In this document: in pieces, positions 1-56,543 of the stretch | Numbering within the stretch: position 1 is the first letter of the stretch | How the letters are laid out: every line of letters begins with the position of its first letter | Virus record (IMG/VR): IMGVR_UViG_3300038393_000879 | DNA length: 56,543 bases | Direction: 5' to 3' (one strand) | DNA from: a virus | Notes under the pieces: model-generated | What the model was told of the DNA's origin: nothing | Database searches by the model: none | What the model saw: the letters and a program-made list of their open reading frames with translations, nothing else | Program-made: the position numbers and the translations under genes

Positions 1-127
1 ATGGACGGTTTATATGAAGGCGAAGAAATTGCCGTCGTCTCGCAGTTGGGTTATTTCACAGGCGCTAGTATTCTATTAAAAGACAGTGCAGCATACACGA
101 GTACAGCTCTAGCAGCTAGTAAAGAAG
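1..127. repeat. Terminal direct repeat; 1-127 is identical to 56417-56543 (assembly overlap of a circular or circularly permuted genome)
   Basis: The same 127 nt (atggacggtttatatgaagg...gctagtaaagaag) was read at both contig ends. Confidence 0.95.
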
Positions 128-723
128 AGGAGGTTCCAGAGATGGATTTAGAAAAATTGTTACAATCTATTTCCGATATGATTGATGAGAAACTTGCGAA
201 GTTCGCGAAAGAGGACGAGAAGCAAGACGAAAAAGACATCGAGAAAGCGGAAGAAAAAGAAGAAGTCAAAGCAGAGGACGAAAAGCCTGAAGGGGACGAA
301 GAGAAACCGGAAGAAAAAGCGGACGAAGCAAAAGACGAAGAGAAAGAAGAAGTAAAGGCTGAAGACGAAGGCGAAGAAAAGCCGGAAGAAGAAGCAAAAG
401 AAGAAGAGGAAATGAAAGCGGAAGAAGTGAAAGAAGACGAGGACGGTAACGAACCTGTCGAAGAAGACGACAAGGAGAAAGACGACCTTAAAGCTGAAAT
501 CGAAGCATTAAAAGCTGAACTTGCTGGATTAAAGGCTTCCGTTGATTTAACCGCTTCTGCTCGTAAATCTGTTCCTTATCCAACTACGCTAATGGCGAAG
601 TATGAAATTAAGGAAGACAGCTACGAAAATTTAATGGCTGCTATCGACAAGATGGAAAACCTTTCAATCGAAGAGCGTATGGCGCTTAAGTTTGAAGCTC
701 GTCAAAAGTCGCAAGGTAAATAA
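1..723 (+). CDS. C-terminal part of the wrap-around head scaffold / prohead-protease-like protein (continues from 55982-56416; 385 aa when joined)
   Basis: Frame is continuous across the junction; very acidic E/K-rich coiled-coil segment typical of scaffolds; lies between portal and capsid genes. Confidence 0.7.
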   Translation: MDGLYEGEEIAVVSQLGYFTGASILLKDSAAYTSTALAASKEEEVPEMDLEKLLQSISDMIDEKLAKFAKEDEKQDEKDIEKAEEKEEVKAEDEKPEGDEEKPEEKADEAKDEEKEEVKAEDEGEEKPEEEAKEEEEMKAEEVKEDEDGNEPVEEDDKEKDDLKAEIEALKAELAGLKASVDLTASARKSVPYPTTLMAKYEIKEDSYENLMAAIDKMENLSIEERMALKFEARQKSQGK

Positions 724-785
724 TCTTTGCGCAAATTTAACACTACTAAACTAAAATCCTATTAGGAAAATGGAGGAAATTACAA

Positions 786-1778
786 ATGTCAAACCCACAA
801 TTCTTAAACCTTAATGCTGCTGCTGATTACATGGGCAACGGCGCAATCGAAGTACCTGAATTTCAAAAGGAAATCCTTGATTTAGTACGCAGAAACGGCG
901 CGCTTGCTCAACGCATTAGCTATGTTCCAGCAACTGGTTCAATCTCTCGTTTCTTCGAACAAACAGCTATCGCTGACGGTAACTACACAGATCCAAGAAA
1001 CATTAACCCAACCAGCACTTCACCAACTCGCGTAGAGAAGTCTTTATTGGTTAAAGCTGTAACAAACCGTATCGACTATTCTTTATTCGATCTTGAAACT
1101 GTTGGACAACAAGGTGTATTCGCGCAATTAAAAGCGAAAGACATGGGAGATATGGTTAACGGTATCCTTCGCCTTCGCGATAAAGGCTTATGGCTTGGAA
1201 CTGACACTGTTTCTGGCTCTCAAGTAGGTGCTGGTGCAACAACTCAATACGTTGGTCTATTAAACCAAGTATCTACAACTAAAGTAACTATCGCTTCTGG
1301 TTCTTCTATCGTTGATGGATTACGCTCTGAAGTGGCTAAATTAGTTGCTAACTCTGATTTCGCTATCCGTCCAACTGCTATTTACATGAACCCACTTGCT
1401 ATTGACGCTCTTGAGAAAGAAGTTAAAAATGCAAACGGTTCTATCAGCTTCATCGTAAACGGCGTTCAAGATGGCGTTGCTGGTCTTTCTGTAACTGGTA
1501 TCGTAACAGCTGCTGGCGTGTTACCGATCATTCCTGAACCATTCCTAGCAACTGACGCACCTCAATTCTCTGCGGCTCCTGCTGGACAACACAACTATCC
1601 TTTCGCTATCGTTTGCGAAGACTTAATCGAATACCACTACATTGGATCTAAAAATCCTCGTGTATTCCAATTAGGTACTGCTGCTAACTTGAACGAAAGC
1701 TATGTTGGCGTACTTTTCGGCGCTCCTGTTGTTAAAGCTGCTGACAAAGCTCATGTTATCGGTGCTGTTCAATTCTAA
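786..1778 (+). CDS. Major capsid protein
   Basis: 330-aa ORF after the scaffold; RBS aaaatggagg; strong terminator follows; position and size fit. Confidence 0.75.
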   Translation: MSNPQFLNLNAAADYMGNGAIEVPEFQKEILDLVRRNGALAQRISYVPATGSISRFFEQTAIADGNYTDPRNINPTSTSPTRVEKSLLVKAVTNRIDYSLFDLETVGQQGVFAQLKAKDMGDMVNGILRLRDKGLWLGTDTVSGSQVGAGATTQYVGLLNQVSTTKVTIASGSSIVDGLRSEVAKLVANSDFAIRPTAIYMNPLAIDALEKEVKNANGSISFIVNGVQDGVAGLSVTGIVTAAGVLPIIPEPFLATDAPQFSAAPAGQHNYPFAIVCEDLIEYHYIGSKNPRVFQLGTAANLNESYVGVLFGAPVVKAADKAHVIGAVQF

Positions 1779-1791
1779 TAAATGAATATCT

Positions 1792-1818
1792 GGGGCGGGT
1801 TTCCCGCTCCTTTTATTT
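1792..1818 (+). terminator. Rho-independent terminator after the capsid gene
   Basis: GGGGCGGG-ttt-CCCGCTCC hairpin followed by TTTTATTT. Confidence 0.8.
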
Positions 1819-1844
1819 ATGTTTAATAGGTTAGGAGGATTACA

Positions 1845-2042
1845 ATGGCTGTTAAAAAAGAAACGAAAAAAGAAGCTGTTAAAGAGGTTTTAAAAGACGA
1901 GACAGTTGAAGTTTCGCTCGTTAATCACAATGGCGAAAATCAAGGCGTTTATGTCGTTGGTTTATATATTGAATTCGTTGATGGAAAAGCGAAAGTTACA
2001 AGCGATGTGGCAAAGGCTCTTAAAGATTTAGGATTGGTTTAA
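1845..2042 (+). CDS. Small head-module protein, function unknown
   Basis: 65-aa ORF with RBS taggaggatt. Confidence 0.6.
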   Translation: MAVKKETKKEAVKEVLKDETVEVSLVNHNGENQGVYVVGLYIEFVDGKAKVTSDVAKALKDLGLV

Positions 2043-2043
2043 T

Positions 2044-2544
2044 ATGAATTATGTAACAAATTCAGATTTACCGGTTTCTATTTTAGAGCGTGCTGAAACC
2101 TTGTTCGAGCGCTTTTTAGGTTATACGATGGCTTCTAGGGAATACGAAGAGATTGTACGAATATCTCCGGTTGGTTTCCCATTGAAAAATATTCCTGTTG
2201 TTAAGATTATATCAGTTTATGGAAAAACAAGTCAATCAGGAATTTTCGAATACGGTAAATTTTTCGGTTCAACCGATTGGATTGAATTAGATACGAATGA
2301 CATCGTTGTTCATACGAAAGACGATTTAATTTCGCTGTCCCTTCCGCCCAGTTTGTTTGGAACTCCGTATGAAGAAGCCAAGATAAAATATGTTGCGGGC
2401 ATAATGGAAACTCCGCACGATGTAGAAGAGGTTATTCTCGAGATTGCAAGGCTGTTAAACGCTGGCGAAATCGACGAATGGCGTTGCTTTCTACCCGTTG
2501 AAATATTAGATGTGATTGAAAAATACAGAAAGGGGGCGAACTAG
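2044..2544 (+). CDS. Putative head-tail adaptor/connector protein
   Basis: 166-aa ORF tightly packed in the head-completion module; call rests on position only. Confidence 0.45.
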   Translation: MNYVTNSDLPVSILERAETLFERFLGYTMASREYEEIVRISPVGFPLKNIPVVKIISVYGKTSQSGIFEYGKFFGSTDWIELDTNDIVVHTKDDLISLSLPPSLFGTPYEEAKIKYVAGIMETPHDVEEVILEIARLLNAGEIDEWRCFLPVEILDVIEKYRKGAN

Positions 2545-3435
2545 GTGTCACAATATCTTACGGCTGATGAATTTAAAAAAGCTCCAACCGGCATAGACAC
2601 TTCCTCGCTGGATCAAACGAATATCGGAAACCAAGCCGCTCAAGACGCAGCACTTACGATTGTTCTCCGTCAAGCAAGCTCATGGGTCGATAACTTTTGT
2701 CAAGTCAACTCACTTGAGGCGACACTGAACACGGAGCATAAAGAAGTAAGAATGGGACGCGATGGACGACTAAATGTTCATGTTGATAATACGCCGATTA
2801 TTGAACTGCAATCAGTGAAATATCAGACGTTTCCGACAACTGGAAAACTGGACATAGCCGTTGACCAAATTATTGTTTATGATAACTGGTTCTCTATTTT
2901 CAACCTTCCGACATTGGCAAACGCTTTATACGGTTTGAATGTCCAACAACCGCTACCATCTACTTGGTACAACACTCCTTACCGCAGACAACTCGCTTCA
3001 GATGTTCCAATTTCCCTTGAATACACCTATATCAATGGTTATATGAATTCGCTGCTCGCGCTCGACGCAACCGCAGGCGATACAACCATCACGCTCAAAG
3101 ACGCGACTGGTGCTTACACAGGATTGAAATTTACGATTTATGACGGCGCAAGCGAAGAATATGCTACGGTTCAATCCGTTAGTGGGAATGTGGTTACGCT
3201 AGCTGCTCCGCTTTTATTCAGTCACTTATCTGGTGTTTCTGTTTCGGCTCTTCCGGCAAGTATCAAACAAGCAACCCAGCTCGTTGCCTCGTATTTAATC
3301 AAAGAACGCGGCTCACTTGCGATCACGATGAGCGAAACCGTTGTTCAAGGTACAGCGATGAGCTATAACAAAAACTCTGATCTGGAACTGGCGAAAGACC
3401 TGTTAAGACCGTTTGTTCGAAGGGTCGTGAGCTAA
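2545..3435 (+). CDS. Virion structural protein, function unknown
   Basis: 296-aa ORF (GTG start) abutting the previous stop codon. Confidence 0.55.
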   Translation: MSQYLTADEFKKAPTGIDTSSLDQTNIGNQAAQDAALTIVLRQASSWVDNFCQVNSLEATLNTEHKEVRMGRDGRLNVHVDNTPIIELQSVKYQTFPTTGKLDIAVDQIIVYDNWFSIFNLPTLANALYGLNVQQPLPSTWYNTPYRRQLASDVPISLEYTYINGYMNSLLALDATAGDTTITLKDATGAYTGLKFTIYDGASEEYATVQSVSGNVVTLAAPLLFSHLSGVSVSALPASIKQATQLVASYLIKERGSLAITMSETVVQGTAMSYNKNSDLELAKDLLRPFVRRVVS

Positions 3436-3938
3436 TGTTTAACGTAAGGCTTGATCAACGCAGCTGGAACCAAATCAATCGCTTTTTTGAAGGTTCTGAA
3501 CTTTGGGAAATGCACATGCACGACCGTCTTTCAGAGGACTTGGCGAAATCAGCGAAAGAGCACATGAAACCTATGCTGCATGTTCGTCCGGTTCATACCG
3601 GAAAACTCGAGCAAAGTATCACCGAACAAATCCATTTTAACAACGAAGGGTTCGACATCGAATTCTACGGTCTGTTATATGGTCTTTGGGTGGATACCGG
3701 TAACTTCCCGCCTTCGACGACGATTGACGCTTCGAGCTATGGATACAAAGCGTTTCCAGTTGACGCACGACTTGGCGCCAGCAACCCACAGCGTGTTATT
3801 CACGGTATGGGGTCACAGAATACAAACGCCCCAACGCATTATTCCGAGAAAACAGCCAAGTGGTTAGCGGAAGACGAAGCGACAAAAATCGGTATGGAGC
3901 ACCTTGAAATGTGGCTGGGAAGCGTGGTGTTACGATGA
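3435..3938 (+). CDS. Putative head-tail joining / head-closure protein (HK97 gp10-like position)
   Basis: 167-aa ORF; its ATG overlaps the upstream stop. Confidence 0.45.
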   Translation: MFNVRLDQRSWNQINRFFEGSELWEMHMHDRLSEDLAKSAKEHMKPMLHVRPVHTGKLEQSITEQIHFNNEGFDIEFYGLLYGLWVDTGNFPPSTTIDASSYGYKAFPVDARLGASNPQRVIHGMGSQNTNAPTHYSEKTAKWLAEDEATKIGMEHLEMWLGSVVLR

Positions 3939-4363
3939 GAAACGATATTAAAGAACTCGTTAAAACTGCGATTTCCGGCGTTTCTGGAATTCAAGCGGTT
4001 TATACACACAGACCGAAAATTCAAAACCAATTTCCAGCGGTTGTTATTCATTTACCAAAAGCTGATGAAACGAGAGTGTCGGCTAGCGCACCAATCGGAA
4101 AAAAGAAAGTGGTTTATACCGCACAGCTTGAAGTTTTCACGATCGACCAAACGCCTGATGGATCTGGTCAAGTCGCTTTCGAAGACATACTCGATGAAAT
4201 CGACATCGCCCTGCGGGCTGATCCACAGTTCGGCGGAGCGGTTCTCGCTGCTGGTGTAGAATACATCAAAACCGTTGTGGCACCTCCGCAGTTGGTAAAT
4301 GGTCAAAACATCGCCATTTTAGCCGTAAAGACATTTGATATTACGGTCATGGTTACTGGTTAA
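3935..4363 (+). CDS. Putative tail completion / terminator protein
   Basis: ATGA start-stop overlap with the upstream gene; 142 aa; lies upstream of the tail tube gene. Confidence 0.45.
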   Translation: MRNDIKELVKTAISGVSGIQAVYTHRPKIQNQFPAVVIHLPKADETRVSASAPIGKKKVVYTAQLEVFTIDQTPDGSGQVAFEDILDEIDIALRADPQFGGAVLAAGVEYIKTVVAPPQLVNGQNIAILAVKTFDITVMVTG

Positions 4364-4378
4364 TAGGAGGAACTTACA

Positions 4379-4555
4379 GTGAAAAAAGTGAAATATAACG
4401 GTGCTCACGAAGCCCATCTTACTACGATTAACAAAGTTGTGAAAAACGGCGATGTTATCGAAGTGGAAGACGGTTTCGAGAATGCACTGTTTGAGTTAGT
4501 CGTAGAAAAGAAAGAAGAAAAAATCTCGAAATCAAACAAGGAGGTCACTAAATAA
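4379..4555 (+). CDS. Small protein (58 aa), unknown function; not in the supplied ORF track
   Basis: GTG start 8 nt after AGGAGG; its TAA overlaps the next ATG (TAATG). Confidence 0.5.
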   Translation: MKKVKYNGAHEAHLTTINKVVKNGDVIEVEDGFENALFELVVEKKEEKISKSNKEVTK

Positions 4556-5475
4556 TGGCAAGATTATCCGCTCTTGGACATTTAGGTTTAGCTCTTGAAG
4601 CAACTTTCGGAACCAGCACTGCTCCTGTTGTTTTTATCCCTTATGACAGTATTAAGGTTGAAGACAGCATTACAAAGGTTACTGATGAAGCTAGACGCGC
4701 TGTATTAACAAAAGATTTTCAGGTGTATAACGCAACCCGAGAAGGCAGCGTTGAGATTGACACTTATATGTATCCTGAAATCGCTGGTTATTTATTAAAA
4801 GGAATTTTGTCTAATTACGCTGTAACTGGTTCTGCTGCTCCATACACGCACAAATTCCAAGTATTGAACGCGATGAGCCCGTCTTATACGCTATCTGATT
4901 ACAATGGAATTTCTGAACGTGAATACAAAGGTGGCGTTCTTGAAGAATTATCTTTCAAATTCGACACAGAAAGCGCTATGACAATGAGCGCGAAATTCTC
5001 TAGTTTCGCTTCTAATGTTGTTACGGATCAAACACCTGCTTTTACGGTTACTAATCCGTTTATGGGCTTCCAGGCAACTTTAAACATTGATGGCGCTCAA
5101 AACCTTAACATGGTTGGCGGCGAGGTTTCAATCAAGCGTGAGGGCAAGTTGTTGTTCACTGCTAATAACACACAAGACCCAACGAAATATGTAACTGGAA
5201 CAATCGAAGCGAGCGGAAAATTAACATTTGACATCGAAGACGAAAGCGAATTTATGATGTATCGTAACGGAACACAGCCGTCACTTGATATTTTATTCGT
5301 TCGCGACGCTAACACAAGCGTTGAGTTTTCATTCGGCAAGGTTGATTTCTCTAAAGCAACGATCGACCGCTCTCAAGAATTCCTACGCGTTGATGTGGAA
5401 TTCACCGCATTATTCAATGCAACAGACGCTGGAATGATGACGGTTAACTTGAAAAACGCAACTGCAACATTCTAA
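4555..5475 (+). CDS. Major tail (tube) protein
   Basis: 306-aa ORF immediately upstream of the chaperone/tape-measure pair. Confidence 0.6.
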   Translation: MARLSALGHLGLALEATFGTSTAPVVFIPYDSIKVEDSITKVTDEARRAVLTKDFQVYNATREGSVEIDTYMYPEIAGYLLKGILSNYAVTGSAAPYTHKFQVLNAMSPSYTLSDYNGISEREYKGGVLEELSFKFDTESAMTMSAKFSSFASNVVTDQTPAFTVTNPFMGFQATLNIDGAQNLNMVGGEVSIKREGKLLFTANNTQDPTKYVTGTIEASGKLTFDIEDESEFMMYRNGTQPSLDILFVRDANTSVEFSFGKVDFSKATIDRSQEFLRVDVEFTALFNATDAGMMTVNLKNATATF

Positions 5476-5572
5476 TCACGAACCAATAACGGTTTAGCGG
5501 CGGAGAGCTTCGGCTCTCTAATGCTGCTAGTGGTTGAATACTAATTTACTAGAAATATTGGAGGAATTAAAA

Positions 5573-5878
5573 ATGAGACTAGAATTTAAAGAACTTGGTG
5601 AAGGTTATTTCGTAGAAATTAAAGACCCAAAGAAACTAAAATGGAAAGAGCAAAAAGCGATTACAGCGGCTTTCGTTGATGAAACATTATCCAGCCAGTT
5701 AACGGTTGCTGAACGCGTGGCAATTGCGCTAATCAAGTCCGGCTACATGCTTGACGAGGACACAAACGCACCTATTCAGTTCCCACTTAACGAGGAAAGT
5801 GTTGGCGAAGTCCCTAGTATTGTAATCGAAAAAGTTTCTGCTGCATTCGCTGAAAGTAAAACAGCCGAAAAAAACTAA
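5573..5878 (+). CDS. Tail assembly chaperone (gpG-like, short form)
   Basis: RBS ggaggaatt; ATG at 5573; lies directly before the tape measure gene; ends in a slippery A-run. Confidence 0.65.
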   Translation: MRLEFKELGEGYFVEIKDPKKLKWKEQKAITAAFVDETLSSQLTVAERVAIALIKSGYMLDEDTNAPIQFPLNEESVGEVPSIVIEKVSAAFAESKTAEKN

Positions 5879-6072
5879 TAAACGCGGTAGATAAATACTT
5901 GCGGGGTTACTCAAAAGGTGCTCCGCTTGAATACGCCGAGTTTGCGCTGTGCCGGGAGATGGGCTGGACCTTTAACGAGCTCGAAGAACAGCCCACTGAA
6001 CGCATAGAACAAGCATTTTTATTTATCGAGCGTGAAAATATCTATCGTAAGTCACAAGAAAATTCTGATTAA
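5573..6072 (+). CDS. Tail assembly chaperone frameshift product (gpGT-like; -1 shift at 5869-5875)
   Basis: The -1 frame 5866-6072 is open (…NAVDKYLRGYSKGAPLEYAEF…) and has no start codon or RBS of its own. Confidence 0.55.
5869..5875 (+). promoter_or_regulatory. -1 programmed ribosomal frameshift site A_AAA_AAC
   Basis: Heptamer lies in the zero frame 1 codon before the stop; the -1 frame stays open to 6072. Confidence 0.6.
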
Positions 6073-6095
6073 CTAGAGAGGGTGGTGAGTAAAGA

Positions 6096-9000
6096 ATGGC
6101 AAGCGAACAAACTGCACGCTTAAATCTCCAAATAACCGCGCGAGACGAAGCCAACCAAGTAATAAAGAAATTTGCTGAACAGATGAAAGCCACTTTCGAA
6201 GGAATTCAGAAAGTAATGAAAGAAACTTTCGGGGATCAAATCGTCGTAAAAGCAAAAGAAATGACTGAAGGGATTAACCAAAGCATAAAAGGAATTAACG
6301 CTTCGGTTGCCGCTCGTGAAATTGGATTGATTTCGGAAGCTACTTTTCTAACGCGAACAGAAGCCGAGGAACAGTTCAATCTAATGCGCGATAAAATGAA
6401 ATCTGCAACACTTCAGGGCGTCGAGAGTGCGAAGTTATCTATGGGACAGCTCCGTGCCGTTCTTCGTGAAGTTGGCGAAGACAAGTCCATTCAATTATTC
6501 CGCGACAGATACATGGAAGCGATGGCTCAAATCGAGCAAACAACCTTTATGACGAGGGCACAGCTTGAGACATCATTCAACGCCATCAAGAACCAAAACC
6601 TTGAATTAGGTCTATCCTTTAAAGAAGCCTCTCAATTTACCACTGAACAATTAAAAAGAATTGTTGAAGCCGCAAAAGCTACCCGCGTTGAAGTAATCAA
6701 AGAAGCCTCACAAACAAAAGAAGCCGCTAATAAATACAAAGAGGCATTCGATAAGATTGCGAAAAGCGCTTTTATGACCAAAGAAGATGTGGCGAAAGCG
6801 TTTGAACAAGTTAAGGGGTCGTTTAACAACGCCTCACTTGCTGCCCAAAGCTCTGCAACCATGACTTCAGAGGCGATGGCGCGTATTGTATCGGCTGCTC
6901 GCGAGATGGAAATTCGAGTTGTTCAATCAAACGAACGCGTTTCCCGCAGCGCTCGCAGTATGTTCCATTCTTTTAGCTCTGGTGCGATGGATCTACAGTT
7001 TGCTGGTGAAATGATTAAAGGTTTCTCTGAAAAAATTACCGGATTTCTTGGCGAAAGTGCAAAGAGTTTCATCGAATTCAACCAGGAAATCGTAAATACC
7101 CAGATGTCTTTACAAGTTCTAGGTGAGAAAAACGCCGGAACGAAGAAAACATACAAGGAGCTAGAAAAAGCAGCTCTTGATATGGGTAAACAAGGTTTCT
7201 TCTCTGCGAACGAAGTCGGTCAAGCGATGAATACACTTGCAAAACAAGGTGTCGATAGCCAAGCGATTTTACACGGTGCGATGAAAGCCTCTTACGACGC
7301 TGCTGCTGCGAACCAGATGGGACTTGAAGAAACAGCGAATGTCGTTTCGGATATTTACCATGAAATGGGCGAGAGTTTAAAAGCGTCATTCGAGAAAACA
7401 GCTGAAGGTCAAAAGATTATGAACTCGAATATGTCCGAAAGCCAAAAGCAAGCGAAGATTATGGAGGGCATTTTCACACAAGTCGGTGACGCTATGACCG
7501 GCGCACTCCACCAATCTCGTATTAGCATGACGGACTTCCTAAACAGTATGAAATATGCTGGTCCGCAAGCAAGTGCTCTCGGTGTAAACATGGGCGAATT
7601 ATCTACGATGATCGCATTACTCGGTCAGCATGGTATTCGTGGAAGCCAAGCCGGAACAACACTTCGTCGTATGCTAACAAACTTGACCCCAGCTTCGAAA
7701 GACGCGGCTGCGATGATGGAAAAACTCGGCATGATCACTAAAGACGGCGGGAACATTTTCTACGACGCACAAGGTAAGTTAAAACCGATGGCAGAAGTTC
7801 AACAGCTATTGCATGATAAGCTCGCAGGATTGACACCGCAAATGCAGCAATTAGCGGTTAAGACGATTTTCGGACAATACGCACTATCTGGTATGACTGC
7901 AATCGTAGGAACCTCAACCGAGAAATACAAAGAATTACAATCAAAGGTAACAGAAGCAGGACTGGCACAAGACGCGATGAAAGTAAAGTCGCAAGGTCTA
8001 GGAATGCAGGTTCAAAAGTTAAATGCGCACTTTGAAACCATCAAGAAAGAGATCGGTGAGCAACTTCGTCCGGTTATCGAGAAGGTTATCGGTGTGGCAA
8101 CTGGCTTAATGGACAGATGGGACCACTTGAGCGATAAGAACAAGAAAATGATTGTAACGATTGCGGCTGTTGTCGGTGCTGTTACAGCGGTTGTCGGCGG
8201 AATTATGGCGTTTATCGGAACATTGGGTATATTCATATCCATTTTAGGTTCTGGTTTAGCTGCTATGGGTACCTTTGCAGGCGTGTTATTCTCAACGGCT
8301 GGCTTGTTTAACCCAATTACTTTAGCGATTGGCGCGGTAATTGCCGTTTGTGTTCTGTTATACAAAGCATTCCAATCGAATTTCGGCGGGATCCGTACGC
8401 TCGTTATGCAAGTTTGGGGATATATCGGTCCGCAGATTATGCAAGGGATCACGGTTGTTAAGAATGCCATCATCGAAGGGGTTAAAACGATCACAGCCTG
8501 GTGGAAAACCATGTCACCAACCTTCGAGCAGGCGGTAAAAAATATCGTTAAATTCTTAACATGGCTGTCTCCGCTGTGGAAAGCGGTTTGGTTTGTGATC
8601 AAAGAAATCGTGAAAGGCGTTTGGGACGGAATTAAGAATATCGTTCAGGGCGCATGGAAGGTTTTATCCGGCATATTCCAGTTAATTGCTGATGTTTTAA
8701 CCGGCAAATGGAAAAAAGCATGGGGTGATGTGAAGCAAATCCTGGTCGGAGTTCTACAATTTATATGGGGCTTACTGGAAACTGGGTTCCTCGGTAAAAT
8801 CATCAAAGTAATCGGTGAGGTCTTCGCCGTATTCAAAACTTTTGGTGGTTCGGCGAAAACGATTTTCACTGAAATTTTCAGCTTCATCAAAAAAGTAGTA
8901 TCTGACGGCATGGGATATGTGAAATCTATATTCTCAAGCGGTTTTTCAGTGCTGAAGACGACCTTTAACACGCTTAAATCAACACTTTCCGACATCATCA

Positions 9001-9614
9001 GCGCGATTGTAAAGCTGTTTAAAGGCGATTTCAGCGGCGCATGGACGAGCGTGAAGTCTGCGTTCTCTACTGGCGTTTCAGGTGTTAAGAATATCATAAA
9101 CGGTTTATTCGGTTTCTTCGATAAAGGTTTCGGCGGCTTACCTGGTAAGTTCAGAGACTGGGCTAGCAACATGATGAACATGTTCAAAGATGGTATCGAG
9201 AACAAAATCGGTGAAGTAACAGCGAAAATCAAGAAGCTCGGCGATAAAATCAAAGACTTGCTCGGTTTCCACTCACCGACAAAAGAGGGTCCGTTATCAA
9301 AAGGCGAATCTGATGTCTGGTTCCCGAACATGATGAAAATGTTTGCGCAAGGTATCGAAGATAACAAAGACAAAGTGTTTAAATCTGTTACCGGCGTGGC
9401 ACTCGGCATTAAGCACACGATCGAAGGCACACAGCCAAGTGCAAGTAACAGCAAAGTTGTCCAGTCATACAGCGCACCAACGGCTCAAACGAACGGACAA
9501 CGACCTGTCCATGTAACTATTCAGATAGATGGACGCAGCAAAGAAACGGATAAGCAGCTCGCTGAACACATCGCGAACGCATTCCGCACACAAATGAATA
9601 TGGTTTCTGGTTAA
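6096..9614 (+). CDS. Tape measure protein
   Basis: 1172 aa; long helical repeats, central hydrophobic segments; canonical position. Confidence 0.9.
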   Translation: MASEQTARLNLQITARDEANQVIKKFAEQMKATFEGIQKVMKETFGDQIVVKAKEMTEGINQSIKGINASVAAREIGLISEATFLTRTEAEEQFNLMRDKMKSATLQGVESAKLSMGQLRAVLREVGEDKSIQLFRDRYMEAMAQIEQTTFMTRAQLETSFNAIKNQNLELGLSFKEASQFTTEQLKRIVEAAKATRVEVIKEASQTKEAANKYKEAFDKIAKSAFMTKEDVAKAFEQVKGSFNNASLAAQSSATMTSEAMARIVSAAREMEIRVVQSNERVSRSARSMFHSFSSGAMDLQFAGEMIKGFSEKITGFLGESAKSFIEFNQEIVNTQMSLQVLGEKNAGTKKTYKELEKAALDMGKQGFFSANEVGQAMNTLAKQGVDSQAILHGAMKASYDAAAANQMGLEETANVVSDIYHEMGESLKASFEKTAEGQKIMNSNMSESQKQAKIMEGIFTQVGDAMTGALHQSRISMTDFLNSMKYAGPQASALGVNMGELSTMIALLGQHGIRGSQAGTTLRRMLTNLTPASKDAAAMMEKLGMITKDGGNIFYDAQGKLKPMAEVQQLLHDKLAGLTPQMQQLAVKTIFGQYALSGMTAIVGTSTEKYKELQSKVTEAGLAQDAMKVKSQGLGMQVQKLNAHFETIKKEIGEQLRPVIEKVIGVATGLMDRWDHLSDKNKKMIVTIAAVVGAVTAVVGGIMAFIGTLGIFISILGSGLAAMGTFAGVLFSTAGLFNPITLAIGAVIAVCVLLYKAFQSNFGGIRTLVMQVWGYIGPQIMQGITVVKNAIIEGVKTITAWWKTMSPTFEQAVKNIVKFLTWLSPLWKAVWFVIKEIVKGVWDGIKNIVQGAWKVLSGIFQLIADVLTGKWKKAWGDVKQILVGVLQFIWGLLETGFLGKIIKVIGEVFAVFKTFGGSAKTIFTEIFSFIKKVVSDGMGYVKSIFSSGFSVLKTTFNTLKSTLSDIISAIVKLFKGDFSGAWTSVKSAFSTGVSGVKNIINGLFGFFDKGFGGLPGKFRDWASNMMNMFKDGIENKIGEVTAKIKKLGDKIKDLLGFHSPTKEGPLSKGESDVWFPNMMKMFAQGIEDNKDKVFKSVTGVALGIKHTIEGTQPSASNSKVVQSYSAPTAQTNGQRPVHVTIQIDGRSKETDKQLAEHIANAFRTQMNMVSG

Positions 9615-9615
9615 T

Positions 9616-9643
9616 GGGGGCGGTTCTTCCGCTCCTGTTTTAC
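9616..9643 (+). terminator. Stem-loop / probable terminator after the tape measure gene
   Basis: GGGGCGG-ttctt-CCGCTCC then TGTTTT; nearly the same stem as the terminator at 1792. Confidence 0.55.
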
Positions 9644-9668
9644 TGGTTTTACAGATAGGAGGTTAAGC

Positions 9669-11129
9669 ATGGCAAATTCAGTTCGTATTGTGATCGGGCA
9701 TTGGGATTACTCTCCGCTGGTTGAGTTCGATAGTATTCACGCGGATAACAATATTGTAATGACTTCTGATGTAATGGATCTTAATGTTTCATTAACGCCT
9801 GGTGTTGATAAAGTGCTGAATTTAAATACGAATGCGATGGAAATCGCTAATCGTCCTTTGTGTGGTCAAGAGATTATCTGGGAAAACCCAAATTATTTAG
9901 TAAAAGCACCAGATGGAACGATGAAACCTTACCGTGAATTTGCGGGAGTTATCACAGAGGTGGAAGAAAGCATTAACGGCACCGATTTAGTTTACGCCAT
10001 TCACACCAAATCGTATGTTCACTTCATGGACAGACGGCTGGTTACGGCTTGGTATCCACAAGACGCGCCAGAAAATATTATTAAAAATATCGTTAAGCAA
10101 TACGCCCCAACCTTTACCACTTACAATGTTCAGTCAACGAATTTAACCGTTGTCCCCCAATATTATGACTATCGCCCAGTATCGGACAGCATAAAAGCAA
10201 TTGCGGACCAGCTTGAGATGGGTTGGTATTGCGATTATTACAAAGATGTCCACTTCTACGCAGCTGAAACCTTCACGAGCCCGCTTCCGAATAACACCCT
10301 GCACGCTGATACGGATTTTGTAAATTTCGGCGACCTGATTATCAAAGAAAACTCACAGCAACAATACAATAAAATTTTCATTAAAGGGTTTAAAACGCGA
10401 AGTGACGATTTATTGTTCTTACCGTTTACAGCAGACGCCGAAACGGTTCAGTGGAGTTTGGGGTACCGTGTTTCATCGCTTAAAGGAGACATCGAAGTTC
10501 AGGTGTATCCAGATATGGCGACTTATAAATCCGATAGTAACTGGTTCAGTGGGAAAGTTCCGCTGTATGGGACGAAAATGACGATCAAAAAAGATGTTAT
10601 TGACGGTGCTCCAACACAGCAAGGCGAAAGTAACTGCGCTTATATTCATTATACACAGCACTTGGTTCGAATTTCGAATTGGAACAACTCGGGTCAAGCT
10701 CTGCCAGCGAACTATATCGTTGCGGTTCGTTTCCATTATTTAAAAGACATGGTGTTCTTGGCGCAAGATCCGGCAGCACAGGCAGAAACGGCTAAAATCG
10801 AGGGGACGAACGGTGTTTATGAGTACGCTGTAAGCGATAAGTCGCTAACAAACTCGACACTGGACGCGGTTAAGTCGAAAGGTCAGCTATTGCTGATGAA
10901 ATACAGCAGCCCGCAAATAACCGGGACATTTAAAACCTATTTTAATGCCACATCAAAAGGCGGCTGGCGTGCTGGACAATACTTCACGCTGCAATCAGCT
11001 AATCGGTTCGGTGGAATTAACGACATTATGTTCGTTCAAAGGGTAAATAAATCTATCGTGAAAAACGATAGCGGGGGACTTGTAACATTATACAATATTG
11101 AGTTTGCTGATAGTCCTTATCTTGTATAA
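9669..11129 (+). CDS. Tail tip / distal tail protein
   Basis: 486-aa ORF directly after the tape measure gene; RBS taggaggtt. Confidence 0.5.
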   Translation: MANSVRIVIGHWDYSPLVEFDSIHADNNIVMTSDVMDLNVSLTPGVDKVLNLNTNAMEIANRPLCGQEIIWENPNYLVKAPDGTMKPYREFAGVITEVEESINGTDLVYAIHTKSYVHFMDRRLVTAWYPQDAPENIIKNIVKQYAPTFTTYNVQSTNLTVVPQYYDYRPVSDSIKAIADQLEMGWYCDYYKDVHFYAAETFTSPLPNNTLHADTDFVNFGDLIIKENSQQQYNKIFIKGFKTRSDDLLFLPFTADAETVQWSLGYRVSSLKGDIEVQVYPDMATYKSDSNWFSGKVPLYGTKMTIKKDVIDGAPTQQGESNCAYIHYTQHLVRISNWNNSGQALPANYIVAVRFHYLKDMVFLAQDPAAQAETAKIEGTNGVYEYAVSDKSLTNSTLDAVKSKGQLLLMKYSSPQITGTFKTYFNATSKGGWRAGQYFTLQSANRFGGINDIMFVQRVNKSIVKNDSGGLVTLYNIEFADSPYLV

Positions 11130-11141
11130 GGAGGCAGAAAA

Positions 11142-11411
11142 ATGAAGTTAGATACATTTGTTCAGTTAATTAAAGACTTACGGCAAGGCGCCATAAGCGA
11201 TGATACGGACCCGAACAATGTTGTCTTACAGGTTTATACATCGCCATACGATACGCTAACGATGGCAGACAGTATTCGTATAAATCAAAGCGGTTATAGT
11301 TCTATCGTTTGGGGAGACGGTCGAACTTACATCGCTTACGACAGTAACGGGAACCCGTTCGAAGCGCCAAGCTGCGGCTGGCGTTGGAATTCAGGAGGGA
11401 GGTATTCGTAA
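11142..11411 (+). CDS. Small tail-tip protein
   Basis: 89-aa ORF; RBS aaggaggc. Confidence 0.55.
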   Translation: MKLDTFVQLIKDLRQGAISDDTDPNNVVLQVYTSPYDTLTMADSIRINQSGYSSIVWGDGRTYIAYDSNGNPFEAPSCGWRWNSGGRYS

Positions 11412-11911
11412 TGGACGGATCTATGGCAATTGGACATGTTCGTGTTACGAAACGGGACAAAGTAACCGGGGAAATTACTTTTGACCGCACCTATAAAAAT
11501 CAGATTACAAACTATGCAAGAGAACAGGTCGCACTCGTATGGACAGGCGCTCAAGGCGTTGTGTTTCCATCTCAAATAGCGGTCGGAGTAGGCGCACCAC
11601 CACCAGACATTTCAGGGACAACACCAAATGACACAGAACTTTGGGCGGAATTATCGGGGACGAGGAAACTTGTGGATTATGCAACAGTTTGGCTCACTTA
11701 TTATACACAATATTCAGTTACTTATCAGCAAAACGAAGCGGTTGATTTATCAGACCCAGTAAATAACCCAAACGGAACGGTTTCAATCACCGAAGCTGGT
11801 TTGTTTGACGCAAATGGGAACTTATGGAGCCATGTTTCGCTAACTGATGTTGTGCATGATACAACGCAAACTCTTTCAATCCAGTGGCAAGTTCTTCATC
11901 AAGGTAACTAA
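11411..11911 (+). CDS. Tail-tip protein
   Basis: ATG overlaps the upstream TAA (TAATG); 166 aa. Confidence 0.55.
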   Translation: MDGSMAIGHVRVTKRDKVTGEITFDRTYKNQITNYAREQVALVWTGAQGVVFPSQIAVGVGAPPPDISGTTPNDTELWAELSGTRKLVDYATVWLTYYTQYSVTYQQNEAVDLSDPVNNPNGTVSITEAGLFDANGNLWSHVSLTDVVHDTTQTLSIQWQVLHQGN

Positions 11912-11931
11912 ACGAAAGGAAGGTTTTATAA

Positions 11932-13167
11932 ATGGCTCTATATAAAGTTTCTCCCGGCGATTTGCCGATGGCTTCTGATATTGACCAACTCGTAGATGTA
12001 TTCTTGGGCGCCCATTCGATCGGTGGCATTAACCTGGCGCAAAAGTTTAATCCGCCTGTGACATCGCTCGGCGTTACCATCACAAACGCTGGTATCGACA
12101 GCTTGGGCGTTGGAAGTTACACTTATGCGCTAACTTTTATCACGGGCTATAAGAAGTCAAACGGTTCTATTTTGATTACAAATGAAACACCTATTAGCAA
12201 CTTAACCAATGTTACGACAACCGATGTTCAGCAGCAAGTAACGTTATCAGGTTTACCGGCTCTTCCGACTGGTGTTATTGGTATCCGTATTTACAGAACA
12301 AAACTAGGTGCACCTGGTGTTTATTACCTCGTTACTACGATTACCGACCCAACCGTAACGAGTTATATTGATAAAACAACTGACGCAAACCTATCGACCT
12401 CAACGCCTCCGTCAACGAACTCAACCGGAACCTATTTTAAAAGTTTAGTCGTTAGTAATGATGGTATAACGAACTTTCTTTCGGCTACTTCCGATGGTGT
12501 GGTTGTAAATAGGCTCTCTATGGCTACGACGGACCGGTGGTTTTTATATAACGCTCTCGGCGATTACGGCTTGAACATGAACAACAGCGATATTATCAAT
12601 GTTAACTCGGTCGTAATGAGAGACGCGGCAGACGGTTCAACCGAAGGATTTTTCTGGGCGAAGTCAACGACAACACCGGGTTCAACGAATGTAGCTGATT
12701 ATGACCGAATGTATGTTCTCGACGGTACTTTATATGTTGCTGGTTCAAAGGTAAGAACCAACGGAAACTTGAACTCTATTAACCGAGGAAGCAATAACAC
12801 ATCTTTACCGACCGCTACTTATGTAAAGGTCGATTGGATGCAGGCAACAGCTCCGTATATGTGGGACAACACGAATAAGGCGTGGTCAATTCCGCGAGCT
12901 GGTAAATGGAAATTCACCGCAACGGTTACGCTTCAGAACATTACAAGCGGCTCTACTGCAACTTACTTTAACCGCTGGACATTAAACAATGTTGCCACAG
13001 GCATTGGAACGATGAAGATCACTGCCGGCGGGTCTGATACTCTGACGACAACTTACATGGGAACTTTCTCCGTTGGTGATCTAATCAATGTCGAGGCGTA
13101 TATATCCATTGGAACTGCTAATGTGTACGGAACTTGGTCCCATATTATCATCGAAGAAATCGGATAA
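11932..13167 (+). CDS. Putative tail fiber / receptor-binding protein
   Basis: 411 aa, S/T/N/G-rich; last structural gene before the lysis cassette. Confidence 0.5.
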   Translation: MALYKVSPGDLPMASDIDQLVDVFLGAHSIGGINLAQKFNPPVTSLGVTITNAGIDSLGVGSYTYALTFITGYKKSNGSILITNETPISNLTNVTTTDVQQQVTLSGLPALPTGVIGIRIYRTKLGAPGVYYLVTTITDPTVTSYIDKTTDANLSTSTPPSTNSTGTYFKSLVVSNDGITNFLSATSDGVVVNRLSMATTDRWFLYNALGDYGLNMNNSDIINVNSVVMRDAADGSTEGFFWAKSTTTPGSTNVADYDRMYVLDGTLYVAGSKVRTNGNLNSINRGSNNTSLPTATYVKVDWMQATAPYMWDNTNKAWSIPRAGKWKFTATVTLQNITSGSTATYFNRWTLNNVATGIGTMKITAGGSDTLTTTYMGTFSVGDLINVEAYISIGTANVYGTWSHIIIEEIG

Positions 13168-13199
13168 GAAAGATAAATAGAATAATAGAGGTGAGTTAA

Positions 13200-13514
13200 A
13201 TGAGCGAAAACGAAAGATTAGCCAAAGTCGAAACCACGATTGAAAGTATCGAGAAGGCGCTTAACCGGCTAGAGAGCAAGCTCGATATACTGAACGAAAA
13301 TATGGACAGAAAATTCGTGCCAAGACCGGAAGTTGAAAGCTCGATCAAGCGTTTGCATGACCGTATTGACGAGCTGAACGAAGATATGCACACGGTTCAA
13401 ACCGAACTGACGGCTATTCGTGAAAAACAAGGCAGAGTTCCGGCGTGGGCTGCCGCTTTGATTACTTTCTTGATTTCCGCTATTGGCTTTGTTATTGAAT
13501 TCTTAAAACACTAG
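13200..13514 (+). CDS. xhlA: XhlA-like lysis-associated membrane protein
   Basis: N-terminal coiled coil plus a single C-terminal TM helix (WAAALITFLISAIGFVIEFL); first gene of the lysis cassette. Confidence 0.5.
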   Translation: MSENERLAKVETTIESIEKALNRLESKLDILNENMDRKFVPRPEVESSIKRLHDRIDELNEDMHTVQTELTAIREKQGRVPAWAAALITFLISAIGFVIEFLKH

Positions 13515-13525
13515 GAGGGATTAGG

Positions 13526-13996
13526 GTGCAACTAAAGAAAGGCGATATTATTGCTGTTTCTGGGACGGGCTTTTTAAGCGAAGCAATTGAAGTTGTTACC
13601 CATTCCCCCGTTTCTCATATCGCGATTGTGGTTAATCCAGAAAAGTTAAAACTCATCGAAGCGTATAAAGATGTGAGATACCGTAATCTAAAAGATTATA
13701 AGGGAATGTGTAATGTCTATCGCGTAGAACACCTCGAAGAAGAACAGCTTGATAAACTTATAGATTATTTAACACAACAATTGAAAAAACCTTATGACTA
13801 TTTTGATATAGTGCGCGAACTTGCGCGTTACACGCTGGGTTCAACGCCGATCGCGGAAGACGGAGAAGCGTTTATTTGTTCTTCGTTGTGTGCGATGGCT
13901 TACGCAAGCATTGGTATTAAATTAACAGACGAGCCTTTGCCGTCCCCTGCGGACATTGTGGCTTCACACAAATTAACGAGAGTTGGAGGTTACTAG
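13526..13996 (+). CDS. Permuted papain-fold (NlpC/P60 / YiiX-like) peptidase
   Basis: SHIAIV … FICSSLCAMAY motifs in permuted His…Cys order. Confidence 0.5.
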   Translation: MQLKKGDIIAVSGTGFLSEAIEVVTHSPVSHIAIVVNPEKLKLIEAYKDVRYRNLKDYKGMCNVYRVEHLEEEQLDKLIDYLTQQLKKPYDYFDIVRELARYTLGSTPIAEDGEAFICSSLCAMAYASIGIKLTDEPLPSPADIVASHKLTRVGGY

Positions 13997-13997
13997 A

Positions 13998-14447
13998 ATG
14001 GAAAAGAAAATCGTAAAAGAACACGACCAAGTTCGAGTGCTGCACGAGTTGATCCATTACCCGGACCACGACGCTCGGACAGAAAGCAAAACATTTAAAG
14101 AAACAAAGCGTGAGCTAAAAGCGGACAAGGAGCATTGGAAATGTTTCATTGATAACGGGTATTGTTCAGACGGACCGCTCGAGGTTCATCATGGATTACT
14201 GGAATGGGCAACGAGTAACGAGATAGATTGGGAGAAAGTTAAGCGCGATCACCCGAATATCGACGAAGGCGTGGACGACAAAGACCAAATGATCGTGTTA
14301 TGCGCAAGGCACCACAGAGGCGCTTATGTGGGAATTCACGAGTGTTCGTATAATGCTTGGATCCTGCAAAAATATATGAAGCTGGAAGCATTAGAAAAGT
14401 TTGAAACATTAGTTAAAAAATTAACGGAAGGTGAAAAACATGAGTAA
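13998..14447 (+). CDS. HNH-motif nuclease-like protein
   Basis: LEVHHG … LCARHHRG…GIHE; RBS ggaggt before the ATG at 13998. Confidence 0.5.
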   Translation: MEKKIVKEHDQVRVLHELIHYPDHDARTESKTFKETKRELKADKEHWKCFIDNGYCSDGPLEVHHGLLEWATSNEIDWEKVKRDHPNIDEGVDDKDQMIVLCARHHRGAYVGIHECSYNAWILQKYMKLEALEKFETLVKKLTEGEKHE

Positions 14448-16059
14448 ATACGCAACTGAAAAGAAGTGGATTTCTGGACTTCCGAAGAATACCTATGCAG
14501 ATGGTAAAGGAAATTATCGCGGCGTTGTTTTACATTTTACTGATAACTACAGCTCTACGATTGACGGTGAAGTGAGTTTTATGACCACGAATTGGAGAAG
14601 CGCGTTCGTTCACGGATTTGCTGGTTTGAGAAACGGTCAACCGGCGTATGTCGAAGTGGCTGACCCGGACTATAACTGTTGGGGAGCGGGACCAAAGGCG
14701 AACCCGTATTATTACCAAATCGAATTAGTTGTGGCACACTCACAAGCGGATTTCGAAAAGTCAGTCGATATATGGTGTTACAAAGCGGCTGAAAAATTAG
14801 CACAGCGTAAGCTCGGCGTAAAAGCAGCGAACGATACGAACAGAGGTTCCGGCGCTACGATACTGGGGCATTTCCAAGTGACGAAATATATGGGCGGAAC
14901 TACGCACCAAGATCCCGTTTCGTATCTACAGAAATATGGTTGGACCTGGGATATGGTTGTGAAAAAGATTTCCGGTTACTATGATGATTTAACAGCACCC
15001 GCTAAACCGGCAACACCATCAGCGCCATCTAAATTATATCGTGTTCGTAAAACCTGGGCAGACGATAAAAGCCAAGTTGGGGCGTTTGCAGATTTAGATA
15101 ACGCGAAAGCATGCGCGGATCAAAACAAAGGAACTTTCGTATTTGACGAAAACGGCAAATCTGTTTATCCGGCAGCAGCGTCAACAGCGAAATTATATCG
15201 TGTTCGCAAGGATTGGAAAGACGCAAAGACACAAGTGGGAGCATTCAGCAATTTGGACAACGCCAAAGATTGCGCGGACCAGAACGCTGGTACAAAGGTA
15301 TTCGACGAAAACGGCAAGGTCGTTTATACTCCGGCTAAAGCGGAATCAAAAGTAGAAACGCCAACACCCAAGCCGACGCCCGTAACACCTGAAAAACCGA
15401 AAACAGCGATTGTCGGTAAATCAGTTATTGATTACAAAGCGATGGCAGCGTTTGTTCAAAAGCAAAACCCGGCATTCGATGAAGCAATCGCAAAAGCGTT
15501 CGTGGAGGTCGGCTCTAAATACAACATCAAAGGTGATATTGCATTTTGTCAATCGATCATCGAAACCGGATACTTTAGATTTAACGACGGAACCGCGGTT
15601 AAACCAGAACAACACAACTATGCGGGCATTGGCGTTACCTCAAAAGGAATGACAGGAAACTCTTTCGCTACGGTCAGCGATGGTGTCGAGGCACAAATGC
15701 AACATCTATTCGCGTACGCAACAAAAGAGAACCTGCCCGGCGGCGTCCAACCTTTAGACCCGCGATTTAATCTCGTGGCTCGTGGCACATGCCCGAACTG
15801 GGAAGACTTAAGCAACCACTGGGCGATGAATGCGAAGTACGGCGATCAAATCGTTAGTCTATATGGTCAGCTTGTGCAGTTTTCGCAGAATTATACGCCA
15901 CCTGCGGAAAAACCGGAAACAGCTGGTCAAAACGACGCACAGAATGGGGCGAATTTGCCGTCTGAAAATGATCCGAAGGGTAATGATACCCCCGATGAAA
16001 CATTCAAAGCGAAGGTAATTTCAGTTATTAAAGAATTTTTCGGTGGATTATTCAAATAG
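14440..16059 (+). CDS. Multidomain endolysin: N-terminal amidase, two SPOR-like repeats, C-terminal glucosaminidase
   Basis: Repeat KLYRVRK-W-D-K-QVGAF-LDNAK-CADQN occurs twice; C-terminal FCQSIIETGYFRF…HNYAGIG. Confidence 0.85.
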   Translation: MSKYATEKKWISGLPKNTYADGKGNYRGVVLHFTDNYSSTIDGEVSFMTTNWRSAFVHGFAGLRNGQPAYVEVADPDYNCWGAGPKANPYYYQIELVVAHSQADFEKSVDIWCYKAAEKLAQRKLGVKAANDTNRGSGATILGHFQVTKYMGGTTHQDPVSYLQKYGWTWDMVVKKISGYYDDLTAPAKPATPSAPSKLYRVRKTWADDKSQVGAFADLDNAKACADQNKGTFVFDENGKSVYPAAASTAKLYRVRKDWKDAKTQVGAFSNLDNAKDCADQNAGTKVFDENGKVVYTPAKAESKVETPTPKPTPVTPEKPKTAIVGKSVIDYKAMAAFVQKQNPAFDEAIAKAFVEVGSKYNIKGDIAFCQSIIETGYFRFNDGTAVKPEQHNYAGIGVTSKGMTGNSFATVSDGVEAQMQHLFAYATKENLPGGVQPLDPRFNLVARGTCPNWEDLSNHWAMNAKYGDQIVSLYGQLVQFSQNYTPPAEKPETAGQNDAQNGANLPSENDPKGNDTPDETFKAKVISVIKEFFGGLFK

Positions 16060-16070
16060 GAGGGGTTCAT

Positions 16071-16388
16071 GTGGTTGCGTGGTTACTGGCATACTGGTAC
16101 ATTCCCGCGCTGGTTGTTATTATCGCTGGGATCTTTGGCGCAAAGAAGCTGGCGAATAAAAACGCAAGGAATGCGGCGCTGTATGCAATATGGAAGCTAG
16201 AAGACAGAGTGTTCGAAACGATGGACGAGCGTATTGAGGCGATTGCCGAGCTTGGGTATGAGTTGCTACCGGTCCGTATCCGGTTAATCGTTTCAGAAAA
16301 AGCATTTACAAGCATTGTAACGCAAGTGTACGATGAATTAAAAGCGCTGATTGATAAGATCGACGGCGTGAAGCATAAAATAAAATAA
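16071..16388 (+). CDS. Putative holin / membrane protein
   Basis: GTG start after AGGAGGGG; N-terminal TM helix (WLLAYWYIPALVVIIAGIFGA); last gene before the terminator. Confidence 0.45.
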   Translation: MVAWLLAYWYIPALVVIIAGIFGAKKLANKNARNAALYAIWKLEDRVFETMDERIEAIAELGYELLPVRIRLIVSEKAFTSIVTQVYDELKALIDKIDGVKHKIK

Positions 16389-16427
16389 AAAAAAGAACCG
16401 CCTCCAATTTCGGGGGCGGCTTTTTTT
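16387..16427. terminator. Bidirectional rho-independent terminator between convergent late and middle operons
   Basis: A-run, CCGCCTCC-aatttc-GGGGGCGG, T-run. Confidence 0.8.
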
Positions 16428-16429
16428 GT

Positions 16430-16690
16430 TTAGTGGACTAAAAATAATAATCTTGTTTTCTTGCACTCTTTAAAGTATTCAAATAATTTTATTTCTGTTA
16501 CATCATCAAACGGATAATGAACCCAAAAACCGTCGTCTTTCGAGTACAACCATGAATAATAAACGAGCCAGTCTTTTCCTTTTTTGCCGAAGGTGAAACA
16601 AAACTTTGTTCCTTCGTACATAAATTCGATGTCAAATGTATCTCTTTCGATGTGAAAATCAATAACATCAACTCTCATCGGTTTCATCAA
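16430..16690 (-). CDS. Hypothetical protein
   Basis: 86-aa ORF at the end of a - strand operon; start uncertain. Confidence 0.5.
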   Translation of the reverse strand: MMKPMRVDVIDFHIERDTFDIEFMYEGTKFCFTFGKKGKDWLVYYSWLYSKDDGFWVHYPFDDVTEIKLFEYFKECKKTRLLFLVH

Positions 16691-16940
16691 CCTCGATTTT
16701 TAAGCCGCCGATTTCAACGAGATCGTCCGCGCTCCACGTAAATATCCCGTTTCTATGCTTTACTTTAAACGCATAAAACTTTTCTCCTGCTTTTGTTACG
16801 AAACTCATATCCTCGTGAATAATTCCGCCCCTGTGCTCTCTCGGAAAGCTGTGCTTCTCGATTGCTTCGTCTTTTACATAAACCGGAACGCCAATGCTCG
16901 GTGAAATTCGTTTATACTTACACAGGAAGTTATAGTTCAT
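16668..16940 (-). CDS. Hypothetical protein
   Basis: 90-aa ORF packed in the operon. Confidence 0.55.
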   Translation of the reverse strand: MNYNFLCKYKRISPSIGVPVYVKDEAIEKHSFPREHRGGIIHEDMSFVTKAGEKFYAFKVKHRNGIFTWSADDLVEIGGLKIEVDETDES

Positions 16941-16941
16941 G

Positions 16942-17241
16942 TTATACTCTCCCTTCGTCTAGCGGCAAGTCTCTCTCCATATTTCGTTTCATTCCAGAAT
17001 TTGATTTAATTGGTTTGTTCTTTTTGGTTGATTTGAGAATATCAATTAAGATATAATCAGCTAGGTACGATAATGTTCGCTCGTTTGGTCGCTCGCCTGT
17101 TGAATTTACATAATCGTTAATGATGTTGTTTACCTGTGATGTGCGTTCTTCAGCTGTCTCTGCCGGCTCCGAATGCAGCGCTTTTGTGTAAGCGATGATT
17201 TGCTCTTTTGCAATAGTGGTATCTTGATTAAACATATACAT
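16942..17241 (-). CDS. Hypothetical protein
   Basis: 99-aa ORF abutting its neighbours. Confidence 0.55.
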   Translation of the reverse strand: MYMFNQDTTIAKEQIIAYTKALHSEPAETAEERTSQVNNIINDYVNSTGERPNERTLSYLADYILIDILKSTKKNKPIKSNSGMKRNMERDLPLDEGRV

Positions 17242-17598
17242 TTAGATTTCCTCCTCGATAAATTGTGAATAAACCATGATTTTCTTAATCGCTCTGTCTT
17301 TGTATGAACGCAGTGCTTTCCGGGAAACGCCCATTAACTCGGCTGCTTCTCGTTCGGTGTACTCAAAATCGTATAAATGCTTCAGCGTTTCTTTTTCCCG
17401 ACCGGATAATTTCGCTTTGATGATTGCGTCCTCGTAATCTATCAGAATAATCAGCGCGTCAATATCGCCTCTGCCTTTTTTATCCTTTAGGTCGTTCTTG
17501 CTTTCCAGGAACGCTAGAATGGTATCTTCCTGTTTTAGATCGTATTGCTCTGCGTATTCCCGAGCCTTTTTGTGAATGTCACGCTTGATGTGTCCCAT
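17242..17598 (-). CDS. Sigma-70 region-4-like HTH protein (candidate transcription regulator)
   Basis: C-terminal LSGREKETLKHLY…EREAAELMGVSRKALRSYKDRAIKKI. Confidence 0.5.
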   Translation of the reverse strand: MGHIKRDIHKKAREYAEQYDLKQEDTILAFLESKNDLKDKKGRGDIDALIILIDYEDAIIKAKLSGREKETLKHLYDFEYTEREAAELMGVSRKALRSYKDRAIKKIMVYSQFIEEEI

Positions 17599-17742
17599 TT
17601 ACTTTTTCCCCTTTGCTATATCGAAGTTGTCTCGTTTATCGACGATTATTTTCCCGGTTTTAATTTCCACCCGAAGCATGTCCGGCTGGGCTAATGCGTA
17701 CTCTTCTGTTTCCCGTTCTTTAATTTTTATCTGATGTGCCAT
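17599..17742 (-). CDS. Small ORF (47 aa); not in the supplied ORF track
   Basis: ATG after ggaggaagt; its stop abuts the next ATG. Confidence 0.35.
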   Translation of the reverse strand: MAHQIKIKERETEEYALAQPDMLRVEIKTGKIIVDKRDNFDIAKGKK

Positions 17743-18001
17743 AGTAACTTCCTCCAAGTTTGATGATTTTCAGAGCTTCTTCCGCAAATTTCACATGGTG
17801 CTCGTCCGATTTAACTACGATGATCATGTTCAGAAAAGTAATCATATCTTCTTCGCTGAACTTCGTTACCCGCTCTAGTAAACTATCATTCATCGGCTCT
17901 GATAACTGAAAACTTAAATATGCCCAAGTATTCTGATAATTACCGAGTAAATAAACACTTCCGGTCTTCTCGTTGTAGTGCGAATAAATCCAGTCAATCA
18001 T
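17720..18001 (-). CDS. Hypothetical protein
   Basis: 93-aa ORF. Confidence 0.55.
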   Translation of the reverse strand: MIDWIYSHYNEKTGSVYLLGNYQNTWAYLSFQLSEPMNDSLLERVTKFSEEDMITFLNMIIVVKSDEHHVKFAEEALKIIKLGGSYYGTSDKN

Positions 18002-18543
18002 TTAAAAACCTCGCTTAATTTTGCGATCAATTCCTCGATGGTGCTGCTGTTGTCAATCGTGATGGCGTCTCTTTTGTCACTGATGAATTTCTCGTTCTCA
18101 TATTTTAGTGCGTCTAGTTGGGTGTTTCCGTCTCGCCTGTTTAACCGCTGGTATCGAACCGTATCGTCTGCAACCAGTCGAATGGGGATAAATCCGTGTT
18201 TTACCACGAAGAAATCATACTCGTGTTCGTATCTGCCGTCGCGGATAATCATGCCTTTGTGCTTAACGATTTGGTCAAACGCCTTAATCGTCTTCGCTTC
18301 GTTTATTCTCTGTAATGCCAATCGGCACCAGACTTCTTCACCGTAAATCTGTTTGTAACTCTCACCGATTTCAATCATTTTTGGACGGTTCTGTTTATAA
18401 TCGTCCCGACCGAAGAAACGCTTGTATTCTTCTCTGATGGGGTCTGCTAATGCTAGCGATTGAATGTGATGTTTTTCTAATAGAATTTCAGTCACCGTGT
18501 CTTTTCCGGTTCCTGATTTTCCGAACATAAAGTATTTCTTCAT
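17998..18543 (-). CDS. P-loop kinase, dNMP-kinase-like
   Basis: Walker A motif FGKSGTGKDTV near the N-terminus; nucleotide-metabolism neighbourhood. Confidence 0.55.
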   Translation of the reverse strand: MKKYFMFGKSGTGKDTVTEILLEKHHIQSLALADPIREEYKRFFGRDDYKQNRPKMIEIGESYKQIYGEEVWCRLALQRINEAKTIKAFDQIVKHKGMIIRDGRYEHEYDFFVVKHGFIPIRLVADDTVRYQRLNRRDGNTQLDALKYENEKFISDKRDAITIDNSSTIEELIAKLSEVFK

Positions 18544-18570
18544 GTTTGGTTCCCCCTTTCACCTAAATAA

Positions 18571-18596
18571 TTCGGTGATTGTTATACTGCTGTAAC
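18571..18596 (-). promoter_or_regulatory. Phage-specific ECF-like promoter motif, copy 1 (GTTACA-N15-CCGAA)
   Basis: - strand reads tGTTACAgcagtataacaatcaCCGAATTATTT; sits just downstream of a terminator and 28 nt before an ATG. Confidence 0.6.
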
Positions 18597-18605
18597 ATTT
18601 TTAGA

Positions 18606-18637
18606 CAAAAAAAATAGATGGGGCATTATGCCCCATC
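18606..18637 (-). terminator. Rho-independent terminator after thyX
   Basis: GATGGGGC-ataa-GCCCCATC followed by a U-run on the - strand. Confidence 0.8.
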
Positions 18638-19319
18638 AATCTACTAGCTCGTCCGCTGAAATCGGAAAATGCTGTTTAACAAAAACTAAAACGGCTTTTG
18701 CGTATTCTTGTATTTCAACTTGGCTGTCGTGTGCTAAACGCTGGTTTAAAAAGTGGCAAACGGATTGTAAGCTCGCTGACCAGATATATCGCACATACAT
18801 GCCATAAGCCGGTAAGAATAATCGTGCTTGTTCGGCACAGATACCAGCTTTCATGGCGTTGTTATATAGCTCTTCACCTTGTGCCACTTGGTCCATTAAC
18901 TGCTTCGTATAGTAGGCACCAGTCAAAGCGTTAATTGGCTGACCGCTTCCTTGTTTCGAATTCTCCGGTGCGGAACGCCATTCATCATTAGTCGGGATAT
19001 AAAACACCGGCTCTTCTGTGATGTAACGCCGACTAGACTCATTCCATGAATCCATTGTATGGTCGCTTCCAACGACATATTTCCAGTGCTGGCGCGCTAC
19101 CATCAAAGGAGCGTAAATTTCAAACTGCATAAACGCATGCCGAAACGGTGAAGTGTGCCCCTCGCGTGCTAAAAACGAGATTAAACGCTTATCTTTATCT
19201 GTTAATTCTTCGGCTCTTTTGTCATACGATACTCTTGCGGCATTGGCGACGGTTAAATCAGAACCCATCACATCGCGCAACCGAACATATCCCTTGTCTA
19301 AAACATCAATTTTATCCAT
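18636..19319 (-). CDS. thyX: Flavin-dependent thymidylate synthase ThyX
   Basis: HTSPFRHAFMQFEI … NESSRRY; ThyX-like motifs and length. Confidence 0.75.
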   Translation of the reverse strand: MDKIDVLDKGYVRLRDVMGSDLTVANAARVSYDKRAEELTDKDKRLISFLAREGHTSPFRHAFMQFEIYAPLMVARQHWKYVVGSDHTMDSWNESSRRYITEEPVFYIPTNDEWRSAPENSKQGSGQPINALTGAYYTKQLMDQVAQGEELYNNAMKAGICAEQARLFLPAYGMYVRYIWSASLQSVCHFLNQRLAHDSQVEIQEYAKAVLVFVKQHFPISADELVD

Positions 19320-19461
19320 TTTCTACATCTCCCGTTACAGTAAAATTAAAAGTAAAATAAGTAAAGATATTGTTAAAACCTCGATAACCGAATAAATTTG
19401 CGGGTGAAACACTTGCAGATCCGCAAAAGCACAATACGCTTTCGCGTAATAATATTTCAAT

Positions 19462-19737
19462 TTATTTTTCATGCGCTTCCTCCGGTTTGTACTCTTTTAG
19501 GTTTTTAATGTCTTTTTTGGATACGCATTTAATTTTTACGTCAGAAATTTTAATAAATGTTCCGACTACTTTCACTTTGCGCTCCCCGTTATAGGCGTAT
19601 GCTCCTCCGCTTTCCTGGCATGAAACCATTATATCAGCGCTTTTATAGGCAACTACGCTAATGCAAACACTCATATAAATACACATCGCACATATAACAA
19701 GTAAAATAGCTAACTTAATTTTTGACCCTTTTTTCAT
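19462..19737 (-). CDS. Small membrane / secreted protein
   Basis: ATG after ggaggaaaat; N-terminal hydrophobic segment KLAILLVICAMCIYMSVC. Confidence 0.5.
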   Translation of the reverse strand: MKKGSKIKLAILLVICAMCIYMSVCISVVAYKSADIMVSCQESGGAYAYNGERKVKVVGTFIKISDVKIKCVSKKDIKNLKEYKPEEAHEK

Positions 19738-19961
19738 TGTGTATTTTCCTCCAACCAAGCTATTATTCTATTGAACATCGGCACATCGCTTTCATCAAAA
19801 TAGAATGTTGCATAAATTTTATAGCCGATAAATTCCACATAATAAATGCTGTATCTATCGAAGTCCATCGACATGTGTATCTGGTCGATTACTTTTTCCG
19901 TTTCCGGGATCGCGTCAATAATGGCGTTCATTTCTTCCATTGTCAGCGCTCTTTGTGTCAT
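19734..19961 (-). CDS. Hypothetical protein
   Basis: 75-aa ORF with 4-nt overlaps to its neighbours. Confidence 0.55.
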   Translation of the reverse strand: MTQRALTMEEMNAIIDAIPETEKVIDQIHMSMDFDRYSIYYVEFIGYKIYATFYFDESDVPMFNRIIAWLEENTQ

Positions 19962-20224
19962 CGCTGTTTCTCCGATACAAAATATTTCACAACGATCCCA
20001 GCACGATATTCCGTATCATTGATTTTGATTTCGTCTTGGCGCGGGTCCGCTTCGATTGGTTTCTTCAGCTCATTCGCGAGCTTCTGACCAAGCGCATGAA
20101 TTCGTTCTATTCCGGTTGAACTAACCGCAGCGACCTCGACATATCCGTTTTTCTCGAACTCTGCGATTGCTTTTCGTAACAAACGCTTCCCCTTTTCTTT
20201 ACCGATCGTTACAATCATTTTCAT
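19958..20224 (-). CDS. Hypothetical protein
   Basis: 88-aa ORF. Confidence 0.55.
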   Translation of the reverse strand: MKMIVTIGKEKGKRLLRKAIAEFEKNGYVEVAAVSSTGIERIHALGQKLANELKKPIEADPRQDEIKINDTEYRAGIVVKYFVSEKQR

Positions 20225-20384
20225 TCTCCTGTTCGTCTTTTAATAGTTTTTCAATTTCATCGAGTGCGTAGGTTATGCCATCGACGAGTTCTTTTTTCCC
20301 GTCGAGGCACAATTCTAACGCTTCCAAGCGTAACTTTACAATCTCAAACGATAGCTGCGATTTTCTAATGGTGGTTTTCTCCAT
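20199..20384 (-). CDS. Hypothetical protein
   Basis: 61-aa ORF. Confidence 0.45.
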   Translation of the reverse strand: MEKTTIRKSQLSFEIVKLRLEALELCLDGKKELVDGITYALDEIEKLLKDEQENENDCNDR

Positions 20385-20387
20385 GCA

Positions 20388-20816
20388 TTAAGCACCTGTG
20401 CTTCCAAGCCCGCCGTCAGACCGTGTTGTATCGCTTAATGCTGTTTGCTCCGCGAATTCAACCGCTGGGAATGGAACGATCATCAACTGGGCAATTCGAT
20501 CCCCTGCGTTTACTTGGAATATATCATAGCCAGCGTTATACAATAGCACTTGAATTTCTCCGCGGAAATCACTGTCGATTACTCCAACTGCGTTGCTTAA
20601 TGTGATCCCGAAATTTGCAGCGTTACCGGAACGCGGGAAGACGAGCCCAACATAACCCGGCGGAATTTCAACGGCGATACCTGTTCCAACCTTTACATGT
20701 ACGCCGACTTCGACTTGAACGGTGTCTGCTGCAACGAGGTCCATCGCTGCTGCTCCCGTTGTTTGATACGCTGGTGCTACTGCATTTTCTTTAACTTTCA
20801 TAAAATTTACTTGCAT
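20388..20816 (-). CDS. dut: dUTP diphosphatase
   Basis: GLVFPRSG … GVIDSDFRGEI … GDRIAQL. Confidence 0.85.
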   Translation of the reverse strand: MQVNFMKVKENAVAPAYQTTGAAAMDLVAADTVQVEVGVHVKVGTGIAVEIPPGYVGLVFPRSGNAANFGITLSNAVGVIDSDFRGEIQVLLYNAGYDIFQVNAGDRIAQLMIVPFPAVEFAEQTALSDTTRSDGGLGSTGA

Positions 20817-20838
20817 GAATTTTTCCCCCTAATATGGT

Positions 20839-21201
20839 TTAATATAATCCTCTTGGTATTCTAGCGATACTGGTTCGCCTTGGGCACAGAATTCCGTCGA
20901 TGTATTCGAGCGCTGTGTCCGGTTTTGCTTTATCGCCGCAAGTGAATATATCAATCGCTGCATATTGTAATTCTGGGTAGGTGTGGATTGAAATGTGGCT
21001 CTCTTCGAGTAATACGATTGCCGTTACGCCCTGCGGCGAGAATTGATGTGACTTAACTCCCAGAACGGTCATGTTAGAGGATCGTGCTGCTTCGACTAAT
21101 ACCGTTTCCAAGAGTTGCAAATTGTTTAGTAGTTTGCTAGAGACGCCTTCCATATCAATGATCAGGTGCGTCCCCAGGTTATTCGTCGTCTTCTTTTCCA
21201 T
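20839..21201 (-). CDS. speD: S-adenosylmethionine decarboxylase proenzyme (small pyruvoyl type)
   Basis: GTHLIIDM … FSPQGVTAIVLLEESHISIHTYPE … AIDIFTCG … IPRG. Confidence 0.8.
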   Translation of the reverse strand: MEKKTTNNLGTHLIIDMEGVSSKLLNNLQLLETVLVEAARSSNMTVLGVKSHQFSPQGVTAIVLLEESHISIHTYPELQYAAIDIFTCGDKAKPDTALEYIDGILCPRRTSIARIPRGLY

Positions 21202-21379
21202 AATGCTCTACCATTTCATTCATAATGTTCGTTACTAACACTAGAATGGAAGTAACGACAAACGCTTGTACAAATGTTAGCCCGAGGTATGGGAACACCA
21301 GCCAGCATATCCCATACGCCAGACCGGAAAACGCCCATACGGCAATAACCAACCCGAGTAGTTTTAACAATAACTCCAT
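21179..21379 (-). CDS. Small two-TM membrane protein
   Basis: 66 aa, strongly hydrophobic. Confidence 0.5.
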   Translation of the reverse strand: MELLLKLLGLVIAVWAFSGLAYGICWLVFPYLGLTFVQAFVVTSILVLVTNIMNEMVEHYGKEDDE

Positions 21380-21392
21380 TCGTTTCCTCCTA

Positions 21393-22043
21393 TTACCATT
21401 GTAAATTATCGGCGTGTTGCGCTATTTTCCCTCTGAAATTGATATTGAGCGCGCAAACATTTGCGTATTCTTCTGTTTCGAAATGTTTCATATAAGGAAC
21501 AAAACCCGATTTCTTTGGGTCTTTTAAGTCACATTGACCGTCGTGCCCAATCATAATGACCGTGCATGTATCATGTATCCGTGTAAGCACTTTCTTTAGT
21601 TCGCCTCTTGTAAAGTTTTGTGCTTCGTCAATGATCACAGTACAATTTTTAATGTTTGTTCCGCGAGCAAAAATGTGAGATTTCGGATAAACCCATGCTT
21701 GCTTATTTATGAACTCTGGGTCGTCCTCTTTATAGATTGCAAATCGAGGATCCTCACGAATTTCTTTTAGCGCGTCAATCAGCGGGAATAGGTACTCTTG
21801 TTCCTTATCTTCCTGCGTTCCCGGACGGAACCCCATTTCTTTTTCTTGCACCGGAGCAAAAATGTAAACCAACGGTTGGTTTAACAGTTTCGCAGAGGCA
21901 ACCGCGAGCGTTGTTTTTCCTGTCCCAGATTTTGCATTTACAATGGTGAATTTGTAATCAAAAATTGAGTTTACGTACTCCCTTTGTTCGTTTGTTAGTC
22001 GAGGCTCAAACCCAAATAACAAATTATTTTTCGGCAGCGGCAT
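21393..22043 (-). CDS. phoH: PhoH-like ATPase
   Basis: Walker A NAKSGTGKTTLAV; Walker B VIIDEAQN. Confidence 0.8.
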   Translation of the reverse strand: MPLPKNNLLFGFEPRLTNEQREYVNSIFDYKFTIVNAKSGTGKTTLAVASAKLLNQPLVYIFAPVQEKEMGFRPGTQEDKEQEYLFPLIDALKEIREDPRFAIYKEDDPEFINKQAWVYPKSHIFARGTNIKNCTVIIDEAQNFTRGELKKVLTRIHDTCTVIMIGHDGQCDLKDPKKSGFVPYMKHFETEEYANVCALNINFRGKIAQHADNLQW

Positions 22044-22587
22044 GATTGTTTCCTCCTGGTTTTTGATATTCTCTGTAGTGATTTCCTAAACAAATATTGG
22101 TTATCGTCGTTTTGGAACAGCTAAATATTTCTGCGATTTCTTTGTATAAAAGACCTTTGCTTCGCATATTTAATATTTCTTTAATCTGCTCTTCGTTGAA
22201 AATTCTTCTTGCTATCGCACCTTTTTTACCGTTTTCTCTGCTAGCTCTTAAACGAATTTCTTTTGGCGTGTCTTGAATATTTTCTTTGTGTGTTCCAAGT
22301 TTTAAGTTTTCTCTGCTGTTGTCTTTCTCGTTTCCGTTTAGGTGTCTAACTTCTATTCCTTTTTCGAAAACAGCTTCCCCGAAAAAATAATAAGCAGCGA
22401 ATTTGTGTTGGGGTATGGTTCCCTTTTTCTTTTGTCCAGCTTCTACATACCAATAAGAAAAGTTCAAGTATGTTACAGTTGATTTTCTGGATAGCTCAAC
22501 GCCTCTTGGCGTAACAATAACCCCATCATCTCTTGCGTAATAGCCCTCTTTAAGCGCCATTCGCGCAAGCAATTCCCATTTTCTCAC
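22024..22587 (-). CDS. Free-standing HNH homing-type endonuclease with C-terminal HTH
   Basis: VRHLNGNEKDNSRENLKLGTHKEN; C-terminal LLYKEIAEIFSCSKTTITNI. Confidence 0.7.
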   Translation of the reverse strand: MRKWELLARMALKEGYYARDDGVIVTPRGVELSRKSTVTYLNFSYWYVEAGQKKKGTIPQHKFAAYYFFGEAVFEKGIEVRHLNGNEKDNSRENLKLGTHKENIQDTPKEIRLRASRENGKKGAIARRIFNEEQIKEILNMRSKGLLYKEIAEIFSCSKTTITNICLGNHYREYQKPGGNNHAAAEK

Positions 22588-22599
22588 TTAATTTTCACC

Positions 22600-22848
22600 T
22601 TACTTTACTGGTTCGATTTTTACTGTTGCGACAAATTCGCGATTGATATAATACACTTCTTCTGCAAATACAACCTCAAACATTTGGTGCGCATTTCCCT
22701 TTAGCCAGTTGATAATCGGTTGTGTATGAGTTGGCGTTAACCCAGGCAATACGATTTTTTCACCGCCGGACATATCAATCGTTACATTTAATGTGATTTC
22801 TTCTTTTGTTTCCTGCGGCACTTCTTTTACTTCTTCTTTCTTTTTCAT
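22600..22848 (-). CDS. Hypothetical protein
   Basis: 82-aa ORF; first gene after promoter motif copy 2. Confidence 0.55.
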   Translation of the reverse strand: MKKKEEVKEVPQETKEEITLNVTIDMSGGEKIVLPGLTPTHTQPIINWLKGNAHQMFEVVFAEEVYYINREFVATVKIEPVK

Positions 22849-22876
22849 TTTTATTTCCTCCCTTTCACCCTAATAA

Positions 22877-22902
22877 TTCGGTGGTTTCATGTGTCCTGTA
22901 AC
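22877..22902 (-). promoter_or_regulatory. ECF-like promoter motif, copy 2
   Basis: tGTTACAggacacatgaaaccaCCGAATTATTA; about 20 nt downstream of the nrdJ terminator. Confidence 0.6.
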
Positions 22903-22922
22903 AGTTTTTAGAATAATAAAAT

Positions 22923-22951
22923 AAAAAAAGCGGGAAGCCGAAGCCTCCCTG
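22923..22951 (-). terminator. Rho-independent terminator after nrdJ
   Basis: GGGAGGC-UUCG-GCUUCCC followed by a U-run on the - strand. Confidence 0.8.
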
Positions 22952-22957
22952 TTTTTA

Positions 22958-24305
22958 TCAACGAATTGGACATACCCCTGAAAGGCACGAAGCGTCTGAA
23001 CCTAAATCGAAATCCGTTTCTACCGTTTCAAATTGTTCTAATAGTTTTGGATCAAACGGCTTCATTTGTGCTTTAAGTGTTTCGTAAGTCTTCTCGTCGC
23101 ATGCTTCGTAAGGTGCTAGTTTGTAAGTTCCACCGTCTAACGCAAGGAATGATACCGCCATGAACTCGTCCCAACGCTCGAATATCTTGTCTTCTAATAG
23201 CTCCCATTCGTGTGGACGAACAGTAATCGTATTTGACGAGTTGTGTTCGGTATAATTCTTTTGGAACATAAAATAAGTATCCAACTGTTCCAGTGCGGTT
23301 ACATCGTCTTTGGTTCTGGTGGAGCCGGATTGTATCGGGAAGTCAATCACGAGTGTTCGTGCATTGGTCCAGTCGCTGCCAACTTCCGGGTTTACATTCC
23401 AGTTTAAGCTCATCGCTACTTTCGCCAGTGGATCATCAGCGTTGATACGAATACGGCGAATATAAATCGGTGAGTGGCTCATGTGAAGACCCGATGAAAC
23501 GCCTCCCATAAGCTGTGAAATCGTGCCCTCTGGCTTGACGGTTGATACTAGCAGCGGTGCAGATACACGAAGCTCGTATGCGTAACGATCCGCCTCTTGA
23601 CGCGCAACTTTGCCGAGTTTCTTCAGTAGCTTCGCTTGTTGTTCGTCGTTATAACCCAGCATAGCGAAAGCGTCTTGAACGCCTGTTAACGATGTGCCGA
23701 GCAACCGGTCACGGTTTTGTTTCTCCGCCCAGTTATACAGCTCCAATTCAACGAGTGTCATACGAAGACAAACGCGTGCTGATAGTTTTTGAGCCTTAAT
23801 TAGTTCACGCTCGTTTAATACATATTTACCATTCTTGTATTCGACGAAAGCTGTTAAATTAACAGTTGATAAGTTACAAGTTTGGTATTTATCGAGGAGA
23901 ATTTCCGCACATGGGTTCATACCTTCGAAGTTCGGGCGGCGTCTGCGTCCCTCTTCCATATTTATAAATCCTGGCTCGCCCTCATTTTTCATCATTAAGA
24001 AAACAAGATGTAAAAACTCGCGGCTTGGCTTTTCATCAAACGCGATAGAGTTATTGCTCATGCGTCTGTGGTGCATTGGACGACCAAAGTTGTAAGGCTG
24101 TTCGCCATTTACCTTTTCGTCATAATGCTTGGTGCCGACTTCATCGAACCAAACAGGAACCGGAATTTCTAATTCGATCATTTTCTGTTTGATTTCTTCG
24201 TGGCGTTCGAATTGTTCCTCCGACCACAAACCGTTAATTCCGTATTTTGCGAACATACTCTCGAAATCATTTGCACTGAATAGGTTAATTTCGGCTGTGC
24301 GTCTT
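22958..24305 (-). CDS. nrdJ: Class II (B12-dependent) ribonucleotide reductase, exon 2
   Basis: Frame reopens as RRTAEINLFSANDFESMFAKYG…; C-terminal CLSGVCPIR. Confidence 0.8.
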
Positions 24306-24491
24306 CATTCAGCCATGTTTCCCGCATTTCTACGAGGTTCGGACTATCGCTTATTCTTCGAATATACGAAGCTCTCAACCGCTTTAGTCTCTCACGCTAG
24401 CATTACCCTTGCGCCCTGTTGCCTACGCCCGAAGCGTTTAGGTTCCAAGTCAATTAGGTCGAGTTTTTAAAGTGGGGCAAGACGACTTTTT
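24306..24491 (-). mobile_element. Group I self-splicing intron (186 nt, no ORF) interrupting nrdJ
   Basis: P1 GUGGGGU/GCCCCAC with a U.G pair at the 5' splice site; P7 GACUA/UAGUC; P8 CUUCG…CGAAG; terminal G; splicing restores the frame. Confidence 0.8.
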
Positions 24492-25402
24492 ACCCCACCA
24501 ACGACAACATTGTTGCCGATTAAGTTGCCCATATCGAGAATTCCGATTGGACGAATTTTTACATAACCGTTTCCGACTTCTTCCCACTTTGGAATTGATG
24601 GGTCAAGCTGGTTTTTTAATACCTGGTCAAACCCTTCGAACATTTCCTTTAGCGGCTCCGGTCCTGAAGCGGTTCCTCCGAAAGTCTTTAGGCGCTCACC
24701 CTTTGGACGAACAGAGTTGAAATTTATCTTGATTGTGTGGATATGCTCGTATTCTTTTTCAGATAAAATCATTAAATAATTATCGAGCGCTTGGCACCAA
24801 CCCTCTTTACTATCTCCAACAAAGATTTTCGCGTATCCATTTCCGAGATCCTGCAGTTCTGTTTTGTGTAAGCGCTCGTGTTTTTCAACCGGATTGTATT
24901 CTGATAGAATTAAATCCACATTGTTACGAATTGGTGCGAGTTTGTCGATAACTTCGAATGTTGTCTTAAAACCTACGCCTGTCCCAACGAGCAATAAATA
25001 AAATAACTGCGCAAGGTCGTTCCATTTCTCGATGTTTAGGAATGAACAGTTAAAGTTCGCAAGCGGATACTTACGCGCAACGCTGTTTTCATCGCTGGAA
25101 CCAACCCAAAGTGTACGCCCTGAAACGCTTTGACGCAGATTGAACATGTTTTCAAACAATAGTTTGGCTTCTCGTTCTAGCGCCTTCTTATCTGGTTTGT
25201 AACCAATCTTACGCAGGTGCTCTTCCGCTAGTGAAATATTGTAATCAGCGGCTCTTGCTGCGGTTTCTTTCCATGTTTCGCGTCGTCCCGCCTCCGGTAG
25301 CCAACGGGAATAAGTTCTGTAAAATACGAATTTCCCAAGCTCGTTCATGTGCGCCGGGAACCCCTCAAATTTGTTTAAATATTTTTCCGGTAAAAACTTC
25401 AT
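24492..25402 (-). CDS. nrdJ: Class II ribonucleotide reductase, exon 1
   Basis: MKFLPEKYLNKF…FYRTYSRW…; ends …NNVVVGGV at the splice site. Confidence 0.8.
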
Positions 25403-25420
25403 TTCTGTAATCCTCCTGTT

Positions 25421-25810
25421 TTAAAATGGAAATTTAGTATAGTCGCTGGCGGTTAAGCTGCCGGTAACTCGTTTATTTTTTCGTGGGGTAACTCGGATCG
25501 TGAAACCTTTCGCTGTTGGCGGAATGTCTGTAATGGGAACATAATAGATTTCATCGTTTGACGGGGAATAAACGGCGAAGTAATCAACCGTTAGTGGGTC
25601 GTACGGCACATCAAAAGTAACACGCAAATTATTATCGCGCTTGTCCACGCGTGCGGTCTTGATTTGAATGCGTTTGAACTCCGTTCCCAAATCTATTATT
25701 CTATCGTATCGTGTTGTTACCTTCGGAAATAGAATGTTATAACCGTGTTTGATTACATCGAGCTCAATTACAGTTTCTGAAAGCGTTCCGGTTTGAATGC
25801 TTGGCGTCAT
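25421..25810 (-). CDS. PD-(D/E)XK endonuclease (intron-type homing endonuclease family, free-standing)
   Basis: ELDVIKHGY…YDRIIDLG…FKRIQIKT core. Confidence 0.5.
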   Translation of the reverse strand: MTPSIQTGTLSETVIELDVIKHGYNILFPKVTTRYDRIIDLGTEFKRIQIKTARVDKRDNNLRVTFDVPYDPLTVDYFAVYSPSNDEIYYVPITDIPPTAKGFTIRVTPRKNKRVTGSLTASDYTKFPF

Positions 25811-26260
25811 TTATTCTTCCTCCCCATCTAAATTATTCGGTGCTTCTTCCTGCTCTGTAACATTCGCGAGTAATTTTGTTGCAACTCTTGACGGAAAAGT
25901 ATCTTCGAGTTCTCGGATCGTTACTTCCATTCGTTGCGGCTCCGCTTTATCCACGACTAAATACCCAACCACTTCGCGCACTTGTTTATCATCGTTCCAC
26001 GCGGCTCCGTTTAGCCCATCGAGTGCTATTTTGATATAGTTATCAACATCACCATGATTGTTTTTGTCGAAATAAATAAAAACCTCCACGCGTAATAGAC
26101 CGGTTAATTTCGGCTTGCTTCCGTGTTTTGCTTTGTAATTCGCATAAACTTTCGCTTCGTACTCTTTTGTTTTCTTTGGCGTGTAAGCACGACCATAACT
26201 CATACGAGGTCTTTCTTTCGCCTGCGGTCTGCCTGGTACGGAAAAGTGTCTGATTTCCAT
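25811..26260 (-). CDS. rusA: RusA-like Holliday junction resolvase
   Basis: GRPQAKERPR … GDVDNYIKIALDGLNGAAWNDDKQV. Confidence 0.8.
   Translation of the reverse strand: MEIRHFSVPGRPQAKERPRMSYGRAYTPKKTKEYEAKVYANYKAKHGSKPKLTGLLRVEVFIYFDKNNHGDVDNYIKIALDGLNGAAWNDDKQVREVVGYLVVDKAEPQRMEVTIRELEDTFPSRVATKLLANVTEQEEAPNNLDGEEE
25836..25861 (-). promoter_or_regulatory. ECF-like promoter motif, copy 6 (inside the 3' end of rusA)
   Basis: tGTTACAgagcaggaagaagcaCCGAATAATTT; same spacing as the other five copies. Confidence 0.5.
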
Positions 26261-26308
26261 TTTGTAATCTCCTTAAAAGTAATTAAAAAAGACGCCCGTA
26301 GGCGCCCT

Positions 26309-26536
26309 TTAGACAAACATATAATCGACGATTTGAACTTGCGGATTATTTTTTAATCGCAGCCAATCGTCATAAGCGTTTAAATAATATTCGAATTTTT
26401 CTTGAATGTTTTCCGTGTTGATAATGAGCTCGGTTGCTCCGGTCGGAAGCCTTACGCCAATCACCATTTTTGTAAATTCTCCGCTTTCGAAATAGTCAAG
26501 ACTGAACTTTTCTTTCATCGTTAAATAATCTTTCAT
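26309..26536 (-). CDS. Hypothetical protein
   Basis: 75-aa ORF. Confidence 0.55.
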   Translation of the reverse strand: MKDYLTMKEKFSLDYFESGEFTKMVIGVRLPTGATELIINTENIQEKFEYYLNAYDDWLRLKNNPQVQIVDYMFV

Positions 26537-26545
26537 AGCGCCCTC

Positions 26546-26857
26546 CTAAATGTATAACAGCGGCAACCGCGCTTGGTTGTGTGTTACGATCTCTTTCAAT
26601 AGAAAATTCGCTTCATGCTCCGGCAGCTCGATCATGTGACCATGCTGATCGAATAACCGCCCCAGTAAATAAACATCATAGCTTGGTAGTTTAGCGGTTA
26701 AATGGTTAAAAGGTCTGTCCGCTTTTACCACATGAACGCTATAGTTTTCGTTTTCATACGAGAAAACAATTTCAACGGTCGTACCTTCGATATAATTCTG
26801 GTAGGTATCCGTGAGAAGCATAACATGGTAAAGCGTTTTAATTTCGATAATCTTCAC
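26546..26857 (-). CDS. Hypothetical protein
   Basis: 103-aa ORF. Confidence 0.55.
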   Translation of the reverse strand: MKIIEIKTLYHVMLLTDTYQNYIEGTTVEIVFSYENENYSVHVVKADRPFNHLTAKLPSYDVYLLGRLFDQHGHMIELPEHEANFLLKEIVTHNQARLPLLYI

Positions 26858-26949
26858 AAAATGCCCCCTAAAATGGCTTGATTTTTATTTCGGTAGGTGT
26901 TAACCCAGGAATTGGGAATAAAACGAAAAAATGGGGCAATCTCGTCGCT

Positions 26950-27243
26950 TTAACGACTATTGCACCCATCTTCGAAATCTTCTTCAGCGTCGTATTCTTC
27001 TTCGTCTTCTTCTTCGTAATCGTCCTGCTCCATACGGAAACCAATCGCTGGTGTTTCTTCCGGGTCCGGCATTGGCTGATCACCATAATTGATAACCCAC
27101 GCTGGTTTGATTTCACTCGTTTCAACCAGTCCCGTTTCTTTTTGCAGAAATAGTTTCGCAATATCATAGTATTGTTCGGTAATGTCAAGCGCGTCTAGCA
27201 TTTTTGTTAACTCTTTGCGTGAATATACGATTACTTGTTTCAT
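26950..27243 (-). CDS. Hypothetical protein with acidic C-terminal half
   Basis: 97-aa ORF; preferred over the overlapping 26868-27188 frame. Confidence 0.5.
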   Translation of the reverse strand: MKQVIVYSRKELTKMLDALDITEQYYDIAKLFLQKETGLVETSEIKPAWVINYGDQPMPDPEETPAIGFRMEQDDYEEEDEEEYDAEEDFEDGCNSR

Positions 27244-28082
27244 AGTTTGTAGCCTCCGTCTTTATGGCATTGAGTTTTAAACGGGCAAAAGTTACATTTA
27301 TCAAGTTCTGGCTCCGGTATTGTGTTCTCTTCGACCGCTTTCACAATTTTCGCTAGGCGTATTAGTAATGCTTTCGCTTCGTCTTTATCGACTTCGACAT
27401 AAAAATGTGCGATGTCCGGTTTCTCCGGGTGATTATCGTTCCACTCTGGCTTTTGCAACGCTTCGTATTCGAATATCCACTTATCAATTCCCCAAATTAG
27501 AAAGTATGCAACGGCTTGCTGGCGGTGTGTGTCCTGTACGCGACCGTCTTTCATAATTTTATTCAGGTTCTTGCGCTTGTCTTTCGTTTTCTTTTCCCAG
27601 CCGAGAATGGTTTCAACTTCGCCCTCATCGTTTAATAACGCTAGGCGCCCATCGCTTCTACCGCGTAATTTCACGGTGTATTGACCGACCTTGTAAGATT
27701 TTTCTCCTTTAATTTCTGGTTCGAGAAAACGGAACTTTACCGGGATCCCCGCTTTATTCAGCTTCTCTTCCATCTTTAAATAATCCGCTTGGGTCACATC
27801 GTGACTTCCTGTTCCATTTCGCGATAACCTTTCTTTCCAGGCGATCAATTCGATTTCATCAAGCGGGGCATTCGTATTCTCGTAAAATAGATGTCTAGCG
27901 CAATTTGTTACTCCGCTCGGCGAGAAATACACTTCTTTACGCTGCCACCTGTTTCGGGGTAACGAGTAAAATGCCTCTACCTGTTCGGTGAATAACTCCG
28001 CTAGGGATTGGTCTAACGGGTTCGGGACGATCTCTGTGTAGCTTTCGTCTTTGCCGTCAAAGAAATATTTTTTTTCGGACAT
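27240..28082 (-). CDS. PD-(D/E)XK exonuclease, Cas4/RecB-like with a Cys cluster
   Basis: One N-terminal Cys plus C-terminal CNFCPFKTQC; nuclease-like core. Confidence 0.65.
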   Translation of the reverse strand: MSEKKYFFDGKDESYTEIVPNPLDQSLAELFTEQVEAFYSLPRNRWQRKEVYFSPSGVTNCARHLFYENTNAPLDEIELIAWKERLSRNGTGSHDVTQADYLKMEEKLNKAGIPVKFRFLEPEIKGEKSYKVGQYTVKLRGRSDGRLALLNDEGEVETILGWEKKTKDKRKNLNKIMKDGRVQDTHRQQAVAYFLIWGIDKWIFEYEALQKPEWNDNHPEKPDIAHFYVEVDKDEAKALLIRLAKIVKAVEENTIPEPELDKCNFCPFKTQCHKDGGYKL

Positions 28083-28094
28083 TTTTGTTCCTCC

Positions 28095-28316
28095 CTAGAA
28101 TATGATAGAGTGTAAAACCATCTTTAAAATTTCGAATGCTTGGTCTTTTGTTAATCCGTTTTCGATTGCTTTATCATAAAACAACATCGCGTAAGTCATG
28201 GTTTGTTCCACCATTTCGTTCGCTAATCCGCTGTTAATGTTTTGCTTTGCCCTTTCGAGGTGCTCGCGTTCTTCGCCTTCGTCGAACATGTTTTTCATAA
28301 ATTCTTCAAAATCCAT
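28095..28316 (-). CDS. Hypothetical protein
   Basis: 73-aa ORF. Confidence 0.5.
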   Translation of the reverse strand: MDFEEFMKNMFDEGEEREHLERAKQNINSGLANEMVEQTMTYAMLFYDKAIENGLTKDQAFEILKMVLHSIIF

Positions 28317-28570
28317 TATTCGTTACCTCCGTTTATGAAATCGTTTAATTGTTCTGGGTACAGTAAACCGGTGTGTTTTTTGATTACGGTTTCGCCATCT
28401 AATAGCACGAGTGTTGGAACGCCGGCAAAATCGTATTTCTCCACGAGGTCTTCACGCTCAAGTGCATTTATTTCTTCGATCTCTACGCCGCTGGTGTCGA
28501 TCTGCTGCATGAATACGGATAACTGACGGCAAGATGTGCAGGTCGGTGTTGAAAATTTTAATAGCTTCAT
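28316..28570 (-). CDS. Thioredoxin/glutaredoxin-like protein
   Basis: FSTPTCTSCRQL (CxxC) in an 84-aa protein. Confidence 0.65.
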   Translation of the reverse strand: MKLLKFSTPTCTSCRQLSVFMQQIDTSGVEIEEINALEREDLVEKYDFAGVPTLVLLDGETVIKKHTGLLYPEQLNDFINGGNE

Positions 28571-28902
28571 TATGATTTTCCTCCTTGTTGGTTCATCGCT
28601 TTCAGTACACGCTGGAAAATTTCTTCGTATAAATCGTCAATTTGTTTCTCTGGTGATGTTACTTTCATTTCTGCGGTAAATAATATTTGTTGCCTGTGAA
28701 ATCCTTCGAGTTCTTCGAGTTTTATTATCGCTGCTTCGTATGCGTATTTCTCGCCAAGTTCGACATCAAAATCTTTGGGATTAACGCATGCTGATGTTCC
28801 GATTACTTCGAAACCGTTCTTTAACTTTAAGCAGCAAACGGTTGTCTTCTCGCCAATGCGGTTAAAATAAATCTCTTTGATTAAATACTGCATTATAGCC
28901 AC
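28570..28902 (-). CDS. N4 Gp49 / Sf6 gp66-family protein
   Basis: CCLKLKNGFEVIGTSACVNPKDFDVELGEKYAYEAA. Confidence 0.6.
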   Translation of the reverse strand: MAIMQYLIKEIYFNRIGEKTTVCCLKLKNGFEVIGTSACVNPKDFDVELGEKYAYEAAIIKLEELEGFHRQQILFTAEMKVTSPEKQIDDLYEEIFQRVLKAMNQQGGKS

Positions 28903-31355
28903 TCCCTAATTGGTTGTAATTTTTTATCTGAAAGATAACTCTCACGAGCTGTTTTGATAGGTGCGTTCGCTGCGAAATCCCATTCCTTCCACGCTTTATA
29001 CTCTTGTTGCCAACGCGGCTGGATTACCGTATCACACTTTAGCGGGGTCGAGAATACCGTTGTCCGGGTCATAATGTTATCTACGCTCTCGATAACTTCC
29101 GGCACTAGTCTGTTTTTTGGAACGCTAATCATTATTTCGTCGTGAATGGAACAGTGTAACTTAAATGAATTCTTTTTACAGAAATCACTCATCGCAGCTA
29201 GAGACATCTTAAGGACATCAGCGGCGGATCCTTGAATGATCGTGTTGATCGCTGCACGCTCTACATACGCACACCGACGCCACAAAAGGTTTCTGCGTTC
29301 ACTTTCTTCCGCTGATAATGTTCCCCATCGTTTCTTGTTTAGCTGCTGTAATTCTGCATATTCTTTTCGGTAATCCGGGAAACGACGCTTTCGACCGAAC
29401 AAAGTCTCAACATGAGCTACCGGACCTTTTGTTAATAATCCGTTAATGGTTTGCTCACGGAATGGCTTTAATCCAACGAATGCCGATAACATACCGTCGA
29501 AGAAGACCTGCGCAACCTCATCGGTTACTTTCATCGTGCGGGCAAATGACTTCGCTGATTGTCCATACAGATAAGCTAATACGCCCTGCTTCATCAGTTT
29601 TCTTGGCTGGAACGAGCCCGATGGGTCATAAGCGCCATCGACGCAATTTTGCTCGTCAAAGTTAAAAGTAGCCATCGCCATTGTTGTGTATAAATCTTTG
29701 CCGTCAATATAAAACTGTTGCATAGCCGGGTCGTCGAACTTCTCCGCAAGAATAACAGAAATGATACGCGGTTCGATTTGCGACAAGTCACTGGATACAA
29801 AAATCCAATCCGGGTCCGGTTCAAAACACATACGAACTAAAACGCCTTCGCCCTTTGATGGAATGTTTTGCAGGTTCGTTCCCTTTGCGATACCTTTGCC
29901 ATCACTCCCGATGGTCTTTGAATGCTTTGCCGAAACATATTCTGAAGAACTGTAACGCCCTGTCGCTGTTCCGTCTTTTCCATCATCACCCGCTAGGTTG
30001 TTAAAACGGCTGTGCAGACGACCTGTTTTCGGCTCCATCGCATTCGGAATTTTCCGAAGGTAAGTTGACGCTAGTTTGAATAATTGGCGGTACCTCTTTA
30101 GCGGCGCCAAGTCTTCGTGGTCACTAACGATTGCGTCGATTACTTCGCTTGCGGTCGAGCGAATATTCTTTTTGAAACGCAGCCCAATCTTTTCATCAAC
30201 GCCGAGAACATCATAAATTAAATATGCGAGATGTTCGTTTGATTGAATGTTGAATGCGTCGATGGATTTGCCGATTTTCTCGCTCATCGTTTGAACGAAA
30301 GTATCATCAATTCCATAGGCTGATAGAATGGATTGTTCACTTTCCGCTAAAATGGGATTGAACCTTTCTTCAAGTGACTTCATCATTTCCAGGTTAATTT
30401 TAAAACCGGTTCGCTCCATGATTAAGTCGACCTCGAGTAATTTCTGTTCGATGTTATACCAAACTGTTTTTAAATTATCGCGTGTGTCGATAAACGGTTT
30501 CTGGAAAAAATATAAATCGAATGTTTTGTGAGCGTCTCCCGCTGCGTAAATCCCGGATAAAATAACATCTTTATCGTAGATAACCGCGTCGTCGAACAGA
30601 TCATCGAAATGGATTGCTTCACCGTTTTTCTTTACATACTTCGCATGTAAGTCCTTCAAGCGGGCGCTCTCGTGTTCGTTTAATAACTTTGCACAGACCT
30701 GTGTATCCCAATAAGGATTAGCAACGGTGATACCGTGGTTTAGCAGCATGTGACCATCGTATTTGTAATGGTGCCAGATGGTTTTATGGCTACTGTCTTC
30801 CAGATATTCGCGTGCCACCTCGAGAGCCATCTCTTTCGCAACTTGCTCTTGTCCGGTTGTGTGCCCGAACGGAACATAAAAAGCGATGTCTGCCTTCGGT
30901 AAGTACGCAGAATAGCCAACGATAACATCGTTATAGATGTCCAGACCGGTGGTTTCTGTATCCCATGCGGTGATCGGTTCGTTTGCAAGTAATGCACGAA
31001 CTTCGTTTAATTTTTCAGGTGTTTGTATGATGAAGTAGTTGTCCGGCTTGGTTTCTACCACAACTTTCTTCTTGCTTTCCTTTTCGATAGTTTGATATAC
31101 TTGCCATAGTTCGAATACTTCTTTTTTCGATAATTTCTTTGTCGGGTCAACGCGCTGTAAGGTTTGATTAACTAACATGCGGTGGACCGTAGCGACGATT
31201 TCCCGCTCGGTATCATTTAATTTCATTTCTGAAACTCGTTTAAATGCTTCGTCGAGCGTTTCAATCTTTTTTTCTTTTACTTTTTTGACCCGTGCAGCGT
31301 TTGCTTTTTCTTTGGCTTCCGCTTTATCTAACAAATTTAATACATCATCTAGCAC
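28893..31355 (-). CDS. polA: Family A DNA polymerase with 3'-5' exonuclease domain
   Basis: AWDTETTGL exo I motif; SSDLSQIEPR; QGSAADV; CSIHDE; start set at the GTG after AAGGAG (start uncertain). Confidence 0.85.
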   Translation of the reverse strand: MLDDVLNLLDKAEAKEKANAARVKKVKEKKIETLDEAFKRVSEMKLNDTEREIVATVHRMLVNQTLQRVDPTKKLSKKEVFELWQVYQTIEKESKKKVVVETKPDNYFIIQTPEKLNEVRALLANEPITAWDTETTGLDIYNDVIVGYSAYLPKADIAFYVPFGHTTGQEQVAKEMALEVAREYLEDSSHKTIWHHYKYDGHMLLNHGITVANPYWDTQVCAKLLNEHESARLKDLHAKYVKKNGEAIHFDDLFDDAVIYDKDVILSGIYAAGDAHKTFDLYFFQKPFIDTRDNLKTVWYNIEQKLLEVDLIMERTGFKINLEMMKSLEERFNPILAESEQSILSAYGIDDTFVQTMSEKIGKSIDAFNIQSNEHLAYLIYDVLGVDEKIGLRFKKNIRSTASEVIDAIVSDHEDLAPLKRYRQLFKLASTYLRKIPNAMEPKTGRLHSRFNNLAGDDGKDGTATGRYSSSEYVSAKHSKTIGSDGKGIAKGTNLQNIPSKGEGVLVRMCFEPDPDWIFVSSDLSQIEPRIISVILAEKFDDPAMQQFYIDGKDLYTTMAMATFNFDEQNCVDGAYDPSGSFQPRKLMKQGVLAYLYGQSAKSFARTMKVTDEVAQVFFDGMLSAFVGLKPFREQTINGLLTKGPVAHVETLFGRKRRFPDYRKEYAELQQLNKKRWGTLSAEESERRNLLWRRCAYVERAAINTIIQGSAADVLKMSLAAMSDFCKKNSFKLHCSIHDEIMISVPKNRLVPEVIESVDNIMTRTTVFSTPLKCDTVIQPRWQQEYKAWKEWDFAANAPIKTARESYLSDKKLQPIREWL

Positions 31356-31407
31356 TACATAGCAACTCCTTAAAACCAAAGGGGACCGATAGCCCCCATT
31401 GATTAGT

Positions 31408-32040
31408 TTAGAAACTTTGTGTTTCGTCGTCACCGATTGCAACGATTTCATCATCAGTTGTCTCGTTGTTTAACCCGAGCAATTCTGATAAGTATTCATC
31501 GCTTGGCGGATTTAAGATGTTCATGTAGAAATCTTCGTTGATTTCAATGTTCTCCGGCAATTCAAACAACGACTTCTCGTTTGCTTTTACGCGGGTCGGC
31601 ATGATTGAATAGTTCGTGCTTTGTGCGTCGGCACCGGTTCTCGATAAAGTAATGGGTGTAGTGATCGCTTCGTCTTCGTACTCATCGACGAAGTTATAAA
31701 CAGCCGCCATGTACTTTTTCTTTGCTTCGAAAATGCGAACGCTCTTTGCGTCAATGTCGTAGATCGGAACGAGCCAAACTTTGGAGCGTGGAACAGCCGC
31801 TTTACATGAAATGCAATCTTTACCACTGCGTGGATCCTTACACACATGTGAATGGATTTTTCGGTTAAAGTCGCCGTGCTGCATGAATGCTAAAAAGTCT
31901 TTTGTAAGCAGATAACCGCGAACACTTTCGCCTGATTTTAAGCGGATATAGTTCGTTTTGGACTTCGGTTTGTTACTGTCTTCTACGGCTTTTCGTGCGT
32001 CGTCGCCTTGTCCGAGAATTAAATCGTTTAAATTGGTCAT
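31408..32040 (-). CDS. Putative ssDNA-binding protein (Zn-finger type, acidic tail)
   Basis: HSHVC…CISC cluster; acidic C-terminus DDEIVAIGDDETQSF; lies upstream of polA. Confidence 0.5.
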   Translation of the reverse strand: MTNLNDLILGQGDDARKAVEDSNKPKSKTNYIRLKSGESVRGYLLTKDFLAFMQHGDFNRKIHSHVCKDPRSGKDCISCKAAVPRSKVWLVPIYDIDAKSVRIFEAKKKYMAAVYNFVDEYEDEAITTPITLSRTGADAQSTNYSIMPTRVKANEKSLFELPENIEINEDFYMNILNPPSDEYLSELLGLNNETTDDEIVAIGDDETQSF

Positions 32041-32100
32041 ACTAGGAATACCCCCATGGTTTTATTTTCGGATCAGTTTAACTGTCCTACATCTTAATAA

Positions 32101-32126
32101 TTCGGTGGTAAGCCGGGGAGCGTAAC
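32101..32126 (-). promoter_or_regulatory. ECF-like promoter motif, copy 3
   Basis: tGTTACGctccccggcttaccaCCGAATTATTA. Confidence 0.6.
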
Positions 32127-32143
32127 AAGCTCCCGCAAACTTT

Positions 32144-32803
32144 TTAATTTTTTTCTGTTTCTAAATATTCAGCCGCATATTTCCGGCACCTCTCAAGTGC
32201 TCGGGTAACGGTCATTTTGTTTGGTAAGTTTAACATTTGTACAATCTCTTTGTATTCGTATCCTTGCACGACTAGGATTGCAATCTTTGCGTCTGTTTCG
32301 TTTTTGCTTTGGATAAATTTGTACAGGTCTGTTGCTGCTTCTTCGACTTGGACCTCGTAAGAAGCGGATTTGTCTTCGATACCTATATTTTCTTTGTGCC
32401 CATTATCGCAAGTAATGGTGCTCGCTTCCTCGAAGCTAATGAGTTTCGGGGTTTCTTTTTTTTCATTTCGAATTCGGTTTCCATCTTTGTCTTTGTAATC
32501 TTTGTATAACCGCTGGCGGATTAAATCGTAAGTTGATTTATCCAGGCGCATTTTAAACCAGTAACTGAATGGCTTTCCGTTGGACCGGCTTGTATCGTAT
32601 TTCTCTGCCGCTTTCCATAATGCTCTGAAATGTTGGCTGGTGAAATCTTGAATATCAATTTGCGGGTGTCTCGTGTTGTTCCGGCTTGCTTGAATGTTAA
32701 TGAAGTTTTTGTAGCGGTCATTGATTTCGTGCAACCCGTTTTCGTCCCCGTTTTGAAATAAGCCGACGAGTTGCTCGTCCGATAAGTTGGTATAATCTAG
32801 CAT
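32144..32803 (-). CDS. Phage-encoded sigma-70-family factor
   Basis: Region 2-like LVGLFQNGDENGLHEINDRY…FSYWFKMRL; region 4-like YKEIVQMLNLPNKMTVTRALERCRKY. Confidence 0.7.
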   Translation of the reverse strand: MLDYTNLSDEQLVGLFQNGDENGLHEINDRYKNFINIQASRNNTRHPQIDIQDFTSQHFRALWKAAEKYDTSRSNGKPFSYWFKMRLDKSTYDLIRQRLYKDYKDKDGNRIRNEKKETPKLISFEEASTITCDNGHKENIGIEDKSASYEVQVEEAATDLYKFIQSKNETDAKIAILVVQGYEYKEIVQMLNLPNKMTVTRALERCRKYAAEYLETEKN

Positions 32804-32871
32804 AAATAATTTTCCCCCTGTTTGTTTGGTATATTATTAAATTTCGGAACTTTTAGAAAACTCCTGCAAGG

Positions 32872-33834
32872 TTAAAAAAATAATTTTAAGCCAACGGGTT
32901 TTCGGTTTTCAATTAGCATTTTGATCTCGTCAACTGTTAAATCGTTTGCGTCTTTTACATTTCGATCGATCAGCGACCAGTCCACCGTTGAAATGTTAAA
33001 TCGGGCGTCTAATTTCTTGATAACGAGATTTTCAGCGTGCTGTCCCCCGTCGTCGTTATCAACAAATAACAGTAATTCTTTTTCAGGCGTTAGATATTTT
33101 AATAGTTTATGTGCCTGTGCGTCTGTGAACTGGTTTCCACCGATTGCAAACGCTGAACATTCTCTTGCTTGCCATACGCTCATGCAATCAATCTCGGCTT
33201 CGGTGATCGCGATAATGTTATGGTGTGACTGTAAAACCTTATCGAAAGCGAACAGCGTTTCAGATTTTACCCGTGATGGCATTGATGGCTCGTACCAGAA
33301 TGATTTACTTGTAACTCTGCGAAACTTAACCGTTAGCAATCTACCTAAATGGTCCCGGTATGGTATGGTGATGGCTTGTTTCGTTGCGGAATATCCAATC
33401 TCGAAATATCGTTGAATGGGCTCGTCCAAGTTACGCCTGGTTAAATAGGGGTGTCTGAAGCGGTACTGCTTTAGAATGCTGTCGTCGATGTAATAATCGG
33501 TTGTGGCTTCATCATCAAAGTGCAATTCGAAACTTTCGTCTGGGTTCGCTGCATATTTCCCGTACATATTGATCAGAAACTCTTCCGCGTCGAACACCGT
33601 ATCATAGTTGTCCAAATGCTTCACGAGCTGGGCGATGTTTCCTTTGGCGCCGCACCCAAAACATTGGTATAAACCGGTTTCATTATGGACCCCGAAGCTT
33701 GGTGATCGTTCATTGTGAAACGGGCATGCTGCCATTGTGTTATCCCCGACTTGCTTTACACTGGATAACTTTTTTTCTAGATAATCATACACATCAAAAT
33801 CAATCTCAATCGTTCCAATTTTCAATGTTTTCAC
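32872..33834 (-). CDS. dnaG: DNA primase (CHC2 zinc finger + TOPRIM)
   Basis: CPFHNERSPSFGV…YQCFGCGAKGN; TOPRIM-like ITEAEIDC…VDNDDGG; start is GTG at 33834 or TTG at 33825. Confidence 0.8.
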   Translation of the reverse strand: MKTLKIGTIEIDFDVYDYLEKKLSSVKQVGDNTMAACPFHNERSPSFGVHNETGLYQCFGCGAKGNIAQLVKHLDNYDTVFDAEEFLINMYGKYAANPDESFELHFDDEATTDYYIDDSILKQYRFRHPYLTRRNLDEPIQRYFEIGYSATKQAITIPYRDHLGRLLTVKFRRVTSKSFWYEPSMPSRVKSETLFAFDKVLQSHHNIIAITEAEIDCMSVWQARECSAFAIGGNQFTDAQAHKLLKYLTPEKELLLFVDNDDGGQHAENLVIKKLDARFNISTVDWSLIDRNVKDANDLTVDEIKMLIENRKPVGLKLFF

Positions 33835-33847
33835 CTCACCTTATCTG

Positions 33848-33873
33848 TTCGGTGGTATCTATATACTTGTAAC
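33848..33873 (-). promoter_or_regulatory. ECF-like promoter motif, copy 4
   Basis: cGTTACAagtatatagataccaCCGAACAGATA. Confidence 0.55.
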
Positions 33874-34134
33874 GGATTATGTTGAAAAATTTACGTTTTT
33901 TCGGAATTAAATTTGATTTCAGACATATATTTATGAATATAAAATACTTTTTGTTATTGTCTGATAATTCTTGATAATCCCCGTTTTGATTGTTATAAGT
34001 AATTTTATTGGTGACTTTTGACTTCCGATTGATAGAATGTATGTATGTGTCTATGTTTTAATTATACAAAACTCGCTAGGCATATTACAATATGTTTTCA
34101 AGGTGTTTTCAAAATTATTTTTATCGAAATCGAA

Positions 34135-34163
34135 GAAAAAAAACGGAAGCGTTTGCCTCCGTT
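34135..34163 (-). terminator. Rho-independent terminator after the helicase gene
   Basis: ACGGAGGC-aaac-GCUUCCGU followed by a U-run on the - strand. Confidence 0.8.
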
Positions 34164-35440
34164 TAGAACATGTCCGTTTCCGCTCTCGGGTGCATTACAC
34201 CGTCGTTCGGACACCAATTTAACTCTAGCTCTAATCCTTCGCCACCGGATCGGCTTTTCACAGCTGTAACCAGTGCTTTACCGCGCTGCCTTCCGGTTGC
34301 TTCGTCTCTCCAAGTCACGCTATCGAAACCGAAAATCTTATTGCTGTCCTGGATTACAGCGATTGTTTCCGAATAATCTTGCAAAGTTGGCGTTTTTAAT
34401 TCTCGTATCCCTTCGGATTTCCCTTTGGACTTCTCGTAATCGCCATTTGTTTGATAGAGTAGGATAATCACAACAGATTTTTTAGCGGCGAGCTGTTTTA
34501 GCTGGCGGGAAACAGCCGTCTTATCATCACGGGAATTCCCTTTGAACTTGAGTAAGTTGAACTGGTCGATAATTACCATATCACATTTTGTTTTATCAAT
34601 GTCGTGTTCTAATTGTTCAATCGAAAGACCGTCTGCCCAGTCCTCCGCCGTTTTAATAATCATATCTGCGCGGGTGGAATTCTCTTTTGTGAAACGCTCG
34701 GTGTATTTTTTGTATTCGTCTTCCGTAAAACCGAGTTGCCCGGTCCATAAACCGCGATTTGAGAAACCACCTTCAAGGGTATCGAGCCGGAATTCGTTTT
34801 CCGTCTTCGACATTTCCGCACTTTCGATTAACACTTTGTGCCCAGAATTGTTTGCCATTAACGCTGACAATAAACCAAGCCAAGATTTTCCGCGCCCAGT
34901 AAAACCCATGATTGTGACCAATTCGCCAAGCTCATAACCTCCAACAGCGTCCGTGAACTCGTCAAACATACACGGCAATTTTTTGCTGAAGTCTTTCTTT
35001 TTACGAGCTTCATAGTTTTCGAACCGTTCCTCACCGTTTTGTGCCCAGTTGGATCCGTTTTTACCTCGAGCAGCTGCTTTTTGCTGCAGGTCTTCGACTT
35101 TTGCGGTCAATCGCTCGAGTATCTTATAGGCGTCCATGTTCCCGAACCCTGCGGCGAGCTCTTGCAACAATTGTTTCTCTTCCATTTTCAGATTTCTTTC
35201 GATTATTTTCATCGCGAGGGTATCAATGCTCTCGACGACATCAACATATTCAAAATCCGGGCAATTCGTAATCACACTTTCGACCGATGGTAATTCTCCG
35301 AACTCACCCAGATGTTTTTTAATAAAACGATAGGCACACGCCTGTTCGTGATACATATTTTCATTCGCCAGATTGTGTTTCACCAGCGCACTGAAATCTC
35401 GTTTAGCAATAACGGCATTCAACAGTTGGATTTCTAACAT
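34163..35440 (-). CDS. dnaB: Replicative DNA helicase (DnaB-like)
   Basis: Walker A GFTGRGKSW; Walker B MVIIDQFN; 425 aa. Confidence 0.8.
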   Translation of the reverse strand: MLEIQLLNAVIAKRDFSALVKHNLANENMYHEQACAYRFIKKHLGEFGELPSVESVITNCPDFEYVDVVESIDTLAMKIIERNLKMEEKQLLQELAAGFGNMDAYKILERLTAKVEDLQQKAAARGKNGSNWAQNGEERFENYEARKKKDFSKKLPCMFDEFTDAVGGYELGELVTIMGFTGRGKSWLGLLSALMANNSGHKVLIESAEMSKTENEFRLDTLEGGFSNRGLWTGQLGFTEDEYKKYTERFTKENSTRADMIIKTAEDWADGLSIEQLEHDIDKTKCDMVIIDQFNLLKFKGNSRDDKTAVSRQLKQLAAKKSVVIILLYQTNGDYEKSKGKSEGIRELKTPTLQDYSETIAVIQDSNKIFGFDSVTWRDEATGRQRGKALVTAVKSRSGGEGLELELNWCPNDGVMHPRAETDMF

Positions 35441-35461
35441 TTAATTTTCCCCCATTTAGTT

Positions 35462-36169
35462 TTATAGCTTTCTGCGTCTGTCTGTCCCCTTGAATTGTAG
35501 CGGAAAGGTTAATCCTTCTATGCGGCTACGGATACGGGCACCCAACGGCTCAACGAGTTCCGGTATTGACAAGTTACTCGTTACAATCGTTGCGAGTTCA
35601 TTATCATAACGGTCATTGATGATGGTTAACAATCTTTCTCGTGCCCATTCGCTTGGTTTCTCTGCGCCGATGTCGTCTAGGATTGCGAGCGGTGCTGTTC
35701 GTAATGCCTCGAGCTTTGCGTTTGCCTCGAGTTGTATATCGGTATCATCGAAACCTTTTTTGATTAAGTCGAGCAAGTCCGGTACATTCGCATAAGATAC
35801 CAATTGTTTAGTGCGCTTGCCTGTACGAATATCAAGTAACGACTGATGCGAAATGTAAGTCATGGCTATCGCGCATGCAATCGTTGTTTTTCCAAGCCCG
35901 GTTGATCCGTATAGATATAACCCTTCGCCTTTTGGTACGCGTTCTGTAATGCTATCCCCGAATTTTTGAATGACCGGTAGCGCATAAGTGTCTTCTGGCA
36001 AGTTATCAGTCTGGTATTTTTGAAATCGTTTTGGAATTCCGGATAATTCTGTTTGATACTTTAAGTCGATCCACAACGGGCAGATCGTGGAACACGCTTT
36101 CTCATGTTGTTTACAGTGAAAACGGGCTGCGCATGTATCCGCTATTGTTTTATCAAAATTATTTGTCAT
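35462..36169 (-). CDS. DnaC/IstB-like helicase loader ATPase
   Basis: LYGSTGLGKTTIACAIA; LAILDDIGAE. Confidence 0.7.
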   Translation of the reverse strand: MTNNFDKTIADTCAARFHCKQHEKACSTICPLWIDLKYQTELSGIPKRFQKYQTDNLPEDTYALPVIQKFGDSITERVPKGEGLYLYGSTGLGKTTIACAIAMTYISHQSLLDIRTGKRTKQLVSYANVPDLLDLIKKGFDDTDIQLEANAKLEALRTAPLAILDDIGAEKPSEWARERLLTIINDRYDNELATIVTSNLSIPELVEPLGARIRSRIEGLTFPLQFKGTDRRRKL

Positions 36170-36329
36170 GTTTGATTTCCTCCAGTTTCTGTTTAACAGC
36201 GTTTAAGTCTTTTAGGAACTGTTCTCGTAATCTCTCTTCGATTTCCATTTGTTCTTCGAGCCAATCGGTATTTACATCACAGCAAATTTCCCCGTATTCT
36301 CTGTATTTCCCGCAATCGTTACAACGCAT
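36159..36329 (-). CDS. Small Cys-containing protein (56 aa); not in the supplied ORF track
   Basis: MRCNDCGKYREYGEICC…; start abuts the upstream stop and its end overlaps the next ATG. Confidence 0.45.
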   Translation of the reverse strand: MRCNDCGKYREYGEICCDVNTDWLEEQMEIEERLREQFLKDLNAVKQKLEEIKHDK

Positions 36330-37103
36330 TTATATCCAACCTCTCTTTTCCCACTCGTCCATTAAATCGATTCCGTCTTCGGTTGTGATTTCCACCGTTT
36401 CAAATTCTTCTTTTTCTTTCGTGTCTTCCATGTTAGCAGACGCATAAGGTTCCGCCTGTACCGCTAGCCATGAAGACATTTGACCGATTGTTGGGCGCGT
36501 GTATTGTTTTGATTGCCATTTCTGCGAGTACAGCCGCAAGATTACATCGAATATTTCCATCAGCCGTTCTTCTCCGTAAGTGTCCAGCAACTTCTTCATC
36601 AGTTTGGTATCACGCCCCCAACTGATTGCGTAATTAACACCGTATTTTTCTGTGTACTTTCTGCCCCATTCGATTAGTGCGTCTTTCGGTTTCATCGGTT
36701 GTTTCGTTTCAGCGGTTTCTGTGATCGGTAATTCGTTACCGGTCGCTAGTTCTTTAATATCTTTTAAATCTTTAGAAGTATTATCTATACTTGTGACTGG
36801 AAGTTTATTTCCGACCCGCAATATTTTACCGACCTCTATGCTAGTAATGTGAATTACATTACAGTCTTGTTTTTTATCAACGACTTTTACAAGCTGCTTG
36901 TCCTGGATTTTGACAGCGGATAATTTGTTCATGCGATTGTAAACAGTTTTAATGCTAACGCCTAGCATTTCGGCGAGCTCTTCTTGTTTTAGATTGACAA
37001 CATCGTTTCTCGCTTCAAGGCGTAAGATACTGTACAGGTGCCAACCATCAGCGCCCATCTCTTTCATTAGGTTAATAAGTTCTGATTTTGATAGCTCTAA
37101 CAT
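36330..37103 (-). CDS. HTH DNA-binding protein, possible replication initiator/organiser
   Basis: LKQEELAEMLGVSIKTVYNRMNKL; lies upstream of the loader/helicase pair. Confidence 0.4.
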   Translation of the reverse strand: MLELSKSELINLMKEMGADGWHLYSILRLEARNDVVNLKQEELAEMLGVSIKTVYNRMNKLSAVKIQDKQLVKVVDKKQDCNVIHITSIEVGKILRVGNKLPVTSIDNTSKDLKDIKELATGNELPITETAETKQPMKPKDALIEWGRKYTEKYGVNYAISWGRDTKLMKKLLDTYGEERLMEIFDVILRLYSQKWQSKQYTRPTIGQMSSWLAVQAEPYASANMEDTKEKEEFETVEITTEDGIDLMDEWEKRGWI

Positions 37104-37393
37104 TATTCCATCTCCCTAGTGTAAAGTTCGATTGTTTTCCAGCCGTTCTCTGTTAATCTGTATTTAACAGTAGTAGTTTTTATTTCGGTGTATTCCGGGT
37201 ATTCCCCAACGATAATAGGTAAACGCTTCTTTTGTACGAGGTCATTAGCAGATACCGGTGTTTTCTTATCGAGCGCATTTAAGTTCGCGTCAAACTTATG
37301 CAGCTCATACTTTCCAGCACAGAGCCCTTTCGGCATAACGCGAAATACGATTTCCCAATGATCTACATTCCACTTTGCGCTACTAATTTTCAT
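37103..37393 (-). CDS. Hypothetical protein
   Basis: 96-aa ORF. Confidence 0.55.
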   Translation of the reverse strand: MKISSAKWNVDHWEIVFRVMPKGLCAGKYELHKFDANLNALDKKTPVSANDLVQKKRLPIIVGEYPEYTEIKTTTVKYRLTENGWKTIELYTREME

Positions 37394-37586
37394 CGTCGTA
37401 TCCCTTGAGTTTCATAATCTCGTACTCTGCAACTTGCAATCTGGTACCGAGATAGCCGATTAAGTTCGCCATTTCCTGCTTGTCCACTTCCAGGCGCTCA
37501 ATTCGTTTCTGCAACAGTTCAAAATTCTTATTTGATGTTTCGATAATCTCAAGTAATAAATCTTTTAAGCTCTGTTCATTTTCCAT
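37383..37586 (-). CDS. Hypothetical coiled-coil protein
   Basis: 67-aa ORF. Confidence 0.5.
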   Translation of the reverse strand: MENEQSLKDLLLEIIETSNKNFELLQKRIERLEVDKQEMANLIGYLGTRLQVAEYEIMKLKGYDDEN

Positions 37587-37746
37587 TTTTGAGCCTCTCC
37601 TTTTTATCTTTTCGTTTTATTCTTTGGTCTTCCTCTTTAGTGATGGTAACACCCTTAATGTTTCTTCCGCAAGAGCAAACGACCATCTCGAGTTTTACAT
37701 AAGCGATTAGGCTGCTGCCACATTTGCAATCATATTTTGTTATCAA
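37576..37746 (-). CDS. Small zinc-ribbon-like protein (56 aa, TTG start); not in the supplied ORF track
   Basis: ggaggcagaaacTTG; CKCG…CSCG. Confidence 0.4.
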   Translation of the reverse strand: MITKYDCKCGSSLIAYVKLEMVVCSCGRNIKGVTITKEEDQRIKRKDKKERLKNGK

Positions 37747-37777
37747 GTTTCTGCCTCCTTGTGTTACACCTTAACAG

Positions 37778-37803
37778 TTCGGTGGTATCACCAGCAGCGT
37801 AAC
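37778..37803 (-). promoter_or_regulatory. ECF-like promoter motif, copy 5
   Basis: gGTTACGctgctggtgataccaCCGAACTGTTA; heads the replication operon. Confidence 0.55.
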
Positions 37804-37845
37804 CAACTCTCGAAAATTTTATGTAAGAAAAAAGCCGCGAATGAT

Positions 37846-38652
37846 TTAGTCAATCAATCGGAGCTTTTCATTTGTAGTTGAAACAATCACCGTTCCGTTA
37901 TCGTGTAACTCGATTTGTCCGCGGTACTTTGGATTTTTGTAAATCTTTTGAACCGTTGATGTGTAGAATTTAGAACCGCCGGCTTTCGTTTGGTATTCGT
38001 TTTCATTTAAGTAATCGGCGATCTTTTGGAAGCTGACGCCCTTATCGTCCCTTAAATGGAATACCATTTCAACGACCGCTTTTTCATCATTGTTTACGAC
38101 GAGCGTTCTCTTTCCATTTTCCATTACGCTATCATACCCTAGTGGGATACGACCGATTGCGTGCTGACCGGATTTTGCTTTTTGAATGCGTCCCGCTTTC
38201 ATACGAGCTACAATCATCGCTCTGTCCCATTCGTTAATTGCACCGATTACCTGGCGGATTAGCTTACGCGTTGGGTCGTTTTCACATAAATCTGGTTCTT
38301 GTACGGAAACGATTGTCCAACCTTTTGCTCGAGCGGATTTAATGATTGCCTCTTGTACCATTAAATCACGAGCCAAACGATCCAGTTTTGGAATGATGAT
38401 TAAATCAATTCCGCTTTCTTCCATGAAGTCCTGCATTTCGATCCATGCAACGCGTGCTGTGGTGCTTTCGTCTTCAATTCCAATCGTTCCACTGACGCCC
38501 TCTTCCTTGAACGGGTCGATTACCAATTCGATCCCTTCTTTTTGACAATACTTTAGAACCATTTCTTCTTGTGCGGCAAACCCGAACTTGTCAACTTGCC
38601 CTTCTGATGATACCCTTAAATATGCAACTGCTCTTTTAGTCATTTTTATCAC
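37846..38652 (-). CDS. Serine recombinase (resolvase catalytic domain + recombinase domain, short form)
   Basis: AVAYLRVSSEGQ…; 268 aa; no zinc-ribbon/coiled-coil tail. Confidence 0.75.
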   Translation of the reverse strand: MIKMTKRAVAYLRVSSEGQVDKFGFAAQEEMVLKYCQKEGIELVIDPFKEEGVSGTIGIEDESTTARVAWIEMQDFMEESGIDLIIIPKLDRLARDLMVQEAIIKSARAKGWTIVSVQEPDLCENDPTRKLIRQVIGAINEWDRAMIVARMKAGRIQKAKSGQHAIGRIPLGYDSVMENGKRTLVVNNDEKAVVEMVFHLRDDKGVSFQKIADYLNENEYQTKAGGSKFYTSTVQKIYKNPKYRGQIELHDNGTVIVSTTNEKLRLID

Positions 38653-38657
38653 TCCCC

Positions 38658-39479
38658 TTATTTTATAATTGAATTTGTATATGAAACATGATTTGTGAAA
38701 ACCGCGTCTGCTCCGTCTGCGATTACTCTTTTTTGTTCTGCTTTTTCCAGCGTCGGCTGAAAGAAGAACACATAAACTTTTAAATGATTATCGTGTAACT
38801 TTTTAACCGTTTGCTTATCAATCATACTCGCTTCCAGTCCAACACCGCTCGCATATTTTTTCCACTCGTTTATTTGTTTTTGTGTAATTTGATTTTTGTT
38901 ATTGAATACTGCAAGCTGAACGAGCGGCATATAATGATAATGGCTATGGATTATTTTTAAGCTATCAGCTGACCAGCTCTCGATTGTTACCTTGCGTTTA
39001 TTGATTAGACCCGCTTGATTTAAAATATGTAATAGCGGCAATTCCATGCCTGTCTTTCCGTTAATGGTTCTTGTTTCGATGAAATAATTTGTTTTAGTTC
39101 CGAAGCGTTTAACCACTTCGTCCATTGTAATTATACGCTCATTTTTAAACTTTTGGTTAAACTTACTGCCCGCGTCTAGTTTTTTTAGCTGCGCTAGTGT
39201 CAAAGTAGATACGCGACCCTTTCCGTTTGTCGTTCTGTCAACGGTGTCGTCGTGCATAAGTACGAGTTTATTATCCTTTGTTCTGCGCAGATCCATCTCG
39301 ATGAAGTCTGACTTTTGTTTTATGGCTATGTCGAATGCGCTCATAGTTTCTTCCGGCGCTGTGTCCGACGCTCCGCGATGTGCAATAACTGTAACTCTGT
39401 TGGCTGCGTTTACAGCGGTTGTATTCGATGTGAATGTCAATGCCGCTAGTAATATTGCAATATATCTAGTTGTCTTCAT
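38658..39479 (-). CDS. glpQ: Secreted glycerophosphodiester phosphodiesterase (GlpQ/UgpQ family)
   Basis: Signal peptide MKTTRYIAILLAALTFTSNTTAVNA; VIAHRGAS…APEET…IEMDL…HDDTVDRTTNG. Confidence 0.8.
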   Translation of the reverse strand: MKTTRYIAILLAALTFTSNTTAVNAANRVTVIAHRGASDTAPEETMSAFDIAIKQKSDFIEMDLRRTKDNKLVLMHDDTVDRTTNGKGRVSTLTLAQLKKLDAGSKFNQKFKNERIITMDEVVKRFGTKTNYFIETRTINGKTGMELPLLHILNQAGLINKRKVTIESWSADSLKIIHSHYHYMPLVQLAVFNNKNQITQKQINEWKKYASGVGLEASMIDKQTVKKLHDNHLKVYVFFFQPTLEKAEQKRVIADGADAVFTNHVSYTNSIIK

Positions 39480-39627
39480 TTTGCTCGACCTCCTCTACTC
39501 TAATTTTAACCATGTTCTTTTTTATGTATTTCTTTTGAACTTCTTTCTGTTTTTCTTTTGCTTCTTTTAAACTTTCGTAAACTCCATATTCATATAAATC
39601 ACTTTCTACATAATATAACTTTCTCAT
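39466..39627 (-). CDS. Small ORF (53 aa); not in the supplied ORF track
   Basis: ATG after gggagagtga; its end overlaps the glpQ start. Confidence 0.4.
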   Translation of the reverse strand: MRKLYYVESDLYEYGVYESLKEAKEKQKEVQKKYIKKNMVKIRVEEVEQNEDN

Positions 39628-39708
39628 TATTTATCACTCTCCCTGTTTATAAAATTTTTAAGCTCGTCCAAAATCTTTAGCTGCTCTTCTATTAGTTTGA
39701 TTAACGTT

Positions 39709-39966
39709 TCAGCCATTGAACTCACCGTCTTTTTTAAATCTGTTAATTTGTTCTAACTGGTGAGGCGTCAATAACATTGTATCAATCTTTACATCTACTC
39801 TTTCGTTTATGTACATTATGAACATTCCTAGAATTCTTATTACCCCATACTCGCTTTTATGTACGGCTTTAATGGTAATCGTATGAGTTTCTTCAATGTC
39901 GTGCCTGTACTCGTCGATTACTGTGTATTCTGTATCCATATATTTAATCGTTTTCAATGTACTCAC
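39709..39966 (-). CDS. Hypothetical protein
   Basis: 85-aa ORF. Confidence 0.5.
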   Translation of the reverse strand: MSTLKTIKYMDTEYTVIDEYRHDIEETHTITIKAVHKSEYGVIRILGMFIMYINERVDVKIDTMLLTPHQLEQINRFKKDGEFNG

Positions 39967-40141
39967 ACCCTTTCTTTACGATAATCACGAGACAATAATG
40001 TGGTCGATGGATCGTAAACTCTTCATCACTTTCGTTCAACCAATCTCTGAACTTACCGAATTCCTTTTTTGATTTTAAGTTTGTAATCCAGAATTTTAAT
40101 ACGCCCTCCGTTTGATAAACTTCTTTTGCTTTTTCGAACAT
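39944..40141 (-). CDS. Hypothetical protein
   Basis: 65-aa ORF. Confidence 0.5.
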   Translation of the reverse strand: MFEKAKEVYQTEGVLKFWITNLKSKKEFGKFRDWLNESDEEFTIHRPHYCLVIIVKKGCEYIEND

Positions 40142-40142
40142 G

Positions 40143-40409
40143 CTAGATCGCCTCCTTTATCTTTTTTCTAATTGCTGTTTTAAACTTTTTGATTTGGTTA
40201 TCCGAGAACTTAATTTCCTCGTCGTCACTTTCGCTTCTTCTTATGTATGCTCCGTAGAAATCTATGTGCTTACCCTTTATGTCTGCTGCGAAATCCAGCG
40301 CAACCCAATCGTCTTCATTACCTTCTATGTCAAATGTCATGGTTACATCGAACCACGGCTGTTCGTCTTCTCTTGTTTCTAAATGGATTTCCATGTTTTC
40401 TAAATACAT
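40143..40409 (-). CDS. Hypothetical acidic protein (88 aa from the RBS-supported ATG)
   Basis: gagaggagagtgatagcATG at 40409. Confidence 0.5.
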   Translation of the reverse strand: MYLENMEIHLETREDEQPWFDVTMTFDIEGNEDDWVALDFAADIKGKHIDFYGAYIRRSESDDEEIKFSDNQIKKFKTAIRKKIKEAI

Positions 40410-40533
40410 GCTATCACTCTCCTCTCTAAACATCTTTATTGTAGATTTGTATTCGCAATATATTATCGAGAGTTTAACCTGTACCACTCTCGAAAGGTCC
40501 CACTGTTTTACCTAGAGTTTCTTGCTTACCCTT

Positions 40534-40562
40534 ATATTACATTAGTATGTAAATTATGTCAA
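40534..40562 (-). promoter_or_regulatory. Sigma-A-type early promoter
   Basis: TTGACA-17 nt-TAATAT on the - strand. Confidence 0.6.
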
Positions 40563-40581
40563 CAAAATATTTTAATATTTT

Positions 40582-41058
40582 TTATTTTAATATAAATGTT
40601 CGTTCTAGTTTCGCCATGCAACACTTACTGACGCCTCTGTTTAACCAATTTGTGCTTTGGCGTTTGCTGTTTGTTTCACCGACGAGCCTGCCGCAATTCT
40701 TACAATGCAGCTGGAACGCCTCGCCTTTGATCTGGTGTGTTCTGGTTGAACACGCTCCCACTCGTTTTAATTCCTGCTCGAATACCGGGTGCCCGTCCTT
40801 GCACGGTTTGTTTAATGTAAATAGCGCCCAGTGCGTTAGCTCATGCAGCAACACATCTTTTATTTCGTGTGGCTCGTAATTCTCCACGAGCTTCTTCGAT
40901 AACTGTATGTATAACGGTTTTGTTTTCGTATGTCCAAACCGTCCGAGTGATCTCGATAGTCTTCCGTTTATGGTGACGGTTACATTTAACTGTAAACCCC
41001 ATTGTTTCTTCGCTTGCTTTTTAGCGTATGTATTTAATTCTTCTAATGATATTTTCAT
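40582..41058 (-). CDS. SprT-like zinc metalloprotease-domain protein
   Basis: HELTHWAL (HExxH); C-terminal CKNCGRL…CCMAKL zinc ribbon. Confidence 0.65.
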   Translation of the reverse strand: MKISLEELNTYAKKQAKKQWGLQLNVTVTINGRLSRSLGRFGHTKTKPLYIQLSKKLVENYEPHEIKDVLLHELTHWALFTLNKPCKDGHPVFEQELKRVGACSTRTHQIKGEAFQLHCKNCGRLVGETNSKRQSTNWLNRGVSKCCMAKLERTFILK

Positions 41059-41102
41059 ATAACACCCCTTTCTATAATTCTATTTCTTTTGTGCTCTCCT
41101 AA

Positions 41103-41130
41103 ACTATAGCACAATGGAAAAGTTTGTCAA
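41103..41130 (-). promoter_or_regulatory. Sigma-A-type early promoter
   Basis: aaaaagtgTTTGACAa-16 nt-TATAGT on the - strand. Confidence 0.6.
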
Positions 41131-41189
41131 ACACTTTTTTTATGTTTTTATTTTTTGTGTTCGTTTAAAACATAAATTTTTATTTTTTT

Positions 41190-41218
41190 TTCACACAAAT
41201 TTATTTTCTGTGTATAAT
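41190..41218 (+). promoter_or_regulatory. Sigma-A-type promoter, divergent
   Basis: TTCACA-17 nt-TATAAT. Confidence 0.6.
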
Positions 41219-41352
41219 GAAATTGTAAATGTGAAACTATAGCACCATAAAATTATAACTGTATGAACCTATAAAATTATAAACTTATATCACTATAATG
41301 TTATGATGTTATGCTTACATAAACTTATAAACTTAAAATGGAGGTGATTTGT

Positions 41353-41700
41353 ATGTCTAATAATAAATATCAAAATTGGGTTAATCTGTTTGAACTATCG
41401 GGGAAGGTGAAGCTGCATAAAGGTGATTTCACCGGCAAAAAAGGCAAGTTCCTGCAGCAAGATTTCATCAGCGTTAATTTCCGCATGCCCGATACATTCC
41501 GAAGAGTGATCGAAGAAGACTTGCGGTTACTCGCTGATAACGGCTATCGCATGAGTTTAAACGATTATCTGCTGCTATTGATCATGGTGGGCGGTAACTT
41601 GGGTCAGAACCCGGAAGGTAAATTCATTCATCGCTCAAACGGTATGAACCTGTTGAATTACTTGAATGACGGCAAAAAGAAAAAGAACACTGGTGAATAA
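41353..41700 (+). CDS. Hypothetical protein (possible small DNA-binding regulator)
   Basis: ggaggtgatttgtATG; 115 aa. Confidence 0.5.
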   Translation: MSNNKYQNWVNLFELSGKVKLHKGDFTGKKGKFLQQDFISVNFRMPDTFRRVIEEDLRLLADNGYRMSLNDYLLLLIMVGGNLGQNPEGKFIHRSNGMNLLNYLNDGKKKKNTGE

Positions 41701-41737
41701 GTGCCGGTGTCTTTTTTACACAAAAAAAGCATGCCGT

Positions 41738-42550
41738 TTAGACATACTTTTCCCATGCGTCTTTACCGAGAAACTTCAGGCTATCAACGGTTGCATAATA
41801 AATATATGTAAACTTGAACCGTTTGCCGATGAGTTCGCTGATTTGTCTTTCGAATAAGGCAATCAGCTCTAGGTGGTGGGTTGCGTTCTCGTCGCCGTTG
41901 AATACGAAATAAGTTTTACGCCCCATCATTCGTATTTTCATCAGCTTCTTAAGAAAATCTGCTTGACGGTGCTTCGTTCGTTCGACTTCGAGAAAGGCTA
42001 TTTTACCGGTTTTGAAATCCACGACGCGGAAATCCGGCTTAAGATATGGTTTATTTTTGTTTCGACCGCAGTATGTATCATAGACTTTACGAACTTTCGG
42101 GTCCGATAACTTTAGCTTCATCGTATCGTCGATATTTTCGACGCGTTCAACCCAGGTATTCGGCAGCGCTGCCCATAGTTCCCCGTGCAACTCCTCGAGG
42201 AACATTTGTTCTTTCGTTTGCTTTACCGGTGTACCGATCTCTCGCAGATATTGTTCGTAACATTTGCTCGTTGGTCTCCCGTAGTACACATAGTTCGAAA
42301 CGAATAATCCGCGTTCCTTTCCTTTGTTCGCTGGAACGATCACGAAATAATCTTTACGCTCCGGGTTGTCCATCTGTTCATAACGCATGATGTAACCGTA
42401 TTTATCATCGAGTTCCTTTATGCTTCCTTCGCGTATCCTTCTATCGAATTTATACATAATATGATTTCTTTTCGTTTTAATATAAATGTCTTGGAGCTTA
42501 ACATCTCTGAATTCACAGATGTTTAGTTTCGCGTTGTCAAGTAACAACAT
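41738..42550 (-). CDS. Hypothetical protein with a PD-(D/E)XK-like C-terminal motif
   Basis: ggaggtgatgatcATG at 42550; PDFRVVD…AFLEVERTK. Confidence 0.5.
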   Translation of the reverse strand: MLLLDNAKLNICEFRDVKLQDIYIKTKRNHIMYKFDRRIREGSIKELDDKYGYIMRYEQMDNPERKDYFVIVPANKGKERGLFVSNYVYYGRPTSKCYEQYLREIGTPVKQTKEQMFLEELHGELWAALPNTWVERVENIDDTMKLKLSDPKVRKVYDTYCGRNKNKPYLKPDFRVVDFKTGKIAFLEVERTKHRQADFLKKLMKIRMMGRKTYFVFNGDENATHHLELIALFERQISELIGKRFKFTYIYYATVDSLKFLGKDAWEKYV

Positions 42551-42859
42551 GATCATCACCTCCAATTCCTGTATATATATTAACACAAAATAACGAACAC
42601 GGTGAAAATTTATCAAAATATATATCGACGGTGTACAAACCGCAGAACGGGGCATATCGCCGCCCCTTTCCGCACCTTTCCCCAACTCTAACAAAGCCCT
42701 CGGCTACCGCCTCACTCTTTGTTATGCAAATTGGATTTTTAAATATACGGTAATCGCTTATCGCTGTAAGCTCGGTGTTTGTTTTTTCGTGTAAGGTACC
42801 CTAAATTTTATTATTTTTATGATTTTCAGAAATAACTATTTAAAAATTTTTTATCTTTT

Positions 42860-42889
42860 TTCACACATTTTATTTTTTTATATTATACT
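42860..42889 (+). promoter_or_regulatory. Sigma-A-type promoter, similar to the one at 41190
   Basis: TTTTTTCACACAttTTATTTT…TATACT; shares a TTTTTTCACACA block plus a T-rich spacer (TTTATTTT / TTTTATTTT) with 41184-41210. Confidence 0.5.
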
Positions 42890-42966
42890 GTGTTTAGAAA
42901 CCAAAGCAAATAAAAAATAAATTGTTACGCGGCGAGTTCCACGAAACAAGAATTGGAGATGTTAAA

Positions 42967-43302
42967 ATGAACACAGTTAAAAAATTTACAGGTAGTTACG
43001 AAGCGATGATTATGGGCGATGATTTTATGAGTATCACATTACAGTTCGATGAGTTTCCGCAATCACTAAATTTAAACATTCAGTTCGATGTACATAAGAA
43101 TGAATTTAAACCGATTGGATTGTTTTACATGGGACACCCGCACGAATGGGATTGTCCGGCGTGTGGTAAAGCGCACTGGAACGATGAGAAAATGAAGTGT
43201 CCTGCAAACGATGATCTCGCGAATGAGTTATGGGATTACATTAAAAATTTATCAGATTTTAAAGGGTGGCTGTATGACGCTCTGCTCGAAGAAGATATGT
43301 AA
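42967..43302 (+). CDS. Hypothetical Cys-containing protein
   Basis: ggagatgttaaaATG; CPACGKAHW…KCP. Confidence 0.5.
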   Translation: MNTVKKFTGSYEAMIMGDDFMSITLQFDEFPQSLNLNIQFDVHKNEFKPIGLFYMGHPHEWDCPACGKAHWNDEKMKCPANDDLANELWDYIKNLSDFKGWLYDALLEEDM

Positions 43303-43304
43303 AC

Positions 43305-43336
43305 AAAAAAGCGGCTATGATTATGCCGCCTTTTTT
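43305..43336. terminator. Bidirectional terminator
   Basis: A-run, GCGGC-tatgattat-GCCGC, T-run. Confidence 0.7.
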
Positions 43337-43340
43337 CGTG

Positions 43341-43565
43341 CTATAAATATTTGTCTTTAAAATCCCGTGCCCCCGTCATGTCGTCGTCGTCCAAATCGAA
43401 TGCACCGATCTGTTCCAGCGTGTATTCTCTTCCTTTTAGAAAAGCGATAATAAATAATTGCCTGGGCGTTAGCTCGTTGGGTCGATCTTTCCACCCATCG
43501 AATAACTTCATCGCCACTTTCGAAACCTCTTCCATTTCCTGCTGGGTTAACTTTTCGATTTTCAT
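43341..43565 (-). CDS. Hypothetical protein
   Basis: 74-aa ORF; RBS caggaggtg. Confidence 0.55.
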   Translation of the reverse strand: MKIEKLTQQEMEEVSKVAMKLFDGWKDRPNELTPRQLFIIAFLKGREYTLEQIGAFDLDDDDMTGARDFKDKYL

Positions 43566-43835
43566 TCTGCACCTCCTGTTTTTAATTTAACTATTAGAAT
43601 TATTCTGTCAAGTTTTTCCTGATGATTGTATGAAATGTTTAACTATTTTATTCCAATTCTGTGGAAAGTCTCTCGAAAATATTCCTGAAGTGTTCAGAAA
43701 TTTATGTTCGATTTCTGCGATAACTTATTTGAAATCTTGCTCAGAATGCTGTTTATTTCCGTTTTATATTTATTTCCGGTATAAGTGTCGGGTCGGCTAA
43801 AAATATGGGCAAAAAACGGCAATTTAAAAACTCAC

Positions 43836-43967
43836 ATTTTCAGGGGTAGTTTTATATATATATATAATATTCAGCAAAAAGTTCCGCGTGCGCCTCCTCA
43901 CAGTTTCCGCAGATTTCCGCGAATTCAAAAAGTCAGATTTTCAGGGGTAGTTTATATATATATATAT
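43836..43967. repeat. Two ~31-bp direct repeats ATTTTCAGGGGTAGTTT(T)-(TA)n, 101 bp apart, with three TTCCGC boxes between them
   Basis: Copies at 43836-43866 and 43937-43967 read directly; the region has no convincing ORF. Confidence 0.8.
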
Positions 43968-44059
43968 TTTATGTTTGGCTTTTGGTTGGCTAAAAGTCGG
44001 CGGAGTTGGTTCGAATTTTTCCCGGGTGCGTGCTTCGCGTGTGACGCGATCGCGTGACG

Positions 44060-44093
44060 AAAAAAAAAGACCGGCGCCGCGTTGGCTGCCGGT
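44060..44093 (-). terminator. Rho-independent terminator ending the ribozyme operon
   Basis: ACCGGC-N12-GCCGGU followed by U9 on the - strand. Confidence 0.75.
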
Positions 44094-44268
44094 TATGCTT
44101 CGATTAGTTCGCGCGGTTGCGCTGCTTCCGTTTCTTCTTCGTCTGCTATCCATCGGGTGACGATTTCGACGCCTTCGCCGTTCCGTTTAATTTCGATAAA
44201 CTCGAAACGCTTCCCCCAGTTGTTCGAAAAATAAATTTTTCCTGTTTCGTATCCTAGATAATTTTTCA
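44093..44268 (-). pseudogene. Small gene with an apparent frameshift (or recoding, or a homopolymer sequencing error)
   Basis: ATG at 44268 after ggagggg gives 40 aa and stops at 44146; the -1 frame continues …WGKRFEFIEIKRNGEGVEIVTRW… to a TAA at 44093, right at the terminator. Confidence 0.4.
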
Positions 44269-44289
44269 TGCTATCCCCTCCCCTTGTTT

Positions 44290-44493
44290 TTAAAAAAGTA
44301 TATCTAATAAAAAGTTTTTTGTTTCTTCTAGTGCTGTGATTTTTCCGAGTTGGTACGCCTTCGAGTGTTTTTCGTTGTCGTTTAGTTGGCGGCTGTTTTC
44401 GATTTCGTTTATTTTCTTAACGATTGTTTTTAGTTCCTCAAGTTCCTTTTCAATTTGGAAAATTTTATTTTTTATAGTTTGGAAATTTTTCAT
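44290..44493 (-). CDS. Hypothetical coiled-coil protein (67 aa)
   Basis: ataggagggataaaATG at 44493. Confidence 0.55.
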   Translation of the reverse strand: MKNFQTIKNKIFQIEKELEELKTIVKKINEIENSRQLNDNEKHSKAYQLGKITALEETKNFLLDILF

Positions 44494-44544
44494 TTTATCC
44501 CTCCTATGGGTCGCCGGCTGTAACCGGTGGGAAAATTGAAACAT

Positions 44545-44620
44545 CCCCAGACCGTCGAGAGGTTTTTTCGTTCCTCTCTAGGTTTCGGCTCGCGGTTTCT
44601 GCGCTTGCCTCTTCAGTGGG
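44545..44620 (-). ncRNA. Type I hammerhead ribozyme, copy 1
   Basis: CCCA-CUGAAGA-GGC..GCC-GAAA-CCUAGAGAGG..CCUCUCGACGG-UC|UGGGG; predicted cleavage between 44550 and 44549. Confidence 0.85.
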
Positions 44621-44623
44621 TTT

Positions 44624-45154
44624 TTATTTCTGCCGGTCCGTCCAGTCCTTGCCGGGTCCGGTTGTACCGATTATTATATACGGCTTGCCGCTCGGTTGGT
44701 TGTTTCCGCTATCGAGAAACGAAGAACCGCCGCCAAACTCTTTTACGCTGTCTTCTATTTCTGCGCTGTTTGTGCTGTCTTCTGCGTCTCCGGTCGATTT
44801 CTTCGCCGTCGTGCTCGTTCCGTTTGCTTCCGCTAGTTTGTCCGCTATAAATTGCTTTACGGCTGCATTTAGTGCCGGATTTAGCGGTATTTTTTTATCT
44901 GGTTTTACCGGGTGCAGCCTTTCGCGTTCCTCTTCTTTTTCCGTTAATTCTACCGCTAGTTTTTCCCGTTCTGCCTCGTGCTGTTCCATTTCTTTATATA
45001 GCCAATTATGGAAAGTTCGAGACGGTGCGGCGGTTTGTGTTGCCGTTTGTTTGGCGGTGGGTTCCGGTGGTTTCGTGTGCAGCGTGTCAACTATCATGAA
45101 ACACGCGAGAAATAAAACCGCGAAACCTGCGCCGCTCTTGCGTTTGGTTTCCAT
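44624..45154 (-). CDS. Putative lipoprotein / secreted protein
   Basis: N-terminus AVLFLAC (lipobox-like); RBS aggaggtga. Confidence 0.55.
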   Translation of the reverse strand: METKRKSGAGFAVLFLACFMIVDTLHTKPPEPTAKQTATQTAAPSRTFHNWLYKEMEQHEAEREKLAVELTEKEEERERLHPVKPDKKIPLNPALNAAVKQFIADKLAEANGTSTTAKKSTGDAEDSTNSAEIEDSVKEFGGGSSFLDSGNNQPSGKPYIIIGTTGPGKDWTDRQK

Positions 45155-45200
45155 TTCGTCACCTCCTATGTGCCGGCGGTGGTTATGCCGGTGGGATTTT

Positions 45201-45281
45201 CCCAGACCGTCGGAAAGTCGCGCGGGGCGTTTCTTCCCTAGGTTTCGCCGGTGGTTCCGTTCCTTCCGGCTCTTCAGTGGG
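45201..45281 (-). ncRNA. Type I hammerhead ribozyme, copy 2
   Basis: CCCA-CUGAAGA-GCCGG..CCGGC-GAAA-CCUAGGGAAG..CUUUCCGACGG-UC|UGGG; predicted cleavage between 45205 and 45204. Confidence 0.85.
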
Positions 45282-45288
45282 TGGGGTG

Positions 45289-46071
45289 TTACTCGTATTT
45301 CTGTAACGCTGTTTGTAATGCTTTTAATAGTTTAGCGTCTGCCTTTACTTCTTCGATTGTTAAGTCTAGGGCGTCGAGTGTGTCGTCTATGTCGTTTGTG
45401 TAGCCGTATTCGTGGTTTTCTAATTCGTAAGAAAACATATGTAATAAATATTTTTCATCTTTTCGCGCTTCTGCTTCTTCTGCTTCGAATTTGTCTAACA
45501 TTTCTTTAAATTTTGCGCTGTCGTCTCTACGGTAGTAACCGCCGCCGCCTATGCTATAAATTTTGTTTGTTTCGTCGGGGTTTAATCCTAGTTTTTCCAT
45601 ACCTGCTTTAAATTGTTCATCGCTAAAGGCGAAGAATAAAGGAAAATTATTAAATTCGTCTTGCTGCTTTTGTTTTAATTCGTAGTATGTGTTTGGCTCG
45701 TCTTCGTGTTCCATGATTTCCTCGAGTTCCGCGTCGTATATGTCTATTTTTCCCTCGAGTGCTTCCATGCGTTTCAGAATTTCGTCAATGCTGCTTTTTA
45801 ATTCTTCTTCTACTTCGTGCTCTGTGTAGCTGTCTAAGTTGCCGTATCCGTTAAACTTTACGAAGTCATCGCTATAGTTGTAGTTCCCAAAATGTGCCGC
45901 CCTTACTGCTTCCGCTGGGTTGCTGAAATATAATTCGAAGAAATACTCATCATTTTCATAATATTCTAGGCTATCTAGTGAACCGTCATAACCGTTGATT
46001 TGTGAAACGATTTCTTTTAGTGTTTCAGTATTTTCTAATAGGTATTTTTTAATTTCGTTAAAGTTTTTCAT
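45289..46071 (-). CDS. Acidic hypothetical protein (260 aa)
   Basis: ataggagggaaccaaaaATG; D/E-rich. Confidence 0.6.
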   Translation of the reverse strand: MKNFNEIKKYLLENTETLKEIVSQINGYDGSLDSLEYYENDEYFFELYFSNPAEAVRAAHFGNYNYSDDFVKFNGYGNLDSYTEHEVEEELKSSIDEILKRMEALEGKIDIYDAELEEIMEHEDEPNTYYELKQKQQDEFNNFPLFFAFSDEQFKAGMEKLGLNPDETNKIYSIGGGGYYRRDDSAKFKEMLDKFEAEEAEARKDEKYLLHMFSYELENHEYGYTNDIDDTLDALDLTIEEVKADAKLLKALQTALQKYE

Positions 46072-46171
46072 TTTTGGTTCCCTCCTATGGGTGCCCCGCC
46101 GTTTTGTCGGCGTCGGGTTTCGGTTTTATCGTAAGACCGAAAAGAGCCGGTTTTTTCTTGCTTCTATAATC

Positions 46172-46199
46172 AATATAATCAATAATTTTGAATTGTCAA
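46172..46199 (-). promoter_or_regulatory. Internal sigma-A-type promoter downstream of hammerhead copy 3
   Basis: aaaaagtgTTTGACAa-16 nt-TATATT. Confidence 0.5.
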
Positions 46200-46234
46200 A
46201 CACTTTTTTAATTATTTTGTGTTTGTGGGTAACG

Positions 46235-46298
46235 CCCAGACCGTCGAACCGTTTCCGGCTCTAGGTTTCGCCTCGATTTTCACGGGCTCATCAGTGGG
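46235..46298 (-). ncRNA. Type I hammerhead ribozyme, copy 3
   Basis: CCCA-CUGAUGA-GCC..GGC-GAAA-CCUAGAGCCG-GAAA-CGGUUCGACGG-UC|UGGG; predicted cleavage between 46239 and 46238. Confidence 0.85.
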
Positions 46299-46301
46299 TT
46301 T

Positions 46302-46481
46302 TCATATAACATACCAAACTATAAATAAATTTTCTTTTCCGTCTGTGCTGCTCCACGGCGTATAAAGTGCCGCGTGGTTTTTTCTAACGTATCGGCTCGC
46401 CGCCTTGTTTGTGTTTTCGCAAAATGTTTTTGCCTGCTCTTCTGTATTGAAAAATTTAAATGTTTTTCTATATTTATTCAT
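46302..46481 (-). CDS. Small protein (59 aa); not in the supplied ORF track
   Basis: Its ATG overlaps the upstream stop; MNKYRKTFKFFNTEEQAKTF…. Confidence 0.5.
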   Translation of the reverse strand: MNKYRKTFKFFNTEEQAKTFCENTNKAASRYVRKNHAALYTPWSSTDGKENLFIVWYVI

Positions 46482-46713
46482 TTTCTAACACCTCCATTTT
46501 TAAAATAATGTTTAAAATTTCGTTTAATTCTGCTTTATTGTATTTGTTCATTATCGGTTTTTCACAATTAAAATAAATTTGTTTTATTTCTAAAGTTATT
46601 GGATCGATTAAAACGCTGTAGATTTCGCCTTTTTCTATTTCTACGATTGCCAAACCGTCGACTGTTCCGTAATGGCTGATATTATCGAAATTTTTATAAA
46701 ATGCTTTTTTCAT
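46474..46713 (-). CDS. Hypothetical protein
   Basis: 79-aa ORF; RBS aggtgaaaac. Confidence 0.55.
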   Translation of the reverse strand: MKKAFYKNFDNISHYGTVDGLAIVEIEKGEIYSVLIDPITLEIKQIYFNCEKPIMNKYNKAELNEILNIILKMEVLENE

Positions 46714-46774
46714 GTTTTCACCTGTTAACCTCTCCGAGAGTTTGAAAAACTCGGGGGCGGGATTTATTGCGCTT

Positions 46775-46847
46775 CCCGGACCGTCGAGGGGCTCGCCTTT
46801 TGGCGTCTTCCTCTAGGTTTCGACGCTTGCGGCGTCTCATCAGCGGG
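46775..46847 (-). ncRNA. Type I hammerhead ribozyme, copy 4
   Basis: CCCG-CUGAUGA-GACGC-CGCAA-GCGUC-GAAA-CCUAGAGG..CCUCGACGG-UC|CGGG; predicted cleavage between 46779 and 46778. Confidence 0.88.
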
Positions 46848-46850
46848 TTT

Positions 46851-47141
46851 TTAAAAATCGTTTAAAAATTGTTGTTTTCTTTCTGCTAAAACCTGGATAT
46901 AGTTTTCAGCGTATTTTTTTTGTGTTAGTAAATAGCTATCCTCTAGGTCGTGCAGTTGGTGACTATAGCAGAACCAAACGAGTTCGACGAGTGCCACGAG
47001 TTCCTTTTTGTTCGCAATCTGTAAGCCAAACTTTAAGGCGTCAACTCTGCGGAAAAGTTCGTCTTTCGTTGTAAATTCTAACTTGTGCCCCACTAGTTCC
47101 ATACCGATATAATTTAATGTTTGAAGTTCGTTCTTTTTCAT
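46851..47141 (-). CDS. Hypothetical protein
   Basis: 96-aa ORF; RBS gaggtgaaaa. Confidence 0.55.
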   Translation of the reverse strand: MKKNELQTLNYIGMELVGHKLEFTTKDELFRRVDALKFGLQIANKKELVALVELVWFCYSHQLHDLEDSYLLTQKKYAENYIQVLAERKQQFLNDF

Positions 47142-47206
47142 TTTTTTTCACCTCGTGAACCGTGCCAGCCTTTAAAAAACTAGCCGGAGGGGTCTCAAAA
47201 TCTGCG

Positions 47207-47281
47207 CCCCAGACCGTCGAGGCGTTGCCGTTACGCTTGCCTCTAGGTTTCGAAACGCCGCCGCGTTTCTCGTCAGTGGGA
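47207..47281 (-). ncRNA. Type I hammerhead ribozyme, copy 5
   Basis: UCCCA-CUGACGA-GAAACGC-GGCG-GCGUUUC-GAAA-CCUAGAGGC..GCCUCGACGG-UC|UGGGG; predicted cleavage between 47212 and 47211. Confidence 0.88.
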
Positions 47282-47608
47282 TTTTTTAACTCTGTAGACT
47301 GCTACTTTATACTCGGTCATGGGTTCCAGTTCGTAACCGTTCAAGCCGCCGCTTTTTTCAATTTTATTTATCAGCGCGTCGCTGCTGTGGTCTCCGTCGC
47401 GGTCCTCGAAAATTAAAACCTCGTTTTCGCTTGCGTTCATACCGTAAAATCTATTGACGCGCTGCACTGCTTCGCCTTCGTGAAACTCGAGAACCGTCTT
47501 TAACTCGCTCGGCTCTATGTCCAGTGACGCCCATAACTTGCGGTCCGCTGCGCTCATTTTTGGATTTACTAACTTTTCAATTTTATTTTTTAGCTGTTCG
47601 ATTTTCAT
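47273..47608 (-). CDS. Hypothetical protein, first gene of the ribozyme operon
   Basis: 111-aa ORF; RBS agggaggtcg; its UGA stop lies inside the ribozyme CUGA core. Confidence 0.6.
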   Translation of the reverse strand: MKIEQLKNKIEKLVNPKMSAADRKLWASLDIEPSELKTVLEFHEGEAVQRVNRFYGMNASENEVLIFEDRDGDHSSDALINKIEKSGGLNGYELEPMTEYKVAVYRVKKSH

Positions 47609-47633
47609 ATTATCGACCTCCCTTGTCCCTTAC

Positions 47634-47662
47634 TTTATAAATCCATTGTTTTTATTTGTCAA
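47634..47662 (-). promoter_or_regulatory. Sigma-A-type early promoter of the ribozyme operon
   Basis: aaaaagtaTTTGACAa-17 nt-TATAAA. Confidence 0.6.
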
Positions 47663-47879
47663 ATACTTTTTTTATTATTTTGTGTTCGGAACGGCGGAAC
47701 CGTTGGAAACACTGGAAAAAATATTTTTCGTTTGTTTTTATATTCTAGTTATCGGAAACAATCGGCGGGAACTTTAGAAAATAATCGGTTATTTTTTGGG
47801 GGACGGTAACAAAAAGAAAAGAAGCAAAAGAAAAAGAAATAACTATATTATATTATACGAGAAAAACAACACCTTAAAT

Positions 47880-48300
47880 TTTTATGGGTGGCGGGGGGTC
47901 TTCGAAAATGTGGCGGTTTATCGTTTTTATTTTCTGGGAAATGGTGGAGAACAGCGGGGAAATTATCGCCGGCATTGTCTCGAATAAATCGGCGGTAACG
48001 TCTAAAGACGTATGGGGAAACGGTGGGGAAATCGTGGGAAATTGTCGGCAATACTGACACGGAAAACCTAACGGAAAAACCTGCGTTTTGGGGTACGTTT
48101 GGGGACATGTAAACAGCCGGCAAATCCGCGCTGTGTCTGGCGTCGGGGGATCGGTTGGGGTTCGCGCTGTGGGTTCGTTGTGGTATCGTTTGGAGCTGCG
48201 TGAAATGGCGTCTGCATGCGCTTGCCGTAACTCGGACGGGGGAGAAGCTGCGGGAAACATTGGGGGTTACGCTGCAGCCCATGGGGGAGTAAGCGCGAAG
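47880..48300. repeat. Non-coding G-run / GGGAAA iteron-like repeat field
   Basis: GGGGAAACGGT-GGGGAAATCGT-GGGAAATTGTC in tandem at 48014-48046, plus many dispersed GGGAAA/CGGAAA and GGGG tracts, all on the + strand. Confidence 0.7.
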
Positions 48301-48740
48301 GCACTTCGAACAACAAAAAAATTATTTATTTCTTGCTGCAAATACGCCGGAACGGGCGGGACGGACACCATTCGTTAGAATTGTGTTTGTGTTTGTTCGC
48401 TGAAACAATCGCCAGACCTTGCGCCGCTTGCGGTTTCTGCTAATTAAAGGGCGAGGGGTACGCCCCCGGTATGCAAGAGCCGCCCCGCCGCCGAACGCGC
48501 AACGCTAAGTGTTTGACGCACGTTCTCATCGAAATTTCAATGTTGGAGTAACGCCGTTCGATCGTCGATTGTGCGTTGTTCCTGAAGCATAGCTTCGCAT
48601 GCAGGCGTTGTTCATGCGTCAATTTATCGTCTGTTCATACGAGGTTGCCACCCCATCGTGAAAATGTCGTTCCAAAAATTGATGAAATCGCATAAAATTT
48701 CGCGAAAAATTTTTCACAAATACGGGGGTCTGCGTGGCAT

Positions 48741-48965
48741 GGTCGGTAATTAACTTCTGACCTCGATTTATACGTAGATCGGTAATTCATTTCTTATCCG
48801 AGTATCTTACTACGAATTAGCGTAAGCCCGGTAAATCAACATTTTCAGCGACAGGTCGGAAATTGGTTACAGGTCGGTAAAATATTGCAGGTTACAATAA
48901 TATAATATATATTATTAATTTCTAAAAGATATATAAATAATGGTGACCGGAAATAAACTTCTGAC
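48741..48965. repeat. Six YCGG(T/A)AAW boxes, two AACTTCTGAC boxes and an AT-rich tract (candidate origin)
   Basis: ggtcggtaatt, atcggtaattc, cccggtaaatc, ggtcggaaatt, ggtcggtaaaa, gaccggaaata; AT-only run at 48895-48945. Confidence 0.7.
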
Positions 48966-49066
48966 GTATATAAAACGAGGTAACGCTATAAGTGATACAT
49001 ACGTTATTACCTTAGAAACATTAAATAAACGCTTATGCGTTTATACACGCTTTAACACAGAACGAT

Positions 49067-49092
49067 AAAAAAAACAGACGGGATCCCTCCCG
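49067..49092 (-). terminator. Rho-independent terminator
   Basis: CGGGA-GGGA-UCCCG followed by a U-run on the - strand. Confidence 0.7.
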
Positions 49093-49102
49093 CCGACCAT
49101 CG

Positions 49103-49294
49103 TTACCCCATTCGCTCTTCCGTTTTCTGCGCTTGGTACATAGCAACCGCCTCGTAATAATAACTCGTCAGATCCATTTCATACGCTCGTCGATATATCT
49201 TACCGAGCTTACGCATGTCCCCCAGTTCCATCGCCATCGACACCTCTTTCGTTAGTTCCATACGCAGCTGCTCGTTGGTTTTTTGCTTCTCCAT
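49103..49294 (-). CDS. Hypothetical protein (63 aa)
   Basis: ggggggtgatcgtATG. Confidence 0.5.
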   Translation of the reverse strand: MEKQKTNEQLRMELTKEVSMAMELGDMRKLGKIYRRAYEMDLTSYYYEAVAMYQAQKTEERMG

Positions 49295-49340
49295 ACGATC
49301 ACCCCCCATTTATTTAATGGTACCAGCGTTTTCTAATGTG

Positions 49341-49502
49341 TCAATTGTTTTTCCATCGTTTGCGTTGTTGCCGGACATACCTGCGTCTTTCGATCATATC
49401 GCTGTTTAGCATGTAATAGACTTGCCACAGTGCCCATGCAGCGATAACAACCGTAGCAATAAATACAATCGCAAATACCGCGATAGCGAATAATTCGCCC
49501 AT
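49341..49502 (-). CDS. Small membrane protein (53 aa); not in the supplied ORF track
   Basis: ggaggtaacgctATG; ELFAIAVFAIVFIATVVIAAWALW. Confidence 0.45.
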   Translation of the reverse strand: MGELFAIAVFAIVFIATVVIAAWALWQVYYMLNSDMIERRRYVRQQRKRWKNN

Positions 49503-49523
49503 AGCGTTACCTCCGTTTTCTTT

Positions 49524-49616
49524 TTAGTGGCGCCATCTGTAACGAGCATAGGCTTTCTTGCCGTGTCCCCATCGTCCGTTGCGATAATGCCATTTTTTCC
49601 ACCAGTTAATTTTCAT
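49524..49616 (-). CDS. Basic, W/R/K-rich micropeptide (30 aa); not in the supplied ORF track
   Basis: ggaggtgatcgtATG; MKINWWKKWHYRNGRWGHGKKAYARYRWRH. Confidence 0.35.
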   Translation of the reverse strand: MKINWWKKWHYRNGRWGHGKKAYARYRWRH

Positions 49617-50238
49617 ACGATCACCTCCGATTTATTTAACAATAAACCGGTTTTAAAATCTGTCAACACATAAATTCCGATCACATCGTGGATTACATTA
49701 TGTTTGTGAAATTGTGTTCACGCTCGACCTTTCCAGAGAGAAGGGCGCAGCCCCAAAAAGCAGTATTTGAAAAAAAATAAAAAAATATGAAAAAAGTTTA
49801 AAAATCTTGCAGCCCAAAACTGACATATTGCTTATTTAATAGTGTAGGGGTAAAAATCATAACGCGGAACCGACGAATTGCAGGCGCTTGCCATTTGGCA
49901 TTCACTCTCGGTTCCCACAAAAAATGGAGCGTGTTAATTTGAAGTTCATCGACCTGATCTCGAAAGTAACATTTAAAAACGGCGAACCAGAACCAAACAA
50001 TAAAGTACATAAAATGGTTGTCGCAGCAATCGCTCGACACTCCAAATAATTCATTTGAGTTGCTTCGAATGAAAACCACCGGGAGCTACGGCTCCCACCC
50101 CATTTTATTCACGCAATATTTTGATCAACAGTATCACATATAAACCGAGAAAGCCAAACGGTAAAACGAAATGAGTAAGGAATTCTTTCATTTTGCACCC
50201 CGTTATTTAGTATTCCCAAAATTTATATTTTCATATTA

Positions 50239-50397
50239 GCGTTAAGTTTCTAATCCCAAAGTGTAAAATCTGGTTGCCTCGACTTGGTGGTGATGTTCGA
50301 GGTTTCTTTGTGTGCTCGGGTAGTGGCTAGAGGAACCACCTGACGCGATTACCGCAAGCTCGTTCTGGTGTGTTCGAGTTGATTAGAACTTTAACGC
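50239..50397. other. Long-range inverted repeat closing a ~125-nt multi-hairpin element upstream of terS
   Basis: GCGTTAAGTTTCTAATC (50239-50255) pairs with GATTAGAACTTTAACGC (50381-50397) at 16 of 17 positions, one a G.U wobble; inner hairpin CCTCGA…TCGAGG. Confidence 0.6.
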
Positions 50398-50578
50398 TGT
50401 TATGAACCCGAAACGGGACTAACGGCAAACTCAATTTTCCAACCCCCATTTCCCTGTTCTCCCCTGTTTGGTGGCGGTGCTACGGTTTTCCCCAACTCTA
50501 GCGCTGCCATATTTTATTTTGTGATTGAACAGTGTCGGGGGCGAACAAACATGTATATTACCGAAAGGGGGTAACGAA

Positions 50579-51043
50579 ATGGCAAACAAAGAAATTGATT
50601 ACAGTAAGTTTTCACCGGAACAGTTAACTGCGGCAAGACTGCTCGCTGACCCGGACACACGCTTAACCGTGAAAGAGATCGCTAAACAAAGCGGCGTATC
50701 GGATCGCACCATTTACAGATGGAAAGAAGACAGAGAGTTCATCGCATTAGTTAACGACCTGGCGGATCGTTATATGGATAGTTTTTTATCCGAAGTGTAT
50801 CGCCAATTACAAAAAGGCGTTAAACGCGGAAACACACGCGCCATTGAGATGGCATTAAAGAGACAGCAGAAACTCGTAGAGGTTCGAAAAGTAGAGGGAG
50901 AAGTTCAGCACACAGTTGCGATCGAGGGAAAAACCAACGACCAGCTATTGGCTGAAATTGAGGAATTGGAACGCAGGCAGCGGATTGAAATGGGCGAAGT
51001 AGTCGAAGTAACCCCAGAAAAAAATGAGGAAGACGGTGTATAA
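50579..51043 (+). CDS. terS: Terminase small subunit
   Basis: HTH TVKEIAKQSGVSDRTIYRWK; lies directly upstream of terL; RBS aaaggggg. Confidence 0.7.
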   Translation: MANKEIDYSKFSPEQLTAARLLADPDTRLTVKEIAKQSGVSDRTIYRWKEDREFIALVNDLADRYMDSFLSEVYRQLQKGVKRGNTRAIEMALKRQQKLVEVRKVEGEVQHTVAIEGKTNDQLLAEIEELERRQRIEMGEVVEVTPEKNEEDGV

Positions 51044-51045
51044 GC

Positions 51046-52701
51046 ATGACTTCGAAAGAGCGATTACAGCGAATTCAGCTGCTTAAGAAACACGCCGGCT
51101 TACTGAAGACATCGTGGGGATCGACCCCAACGCAAGCTGACCTAGCCAAGTATTACGAAATACTAAAGGAAATTGAGAAAGTCCAGCGGATCGAAGACAG
51201 TTTCAAGGACATTATGGTTTTTGCGAAAAACTATTTTACCGGGAAACCGCCACACGATTTATTAAAAGCGGACACACCTTCGCCGGCATTTCATTATGAA
51301 TTAGCAGAAGAAATTCGGCAGGCGATATTTTCGCCGATAACAGAAAAGATCGTGGCAGCGGCACCCCGCTCACACGCTAAATCAACACTCGTTACAAACT
51401 TAACTTTACTGTATATCATCGCATACCAAGAGGACATTTTAGATCCATACTGGATTATCGTATCGGACAAGCAAGATAACGCTCGAAAGTTCCTTGATGT
51501 TATTAAGTCTGAAATCGAAGACAACGAACTGTTTATCGAAGACTTTGGGAACCTAAAAGGGGCAACATGGAATTCGTTAGAAATCGTTACCGCAAACGGT
51601 GTTAAGATGTCGGCACACGGTGCTGGTGAAGCACTTCGCGGACTTAAATTTGGTTCGTTCCGTCCAAACGCGGTTCTCGATGATATTGAAAGTGATGAAA
51701 GTTGTTCGACGGCGGATAGAATTGAAAAAATCGTAGATTGGTTCGACAGAACGGTTTTACCGCTCGGCGATCCAAAACGAATGAAATGTTTTTTTGTTGG
51801 GACGGTTATTCATTATAACTCGTTGTTGAGCCAAGTTATCAATAACCGAGGAGATTGGAAAGCGTTCAAATATAAAGCGATTGAACAGTTCCCGGAACGA
51901 ATGGATCTGTGGAATAAATGGGAAGAGATGTATCACGATCGCTCTGAAGGGAGAAATCCATCGGAAGCCGCAAGAATAGCTCGTGATAATGCGTTAGACT
52001 TTTATGCTAAAAACAAAGCGATCATGGACGCTGGTTCACAGGTTCTTTGGGAAGAGCGTATCAATCTTGTTGAGTTAATGGAAAAACGGGCACAACGCAG
52101 ATTGGCGTTTAACTCGGAATACCAGAACGAGCCAATTGATGAGGCTACGCGGATCTTTTCAAAGCTGCATTACTTCGAGCCAGACGATGTTCGCATATCG
52201 GATCTTGATATTTACGGAGCATGCGACCCATCAATGGGACAATCCAAACGGTCTGACCCAAGCGTTATTATTACCGTCGGCAGACACAAGAAGACGGGAG
52301 TTGTTTATGTACTCGATGTTGATGTAAAGCGTCGTCACCCGGACCAAATAATCCAGGACATTTTCAAAAAAGCCAACAGTTTTAATTATGTAATGTTTAG
52401 CATTGAAACGATTGCTTTCCAGCAATTTATGAAAGACGAATTGATGAAGCGAAGCGCTGAACAAGGTATTTATTTACCGCTGAAAGAATTTAAATCAACG
52501 GTCAAAAAGGAAATTCGTATCACTTCGATCGAGCCGTTAATGACCAGTGGTTATATTCGTATTCTTCCCACACAACGAGATCTTATCGAGCAGCTCGAGT
52601 ATTTTCCGAAAAGCTCACACGACGACGCGATTGACGCACTTTCGCAAGTGATGGAGCTAGCGAAAAGAAAAGGTTCCGGTTTAGTATTTGCAAAATTTTA
52701 A
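51046..52701 (+). CDS. terL: Terminase large subunit
   Basis: ATPase motifs AAPRSHAKST and VLDDIESDE; C-terminal nuclease-like GACDPS…; 551 aa. Confidence 0.85.
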   Translation: MTSKERLQRIQLLKKHAGLLKTSWGSTPTQADLAKYYEILKEIEKVQRIEDSFKDIMVFAKNYFTGKPPHDLLKADTPSPAFHYELAEEIRQAIFSPITEKIVAAAPRSHAKSTLVTNLTLLYIIAYQEDILDPYWIIVSDKQDNARKFLDVIKSEIEDNELFIEDFGNLKGATWNSLEIVTANGVKMSAHGAGEALRGLKFGSFRPNAVLDDIESDESCSTADRIEKIVDWFDRTVLPLGDPKRMKCFFVGTVIHYNSLLSQVINNRGDWKAFKYKAIEQFPERMDLWNKWEEMYHDRSEGRNPSEAARIARDNALDFYAKNKAIMDAGSQVLWEERINLVELMEKRAQRRLAFNSEYQNEPIDEATRIFSKLHYFEPDDVRISDLDIYGACDPSMGQSKRSDPSVIITVGRHKKTGVVYVLDVDVKRRHPDQIIQDIFKKANSFNYVMFSIETIAFQQFMKDELMKRSAEQGIYLPLKEFKSTVKKEIRITSIEPLMTSGYIRILPTQRDLIEQLEYFPKSSHDDAIDALSQVMELAKRKGSGLVFAKF

Positions 52702-52717
52702 AAAGGAGACTAGATAA

Positions 52718-53110
52718 ATGGCTGGGAATATGACTACTTACCTAGAAAACAAATTGCTTGCACATTCTCTTGGTCAAGCGGCTTTTACAATGCCTGCAAC
52801 TGTTTATGTAGGTTTATTTACCGCTGATCCAACCGCTGCTGGCACACAGACATCTGAAGTTACTGGCGGAAGCTACGCTAGACAAGCTGTTACAGTAAAT
52901 GCGCCGGTTAACGGTTCAACTGCAAACAGCGCTCAAATTCAATTCCCGCAAGCTACGGCTGCATGGGGTACGGTTGCGTATATCGGAATTATGGACGCTT
53001 CTACTGGTGGAAATATGCTATGGCAAGGTGCACTCGCTACACCTCAAACAGTAAACAACAGCGACACATTCCAATTTACAGCGGGTTCTTTGACCGTTAG
53101 TATCTCCTAA
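52718..53110 (+). CDS. Hypothetical protein (130 aa)
   Basis: RBS aaaggagac; unusual position between terL and portal. Confidence 0.55.
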   Translation: MAGNMTTYLENKLLAHSLGQAAFTMPATVYVGLFTADPTAAGTQTSEVTGGSYARQAVTVNAPVNGSTANSAQIQFPQATAAWGTVAYIGIMDASTGGNMLWQGALATPQTVNNSDTFQFTAGSLTVSIS

Positions 53111-53125
53111 TAGGGTGTGAGCTAA

Positions 53126-54439
53126 ATGGCTTATGCTGTTCAGTTTAACGGTTCAAACTCTCGAGGATACGCAACGAACCCACCTTTATTAAAATTAACA
53201 ACTTCGTTTGATATTGAAATCACTTTCGCAATCGGAAACAGAGCACAGTCAACGGCTTATCTACTCAACAAAGGAAATATGTACGCTGTTATTTATGGTT
53301 CTGTTGCCAATACGATTGAGTTTTATAAATCATCGGACACAGCTGGATTTCGTGCGCACAGTGCGATTTTGATACCGGATACGAAAAAGCATACAGTACG
53401 ATACACCTACGATGGAGCTAATTTTAACTCGTATTTAGATGGGGTTCTTGTAAATACTTATGCTTACGCTAATTATACAATGGCTACTTCGACAGCAGAC
53501 CTATCTATTGCAAGCTCCGGTAGCGCAAACTATTTCAATGGAACGCTGTATCATTTAAAGATTGGTAACAGTACCACCACTTTAGCCGAGTATAACTTCT
53601 CGGAAGGTACGGGAACAACTGACGCCGATGTTTCTGGGAACGGTTATACGTTAAATTTGCTTAACTCTACGTGGGTAGCACTACCGTCCACATACCAAGG
53701 AAGCGCGAGTATGTCCGCTTCTTCTTCGATGGTTGCAAAAGGCGGTTTTCTTAAAAAAGCAGCGGCTTCTTTATCAGCTGTTTCCCATCTACAGACAAGC
53801 GGCTCATTTATTCGAAACGCAATTTCTTCCTTATCTGCAACTAGCTCATTTAACGCTGAAGCAACGAAGCTCATTAGGGTTAATGGTAATGCTGCTTTAT
53901 CATCGGGAACATCGCTTCAGGCGAGCCTAACGAAATTGTTACAGGGATCAGCTTCTCTTACGGCAACCGGAGATATGTTGGCTCAAAGCACTAAACCAAC
54001 GATTAAGCCGCTGGTTTCTGGTTTATCTATTTCTGGCTCACGCCAGTTAACAACTGGTATTTACGCCGTACGCCAGTTAACCACTGTGATAAAAGGAGGG
54101 CTACCGATGTTAGACGGACAAAACTTTAGCGTCATAGCTGGAAACAGTTTATATGTAAAAGCAACGCTTACCGAACAAGACGGAACACCGCTTAACCTGG
54201 ATAATATTACGGATATTAAATGGGGATTTGGCGATCGGCTAACGGGTGTTCGGAAAAACTTAACAGCAGGCATAACGATCGACGACGCTGCGAATGGCGT
54301 TCTTACGATCCACATAAATGCTGATGATACAAAAGATCGTTCGTTAGCGATTAAACATGAACTCGTCGTAACCGACGCACTTGGAAATGTTTCAAGCGTC
54401 TTACGGGGAACGATCACAATTGAAAAGAGCATTATTTGA
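53126..54439 (+). CDS. LamG/concanavalin-like domain protein with S/T-rich linker and C-terminal Ig-like module
   Basis: YLDGVLVNTY…NGTLYHLKIGN; internal strong RBS and ATG at 54107. Confidence 0.55.
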   Translation: MAYAVQFNGSNSRGYATNPPLLKLTTSFDIEITFAIGNRAQSTAYLLNKGNMYAVIYGSVANTIEFYKSSDTAGFRAHSAILIPDTKKHTVRYTYDGANFNSYLDGVLVNTYAYANYTMATSTADLSIASSGSANYFNGTLYHLKIGNSTTTLAEYNFSEGTGTTDADVSGNGYTLNLLNSTWVALPSTYQGSASMSASSSMVAKGGFLKKAAASLSAVSHLQTSGSFIRNAISSLSATSSFNAEATKLIRVNGNAALSSGTSLQASLTKLLQGSASLTATGDMLAQSTKPTIKPLVSGLSISGSRQLTTGIYAVRQLTTVIKGGLPMLDGQNFSVIAGNSLYVKATLTEQDGTPLNLDNITDIKWGFGDRLTGVRKNLTAGITIDDAANGVLTIHINADDTKDRSLAIKHELVVTDALGNVSSVLRGTITIEKSII

Positions 54440-54478
54440 TAAAACGAGTTTAGCTGTCGGAAAGGAGGTCACAAGACT

Positions 54479-55957
54479 TTGAATTTTAAAGATAGATTGT
54501 TCGCAGCTTTCAACGCATTAAGCGGAAAAGTCCCACAAGGAAAAGCCGAACAAACACCCAACTTTTACAGCTTTGGCTTAAGTGGATACCCGGTTAAAAA
54601 TGTAGAAATCAACGAACACCAGTTGCGTGCTTTCTCCGAAACACCGATTGCTAGACGCGCGATTGACTACATCAGAAACCAAGTTTCAAAACTTGACTGG
54701 GGCATTGAAGCCAAAGGAACAAAAAAATTAACAAAATCGCAACTAAAGCAAATCGAAATCGCAAAGAATGTGTTAGCCAATCCAAACCCTGATGATAACT
54801 TTATGAGTTTTATCGGTCAGTTGATTGAAGATATGTTGGTTATCGGACAAGGAACCTCTGAAATCAAAGAGTGGAAAGGAAACGCTGAACAACCGTTTCT
54901 ATTCTATCCAATGGACGCCGCAACGGTTCAAGTGTATATGGACTGGGACGGGAACCCGGATAATCCGCGATATGCTCAAATTGATATGCATGGTCAAAAA
55001 GTCGATTTTACTCCGAAGGAAATTCTGGTGATGAAACACAACCCACGAACTTCCACACCGTTCGGATTATCGCCGATTGAAGTTTGTATTCAGCAAATTC
55101 AGTATTTCCTCGACGCGCAAGCCTACGCTGGTAAAACAGCCAGTAACGCGACACCGAAGAAGTTATTGTTCCTCGGTCAAGAAATTACCGAACAACAGCT
55201 GAAAGAATTCCGTGCTTACTTTAAGGACGAAATCGAAGGTCGCTCACACATTCCAATCATTGGCGGAAGTGACGATGTAAAGAGTGTCGAGCTAGGTTTA
55301 GCAAATGATCAGGCATTATTCTTACAGTGGCAATCGTTCTTGATTTCGATTATCGCGAATGTTTTTAACCTGGATATTATGAAGTTCAATGCAATCGTTG
55401 GGATCAACCGTTCAACCGGTGATAGCCTCGATGATGTTTCAGACGAAGGTGCAATTCGCCCAATGGCGCACAGCATTGAACATTATATCAATAAAACGCT
55501 ACTTGCGTTACTCGGCGTTAGTGACTTCGCAGAGTTTAAGTTCCGTTTTACCACATCATATTCAGACCGTAAGAGCCTGGCTGTGCTACATCAGATATAC
55601 GCACAGGCGGACATTTTGACCATTAACGAAATGCGTCGTGAACTTGGTAAAGAAGATTTACCATTCAGCGAAGTAATCGGAAAATCAAAAGGCGATCTTA
55701 CATTGTCCGAATATCGTGCTATCTTTGGTGGATTTGTTTCACTTCAGGACGCTATCGGTGTTGACTATGAAACGAAGACCGACGGTACTCAAAAGATCGC
55801 AAAGGATAAGAACCAAACCGACGCGAACTTGAAGAGGCAAGAAATGGAACAAGAACAGCAAATGAGCCCGAAAGATGGTAACAACGGTGTTTATTCAGCG
55901 CCAAAGCCAAAAGAAAAAGCGTTCAACCAACGCAACGATAAATCACTAGACTTATAA
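54479..55957 (+). CDS. Portal protein
   Basis: 492 aa; TTG start after aaaggaggtc; lies upstream of scaffold and capsid. Confidence 0.7.
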   Translation: MNFKDRLFAAFNALSGKVPQGKAEQTPNFYSFGLSGYPVKNVEINEHQLRAFSETPIARRAIDYIRNQVSKLDWGIEAKGTKKLTKSQLKQIEIAKNVLANPNPDDNFMSFIGQLIEDMLVIGQGTSEIKEWKGNAEQPFLFYPMDAATVQVYMDWDGNPDNPRYAQIDMHGQKVDFTPKEILVMKHNPRTSTPFGLSPIEVCIQQIQYFLDAQAYAGKTASNATPKKLLFLGQEITEQQLKEFRAYFKDEIEGRSHIPIIGGSDDVKSVELGLANDQALFLQWQSFLISIIANVFNLDIMKFNAIVGINRSTGDSLDDVSDEGAIRPMAHSIEHYINKTLLALLGVSDFAEFKFRFTTSYSDRKSLAVLHQIYAQADILTINEMRRELGKEDLPFSEVIGKSKGDLTLSEYRAIFGGFVSLQDAIGVDYETKTDGTQKIAKDKNQTDANLKRQEMEQEQQMSPKDGNNGVYSAPKPKEKAFNQRNDKSLDL

Positions 55958-55981
55958 CCTAGCCTGAAGGGAGGTGAGAGA

Positions 55982-56543
55982 GTGCCGAAAGGGAATTCAG
56001 AAACGACTTTACAAATCCATGCAAACAGTTCCAACCTTTTACTTGGCGAACTAGAGCACCCAAACCGCATGCCGTTCAGTGGAATTCTGACCTATTTTGA
56101 TGTTCCCTCTGATAACCCTCCTAACGGGTCAGGTGGTAGGAAAGTGATGATACCTTCTAGCGTTGGTGTCGAAGCACTTGACAGCTTAATAGGAATGGCG
56201 GTTAACTATATCCCATACAGCATGGACGGGCATAACCCTCAAAACAAAATCGGTGTGATCACGAATTCAACTTTGGGCGAACCACTTGAAGATGGCGCCG
56301 TTCCGGTAATTATTAACGGATATATTTATGCACACGATTTTGAAGACGCAGCGGTAGCGATTAAGCTAAACCAAGCAAGTCTAGGGTTTTCGTATGAAAC
56401 TGCCAAAACATTACTTATGGACGGTTTATATGAAGGCGAAGAAATTGCCGTCGTCTCGCAGTTGGGTTATTTCACAGGCGCTAGTATTCTATTAAAAGAC
56501 AGTGCAGCATACACGAGTACAGCTCTAGCAGCTAGTAAAGAAG
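55982..56543 (+). CDS. N-terminal part of the wrap-around scaffold / prohead-protease-like protein (continues at base 128 once the duplicated end is removed)
   Basis: GTG after gggaggtgagaga; its last 127 nt duplicate bases 1-127. Confidence 0.7.
   Translation, partial: MPKGNSETTLQIHANSSNLLLGELEHPNRMPFSGILTYFDVPSDNPPNGSGGRKVMIPSSVGVEALDSLIGMAVNYIPYSMDGHNPQNKIGVITNSTLGEPLEDGAVPVIINGYIYAHDFEDAAVAIKLNQASLGFSYETAKTLLMDGLYEGEEIAVVSQLGYFTGASILLKDSAAYTSTALAASKE

Follow-up and report, generated by a model that had tools for sequence, protein, structure and literature searches.

A predicted ORF-less group I intron of 186 nt in the class II ribonucleotide reductase gene of an uncultured phage

Group I introns situated in the conserved motifs of phage ribonucleotide reductase (RNR) genes are textbook cases (PMC3653736). 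A 2013 survey of sequenced phage genomes reports only two split phage nrdJ genes, those of phiYS40 and P60, neither of which the text consulted terms an intron; the phiYS40 gene is described there as two consecutive ORFs 12 nt apart (PMC3653736). A second class of described systems is that of collaborative homing, in which an ORF-less intron is associated with a neighbouring free-standing endonuclease, as seen for the psbA intron of cyanophage S-PM2 with F-CphI and for the DNA polymerase intron of T3/T7-like phages (PMC3984707, PMC2814812).

The locus described here lies in a 56,543-nt stretch of viral DNA (IMG/VR record IMGVR_UViG_3300038393_000879), which we refer to at its full length as the window, and all of its features are on the - strand. 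A gene for a class II RNR, nrdJ, appears here as two ORFs separated by 186 nt, and we consider it very probable that these nucleotides (24491–24306) are a genuine spliced, compact and ORF-less group I intron. This reading draws on a local match to the Rfam group I model RF00028, on a covariance model of the intron's own family and on covariation, and it is the comparative evidence that decides the group I identity; Rfam alone is weak.

The interrupted nrdJ gene and the structure of its insert

Exon 1 of nrdJ (25402–24492), delimited from the ORF list and its Pfam matches, comprises codons 1–303 together with the GU of Val304. Read without splicing, its frame extends for 311 codons from position 25402, passing through ...GNNVVVGGV and then KSRLAPL, so that it enters the insert for 8 codons before terminating at a UAA (24469–24467). 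Exon 2 (24305–22958), delimited from the joined translation, the Pfam domain Ribonuc_red_lgC and an alignment with PDB 1L1L that extends to its C-terminus, reopens the frame as RRTAEINLFSANDFESMFAKYG and extends down to 22958. With U24492 joined to A24305, the two frames form one ORF of 2259 nt and 752 amino acids that holds no internal stop. The first base of the intron and the first base of exon 2 are both A, which leaves the junction formally ambiguous by one base; only the U24492/A24305 junction both ends the intron in G and places a U.G pair at the 5' splice site.

The joined protein matches Pfam families PF17975, PF21995 and PF02867, corresponding respectively to RNR_Alpha, the B12-RNR insertion (RNR-II_ins_dom) and the barrel (Ribonuc_red_lgC). 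The first two are carried by exon 1, which aligns with residues 20–332 of 1L1L, and exon 2 bears the catalytic finger, NPCAE, and a C-terminal pair of cysteines in CLSGVCPIR. Among solved structures the best relative of the joined protein is 1L1L itself, the monomeric adenosylcobalamin RTPR of L. leichmannii (E 2.9e-52), in which NPCGEI and CEGGACPIK align with NPCAEI and CLSGVCPIR of the window protein, and the sequence across the junction aligns without a gap (NLIGNNVVVGGVRRTAEINLFS in the window, NLIGKAVVAGNVRRSAELALGS in 1L1L). The nearest homologue from an isolate is the NrdJ of Bacillus phage PK2, which is 52.6% identical, uninterrupted and annotated as the same kind of enzyme; it also aligns without a gap at the junction, and its empty site reads GGTGGGGT↓TCGTCG, where the arrow here and below marks the point of insertion. 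A megablast search of nrdJ against phage records gave no match, and neither did a search of IMG/VR for relatives of the joined protein.

Judged from these alignments, the host gene is a class II (adenosylcobalamin) RNR of the monomeric RTPR type, NrdJ, belonging to an uncultured phage. The original prediction, which was made from the window's letters alone, held that two adjacent ORFs are the halves of one RNR gene, and the joined ORF, the Pfam domains and the 1L1L alignment bear this out; its exon frames, its junction and its length of 2259 nt are correct at every coordinate, and the gap-free junction that it anticipated is found against both 1L1L and the PK2 protein. The annotation would accordingly be corrected to one functional nrdJ rather than two fragments.

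Within the insert the elements of a group I core can be assigned. P1 is a hairpin (24472–24498) in which GUGGGGU at the end of exon 1 (24498–24492) pairs with the internal guide GCCCCAC (24478–24472), with the wobble U24492.G24478 at the 5' splice site. The 13-nt loop of this hairpin holds the guide for P10, CGUCUU (24484–24479), which pairs with AAGACG (24305–24300), the first six bases of exon 2. P1 is separated from P3 by only the 8 nt of J1/3, UUUAAAAA, and there is therefore no P2. P3 pairs CUCGACC (24463–24457) with GGUUGAG (24380–24374). The P4-P5-P6 domain (24394–24449) consists of P4 (CUUG 24449–24446 with CAGG 24418–24415), P5 (CCUA 24442–24439 with UAGG 24425–24422), P5a (CGC 24436–24434 with GCG 24428–24426), P6 (GCGC 24414–24411 with GCGU 24397–24394) and P6a (GG 24408–24407 with CU 24400–24399). 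P7 pairs GACUA (24389–24385) with UAGUC (24346–24342), and the region that it spans (24342–24389) encloses the 3' strand of P3 as well as the P8 hairpin, giving the P3/P7 pseudoknot. P8 pairs CUUCG (24371–24367) with CGAAG (24360–24356) around the loop UAUAUU, and P9 (CUCGUA-GAAA-UGCGGG, with strands at 24336–24331 and 24326–24321) is closed by a GNRA tetraloop. The last base of the intron is the omega-G, G24306. The intron has no P7.1/P7.2 and no P5abc, its P5, P6, P8 and P9 are short, and P9 bears the GNRA loop.

P1, P4, P5, P6, P7 and P9 are recovered unaided by RNAalifold. The same program proposes that J3/4 pairs over a long range with the 3' splice site; we reject this helix as an artefact, since the P3/P7 pseudoknot was forbidden in the prediction. 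A pairing between the P6 loop and the tail of the intron was also dropped, as P6a accounts for the covariation of this loop and the tail pairs with exon 2. This latter pairing forms a hairpin across the 3' splice site (24293–24314) between GGCUG of the intron tail (24314–24310) and CAGCC of exon 2 (24297–24293), in which the exon strand is made up of Thr-Ala codons and the loop contains the omega-G and the exon strand of P10. Four variants of the exon strand are seen, with CAGCC facing the tail GGCUG, UGCC facing GGCA or GGUA, CGGC facing GCCG, and CGGCA facing UGCCG; the register of the hairpin moves by one base between variants and it was therefore not scored by column. This hairpin may present the 3' splice site, or transiently mask it, and its tracking of synonymous exon codons would be a neat case of co-evolution between an intron and its exon.

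Relatives at the same site and covariation

A protein search with exon 1 returns hundreds of N-terminal NrdJ fragments, nine of which end in a read-through tail of the form V-E-x-R-L-A-P. The nine metagenomic phage contigs that encode these fragments (L002, L003/L004, L005, L006, L157, L158, L159, L160/L161 and L162) carry ORF-less homologues of 165–191 nt inserted at exactly the same base as the window intron, and their exon 1 proteins are 54–60% identical to that of the window. A covariance model, R1, built from six of these introns with the window left out, matches the window at 169.7 bits (E 2.5e-43), and this is the only match in the window, with no second copy.

Covariation in the same-site set (10 sequences, 48 pairs scored) is extensive: 98.9% of cells form standard pairs, and compensatory changes occur in 22 of the 48 pairs, distributed over P3, P4, P5, P5a, P6, P6a, P7, P9 and P10. 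When the pairing partners are slid by 1–3 columns, pairing falls to 33–45% and the number of compensatory pairs to 2–3. None of 500 shuffles reaches the observed value on four of five measures and 16 of 500 do so on the count of further pair types, a significance that is inflated since the sequences are related. The alignment of the nested helices was guided by a model that already includes them; P7 and P10 are absent from this model and both still covary. In a broader set of 20 sequences, which includes relatives inserted in other genes (46 pairs scored), 98.6% of cells pair and 38 of the 46 pairs show compensatory changes.

The individual helices behave as follows. All seven pairs of P1 covary in the broad set, because the guide changes together with the exon, and the U.G wobble is invariant in the same-site set. 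P3 takes forms such as UCCUUUC/GAAAGGA and CCUUCUC/GAGAGGG in the relatives, with compensatory changes in 5 of its 7 pairs in the same-site set and in all 7 in the broad set, and every helix of the P4-P5-P6 domain shows such changes. P7 is invariant except in L002, where it is GACUU/AAGUC, a compensatory change. P8 folds into a hairpin in 10 of 10 same-site introns although its sequences are unrelated, and is not alignable by column, and P9 covaries, its loop in the relatives being GAAA, GUAA or GCAA. For P10 the pairing is retained in 100% of cells through the variants CGUCUU/AAGACG (the window), CGUCUA/UAGACG and CGCCUA/UAGGCG, with two pairs compensatory, and its guide tracks the synonymous exchange of AGA and AGG in exon 2. 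Three bases also vary together, namely the first of the intron, its partner in the guide and the first of exon 2: relatives have U/A/U where the window has A/U/A, as an exchange from P1 to P10 predicts. Outside the helices, AUG closes the intron in 10 of 10 same-site introns, with the terminal G invariant; the spacing between the 3' strand of P3 and P8 is 0–2 nt in all 10, and J1/3 consists of 6–8 unpaired, A-rich bases in 20 of 20 family members.

These relatives also bear on the remaining parts of the original prediction. It had recognized P1 with its wobble, P7, P8 and the terminal G, all of which lie where it placed them and recur as described above, and its group I reading gains support from the homologues, the covariation and the R1 score. 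It had further called the intron small, as its same-site relatives are too, and free of a homing endonuclease, for whose gene 186 nt is too short. The Rfam scan that it suggested succeeded in part: a local search of 501 nt matches RF00028 to the intron from end to end (31 bits, E 3.8e-6), but this is below the gathering score of 50, at which the intron is not reported, and an RF00028 search of the whole window at E <= 0.01 gave no match. The gathering score (31 vs 50 bits) is the one sequence-level mark of a group I intron that is wanting here. The curated model under-scores this P2-less mini-variant; standard Rfam scans miss the mini-intron family as a whole, which leaves the group I introns of phage metagenomes under-counted. 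The folding energy of the single sequence is no better than that of shuffles (z = +0.57). Elsewhere in the window, Rfam at gathering score gave no hammerhead match in the interval 44400–47400, and a local search of this interval gave one weak Hammerhead_3 match (46260–46319, 23 bits, E 0.086).

Predicted splicing and competing explanations

The analysis shows the anatomy of the intron, its family and their covariation, as well as the reading frame regained on its removal; catalysis itself, any need for a protein helper and the manner of spread are inferred. Removal from the pre-mRNA would most likely occur by the standard two-step transesterification. The internal guide GCCCCAC would pair with the end of exon 1 to form P1 with U24492.G24478 at the splice site, and an exogenous guanosine bound at P7 would attack after U24492; the adjoining guide bases CGUCUU would next form P10 with the first bases of exon 2, G24306 would occupy the guanosine site, and the exons would be ligated to give ...GGUGGGGU↓AAGACG.... 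Ligation would restore Val-Arg-Arg in the conserved NVVVGGVRRTAE motif.

A core this small might need a protein cofactor or splice poorly. The insert could thus be a real group I ribozyme that is not autonomous and depends on a phage or host protein chaperone or maturase in vivo, which we think unlikely but deserving of some weight, given that P2 and all peripheral domains are missing, that same-site members have just 165–191 nt, and that the folding energy is unexceptional. The intron is also below the size of the Azoarcus intron, which at about 205 nt is usually cited as the smallest self-splicing group I intron. However, the GNRA loop on P9 and the bulged-A P5 suggest a stabilising tertiary contact of the kind found in compact self-splicing introns, and the genes next to the family, which vary by locus, include no conserved maturase-like gene. 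[quoted passage not shown]

Other explanations dispense with splicing, or with a group I intron, altogether. Were the insert a decayed relic, NrdJ would be either a pseudogene or two polypeptides that assemble, in the manner of the NrdA of Aeromonas phage Aeh1. The frame of exon 1 does stop cleanly 8 codons into the insert, and the survey documents phage RNR genes that are split and function as two chains (PMC3653736); yet every core helix has been kept by compensatory changes while NrdJ diverged by about 40%, which implies selection on the RNA fold. Moreover, no start codon opens exon 2 where it meets the insert, its first in-frame AUG being 16 codons in (24256) and lacking a convincing ribosome-binding site, and the catalytic residues are intact in both halves of NrdJ, so that we regard a relic or a two-chain enzyme as very improbable. 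An assembly or sequencing artefact is a general possibility in metagenome-derived sequence, and an insertion of another kind (an intein, a programmed frameshift or a small transposon) might also be imagined, although we find either scarcely credible: nine independent contigs, drawn from different samples, share this element and its exact insertion base, the insert holds stops in the exon frame and is therefore not an intein, and it has neither terminal repeats nor an ORF and is matched by the group I model from end to end.

The wider family, mobility and relation to known introns

The core blocks of the window intron recur beyond this site. They are present in class II RNR genes at the catalytic TNP↓CGE site (L148, L149 and L155) and in capsid-like genes (L014, L018, L020 and L151). 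Counting a further contig, L013, five contigs have a capsid-like gene interrupted by family members, with an exon 2 of the form ...EDELTR(D/N)ML...NGDSPTE..., and a pair of related introns seems to be present in L018 and likewise in L007. Two isolated phages, Roseobacter phage CRP-118 and Nitratidesulfovibrio phage SRB7757, carry unannotated relatives that have the blocks UGAUUGACUUGGAA, GAGAGACUAAG and GCGAUAGUCC in common with the window. The CRP-118 intron (L165, OR420741.1, at about 2447–2612) is ORF-less, about 170 nt long and scores 85 bits with R1; the genes on either side of it, gp44 and gp45, both annotated 'ribonucleotide reductase', are the halves of one gene split at NP↓C. This site belongs to a different class II RNR lineage and is not the GGV↓RR of the window, and P1 and P10 differ accordingly. 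The SRB7757 intron (L166, PV062637.1, 2462–2671) is likewise ORF-less and scores 80 bits, and its record is unannotated. Two simple sequence patterns were searched for in genome contigs: a 16-mer core pattern, GCGAWAGTCCGAACCT, gave 120 matches that are essentially all due to chance, with no model match in L028–L147, and a P1/P10 pattern gave one match, also due to chance, in a GC-rich Corallococcus contig.

The insertion site itself appears to be a favoured one. Among the best 120 of the hundreds of N-terminal NrdJ fragments, retrieved by a search that is biased towards fragments, 9 break after GGV (the window intron family), 43 after VVVGG, 2 nt upstream, and 12 after VVVG, 5 nt upstream, so that 64 of these 120 best fragments break within 5 nt of the window insertion site; another 29 of them break at NP↓C. 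One of the VVVGG cases (L163, 4404–5352) is a different group I intron, which contains a 235-aa ORF for a NUMOD3 endonuclease and scores 32 bits with RF00028 over its 3' part; it interrupts the nrdJ of a related phage after GGT GGT, 2 nt upstream of the window site. Judged by these break points, GGV↓RR in nrdJ is an insertion hot spot, and the correction from two genes to one would apply to many database entries with a split nrdJ. Several further observations concern other inserts in nrdJ. L003 (4588–5568) and L004 (1839–2819) contain a second, downstream insert that encodes a LAGLIDADG_2 protein, the second break point reads GLNP↓CAE, at the thiyl-radical cysteine, and the recurring read-through tails LMLADVKPL, LTA and CASF suggest several more intron lineages in Bacillota-associated nrdJ genes, including those in genomes of Brevibacillus, Paenibacillus, Mechercharimyces and Neobacillus.

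The window nrdJ lies between two free-standing endonuclease genes. Directly upstream, ending 19 nt ahead of the nrdJ start codon, is a PD-(D/E)XK gene (25421–25810; Pfam PDDEXK_5, E 3.1e-19), for which a search by sequence found no solved relative. About 370 nt downstream of nrdJ is a gene with HNH_3 and helix-turn-helix domains (22024–22587; HNH_3 4.5e-9, HTH_7 8.5e-5), which overlaps the start of a phoH-like gene (21393–22043) and weakly matches I-HmuI, itself encoded by an intron (PDB 1U3E, E 0.023). Genes resembling those of homing endonucleases occur within about 1.5 kb of nrdJ in L002, L005 and L006, belonging to different families by locus, and no clear one is found near nrdJ in the intron-less PK2. 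A search for close relatives of the PD-(D/E)XK gene beside nrdJ found none; for the HNH gene there were likewise no close relatives beside nrdJ, and three distant HNH matches.

This arrangement resembles collaborative homing in that an ORF-less intron lies in a conserved phage gene with an endonuclease gene on each side, PDDEXK_5 upstream and HNH_3 downstream, and differs from it in that the neighbouring endonucleases change in family between loci. By analogy, either flanking endonuclease is a possible candidate for a homing enzyme acting in trans. Taking these strands together, we tentatively propose, as a view for which the odds are still rather against us, that a widespread family of P2-less mini group I introns (about 165–225 nt), unannotated in the records examined, is scattered over phage RNR and capsid genes, that its member in the window is perhaps mobilised in trans by a flanking endonuclease, and that GGV↓RR may be contested by at least three lineages within 5 nt.

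Comparison with described introns places the window intron within a familiar setting and apart from the familiar subgroups. Like the known introns of phage RNR genes it lies inside a highly conserved RNR motif and brings an in-frame stop soon after the 5' splice site, and exon ligation, here predicted, would restore the enzyme. Those known introns are situated in class I or III genes, whereas the window intron is in a class II nrdJ. Many of them carry an endonuclease ORF, in contrast to the 186 nt of the window intron, which is ORF-less and has no P2. Several known phage RNR introns belong to subgroup IA, and the P7.1/P7.2 that T4- and Twort-type members of this subgroup have between the 3' strand of P3 and P8 are missing here. 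The window intron presumably also resembles the compact bacterial introns of subgroup IC3, with which it would share a minimal core that lacks P5abc and P7.1/P7.2, a P9 capped by a GNRA loop, and a P5 written CCUAA.../...AGG with CAAC after it. However, the IC3 introns of Azoarcus tRNA-Ile and Anabaena tRNA-Leu, which occupy the position of the tRNA anticodon loop, have a P2 hairpin between P1 and P3, where the window intron has the 8 unpaired bases of J1/3. The known picture of phage introns is unchanged by these findings. A natural core of 165–191 nt that covaries well and has no P2 would be a handy minimal group I scaffold, and by its predicted secondary structure the intron fits neither subgroup IA, for want of P7.1/P7.2, nor IC3, for want of P2.

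Follow-up and report, generated by a model that had tools for sequence, protein, structure and literature searches.

Hammerhead ribozymes have been described in clusters in prophage transcripts: Perreault et al. (2011, PLoS Comput Biol, PMC3088659, Fig. 3) reported multiple hammerheads flanking individual genes, proposed that they process the RNA into single-gene mRNAs, and found three tandem arrangements to be cleaved in vitro and one in vivo. The locus analyzed here lies in a DNA window of 56,543 nt (the whole stretch that was examined), from a novel ∼56-kb tailed phage with genes for terminase, portal, tape measure, PolA and DnaB, and carries five type I hammerhead motifs on the minus strand at consecutive gene junctions. 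Promoter type, position and distant protein matches suggest that this is an early region and that the host is probably a member of the Bacillota. As in the earlier clusters, several same-strand hammerheads surround single genes or short blocks of unknown function in phage DNA, and these are proposed to convert long phage transcripts into mRNAs the length of a gene; tertiary contacts of the pseudoknot type are frequent there. Compared with the text of that paper, the differences are that here five copies, all type I, fall within 2.7 kb of a new phage, and that all have a 4-bp stem I and a conserved interruption of stem III (CCUAG/CGAYGG). We found no mention in the text of PMC3088659 of a competitor hairpin or of a stem I that is constant within an array. 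The array adds a good example to a kind of system that is already known, and a sequence-only reading of this DNA overstated its novelty, given that such clusters were described and tested in 2011.

Three other systems resemble parts of the arrangement. The early precursor of phage T7 contains five RNase III signals (PMC3867540), so that there too a single polycistronic early RNA of a phage is cut at five sites, giving separate mRNAs with structured ends. However, T7 requires the host RNase III, which cuts double-stranded hairpins and leaves 5′-phosphate and 3′-OH ends, whereas here the RNA would cut itself with no host enzyme, leaving 5′-OH and 2′,3′-cyclic phosphate ends, and the two kinds of site have no sequence or structural relationship. 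RiboJ, a synthetic insulator made of the sTRSV hammerhead and a 23-nt hairpin after it, gives more transcript and protein from the gene that follows (PMC6206723) and has the same order of hammerhead, hairpin at the new 5′ end, and ribosome binding site (RBS). It is engineered from a type III satellite-RNA ribozyme, and its hairpin leaves the ribozyme stems free of competition, whereas the hairpin here uses the 3′ strand of stem I itself. The glmS ribozyme is likewise a self-cleaving RNA in a bacterial mRNA leader that generates a 5′-OH end, the fate of which is set by RNase J1: in Bacillus this product is degraded (PMC10810187). It differs in having another fold, needing a metabolite cofactor, occurring as a single copy and destabilizing its own mRNA.

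Five hammerhead motifs at consecutive gene junctions

The five elements share one pattern: CCCR-CUGANGA, stem II, CGAAACCUAG, distal stem III, CGACGGUC and, beyond the cleavage site, YGGG. All 11 invariant core nucleotides, the A15.1-U16.1 pair, C17 and the G10.1-C11.1 pair are present in 5/5 copies, as are the GUC cleavage triplet and the three helices, and minimum free energy folding without constraints returns the hammerhead three-way junction for every copy, at −20 to −27 kcal/mol. Within the window GAAACCTAG occurs five times, always inside a hammerhead element, and CGACGGTC occurs in the five elements and once more, at 21543. A family-independent type I descriptor (the core, a stem I of 4 bp, and 3 bp or more in each of stems II and III) was applied to both strands of the window and recovered the same five elements and no others, while 100 dinucleotide shuffles of the window gave a mean of 0.01 matches and a maximum of 1.

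Stem I is CCCA/UGGG in four of the copies and CCCG/CGGG in the other; stems II and III are different in every copy. Stem III consists of 3 bp, a conserved interruption (a U-A pair, an A.G mismatch and a bulged C) and a distal helix of 4–6 bp. The sequence-only reading had placed the five minus-strand elements correctly to within 1 nt and had rightly called the invariant core complete, and the 5′-OH ends that it expected agree with the C17 positions, as predicted ends (Table 1). It also listed three perfect stem II sequences, which is accurate for copies 2, 4 and 5; in copies 1 and 3 the stem is interrupted (GGC..GCG/CGC..GCC and GCC-CG/CG-A-GGC respectively).

The six gene blocks of that reading match gene calls made independently on the identical public contig. 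The upstream stop codon lies 0–7 nt from stem I, and abuts or overlaps it in the window and in two of the related contigs (L032 and L023). Also as claimed, the transcription unit ends in an intrinsic terminator, and a scan of the minus strand from promoter P1 to 44093 listed no other terminator-like site. The idea of one operon served by one promoter needs amending: the proposed P1 is present, but a second promoter, P2, sits just after copy 3, so that the region reads as two tandem promoter units. P1, the −10 hexamer of which lacks the final T, is not listed by the consensus scanner. From 20 nt upstream of the −35 hexamer through 3 nt past the hexamer, P2 matches P1 at 25/29 positions.

Table 1. 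Features of the hammerhead array and its flanks, in order of leftward transcription; predicted cleavage is given as C17/next nucleotide.
Feature	Positions	Strand	Details
Promoter P1	47634–47662	−	TTGACA-17-TATAAA, A-rich upstream region; read directly and by regex; conserved in L042
Gene A	47273–47608	−	111 aa, no known family; UGA stop is U4-G5-A6 of the copy 5 core
Hammerhead copy 5	47208–47280	−	stem I CCCA/UGGG, stem II GAAACGC/GCGUUUC; predicted cleavage 47212/47211; 52.6 bits (window-free model)
5′ end of predicted copy 5 3′ product	47189–47211	−	GGGG (47207–47210) can pair with CCCC (47189–47192)
Gene B	46851–47141	−	96 aa, no known family
Hammerhead copy 4	46775–46847	−	stem I CCCG/CGGG (covaries), stem II GACGC/GCGUC; predicted cleavage 46779/46778
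Copy 4 competitor/post-cleavage hairpin	46758–46778	−	CGGG..(13 nt)..CCCG; covaries with stem I of copy 4
Genes C and D	46302–46713	−	C, 79 aa (46474–46713); D, 59 aa (46302–46481); 8-nt overlap, no ribozyme between
Hammerhead copy 3	46235–46298	−	stem I CCCA/UGGG; predicted cleavage 46239/46238; 55.6 bits (window-free model)
Copy 3 competitor/post-cleavage hairpin	46226–46238	−	UGGG-CGUUA-CCCA
Promoter P2	46172–46199	−	TTGACA-16-TATATT, 11/12; just after copy 3, before the 260-aa gene
Gene E	45289–46071	−	260 aa; N-terminal part phrog_4534, C-terminal part DUF7659
Hammerhead copy 2	45201–45281	−	stem II GCCGG/CCGGC; predicted cleavage 45205/45204
Copy 2 competitor/post-cleavage hairpin	45192–45204	−	UGGG-AAAAU-CCCA
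Gene F	44624–45154	−	176 aa; hydrophobic N-terminal segment
Hammerhead copy 1	44546–44620	−	interrupted stem II; loop II with GAAAC; predicted cleavage 44550/44549
Copy 1 3′ tail	44528–44549	−	competitor hairpin UGGG..CCCA (CCCA at 44528–44531)
Genes G and H	44093–44493	−	G, 67 aa (44290–44493); H, 58 aa (44093–44269); no ribozyme between
Intrinsic terminator	44060–44093	−	−17 kcal/mol hairpin, then U9

Relatives, family models and a diverged phage

Over 50 relatives, found in viral, genome and metagenome contigs, share the architecture, and among them the helices covary. Because these were retrieved with a pattern derived from the window sequence, the invariance of the core and of the base of stem III among them is a matter of ascertainment. 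A MAFFT alignment with 12 unrelated viral sequences has 97.6% of its cells paired, compared with 31–49% in slid registers; eight pairs are changed on both sides, and the covariation score is 0.614, against 0.126 for shuffles (0/500 of which reach that score). A second, independent collection, 34 sequences from genomes and metagenomes, has 94.4% of cells paired and 11 pairs changed on both sides; the helices do covary, as first read from the five copies, in both collections. Stem I, which lies outside the search pattern, is complementary in 13/13 pattern matches from viral contigs, one of them with a single mismatch. A covariance model built without the window sequences (R2) finds all five copies at 47–56 bits (E ∼1e-9 to 1e-11) and nothing else in the window. 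The identification of the elements as genuine type I hammerhead ribozymes is supported by each of the in-silico tests available. Same-strand arrays of three or four copies are found in other contigs (L002, L010, L023, L032 and L035), with every ribozyme there adjoining or overlapping the stop codon of the gene before it, and the array in L012 includes an Rfam-validated Hammerhead_3 of 52.7 bits.

The Rfam families (Hammerhead_1, RF00163; Hammerhead_3, RF00008; RAGATH-1-hammerhead, RF03152) have the same catalytic core and three-helix junction, and RAGATH-1 is also type I and tied to ribozyme-rich, phage-like gene neighbourhoods, but the five copies score far under the gathering thresholds. The scan with these models, proposed by the sequence-only reading as a check, failed: none of them attains its gathering score with any copy. 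Two copies have sub-threshold matches, at 23.3 bits to Hammerhead_3 (threshold 48.5 bits) and 19.8 bits to RAGATH-1-hammerhead (threshold 56.3 bits), the former in the wrong circular permutation; the other three have none, and copy 1 scanned alone gave no hammerhead match even at E ≤ 10. None of the relatives in the 12 scanned viral contigs (L001–L012) is picked up by the models either, not even one that lies 1.1 kb from a bona fide Hammerhead_3 match on the same strand. We read the failure as a blind spot of the models: they miss this variant, in which stem I has 4 bp and stem III contains the conserved CCUAG/CGAYGG interruption.

A related phage (L042), with a neighbouring protein 89% identical and neighbouring coding DNA approximately 92% identical, keeps four of the junction ribozymes while the flanking genes are swapped. 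The changes in its ribozymes are in loops only, form a G.U pair, or exchange the distal hairpin for another paired one. Specifically, copy 1 has a single C-to-U change that gives a G.U pair, copy 2 differs only in the distal stem III loop, copy 3 is identical, and copy 4 has an identical core and stems I and II with a replaced but still paired distal stem III. The two genomes are mosaic: homology ends 5 nt upstream of copy 4, and the ribozyme, 5′ UTR and RBS are kept between different genes on either side. The comparison also shows an additional 56-aa gene inserted before copy 1, and L042 has other genes in place of A and B with copy 5.

A predicted competing hairpin in the flanking RNA

The nucleotides just 3′ of each cleavage site have a second possible partner, a further copy of the stem I 5′ strand that lies downstream, and pairing with it would form a hairpin at the new 5′ end that competes with stem I. 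Such a post-cleavage hairpin occurs in 28/56 family members where 5.8 would be expected; it is conserved and covaries with stem I over at least eight different stem I sequences, and in L042 it is retained with U.G and loop-only changes. In copy 2 the next elements after it are another hairpin, CCGGC..GCCGG, and the RBS CAUAGGAGG. In full-length context the nearest-neighbour model favours the competitor over stem I by 0.9–6.2 kcal/mol in copies 1–4. Because of this preference, and because the competing strand is transcribed merely 5–14 nt past the cleavage site, fast constitutive cleavage is not assured.

The 3′ tail may also make a tertiary contact. In copy 1 the tail sequence GUUUC (44538–44542) is complementary to GAAAC in loop II, a candidate pseudoknot of 5 bp, and in copies 2–5 the same search gave at most 3 bp, so that copy 1 alone is convincing. 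Across the family, loop II and the 3′ tail are complementary over a mean of 3.63 nt, compared with 2.86 ± 0.11 for permuted tails.

Proposed processing of the early RNA and its alternatives

The explanation we prefer, at a probability of roughly 80%, is that five functional type I hammerheads process the leftward early RNA of the phage. Transcripts from the host-type promoters P1 (from 47662) and P2 (from 46199) would run to the terminator, and each ribozyme would fold on leaving the polymerase into a three-way junction in which stem I has 4 bp and stems II and III are capped, with the pseudoknot added at least in copy 1. The folded ribozyme would then cut after C17 of the GUC triplet. The upstream piece would keep its gene, ending in a compact ribozyme with a 2′,3′-cyclic phosphate, while the downstream piece would start with a 5′-OH, its first four nucleotides re-pairing with the downstream CCCA or CCCG to form a 5′-terminal hairpin 50–70 nt ahead of a strong Shine-Dalgarno sequence (after copy 3, 167 nt that include P2 precede the next start codon). 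The long RNA would thus become six mRNAs of one or two genes each, with defined, structured ends. Against this stand the facts that cleavage is a prediction, that stem I is just 4 bp, that no Rfam hammerhead model reaches its gathering score, and that the competitor is preferred over stem I in copies 1–4; cleavage could also destabilize the RNA downstream, as when RNase J1 degrades the 5′-OH product of glmS (PMC10810187).

The ribozymes could alternatively be real but cleave conditionally, or deliberately slowly, to time or ration the processing of the early message. The downstream CCCA or CCCG would then compete with stem I for UGGG or CGGG, a terminating ribosome would cover the ribozyme, and translation, RNA helicases or proteins, or folding kinetics would act as gates. 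The thermodynamic preference for the competitor, its conservation, covariation and retention in L042, and the stop codons at stem I all fit this account. We consider it unlikely, though deserving of serious attention: a trap for the product that also protects the new 5′ end would explain the same hairpin equally well, the repeated 4-mer of CCGC-type relatives overlaps the loop II pseudoknot partner so that the signal may be partly pseudoknot, and nearest-neighbour energies ignore the tertiary stabilization of hammerheads. Moreover, the tandem prophage hammerheads are cleaved efficiently and co-transcriptionally (Perreault et al., PMC3088659). Cleavage might instead trigger decay rather than maturation, the 5′-OH ends feeding the downstream RNA to RNase J1 as with glmS, such that expression falls along the operon or the early genes are rapidly shut off. 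This seems quite improbable, as a phage is not expected to retain four to five junctions merely to lose the genes downstream, and a terminal hairpin can form immediately at each new 5′ end, with further hairpins and a strong AGGAGG-type RBS after it, all of which are known to protect RNA against 5′ exonucleolytic attack. What speaks for decay is that RNase J1 of B. subtilis degrades the 3′ fragment of glmS self-cleavage (PMC10810187), and that the host is probably one of the Bacillota.

The near-constant stem I, which recurs within the arrays of L002, L023, L035, L032, L019 and L037 while in the window stems II and III all differ, would also allow cleavage followed by rejoining: any ribozyme-bearing GUC>p 3′ end could pair with any UGGG 5′-OH end and religate, giving circular single-gene RNAs or spliced cassette combinations. 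In the type I topology the whole catalytic architecture stays on the cyclic-phosphate end, and Perreault et al. (PMC3088659) raised the possibility themselves, but their search for spliced or circular products was negative. The short stem I (4 bp) and the competitor hairpin both favour release over ligation, and a constant stem I is explicable by duplication or by the three-way constraint that stem I and the hairpin impose together, all of which makes religation very unlikely. The mosaic junction beside copy 4, the gene inserted before copy 1 and the replacement of A, B and copy 5 could mean that selection acts mainly on DNA, with modules of ribozyme and 5′ UTR serving as short homologies for cassette exchange and RNA cleavage being secondary. 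We give this little credence, since it leaves the invariant catalytic core, the compensatory helix changes and the strand-specific placement unexplained, and the shared stretches are just ∼10–25 nt long; exchange is more likely a side effect than a function. It is scarcely credible, finally, that the elements are not ribozymes at all but a repeated intergenic hairpin, a protein-binding site or attenuator, that resembles a hammerhead by chance. The sub-threshold Rfam scores would agree with that, but the full core with three covarying helices in 5/5 copies, a chance expectation of 0.01 per window, the more than 50 relatives of the same architecture and the co-occurrence with an Rfam-validated hammerhead all argue against it.

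If the five hammerheads do process the early RNA as we propose, the stability and translation of each mRNA would be uncoupled from its neighbours and from read-through.

Five elements with a type I hammerhead fold

Reading the − strand directly between 43900 and 47800, and searching both strands with a regular expression, we find all five elements that the sequence-only reading had placed at consecutive gene junctions; they are numbered here as copies 1–5 from the lowest coordinate upward, and leftward transcription meets copy 5 first. Each has the form CCCR-CUGANGA-[stem II]-CGAAAC-CUAG-[distal helix]-CGAC-GGUC-YGGG, with cleavage predicted after GGUC, and within the 56.5-kb window GAAACCTAG is confined to these five. 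The core had been described as invariant, which proves right: C3-U4-G5-A6-N7-G8-A9 reads CUGAAGA in copies 1 and 2, CUGAUGA in copies 3 and 4 and CUGACGA in copy 5, while G12-A13-A14, the A15.1-U16.1 pair and H17 are present in every copy (GAAA..GGUC), the cleavage triplet being GUC. The core-adjacent pairs G10.1-C11.1, A2.1-U1.1 (G-C in copy 4) and A15.1-U16.1 are likewise intact in all five, and intact 10.1-11.1, 1.1-2.1 and 15.1-16.1 pairs are the criterion applied by Perreault 2011 (PMC3088659). Given the positions of C17, the five 5′-OH ends predicted earlier are correct (see table).

Coordinates of the five hammerhead copies and of the two ribonucleotide reductase reading frames
Feature	Position	Strand	C17	Predicted 5′-OH end
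Hammerhead copy 1	44546-44620	−	44550	44549
Hammerhead copy 2	45201-45281	−	45205	45204
Hammerhead copy 3	46235-46298	−	46239	46238
Hammerhead copy 4	46775-46847	−	46779	46778
Hammerhead copy 5	47208-47280	−	47212	47211
311-aa ORF, alpha and insertion domains of class II ribonucleotide reductase	24467-25402	−		
432-aa ORF, barrel domain of class II ribonucleotide reductase	22958-24256	−		

The topology is type I, with stem I open and stems II and III capped. A family-independent type I descriptor, asking for the core, H17, the A15.1-U16.1 pair, a stem I of 4 bp and a minimum of 3 bp in stems II and III, was run over both strands of the window and matched exactly copies 1–5, compared with a mean of 0.01 matches in 100 dinucleotide-preserving shuffles, and unconstrained folding of each element alone gave the hammerhead three-way junction as the minimum-energy structure. 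The element form described earlier is upheld with two small corrections. Stem II is interrupted in copies 1 and 3, and stem III has 3 bp at its base and a variable distal helix of 4–6 bp, separated by a conserved interruption made up of a U-A pair, an A.G mismatch and a bulged C. By sequence and structure, copies 1–5 are very probably true hammerheads.

The interruption of stem III, 5′-CCUAG/5′-CGAYGG, combines a U-A pair with an A.G mismatch and a pyrimidine bulge; it is found in all five copies (e.g. 44551-44558 with 44578-44585 in the window) and in relatives on contigs L001-L038, and takes the form UAA/GAU in L003 and L033. We take it to resemble the UAA/GAN internal-loop motif, a mediator of bends and long-range contacts in large RNAs, and treat this as a lead only. 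An extension of stem I beyond 4 bp via an internal loop was rejected, the flanks not being consistently complementary across copies, and so was an origin from tandem repeats or a satellite: unique coding genes occupy the spacers, and beyond the core and the stem III base the copies have nothing in common. Mean column identity among the copies, flanks included, is 58%.

Relatives, covariation and the Rfam models

Relatives were retrieved from three collections by exact matching to a pattern in which nothing but the core and the stem III base is specified, yielding 12 viral contigs, 5 genome contigs (from Selenomonadaceae MAGs, a Cohnella sp. and an actinomycete MAG) and 21 metagenome contigs. 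The actinomycete match, whose core reads CCAGAUGA, is regarded as a probable false positive. The invariance of the core and of CCUAG/CGACGG among the relatives follows from how they were ascertained, and the helices alone are independent evidence. Stem I, which is absent from the search pattern, is complementary in 13 of 13 viral pattern matches, one of them with a single mismatch, and CGCC, CCGC, CCAG, CCAC or CUCA replaces CCCA there. In a MAFFT alignment of the five window copies with 12 viral copies, 97.6% of cells are paired, compared with 31–49% in slid registers; eight pairs have both sides changed, and none of 500 shuffles reaches the observed covariation score. A set of 34 distinct sequences from genomes and metagenomes, which includes nothing from the window, gives 94.4% of cells paired and 11 pairs changed on both sides, in an alignment that was fitted to a covariance model and so leans towards structure. 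Slid registers of the two sets together give 27–49%.

A covariance model built from the MAFFT alignment matched only copies 1–5 in the window, and with filters off it revealed no further, weaker copies there. A second model, built only from genome and metagenome sequences, found copies 1–5 at 47–56 bits and nothing else in the window.

The Rfam check proposed with the sequence-only reading came out negative: no family reached its gathering score anywhere in the window. At permissive thresholds the 3.9-kb region gave only two weak hammerhead matches, Hammerhead_3 on copy 3 (23.3 bits vs a gathering score of 48.5, in the wrong permutation) and RAGATH-1-hammerhead on copy 4 (19.8 vs 56.3 bits), and copy 1 scanned alone matched no hammerhead model at E ≤ 10. 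Over the whole window at E ≤ 1 there were only two matches, non-ribozyme and at chance level, so the window holds no twister, pistol, hatchet or HDV-like element. Because the same models also miss every relative in the 12 viral contigs scanned, including one in L012 that sits 1.1 kb from a true Rfam Hammerhead_3 match (52.7 bits) on the same strand, we ascribe the Rfam miss to the models' limits and do not count it against the motif.

The model built from the MAFFT alignment also matches additional same-strand copies in other contigs, and such arrays are common among the relatives, with three copies in L002, L010, L023 and L035 and four in L032; in some of these copies stem III runs without interruption. 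The copies of one array have almost the same stem I but all differ in stems II and III. Every ribozyme in L032 and L023 either begins at the preceding ORF's stop codon or overlaps it. In the window, U4-G5-A6 of the copy 5 core is the UGA stop of the 111-aa gene (47273-47275), so that a terminating ribosome would sit on the ribozyme; the other stop codons lie 3–7 nt ahead of stem I. We also observe UAA stops inside stem I (UUAA) in L032. On the − strand of L012 the Rfam type III hammerhead (1485-1542) is upstream of the type I CCUAG variant (323-386), so arrays can mix hammerhead topologies.

Promoters, genes and a diverged relative

The window belongs to a tailed phage encoding a terminase, a portal, a tape-measure protein, a family A DNA polymerase (PolA) and a DnaB-type helicase, as well as a serine recombinase and a split class II ribonucleotide reductase. 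The closest known polymerases are those of Paenibacillus phages, at 36% identity, and the portal matches mostly Bacillus and Staphylococcus phages, which suggests that the host is probably a member of the Bacillota. A DNA search of GenBank phages gave weak matches only, to Bacillus SPO1-like phages and one Psychrobacillus phage, all within the 260-aa gene, and judged by sequence similarity the phage has no known close relative among them. The reductase occupies two ORFs over 22958-25402 (− strand), and the 210-nt gap between them matched no Rfam intron model.

The ribozyme region lies at the upstream end of a long leftward gene block, behind host-type TTGACA promoters, a position that fits an early region. 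Its genes encode small proteins without known family, except for phrog_4534 and DUF7659 in the 260-aa protein. The promoter at 47634-47662 (P1) and the terminator at 44060-44093 are both present as described earlier, and the five copies, on one strand, do separate six blocks of one or two genes. The picture of one operon with one promoter needs correcting, however, as there is a second promoter (P2) on the − strand, TTGACA-16-TATATT at 46172-46199. P2 fits the consensus better than any other site in the region, and its −35 hexamer, taken with the 20 nt ahead of it and the 3 nt after it, agrees with P1 at 25 of 29 positions. Its placement puts copies 5, 4 and 3 in the P1 unit and copies 2 and 1 in the P2 unit, and read-through from P1 would be cut at copy 3, just upstream of P2.

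Some further features of the region deserve mention. P2 (46199) is a near-duplicate of P1 (47662) immediately after copy 3, and the host-type promoters at 46172-46199, 47634-47662 and 41101-41130 (− strand) have the extended context AAAAAAGTRTTTGACAA in common; more TTGACA promoters, all leftward, are at 49666, 49344, 43611 and 40562. The ribosome-binding context CAUAGGAGG occurs exactly three times in the window, compared with 0.13 expected, at 44500-44508, 45162-45170 and 46081-46089 (− strand), each ahead of the gene that comes after P2, copy 2 or copy 1. A GC-rich hairpin of the CCGG..CCGG type lies ahead of each, which makes the P2 unit modular in its 5′ UTRs. A stretch of about 1.4 kb (47700-49060) that separates the ribozyme region from two small leftward genes has no convincing ORFs; it includes a cluster of TTACCGACC-like repeats at 48741-48880, four of them on the − strand in 140 nt, and an AT-rich tract around 48900-48950, and may be a replication origin or a regulator-binding region.

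An exact-protein look-up returned only 100% identical matches, i.e. the same phage, on contigs of ∼56 kb in public assemblies, and these therefore carry no comparative information. A protein-based search of viral contigs for relatives of the 260-aa gene found none. A homologue of the 260-aa protein at 89% identity led to L042 (JGI 3300037471), a contig of a diverged relative phage with four ribozymes at equivalent junctions. Compared with 44484-47691 of the window, the early region of L042 is a mosaic in which whole small genes have been swapped, inserted or deleted, and the junctions still carry their modules of ribozyme plus 5′ UTR. In place of genes A and B (A being the 111-aa gene) and copy 5, L042 has two unrelated genes that overlap; homology restarts 5 nt before copy 4, spans the ribozyme, 5′ UTR and ribosome-binding site, and is lost in the next gene. 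P2 is retained. An additional 56-aa gene stands ahead of copy 1, and its junction reuses the translational-coupling sequence of the overlap between window genes C and D (46477-46506).

The coding DNA around the ribozymes is ∼92% identical between the two phages. Copy 3 is identical, copy 2 differs solely in the distal loop of stem III, and the only change in copy 1, from C to U, leaves a G.U pair where the window has G-C. In copy 4 the core, stems I and II and the proximal part of stem III are unchanged, and the distal hairpin has been exchanged for another that still pairs. An RNA structure that is under selection independently of its neighbouring genes would be expected to show such a pattern.

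Proposed transcript processing and a competing hairpin

The best-supported reading is that the early transcripts process themselves into six one- or two-gene mRNAs. The motif, its fold, the covariation, the conservation and the placement at junctions are established here; cleavage, its rate and what follows from it are inferred, with a probability of about 0.8 that copies 1–5 cleave and process transcripts in this manner. Each upstream product would then end in a folded ribozyme with a cyclic phosphate, and each downstream product would start with a 5′-OH captured at once in a terminal hairpin ahead of a strong ribosome-binding site. The layout of the junctions matches that of RiboJ, an engineered insulator that raises transcript and protein levels (PMC6206723), and T7, whose early precursor carries five RNase III signals (PMC3867540), offers a functional parallel to the five copies.

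The terminal hairpin would arise from the cleavage-site strand itself. The 4 nt 3′ of the cleavage site are UGGG (CGGG in copy 4), and 5–14 nt further on is CCCA (CCCG in copy 4), the equivalent in copy 5 being GGGG..CCCC, so the 3′ strand of stem I can pair downstream instead. Among 56 distinct elements, the 5′ strand of stem I recurs exactly within 30 nt in 28, compared with 5.8 for shuffled tails (maximum 14 in 2000 shuffles). At least eight different stem I sequences show this recurrence, which means that the competitor hairpin covaries. One reading of the hairpin is that it traps the product and protects the 5′ end; such protection would be relevant in a Bacillota host, where RNase J1 degrades the 5′-OH product of the glmS ribozyme (PMC10810187). 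We also asked whether the downstream CCCA might serve as the 2.x strand in a hammerhead of another permutation, and rejected this because CCCA is not followed by CUGANGA.

Fast cleavage at cellular Mg2+ needs a tertiary contact between stems I and II, either loop-loop or pseudoknot, and such pseudoknots are a common means of holding the two stems together (Perreault et al., PMC3088659). Across the elements, the longest complementary match that loop II makes with the tail immediately 3′ of stem I averages 3.63 nt, compared with 2.86 ± 0.11 for permuted tails; matches of at least 4 bp occur in 26 of 56 elements, compared with 11 expected, and the pairs covary (GCGGCU/AGCCGC, GGUC/GACC, UUUGGC/GCCAAA, CACUG/CAGUG). 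In the window only copy 1 has a convincing match of this kind, of 5 bp (GAAAC/GUUUC), the other copies having at most 3 bp. A pseudoknot of loop II with the 5′ flank was dropped, its mean of 2.63 nt being at background level.

In full context, a nearest-neighbour model favours the competitor hairpin over stem I by 0.9–6.2 kcal/mol in copies 1–4. This thermodynamic preference, together with a stem I of only 4 bp, casts real doubt on fast constitutive cleavage and motivates a rival in which the array is a switchable RNA-processing system. The cleavage-site strand would choose between stem I (active) and the conserved, covarying downstream hairpin (inactive or product-trapping), with translation or folding kinetics deciding the cutting. 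Upstream stop codons within or adjoining stem I speak for such a switch, as does the single stem I sequence common to all ribozymes of an array. Because of that shared stem I, every ribozyme-bearing 3′ end would be compatible with every 5′-OH end, and circular or cassette-skipped mRNAs could form by hammerhead-catalysed ligation. Perreault et al. considered spliced or circular products of their clusters and detected none (PMC3088659). On the whole we think the switchable array unlikely, and self-processing into six mRNAs remains our preferred reading.

The array is less novel than the sequence-only reading supposed, since clustered phage hammerheads were already reported by Perreault et al. 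(PMC3088659), who proposed that phage and prophage clusters process transcripts into operon- or gene-length mRNAs and demonstrated that three tandem arrangements cleave in vitro and one in vivo. Those clusters have in common with the window several same-strand hammerheads flanking single genes or short blocks in a phage genomic context. The review of Weinberg et al. 2019 repeats the polycistronic-processing idea and calls the biological role of bacterial ribozymes largely elusive (PMC6765202); our literature searches found no later work that settles the role of bacterial or phage hammerheads. New here are a well-formed five-copy array in a new phage and a type I sub-class undetected by Rfam. 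The competitor hairpin, the constancy of stem I within an array and the mosaicism at module boundaries are additions worth testing, not a new category.

A whole type I sub-class carried by phages escapes the Rfam hammerhead models, and surveys that rely on these models therefore count too few phage ribozymes. The locus itself is a possible clean test bed, with five intact ribozymes, two mapped host-type promoters, one terminator and small genes in a region of 3.6 kb, and with a natural relative that differs in one junction ribozyme and several genes. It also suggests two testable design rules, a competitor or 5′-end hairpin made from the stem I strand and a single stem I sequence per array, both of which could explain how cleavage products are released and protected.

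Follow-up and report, generated by a model that had tools for sequence, protein, structure and literature searches.

Introduction

Owing to their architecture, type III hammerhead ribozymes give a product that begins with a closed stem I hairpin, and type I is, to our knowledge, the only hammerhead topology that leaves this end bare. Small ribozymes can also be gated by competing helices, as in viroid hammerheads with their alternative folds and in the alternative pairings on the flanks of the HDV ribozyme. Type I hammerheads are found between the genes of phages and prophages, in several copies that flank single genes or short gene blocks (Rfam clan CL00010; PMC3088659), and their core, their stem topology and this arrangement are those of the locus analysed here. 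Regarding the function of bacterial and phage hammerheads, reviews only suggest the processing of polycistronic RNA into pieces that differ in stability (PMC6765202, PMC3088659). The stem I/II pseudoknot, which is formed between loop II and the 3' tail and brings stems I and II into alignment, is needed for fast cleavage (Perreault et al., 2011; PMC3088659). On the side of the products, RNase J1 degrades the 5'-OH RNA made by the glmS ribozyme, secondary structure at the 5' end stabilises mRNAs, and base pairing at the very 5' end is a known block to 5'-end-dependent decay (PMC3997798). RiboJ combines the sTRSV hammerhead with a 23-nt hairpin, and a gain in mRNA stability has been proposed for this terminal hairpin (PMC6206723).

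Here we describe five type I hammerheads in a stretch of 56,543 nucleotides of viral DNA, referred to as the window. They differ from the known type I ribozymes in a 4-bp stem I, in the motif CCUAGRG...CYCGACGG, in Rfam scores below the gathering threshold and in a hairpin that trails every copy.

The phage and its small-gene run

The window belongs to an uncultured tailed phage of about 42% G+C, with genes for a ribonucleotide reductase, a DnaB-like helicase, a family A DNA polymerase, a tape measure protein and a large terminase. Even the closest of its relatives in culture are distant (35% identity to a Bacillus phage for the terminase and 36% to a Paenibacillus phage for the polymerase), and homologues of a 260-aa early protein occur mainly in Bacillus and Staphylococcus phages; judged from its sequences, the phage probably infects a Bacillales-type Firmicute. 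A run of small genes extends on the minus strand from 47.3 to 44.5 kb, with the five hammerheads between the genes, and is probably read from a promoter-like site near 47662.

Hammerhead ribozymes of the run

Between 44.5 and 47.3 kb, on the minus strand, we identified five type I hammerheads, all with the core CUGANGA / GAAA / GUC, cleavage being predicted after GUC:

44617–44620, minus strand, copy 1 stem I 5' strand CCCA; the stop codon UAA of the upstream ORF lies 3 nt before it
44550–44616, minus strand, copy 1 hammerhead body (CUGAAGA, stem II, GAAA, stem III, GUC); predicted cut 3' of C44550
45278–45281, minus strand, copy 2 stem I 5' strand CCCA
45205–45277, minus strand, copy 2 hammerhead body; predicted cut 3' of C45205
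46295–46298, minus strand, copy 3 stem I 5' strand CCCA
46239–46294, minus strand, copy 3 hammerhead body; predicted cut 3' of C46239
46844–46847, minus strand, copy 4 stem I 5' strand CCCG
46779–46843, minus strand, copy 4 hammerhead body; predicted cut 3' of C46779
47277–47281, minus strand, copy 5 stem I 5' strand UCCCA, within the end of ORF 47273–47608
47212–47276, minus strand, copy 5 hammerhead body; predicted cut 3' of C47212

The UH cleavage site (GUC) with its A15.1-U16.1 pair is present in all five copies, each of which has stems II and III closed and stem I open, and the core columns are invariant in an alignment of eight sequences. Stem I consists of 4–5 bp, CCCA/UGGG in four copies and CCCG/CGGG in copy 4 only, and shows a compensatory change in the same alignment (AU in five sequences, GC in three). 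Stem II has five different sequences, each of them pairing over 3–7 bp, and stem III, whose distal pairs covary, is made of sequences that are unrelated among the copies, apart from the conserved internal motif CCUAGRG...CYCGACGG. When RNAalifold was applied to eight versions, stems I and III were recovered with compensatory changes.

A pairing-aware scan of the window revealed no further hammerhead beyond these five; one extra match was a false positive, being in reality a promoter-like TTGACA. At the gathering score, an Rfam scan of the window gave no hammerhead match and no riboswitch or aptamer, and the best scores below threshold were 23.3 bits for Hammerhead_3 (threshold 48.5) and 19.8 bits for RAGATH-1 (threshold 56.3). 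This poor fit to the models is explained by how long stems II and III are and by a stem I of 4 bp. By sequence and predicted fold the five hammerheads are new members of the known class, and we infer that they cleave themselves.

Upstream stop codons lie 3–7 nt 5' of stem I, and in copy 5 the stop codon is inside the catalytic core, the UGA that ends ORF 47273–47608 being the UGA of the CUGACGA of that copy. A short gap between stop codon and stem I is also common in phage hammerheads without the downstream complement described below.

A second partner for the stem I strand

In all five copies the stem I 3' strand (YGGG) is followed, 3–14 nt further on, by a Watson-Crick complement, here called the decoy, which can fold back on it. 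These hairpins had been reported in a preliminary description of the sequence, the coordinates of which proved exact for every copy:

44528–44549, minus strand, copy 1 decoy hairpin UGGGGA-N10-UUCCCA; 6 bp, -5.7 kcal/mol, starting right at the new 5' end
45192–45204, minus strand, copy 2 decoy hairpin UGGGA-AAA-UCCCA; 5 bp, -4.7 kcal/mol
46226–46238, minus strand, copy 3 decoy hairpin UGGG-CGUUA-CCCA; 4 bp, -3.6 kcal/mol
46758–46778, minus strand, copy 4 decoy hairpin CGGGA-N11-UCCCG; 5 bp, -5.1 kcal/mol
47189–47211, minus strand, copy 5 decoy hairpin, GGGG (47210–47207) with CCCC (47192–47189); -6.5 kcal/mol, first U unpaired

The predicted hairpin starts at position +1 of the 3' product in four of the five copies and at +2 in copy 5. 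All are short (4–6 bp, -3.6 to -6.5 kcal/mol) and weaker than classical stabilisers. In copies 1, 2 and 4 the hairpin has 6, 5 and 5 bp, respectively, compared with 4 bp in stem I; it outlasts stem I in these copies because the position that follows is occupied, in the upstream strand, by an A that cannot pair, and this greater length argues that the segment was selected as a hairpin and does not merely copy a strand of stem I.

As had been proposed, stem I and the decoy hairpin cannot coexist, since both need the same bases, and YGGG has to pair with one CCCR, upstream or downstream. For the uncut RNA, nearest-neighbour calculations, which ignore the tertiary structure of the core, give in each of the five copies an energy that is lower by 2.0–4.6 kcal/mol for the decoy fold than for the stem I fold. 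Of the 519 YGGG sites of the window, 43 (8.3%) have an exact reverse complement 3–16 nt further on, against five out of five at the hammerheads (p about 4e-6), and with a conservative shuffle, in which the local C content was preserved, the combined p was 0.015; a caveat is that the five units are paralogues.

The preliminary description had also claimed a three-way covariation between the two stem I strands and the decoy. The correspondence itself is there, as copy 4, the sole copy with CCCG/CGGG, has a CCCG decoy, but this CCCG represents one evolutionary event, shared with two related contigs (L078 and L123). The stem I 3' strand has to be used again by any hairpin that begins flush at the 5' end of a type I product, and the partner strand will therefore resemble the stem I 5' strand; because a paired 5' end requires this reuse, both the apparent three-way covariation and some competition before cleavage are to be expected.

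Leaders of the downstream genes

The predicted 3' products consist of the flush hairpin, 0–3 nt, a second hairpin and then the Shine-Dalgarno sequence (SD) and the AUG, the elements being the following:

44514–44527, minus strand, copy 1 second hairpin CCGGU-UACA-GCCGG, abutting the decoy; SD AGGAGG 44505–44500, AUG 44493
45173–45191, minus strand, copy 2 second hairpin CCGGC-N9-GCCGG, abutting the decoy; SD AGGAGG 45167–45162, AUG 45154
46172–46199, minus strand, copy 3 promoter-like TTGACA-16-TATATT, 11 of 12 matches, lying 3' of the decoy and 5' of the next gene
46086–46081, minus strand, SD of the gene downstream of copy 3; AUG 46071
46734–46754, minus strand, copy 4 second hairpin CCGAG-N11-CUCGG; SD AGGUG 46723–46719, AUG 46713
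47165–47187, minus strand, copy 5 second hairpin CCGGCU-N10-AGGCUGG; SD GAGGUG 47154–47149, AUG 47141

The second GC hairpin announced earlier for four of the five units was recovered 3' of the decoy in copies 1, 2, 4 and 5, and the sequence AUAGGAGG in copies 1–3. Copy 3 had been singled out for a promoter 3' of its decoy, and TTGACA-16-TATATT is in fact the best promoter match in the region. A promoter also follows a copy 4-like unit in one of the related contigs (L123), so that in these two places the downstream gene has another 5' end too.

Conservation in close relatives

Searches for close relatives by peptide patterns in IMG/VR and for cultured-phage relatives by blastn of two ribozyme units found none, and the close relatives considered here are three contigs that were reached through protein look-ups (L078 and L123/L124). 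Every decoy and ribozyme-leader module is kept in these contigs, while the genes between the ribozymes differ; loops, stem II and distal stem III change and the hairpins persist. In the copy 4-type units the decoy strands CGGGA/UCCCG are unchanged in L078 and L123, around a loop of 10–11 nt that occurs in three versions (AGCGCAAUAAA, AGCGUAACAAG and AGCGAAACAG), and the L123 unit has a wholly replaced stem II and CCAAG as its stem III motif. The copy 1-type decoy shows in the relatives an A to G change that keeps a U·G pair, together with a loop longer by one base, and in the second hairpin of this unit the pairing is held by different pairs. The informative changes are few, and their pattern is the one expected under selection for pairing.

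Comparison with a wider set of hammerheads

Two comparison sets were gathered blind to the downstream sequence, one of 31 non-redundant type I hammerheads with the CCUAG stem III motif and another of 37 non-redundant, unrelated phage type I hammerheads with a CCCA/UGGG stem I. In the CCUAG set, nucleotide +1 is paired in 18 of the 31 products, compared with 11.6 expected at matched 4-mer sites (p=0.007), and this excess is gone when the assumed 5' end is shifted by 4–12 nt. Only seven of the 37 CCCA/UGGG hammerheads have the exact hairpin (vs 8.3%, p=0.03), and pairing of nucleotide +1 (15/37) is not above the 30% seen at other UGGG sites (p=0.10). A hairpin statistic that allowed G·U pairs was dropped, its null reaching up to 0.9. 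As these sequence comparisons indicate, the hairpin is a trait of some lineages, including this phage, and not of type I hammerheads generally; the presence of a decoy showed no association with the G+C content of the contig.

Flush hairpins are also formed with other stem I sequences (GCGGUG/CGCCGC in L007, GUGG/CCAC in L009, UGGC/GCCA in L046-2 and GCGG/CCGC in the Cohnella prophage L068/L074), as well as with UGGG/CCCA in L102 and L119, and one is present in L053. The distance from the new 5' end to the SD has a median of +29 with a decoy and +18 without (p=6e-4), a difference that is partly trivial because the hairpin occupies space. The larger distance would fit a need to protect ends that lie beyond the reach of a bound 30S subunit.

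A loop II-tail pseudoknot of at least 4 bp, located 2–3 nt after stem I, can be drawn in 20 of the 37 CCCA-type hammerheads. The pairing is clear in L045 (UUUGGC with GCCAAA), L032/L036 (CGGCU with AGCCG), L090, L095, L104 and L109, and in L036-2 it covaries (GGUC with GACC). L032/L036, L045, L046-2, L068 and L086-88, for example, have a tail whose sequence complements loop II as well as the stem I 3' strand; in the same-contig pairs L036-1/L036-2 and L046-1/L046-2 the pseudoknot covaries and the complement that forms the hairpin is retained, and loop II of L086-88 includes UGGGA(U), which repeats the stem I strand. The comparative support is confounded by several relatives in which the decoy-like segment and the pseudoknot partner of loop II overlap.

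The loops II of the window contain neither UGG nor GGG in any copy, so that the CCCR of the decoy has no partner there. Matches between loop II and the tail amount to 5 bp in copy 1, 4 bp with a G·U pair in copy 3 and 3 bp in copies 2, 4 and 5, none of them above shuffles (p 0.28–0.88). The decoy loop of copy 1, which holds GUUUC, could meet loop II (GAAAC) at the right distance, and the copy 4-type units all conserve CGCAA in loop II and AAGCG in the tail despite the replacement of stem II, both without statistical support. Pairings of the tail with stem III or with the 5' flank gave in the window only A/U-rich matches or matches of 3–5 bp, not above shuffles.

A possible role of the hairpin after cleavage

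From the anatomy of the units, its conservation and the predicted folds we infer cleavage, formation of the hairpin after it and stabilisation of the product. We tentatively favour, at somewhat below an even chance, the reading that cleavage is followed by folding of the hairpin, which would sit flush at the 5'-OH terminus of the downstream mRNA and protect it. Each unit would then be a self-processing boundary between early genes, composed of a stop codon, the hammerhead, the cut, the flush hairpin, the second hairpin, the SD and the start codon. In the intact transcript YGGG would pair with the upstream CCCR and complete stem I, and the ribozyme would cut after GUC. The entire ribozyme body (stems II and III) would depart with the upstream mRNA and form the structure at its 3' end, and the released YGGG, with which the downstream mRNA now begins at its 5'-OH end, would pair with the downstream CCCR. 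A paired 5' end, stacked on the second hairpin, would hinder 5'-end-dependent decay by an RNase J1-type 5' exonuclease of the Firmicute host, and the downstream message would gain a fixed 5' UTR regardless of the upstream sequence.

The proposal is coherent because the host is probably of the Bacillales type and RNase J1 degrades 5'-OH RNAs made by a ribozyme. The greater predicted stability of the decoy fold in the uncut RNA counts against it since, if the energies are taken literally, the ribozymes would be slow. The shortness of the hairpins, their restriction to some lineages, the overlap with the loop II partner in several relatives and the promoters behind copy 3 and the L123 unit weigh against it as well. 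The further suggestion that the hairpin blocks re-ligation appears weak from first principles, as a stem I of 4 bp would let the product go unaided.

In relatives, the complementarity of one tail to both loop II and the stem I strand suggests an extended form of this scheme, which we consider an unlikely one in its entirety. The tail would have two states, being docked on loop II before the cut (in the window perhaps by a weak contact) and then capping the 5'-OH end, which would make the cut irreversible and determine how stable the next message is and how it is translated; the units would be portable, host-independent cassette boundaries, exchanged among phages with different genes. Docking would favour the active fold and keep the decoy occupied until the ribozyme body leaves. 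The early transcripts of T7 are processed at RNase III sites, and such two-state boundaries would play a like role.

Alternative explanations

The hairpin might instead act before the cut, as a gate or attenuator that traps YGGG in the uncut RNA and sets the rate or the condition of cleavage, an explanation that we take seriously and nonetheless regard as improbable. In its favour, the predicted stability is greater for the decoy fold than for the fold with stem I enforced in all five copies (by the 2.0–4.6 kcal/mol given above), the hairpin exceeds a stem I of merely 4 bp in three of them, and the window offers no convincing loop II pseudoknot that would favour the active fold. The stop codons 3–7 nt before stem I, together with the copy 5 stop codon that is the UGA of the catalytic core, provide a possible trigger, as a ribosome terminating on the upstream ORF might cover the stem I 5' strand and leave YGGG to the hairpin. 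However, phage hammerheads that lack decoys commonly have a stop codon close to stem I as well, and a trigger or ligand-binding element, looked for by Rfam scans of the window, was not found. In addition, the energy model leaves out the tertiary structure of the core, a mostly-off ribozyme would have been kept five times between genes without obvious benefit, and the equivalent tail of the relatives is held by loop II in the active fold, which avoids the competition and does not exploit it. It is very doubtful, on the other hand, that the decoy itself belongs to the active fold, as the loop II partner in the stem I/II pseudoknot, with its likeness to stem I being incidental. The 20 of 37 CCCA-type hammerheads with such a pseudoknot, the pairings in L045 and L032/L036 and the covariation in L036-2 point to this role elsewhere, and the GAAAC/GUUUC match of copy 1 and the conservation of CGCAA and AAGCG in the copy 4-type units would agree with it, but the CCCR of the window is left without a partner by loops II that have no UGG or GGG, and the window pairings do not exceed those of shuffles; docking on loop II would be open, if at all, to the initial part of the tail, and not to CCCR.

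An origin without present function has also to be weighed. The decoy could be the leftover of the closed stem I of an old type II hammerhead after circular permutation by tandem duplication and loss, and type II hammerheads with the same stem III motif do have a hairpin at that position, the stem I hairpin of one of them (L002, GCGGGAUAAGCCCGC) differing little from the hairpin that the decoy forms in a type I hammerhead (L044, GCGGGAUAGCCGC). We consider this quite unlikely, as no trace of a second CUGANGA block is seen 3' of any decoy, the hairpin extends past stem I and is retained in three diverged relatives, and the 4–6 bp complement is always kept among paralogues whose loops (3–14 nt) and stems II and III are unrelated. 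Mere chance, by which a G-rich strand would find complements in C-rich flanks and pass them on by duplication, agrees with the paralogy of the copies, with a p of just 0.015 in the shuffle that preserves local composition and with the roughly 30% of other UGGG sites at which nucleotide +1 is paired. It is hardly credible in view of the exact 4-bp complement in five of five copies, compared with 8.3% of YGGG sites (p about 4e-6), of the loops, which are not homologous, so that the complement must have been kept or re-created, and of its conservation in relatives amid loop changes. The decoy could finally concern translation, if before the cut the free C-rich strand masked the SD and after it YGGG recaptured the decoy and turned translation on. 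The predicted unpaired fraction of the SD rises from the stem I state to the product in copy 2 (0.33 to 0.67) and copy 5 (0.34 to 0.76), and the decoy region of copy 5 reads CCCCUCC; such a relay is nevertheless very improbable, since copies 1 and 4 are unchanged and the copies are thus inconsistent, copy 3 has 150 nt and a promoter between decoy and SD, and the decoys of relatives (CCGC, GCC) are not complementary to an SD.

Comparison with known systems

Some type II hammerheads (RF02276) are relatives that share with the window copies the stem III motif CCUAGRG...CGACGG, the position before SD and AUG and a hairpin at the cleavage site; one of them (L004) scores 43.7 bits on RF02276 (threshold 37). 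They have a closed stem I hairpin of 5–6 bp at the cut site, followed by SD and AUG. In type II this hairpin is stem I itself and CUGANGA follows it, whereas in the window CUGANGA lies upstream and the hairpin competes with stem I. Since the type II relatives also carry a hairpin there, both topologies yield a hairpin-led product, and the bare end of the type I product may be repaired here by the decoy hairpin. The loop II/3'-tail pseudoknot (Perreault et al., 2011) occupies the same place as the decoy; the decoy of the window is complementary to the stem I strand and not to loop II.

Compared with known 5'-terminal stem-loop stabilisers, the stem-loops predicted for the window likewise begin at +1 or +2, but they are weaker. 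As in the gating of the HDV ribozyme and of viroid hammerheads, a flanking segment excludes the active fold, but there the pairings are of longer range and belong to replicating RNAs, while here a local hairpin is found at five mRNA boundaries.

In the literature searched (hammerheads, phages, alternative folds, RNase J1) we found no description of a hairpin that reuses the stem I strand, nor, for hammerheads, of a coupling between catalysis and product refolding through a tail with dual complementarity. The dual complementarity of the tail in relatives would point to such a coupling, and a conserved hairpin at the cut end gives the processing idea a concrete, testable form, namely which product is meant to survive and how. 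RiboJ resembles the units of the window in that the upstream RNA is removed and a fixed leader containing a hairpin is left before the ribosome-binding site. RiboJ is an engineered part, in whose product the bulk of the ribozyme is retained; in the window a natural type I ribozyme would leave with the upstream RNA, and the hairpin would be built from the stem I strand. The units may thus be a natural counterpart of this engineered insulator, and could be used as a compact part for Gram-positive hosts.

Alternative pairings of the tail

In several of the comparison contigs, the tail, that is, the nucleotides following the stem I 3' strand, is complementary both to loop II, as in the pseudoknot known as an activating contact in many type I hammerheads, and to the stem I 3' strand, as in the flush hairpin (L032, L036, L045, L019, L046, L068/L074, L086-L088 and L102, with two ribozymes each in L036 and L046). 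Where one contig has a pair of ribozymes, the two covary at the pseudoknot, and in L086-L088 loop II contains UGGGA(U), the sequence that opens the 3' product. Stem I tends to be shorter with a flush hairpin (mostly 3-5 bp) than without one (mostly 6 bp) in loci L007-L074, whose sequences are not independent.

In units of the type of copy 4, the fourth of the five window hammerheads, all three examples (the window and its close relatives L078 and L123) keep CGCAA in loop II and AAGCG as the opening bases of the tail. In L123 stem II is wholly replaced, yet both segments are retained, a hint that they may make some tertiary contact in addition to the three possible base pairs.

Copy 4-type units and segments
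46829-46833, minus strand, window, loop II segment
46771-46775, minus strand, window, tail segment
L078 1238-1320, copy 4-type unit
L123 2176-2265, copy 4-type unit

Among the window copies, only in copy 2 does the second hairpin, the GC hairpin after the decoy, share its strands with stem II: CCGGC...GCCGG (45173-45191, minus strand) consists of the same two strands as GCCGG...CCGGC (45247-45270, minus strand), so that the ribozyme body could enter into a second alternative pairing.

Stop codons and genomic setting

The stem I 5' strand of the window hammerheads begins 3-7 nt after the stop codon of the upstream ORF and, in copy 5, the UGA within the catalytic CUGACGA is itself the stop codon of ORF 47273-47608 (minus strand). 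With stop codons this near to, or inside, the ribozyme, a terminating ribosome would sit over stem I and extend into the core. Many unrelated phage hammerheads of the CCCA/UGGG stem I comparison set likewise have a stop codon directly next to stem I.

Stop-codon/stem I junctions, all on the minus strand
47273-47281, copy 5
44621-44626
45282-45291
46299-46304
46848-46853

At 47634-47662 (minus strand) we identified TTGACA-17-TATAAA, followed by GGGAGG and by an AUG at 47608, which is a likely early promoter of the ribozyme-punctuated operon; the promoter scan missed this site because its -10 hexamer ends in A. In the stretch at about 47650-48900, which separates the early leftward operon from the rightward genes, the ORFs on the two strands all overlap and are of low plausibility; this may be a regulatory or a non-coding region.

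When the regions L078 1-6855 and L123 1-4189 were set against window 44000-47700, the ribozyme-plus-leader modules were nearly unchanged and the intervening genes differed. L078 has an additional 56-aa gene ahead of the copy 1-type unit, the genes after the copy 4-type unit differ among the related phages, and in L123 a promoter module is joined to a copy 4-like unit. The ribozyme-plus-leader modules may serve as joints at which gene cassettes recombine.

Relation to other ribozymes

Phage contigs carrying related hammerheads also contain other self-cleaving ribozymes.

Other self-cleaving ribozymes
L004 529-598, HDV-F-prausnitzii-like match, 40.6 bits, slightly below the 44-bit threshold
L032 5191-5260, twister-sister, 44.7 bits
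L012 1485-1542, type III hammerhead, 52.7 bits

All five window copies conserve the stem III internal motif ACC-UAGRG...CYC-GAC-GGU (e.g., 46269-46239), of which L123 2176-2243 carries the variant CCAAG. This motif might mediate a tertiary contact or serve as a binding site for a protein, possibly making up for the short stem I. Hammerheads of both type I and type II share it, on unrelated contigs from phages and metagenomes (L001-L017 and L018-L063).

Follow-up and report, generated by a model that had tools for sequence, protein, structure and literature searches.

Early mRNAs of the phages T7 and SP82/SPO1 are cut between cistrons by RNase III, and the cut leaves a stabilising 3' hairpin on the upstream product. 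RiboJ, an engineered type-III satellite-RNA hammerhead, is accompanied by a hairpin that does not reuse a strand of stem I. Perreault et al. described in 2011 clustered, active hammerheads flanking prophage genes, proposed that these process long phage transcripts into gene-length mRNAs, and presented loop-to-tail pseudoknots as a tertiary stabiliser (PMC3088659). Stop codons are mentioned nowhere in that paper, which likewise contains no hairpin competing with stem I and no conserved internal loop in stem III (PMC3088659). A 2019 review still considered the role of small bacterial and phage ribozymes open and does not mention stop codons (PMC6765202). The same review describes the hammerheads of rodent Clec2 3' UTRs as discontinuous and as cleaving between the termination and polyadenylation signals (PMC6765202). 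In fungal RNA viruses, a type-I hammerhead fills nearly all of a small intergenic region and cleaves just before the next ORF, 7 nt from the start codon, and cap-independent initiation has been proposed (bioRxiv 10.1101/2024.05.16.594327).

We analyzed a 56,543-nt stretch of phage DNA (IMG/VR virus record IMGVR_UViG_3300038393_000879), called the window below, in which five hammerheads lie within 2.7 kb, on the same strand and between seven small ORFs. As in the clusters of 2011, several hammerheads on one strand are spread over a few kilobases between short and varied phage genes. Clustered prophage hammerheads having been published then, this kind of element was already known, and the finding is not categorically new: the window copies are new members of the clustered phage hammerheads. 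They are set apart from the 2011 set by a stem I of 4 bp and by stem III, whose UA/GAC internal loop is invariant, and they are missed by Rfam. Their nearest functional counterparts are the RNase III sites of T7 and SP82, the RiboJ insulators and the hammerheads of fungal RNA viruses. With the RNase III sites of T7 and SP82 they have in common an intercistronic cut of early polycistronic transcripts and a hairpin at the upstream 3' end; those sites need a host enzyme and a double-stranded site, whereas the window RNA would cut itself and leave 2',3'-cyclic-phosphate and 5'-OH ends. RiboJ-type insulators, in which cleavage standardises the 5' end of the downstream mRNA, have the same layout of ribozyme, hairpin and RBS, but the window hairpin competes with stem I, unlike that of RiboJ. 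In contrast to the fungal virus hammerheads, which are eukaryotic, the window ribozymes are pinned to the upstream stop codon and lie 50-170 nt from the next start. Placement in a 3' UTR is shared with the Clec2 hammerhead, which is eukaryotic and split, cleavage removing the poly(A) signal and lowering expression (PMC6765202). In the literature searched we found neither a ribozyme that starts at the upstream stop codon or supplies that stop with its core UGA, nor a covarying 5'-terminal hairpin competing with stem I, nor cassette-exchange junctions at a stop-ribozyme boundary.

The window is the genome of an unclassified phage of about 56 kb that encodes a large terminase, a major head protein and a DNA polymerase; a tRNA scan of the window gave zero tRNAs. 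No close relative was retrieved by megablast among GenBank phages, the best identity of the terminase among them was at most 37%, and the early regions of Bacillus myophages gave only weak patches of about 70% matching the window. The hammerhead array is located in the early genes on the minus strand. Its ORFs are small and without assigned function, one of them carrying DUF7659, and are preceded by two putative sigma-70-like promoters. The putative early promoter P1 (47634-47662, minus strand; TTGACA-17-TATAAA) was read from the sequence, the promoter scan having overlooked it because its -10 hexamer ends in A. Its putative unit comprises ORF A, HH5, ORF B, HH4, ORF C, ORF D and HH3, in which HH5 denotes hammerhead copy 5 and so on. 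The scan did detect the putative promoter P2 (46172-46199, minus strand; TTGACA-16-TATATT, 11/12 matches), whose putative unit comprises ORF E, HH2, ORF F, HH1 and ORF G. No intrinsic terminator was predicted on the minus strand within the array. Copy 3 (46235-46298) lies about 35 nt upstream of the strong promoter-like P2 (46172-46199), again with no intrinsic terminator between them. At this position it would cut off read-through from the first transcription unit, serving as an insulator or a terminator substitute.

Contigs from other samples that are 100% identical to the window over the array yielded the same ORFs in independent gene-calling pipelines and, being identical, offer no variation to compare. 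No homologue of ORF A was found besides ORF A itself, and the 260-aa ORF carrying DUF7659 had zero relatives when used as query in viral contigs. DUF7659 homologues on four other phage contigs (L103-L106) have no hammerhead, so the ribozyme is not tied to the DUF7659 gene. The RBS context (C)CAUAGGAGG is repeated before ORF E, ORF F and ORF G (46090-46081, 45170-45162 and 44510-44500, minus strand), and before ORF F and ORF G it comes after a CCGG...CCGG hairpin. The repeats of RBS context and hairpin suggest that the duplicated unit consists of entire leader cassettes. Two other parts of the window may be mentioned here. The approximately 1.3 kb upstream of the early promoter (47650-49000) is without a convincing ORF, contains scattered short direct and inverted repeats, for example AACAGCGGGGAAAT and CGGTAATTAACTTCTGAC, each three times, and may be an origin or regulatory region. 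The GC-rich hairpin at 16387-16463, which has A and U runs to either side on both strands (AAAAAAGCCGCCCCCGAAAUUGGAGGCGG...UUUU), matches the Thr- and Phe-leader of Rfam weakly; it most likely terminates transcription in both directions where the structural and replication modules converge.

The identity of the five elements was established by pattern, alignment and covariance. The stem III pattern CGAAACCTAG-N8-38-CGACGGTC occurred five times in the window and zero times in 100 shuffles. On the minus strand all five copies share the layout CCCR-CUGANGA-(hairpin)-GAAA-CCUAG-(hairpin)-CGACGG-UC-YGGG, which has the core and connectivity of a type-I hammerhead, helix I being open: C3 to A9, stem II, G12 to A14, stem III with A15.1-U16.1 as its closing pair, and C17 where cleavage is predicted. 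They read CUGA(C/U/A)GA ... GAAA ... GUC, with A15.1 and U16.1 placed to pair, and the core is intact in each (C3-U4-G5-A6-N7-G8-A9, G12-A13-A14, the A15.1-U16.1 pair and C17). Copy 5 (47208-47280, minus strand) was recovered by the pattern, by the consensus fold and, at 59.6 bits, by the covariance model R1 described below. Its stem I 5' strand CCCA occupies 47280-47277, the core CUGACGA 47276-47270 (C3 being 47276), stem II 47269-47252, GAAA 47251-47248, stem III 47247-47214, U16.1-C17 47213-47212, and the stem I 3' strand UGGG 47211-47208, so that the predicted cleavage falls between 47212 and 47211. The other copies, likewise of type I and on the minus strand, are copy 4 at 46775-46847 (57.6 bits; stem I CCCG/CGGG; predicted cleavage between 46779 and 46778), copy 3 at 46235-46298 (64 bits; between 46239 and 46238), copy 2 at 45201-45281 (55.6 bits; between 45205 and 45204) and copy 1 at 44546-44620 (57.2 bits; between 44550 and 44549).

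Pattern scans found the full motif elsewhere at 12 viral, 29 metagenome and 6 genome loci, the last including Selenomonadaceae MAGs and a Cohnella isolate. The RNAalifold consensus of 39 copies was a type-I hammerhead in which stems I, II and III were recovered, with invariant core columns and double compensatory changes at 11 of 15 pairs. Both RNA ends, 5' and 3', exit via stem I. This helix is 4 bp long and covaries strongly (CCGC/GCGG, CGCC/GGCG, CCAG/CUGG, CCAC/GUGG, CUCA/UGAG, ACAA/UUGU and others), each of its pairs being changed on both sides in 3-24 of the 39 sequences; covariation was also seen in stem II and distal stem III. The base of stem III is invariant, with ACC/GGU, a UA/GAC internal loop and a G-C pair (47247-47243 and 47219-47214 in copy 5, for example), is common to type-I and type-II hammerheads of many contigs, and could be a tertiary or protein-binding motif. 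The covariance model R1, built from the 39-copy alignment, had exactly five matches in the window at 55.6-64 bits, the next best scoring 8.5 bits, and found further type-I hammerheads in the fetched loci, frequently several per contig. Many viral loci have the same stem III without the 5' CUGANGA; in these the CUGANGA strand follows the stem I hairpin, which makes them type-II hammerheads. Such type-II elements often form arrays and were seen at L002:11171-13063 (four copies), L024, L011, L058, L046 and about 40 other viral loci. A twister-sister ribozyme at L086:917-987 (minus strand; Rfam, 64.6 bits) shares its array with three type-I hammerheads.

The Rfam hammerhead models RF00163, RF00008, RF02276, RF02275 and RF02277 gave zero matches in the window at gathering thresholds; below gathering, only copy 3 was matched, by Hammerhead_3 at 23.3 bits against the 48.5 needed (E=1.6). 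This miss is due to the seed composition of the models and not to the absence of a defining feature. The five elements are type-I hammerhead self-cleaving ribozymes, assigned from the sequence with predicted cleavage sites, and belong to a distinctive sub-class with a 4-bp stem I and the invariant UA/GAC loop in stem III, of which Rfam misses type-I and type-II forms. The pseudoknot hammerhead whose crystal structure appeared in 2024 (PMC11300833) was considered and rejected as the same form, its pseudoknot replacing helix II.

Each of the five copies follows closely on, or contains, the stop codon of the ORF upstream, and the five junctions reported in the first-pass annotation of this DNA were all confirmed from the sequence and the ORF list, on the minus strand. 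ORF A (47608-47273, 111 aa) ends UCC CAC UGA, its stop (47273-47275) being U4-G5-A6 of the copy 5 core. The ORF before copy 4 (47141-46851) ends in TAA (46853-46851), then AAA and the CCCG of stem I, a spacing of 3 nt. The same 3-nt AAA separates TGA (46304-46302; ORF 46481-46302) from the CCCA of copy 3, and TAA (44626-44624; ORF 45154-44624) from the CCCA of copy 1. Before copy 2, the TAA (45291-45289) of the ORF 46071-45289 is followed by CACCCCA (7 nt) and then CCCA. Likeness among the window copies starts at the stop codon and does not include the ORFs. Copy 5 has an out-of-frame UAA at the position expected for a cassette stop (GUUAAAAAAUCCCACUGA); the ORF continues past it, with the core UGA serving as a back-up stop. 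The invariant UAG of stem III was considered as a third-frame cassette stop and rejected, because its frame relative to C3 varies with the length of stem II and differs between copies.

When a stop codon occupies the A site, a bacterial ribosome encloses about 9-10 nt on the 3' side of it, as toeprint and ribosomal helicase data indicate. This is less than the 12-15 nt of downstream cover assumed in the first-pass annotation. At the 3-nt spacings the shorter reach covers stem I on its 5' strand plus one or two nucleotides at the start of the core; in copy 5 and other cases with a core UGA stop it takes in the whole CUGANGA strand, and in copy 2 it extends just to the edge of stem I. The steric premise of that annotation holds with the smaller figure, the 4-nt stem I 5' strand being inside the reach of a terminating ribosome in four of the five copies.

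The adjacency extends to the relatives. For 58 unique type-I hammerheads on viral, metagenome and genome contigs we searched upstream for the longest open frame of at least 40 codons that ends close by, and we grouped the hammerheads into 49 independent upstream contexts. The stop was the core UGA in 11 contexts, about a fifth, overlapped stem I in 6, and preceded it by 0-8 nt in 18 and by 9-26 nt in 4; it was farther than 26 nt in 9, and in one case a dubious ORF read through the hammerhead. Adjacent stops (core UGA, overlap, or at most 8 nt) thus account for 35/49 contexts, or about 70%, and for 30/44 when the window is left out. The median upstream gap was 2-3 nt versus about 50 nt to the next start downstream. 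A comparison with generic ORF-to-ORF gaps is crude, because it is restricted to ORFs of at least 60 codons, and is an indication only. Practically all long ORFs entering type-I hammerheads end at or before the core UGA, with the one dubious exception. Across the type-I relatives there was no sign of selection for a safe stop distance of at least 10 nt. In about 25% of the family the nearest long ORF is more than 8 nt off, and stop adjacency is not obligatory for type-I hammerheads.

Other ribozymes in related contigs show the same behavior. Of 47 type-II hammerheads, 32 have a stop that ends 1-12 nt ahead of G12, with a mode of 3, and that is therefore in contact with the 3-4-nt 5' strand of stem II or shares one base with it. 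Junctions such as UAA-GCC-GAAAC, UAG-GCC-GAAAC and UGA-GGC-GAAAC exchange all three stops, so what is conserved is a true stop codon and not an RNA motif. Two type-II hammerheads that Rfam does detect have the same adjacency, and in the single twister-sister example (L086) the stop of an upstream 99-codon ORF lies 12 nt inside the element. The adjacency of stop and stem I put forward in the first-pass annotation is thus conserved in about 70% of the 49 contexts but is not specific to stem I; it is a general property of these phage ribozymes, and the spacing is not fixed.

One related phage allowed the junctions to be compared directly. A homologue 89% identical to the 260-aa DUF7659 ORF lies on L101, a metagenome contig of 6.9 kb, of which 560-4140 represents a related phage with a mosaic early region. 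It has four hammerheads, homologues of copies 4, 3, 2 and 1, at spacings of 3, 3, 7 and 3 nt, identical to those of the window copies. The comparison of stop-to-stem I spacing in related phages that the first-pass annotation suggested thus shows identity in the one close relative available; across the family the spacing runs from -8 to +8 nt and beyond. The genes around the L101 hammerheads have changed. Upstream of the copy 4 homologue is a different, 110-aa ORF ending UAA-AAC-CCCG; before the copy 3 homologue the stop has changed in place from UGA to UAA; and between ORF F and the copy 1 homologue there is an extra 56-aa gene ending AAA-UAA-AAA-CCCA, the UAA of ORF F being followed by the RBS of the inserted gene. 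In both phages the junction reads (A)AAUAAAA(A/C)CCC(A/G). Since the spacing was kept despite gene replacement, insertion and stop change, the gene-swap junctions fall at the stop codon. In this one related phage, the sequence suggests that hammerhead plus leader behaves as a conserved linker and the RBS-gene-stop segment as a variable cassette. The exact UAA-AAA-CCCA type of junction in copies 1, 3 and 4 is common to paralogous cassettes bounded on the 5' side by the stop. The distal stem III of the copy 4 homologue is wholly different in sequence, with pairing retained.

A further shared feature lies downstream of the cleavage site. In all five window copies CCCR recurs 5-16 nt downstream of the stem I 3' strand (YGGG), with which this second copy can form an alternative hairpin. 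This hairpin is (U)GGGG ... CCCC in copy 5 (47189-47211, minus strand, in the minimum-free-energy fold), CGGG-N13-CCCG in copy 4 (46758-46778), UGGG-CGUUA-CCCA in copy 3 (46226-46238), UGGG-AAAAU-CCCA in copy 2 (45192-45204) and UGGG-N14-CCCA in copy 1 (44528-44549), all on the minus strand. The pairing covaries: in copy 4, stem I and the downstream copy share the change, giving CCCG...CGGG...CCCG. A 4-nt copy of the stem I 5' strand was present within 30 nt downstream in 33/57 family members, compared with 12% in cross-paired controls and 9% with shuffled tails; it was seen with 11 different stem I sequences, at loci that include L003, L022, L031, L039, L063, L078 and L091. By nearest-neighbour folding, all five predicted window 3' products begin with the alternative hairpin, and in the five full-length copies it beats stem I by 0.9-4.4 kcal/mol, a figure computed without tertiary or pseudoknot terms. 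Cleavage could therefore be slow or conditional. The hairpin was not positively associated with close stops, being present at 19/39 close stops and 13/17 far stops. The 3' product of type-II hammerheads natively starts with the stem I hairpin, so both types would yield an mRNA with a 5'-OH-terminal hairpin. From the folding models, the alternative hairpin may make cleavage irreversible, as a product trap, and it may protect the new 5' end.

Not all downstream copies of CCGC could be assigned purely to this hairpin; part of them represent the known pseudoknot (AGCCG/CGGCU and similar), and the two signals were separated statistically. Pairing of at least 4 bp between loop II and the 3' tail was possible in 26/57 family members versus 14.5% of cross-paired controls. 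Copy 1, where GAAAC of loop II can pair with GUUUC of the 3' tail in a 5-bp pseudoknot, was the only window copy with at least 4 bp, and the 2-3 bp of copies 2-5 are at chance level.

The reading that we consider best supported, with a probability of roughly 55%, is constitutive intercistronic self-processing, in which the stop adjacency would reflect 3'-UTR minimisation and cassette architecture, and occlusion by the ribosome would be tolerated. It builds on four established points, namely that the elements are hammerheads, that stop adjacency is family-wide, that the hairpin covaries and where the cassette junctions lie. The five hammerheads would most likely cut two early polycistronic transcripts into single-gene or two-gene mRNAs, the module order being stop codon, hammerhead, short hairpin, Shine-Dalgarno site and next start codon. 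As the whole catalytic core is 5' of the cleavage site, the upstream mRNA would retain its stop codon and end, after the hairpins of stems II and III, in a 2',3'-cyclic phosphate. On the downstream mRNA, which would start with a 5'-OH, a 5'-terminal hairpin would form as the first four nucleotides, the stem I 3' strand, re-pair with the second copy of the 5' strand. We infer from this arrangement that cleavage takes place in vivo, that the terminal structures are stabilising and that regulation is lacking. Placement of the ribozyme flush with or inside the upstream stop would be mainly a feature of design and compaction: the structured 3' end would follow the ribosome-covered ORF with no naked linker in between, and the stop codon would bound an exchangeable gene cassette on its 5' side. 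Since the 4-bp closing helix has to be opened by any ribosome that terminates there, folding and termination cannot occur simultaneously on one RNA; we judge this mutual exclusion to be tolerated and not used as a timer.

UTR minimisation and cassette boundaries appear to fit the data as well as the translation-timed cleavage proposed in the first-pass annotation. There, a terminating or queued ribosome at the upstream stop would hold the 5' strand of the closing helix, so that folding would follow only upon ribosome release or on untranslated RNA, and separation or decay of the cistrons would be coupled to upstream translation. In keeping with such gating, the distance between stop and stem I is -8 to +3 nt in four of the five window copies and at most 8 nt in about 70% of relatives, no selection for a safe distance of at least 10 nt can be seen, the L101 spacing is conserved, and the competing hairpin could capture the freed stem I 3' strand. 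However, the spacing is variable across the family; the same adjacency occurs in type-II hammerheads and one twister-sister, whose 5' elements are different; the alternative hairpin is not enriched at close stops; and the exact UAA-AAA spacing is explained by the gene-cassette junctions. Dwell times at termination are short relative to typical hammerhead half-lives, and in Firmicutes-like hosts transcription outruns the lead ribosome, so any gating effect is expected to be modest. We regard translation-gated cleavage as unlikely.

The cassette junctions could alternatively be the whole explanation, the repeated hammerhead-plus-leader units being linkers between exchangeable RBS-gene-stop cassettes with no role as RNA. 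Stop-AAA-stem I would then be the inherited edge of a repeated unit, maintained via recombination at A-rich microhomology. The replaced and inserted genes of L101 do join at the stop codon, the likeness of the window copies begins at the stop without extending into the ORFs, copy 5 has its out-of-frame UAA at the cassette-stop position, and the RBS context CCAUAGGAGG is found three times. Such a linker model nevertheless leaves unexplained why unrelated hammerheads of two topologies, on many contigs, also abut stops. It rests on one related phage, and it is compatible with self-processing rather than exclusive of it; as a sufficient account it seems doubtful. A more radical alternative is that the elements are hammerhead look-alikes without catalysis, for example protein-binding or transcription-terminating hairpins, and that stop adjacency is ordinary intergenic packing. 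Zero Rfam families at gathering score and a stem I of just 4 bp would fit this idea, but all core positions are invariant, the three helices all covary over 39 sequences, there are five copies versus zero expected by chance, and other ribozyme classes, namely type-II hammerheads and a twister-sister inside a type-I array, are present in the fetched related contigs. We consider it highly improbable.

A stronger possibility, which we hold to be rather improbable, is that the upstream stop serves as a purposeful docking site for phage ribozymes of more than one topology, where the ribosome, as a reversible clamp on the short closing helix, and the covarying competitor hairpin would together form a translation-sensing switch. 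If true, such a switch would decide the timing of early polycistronic mRNA splitting and set the lifetime and stoichiometry of neighbouring cistrons, and hammerheads of bacteria and phages would thereby have a definite role in regulation. For the thousands of small bacterial and phage ribozymes, stop adjacency turns the question of their role into an experimentally specific one, with translation, mRNA stabilisation and modular gene exchange as candidate reasons for the stop-ribozyme arrangement.
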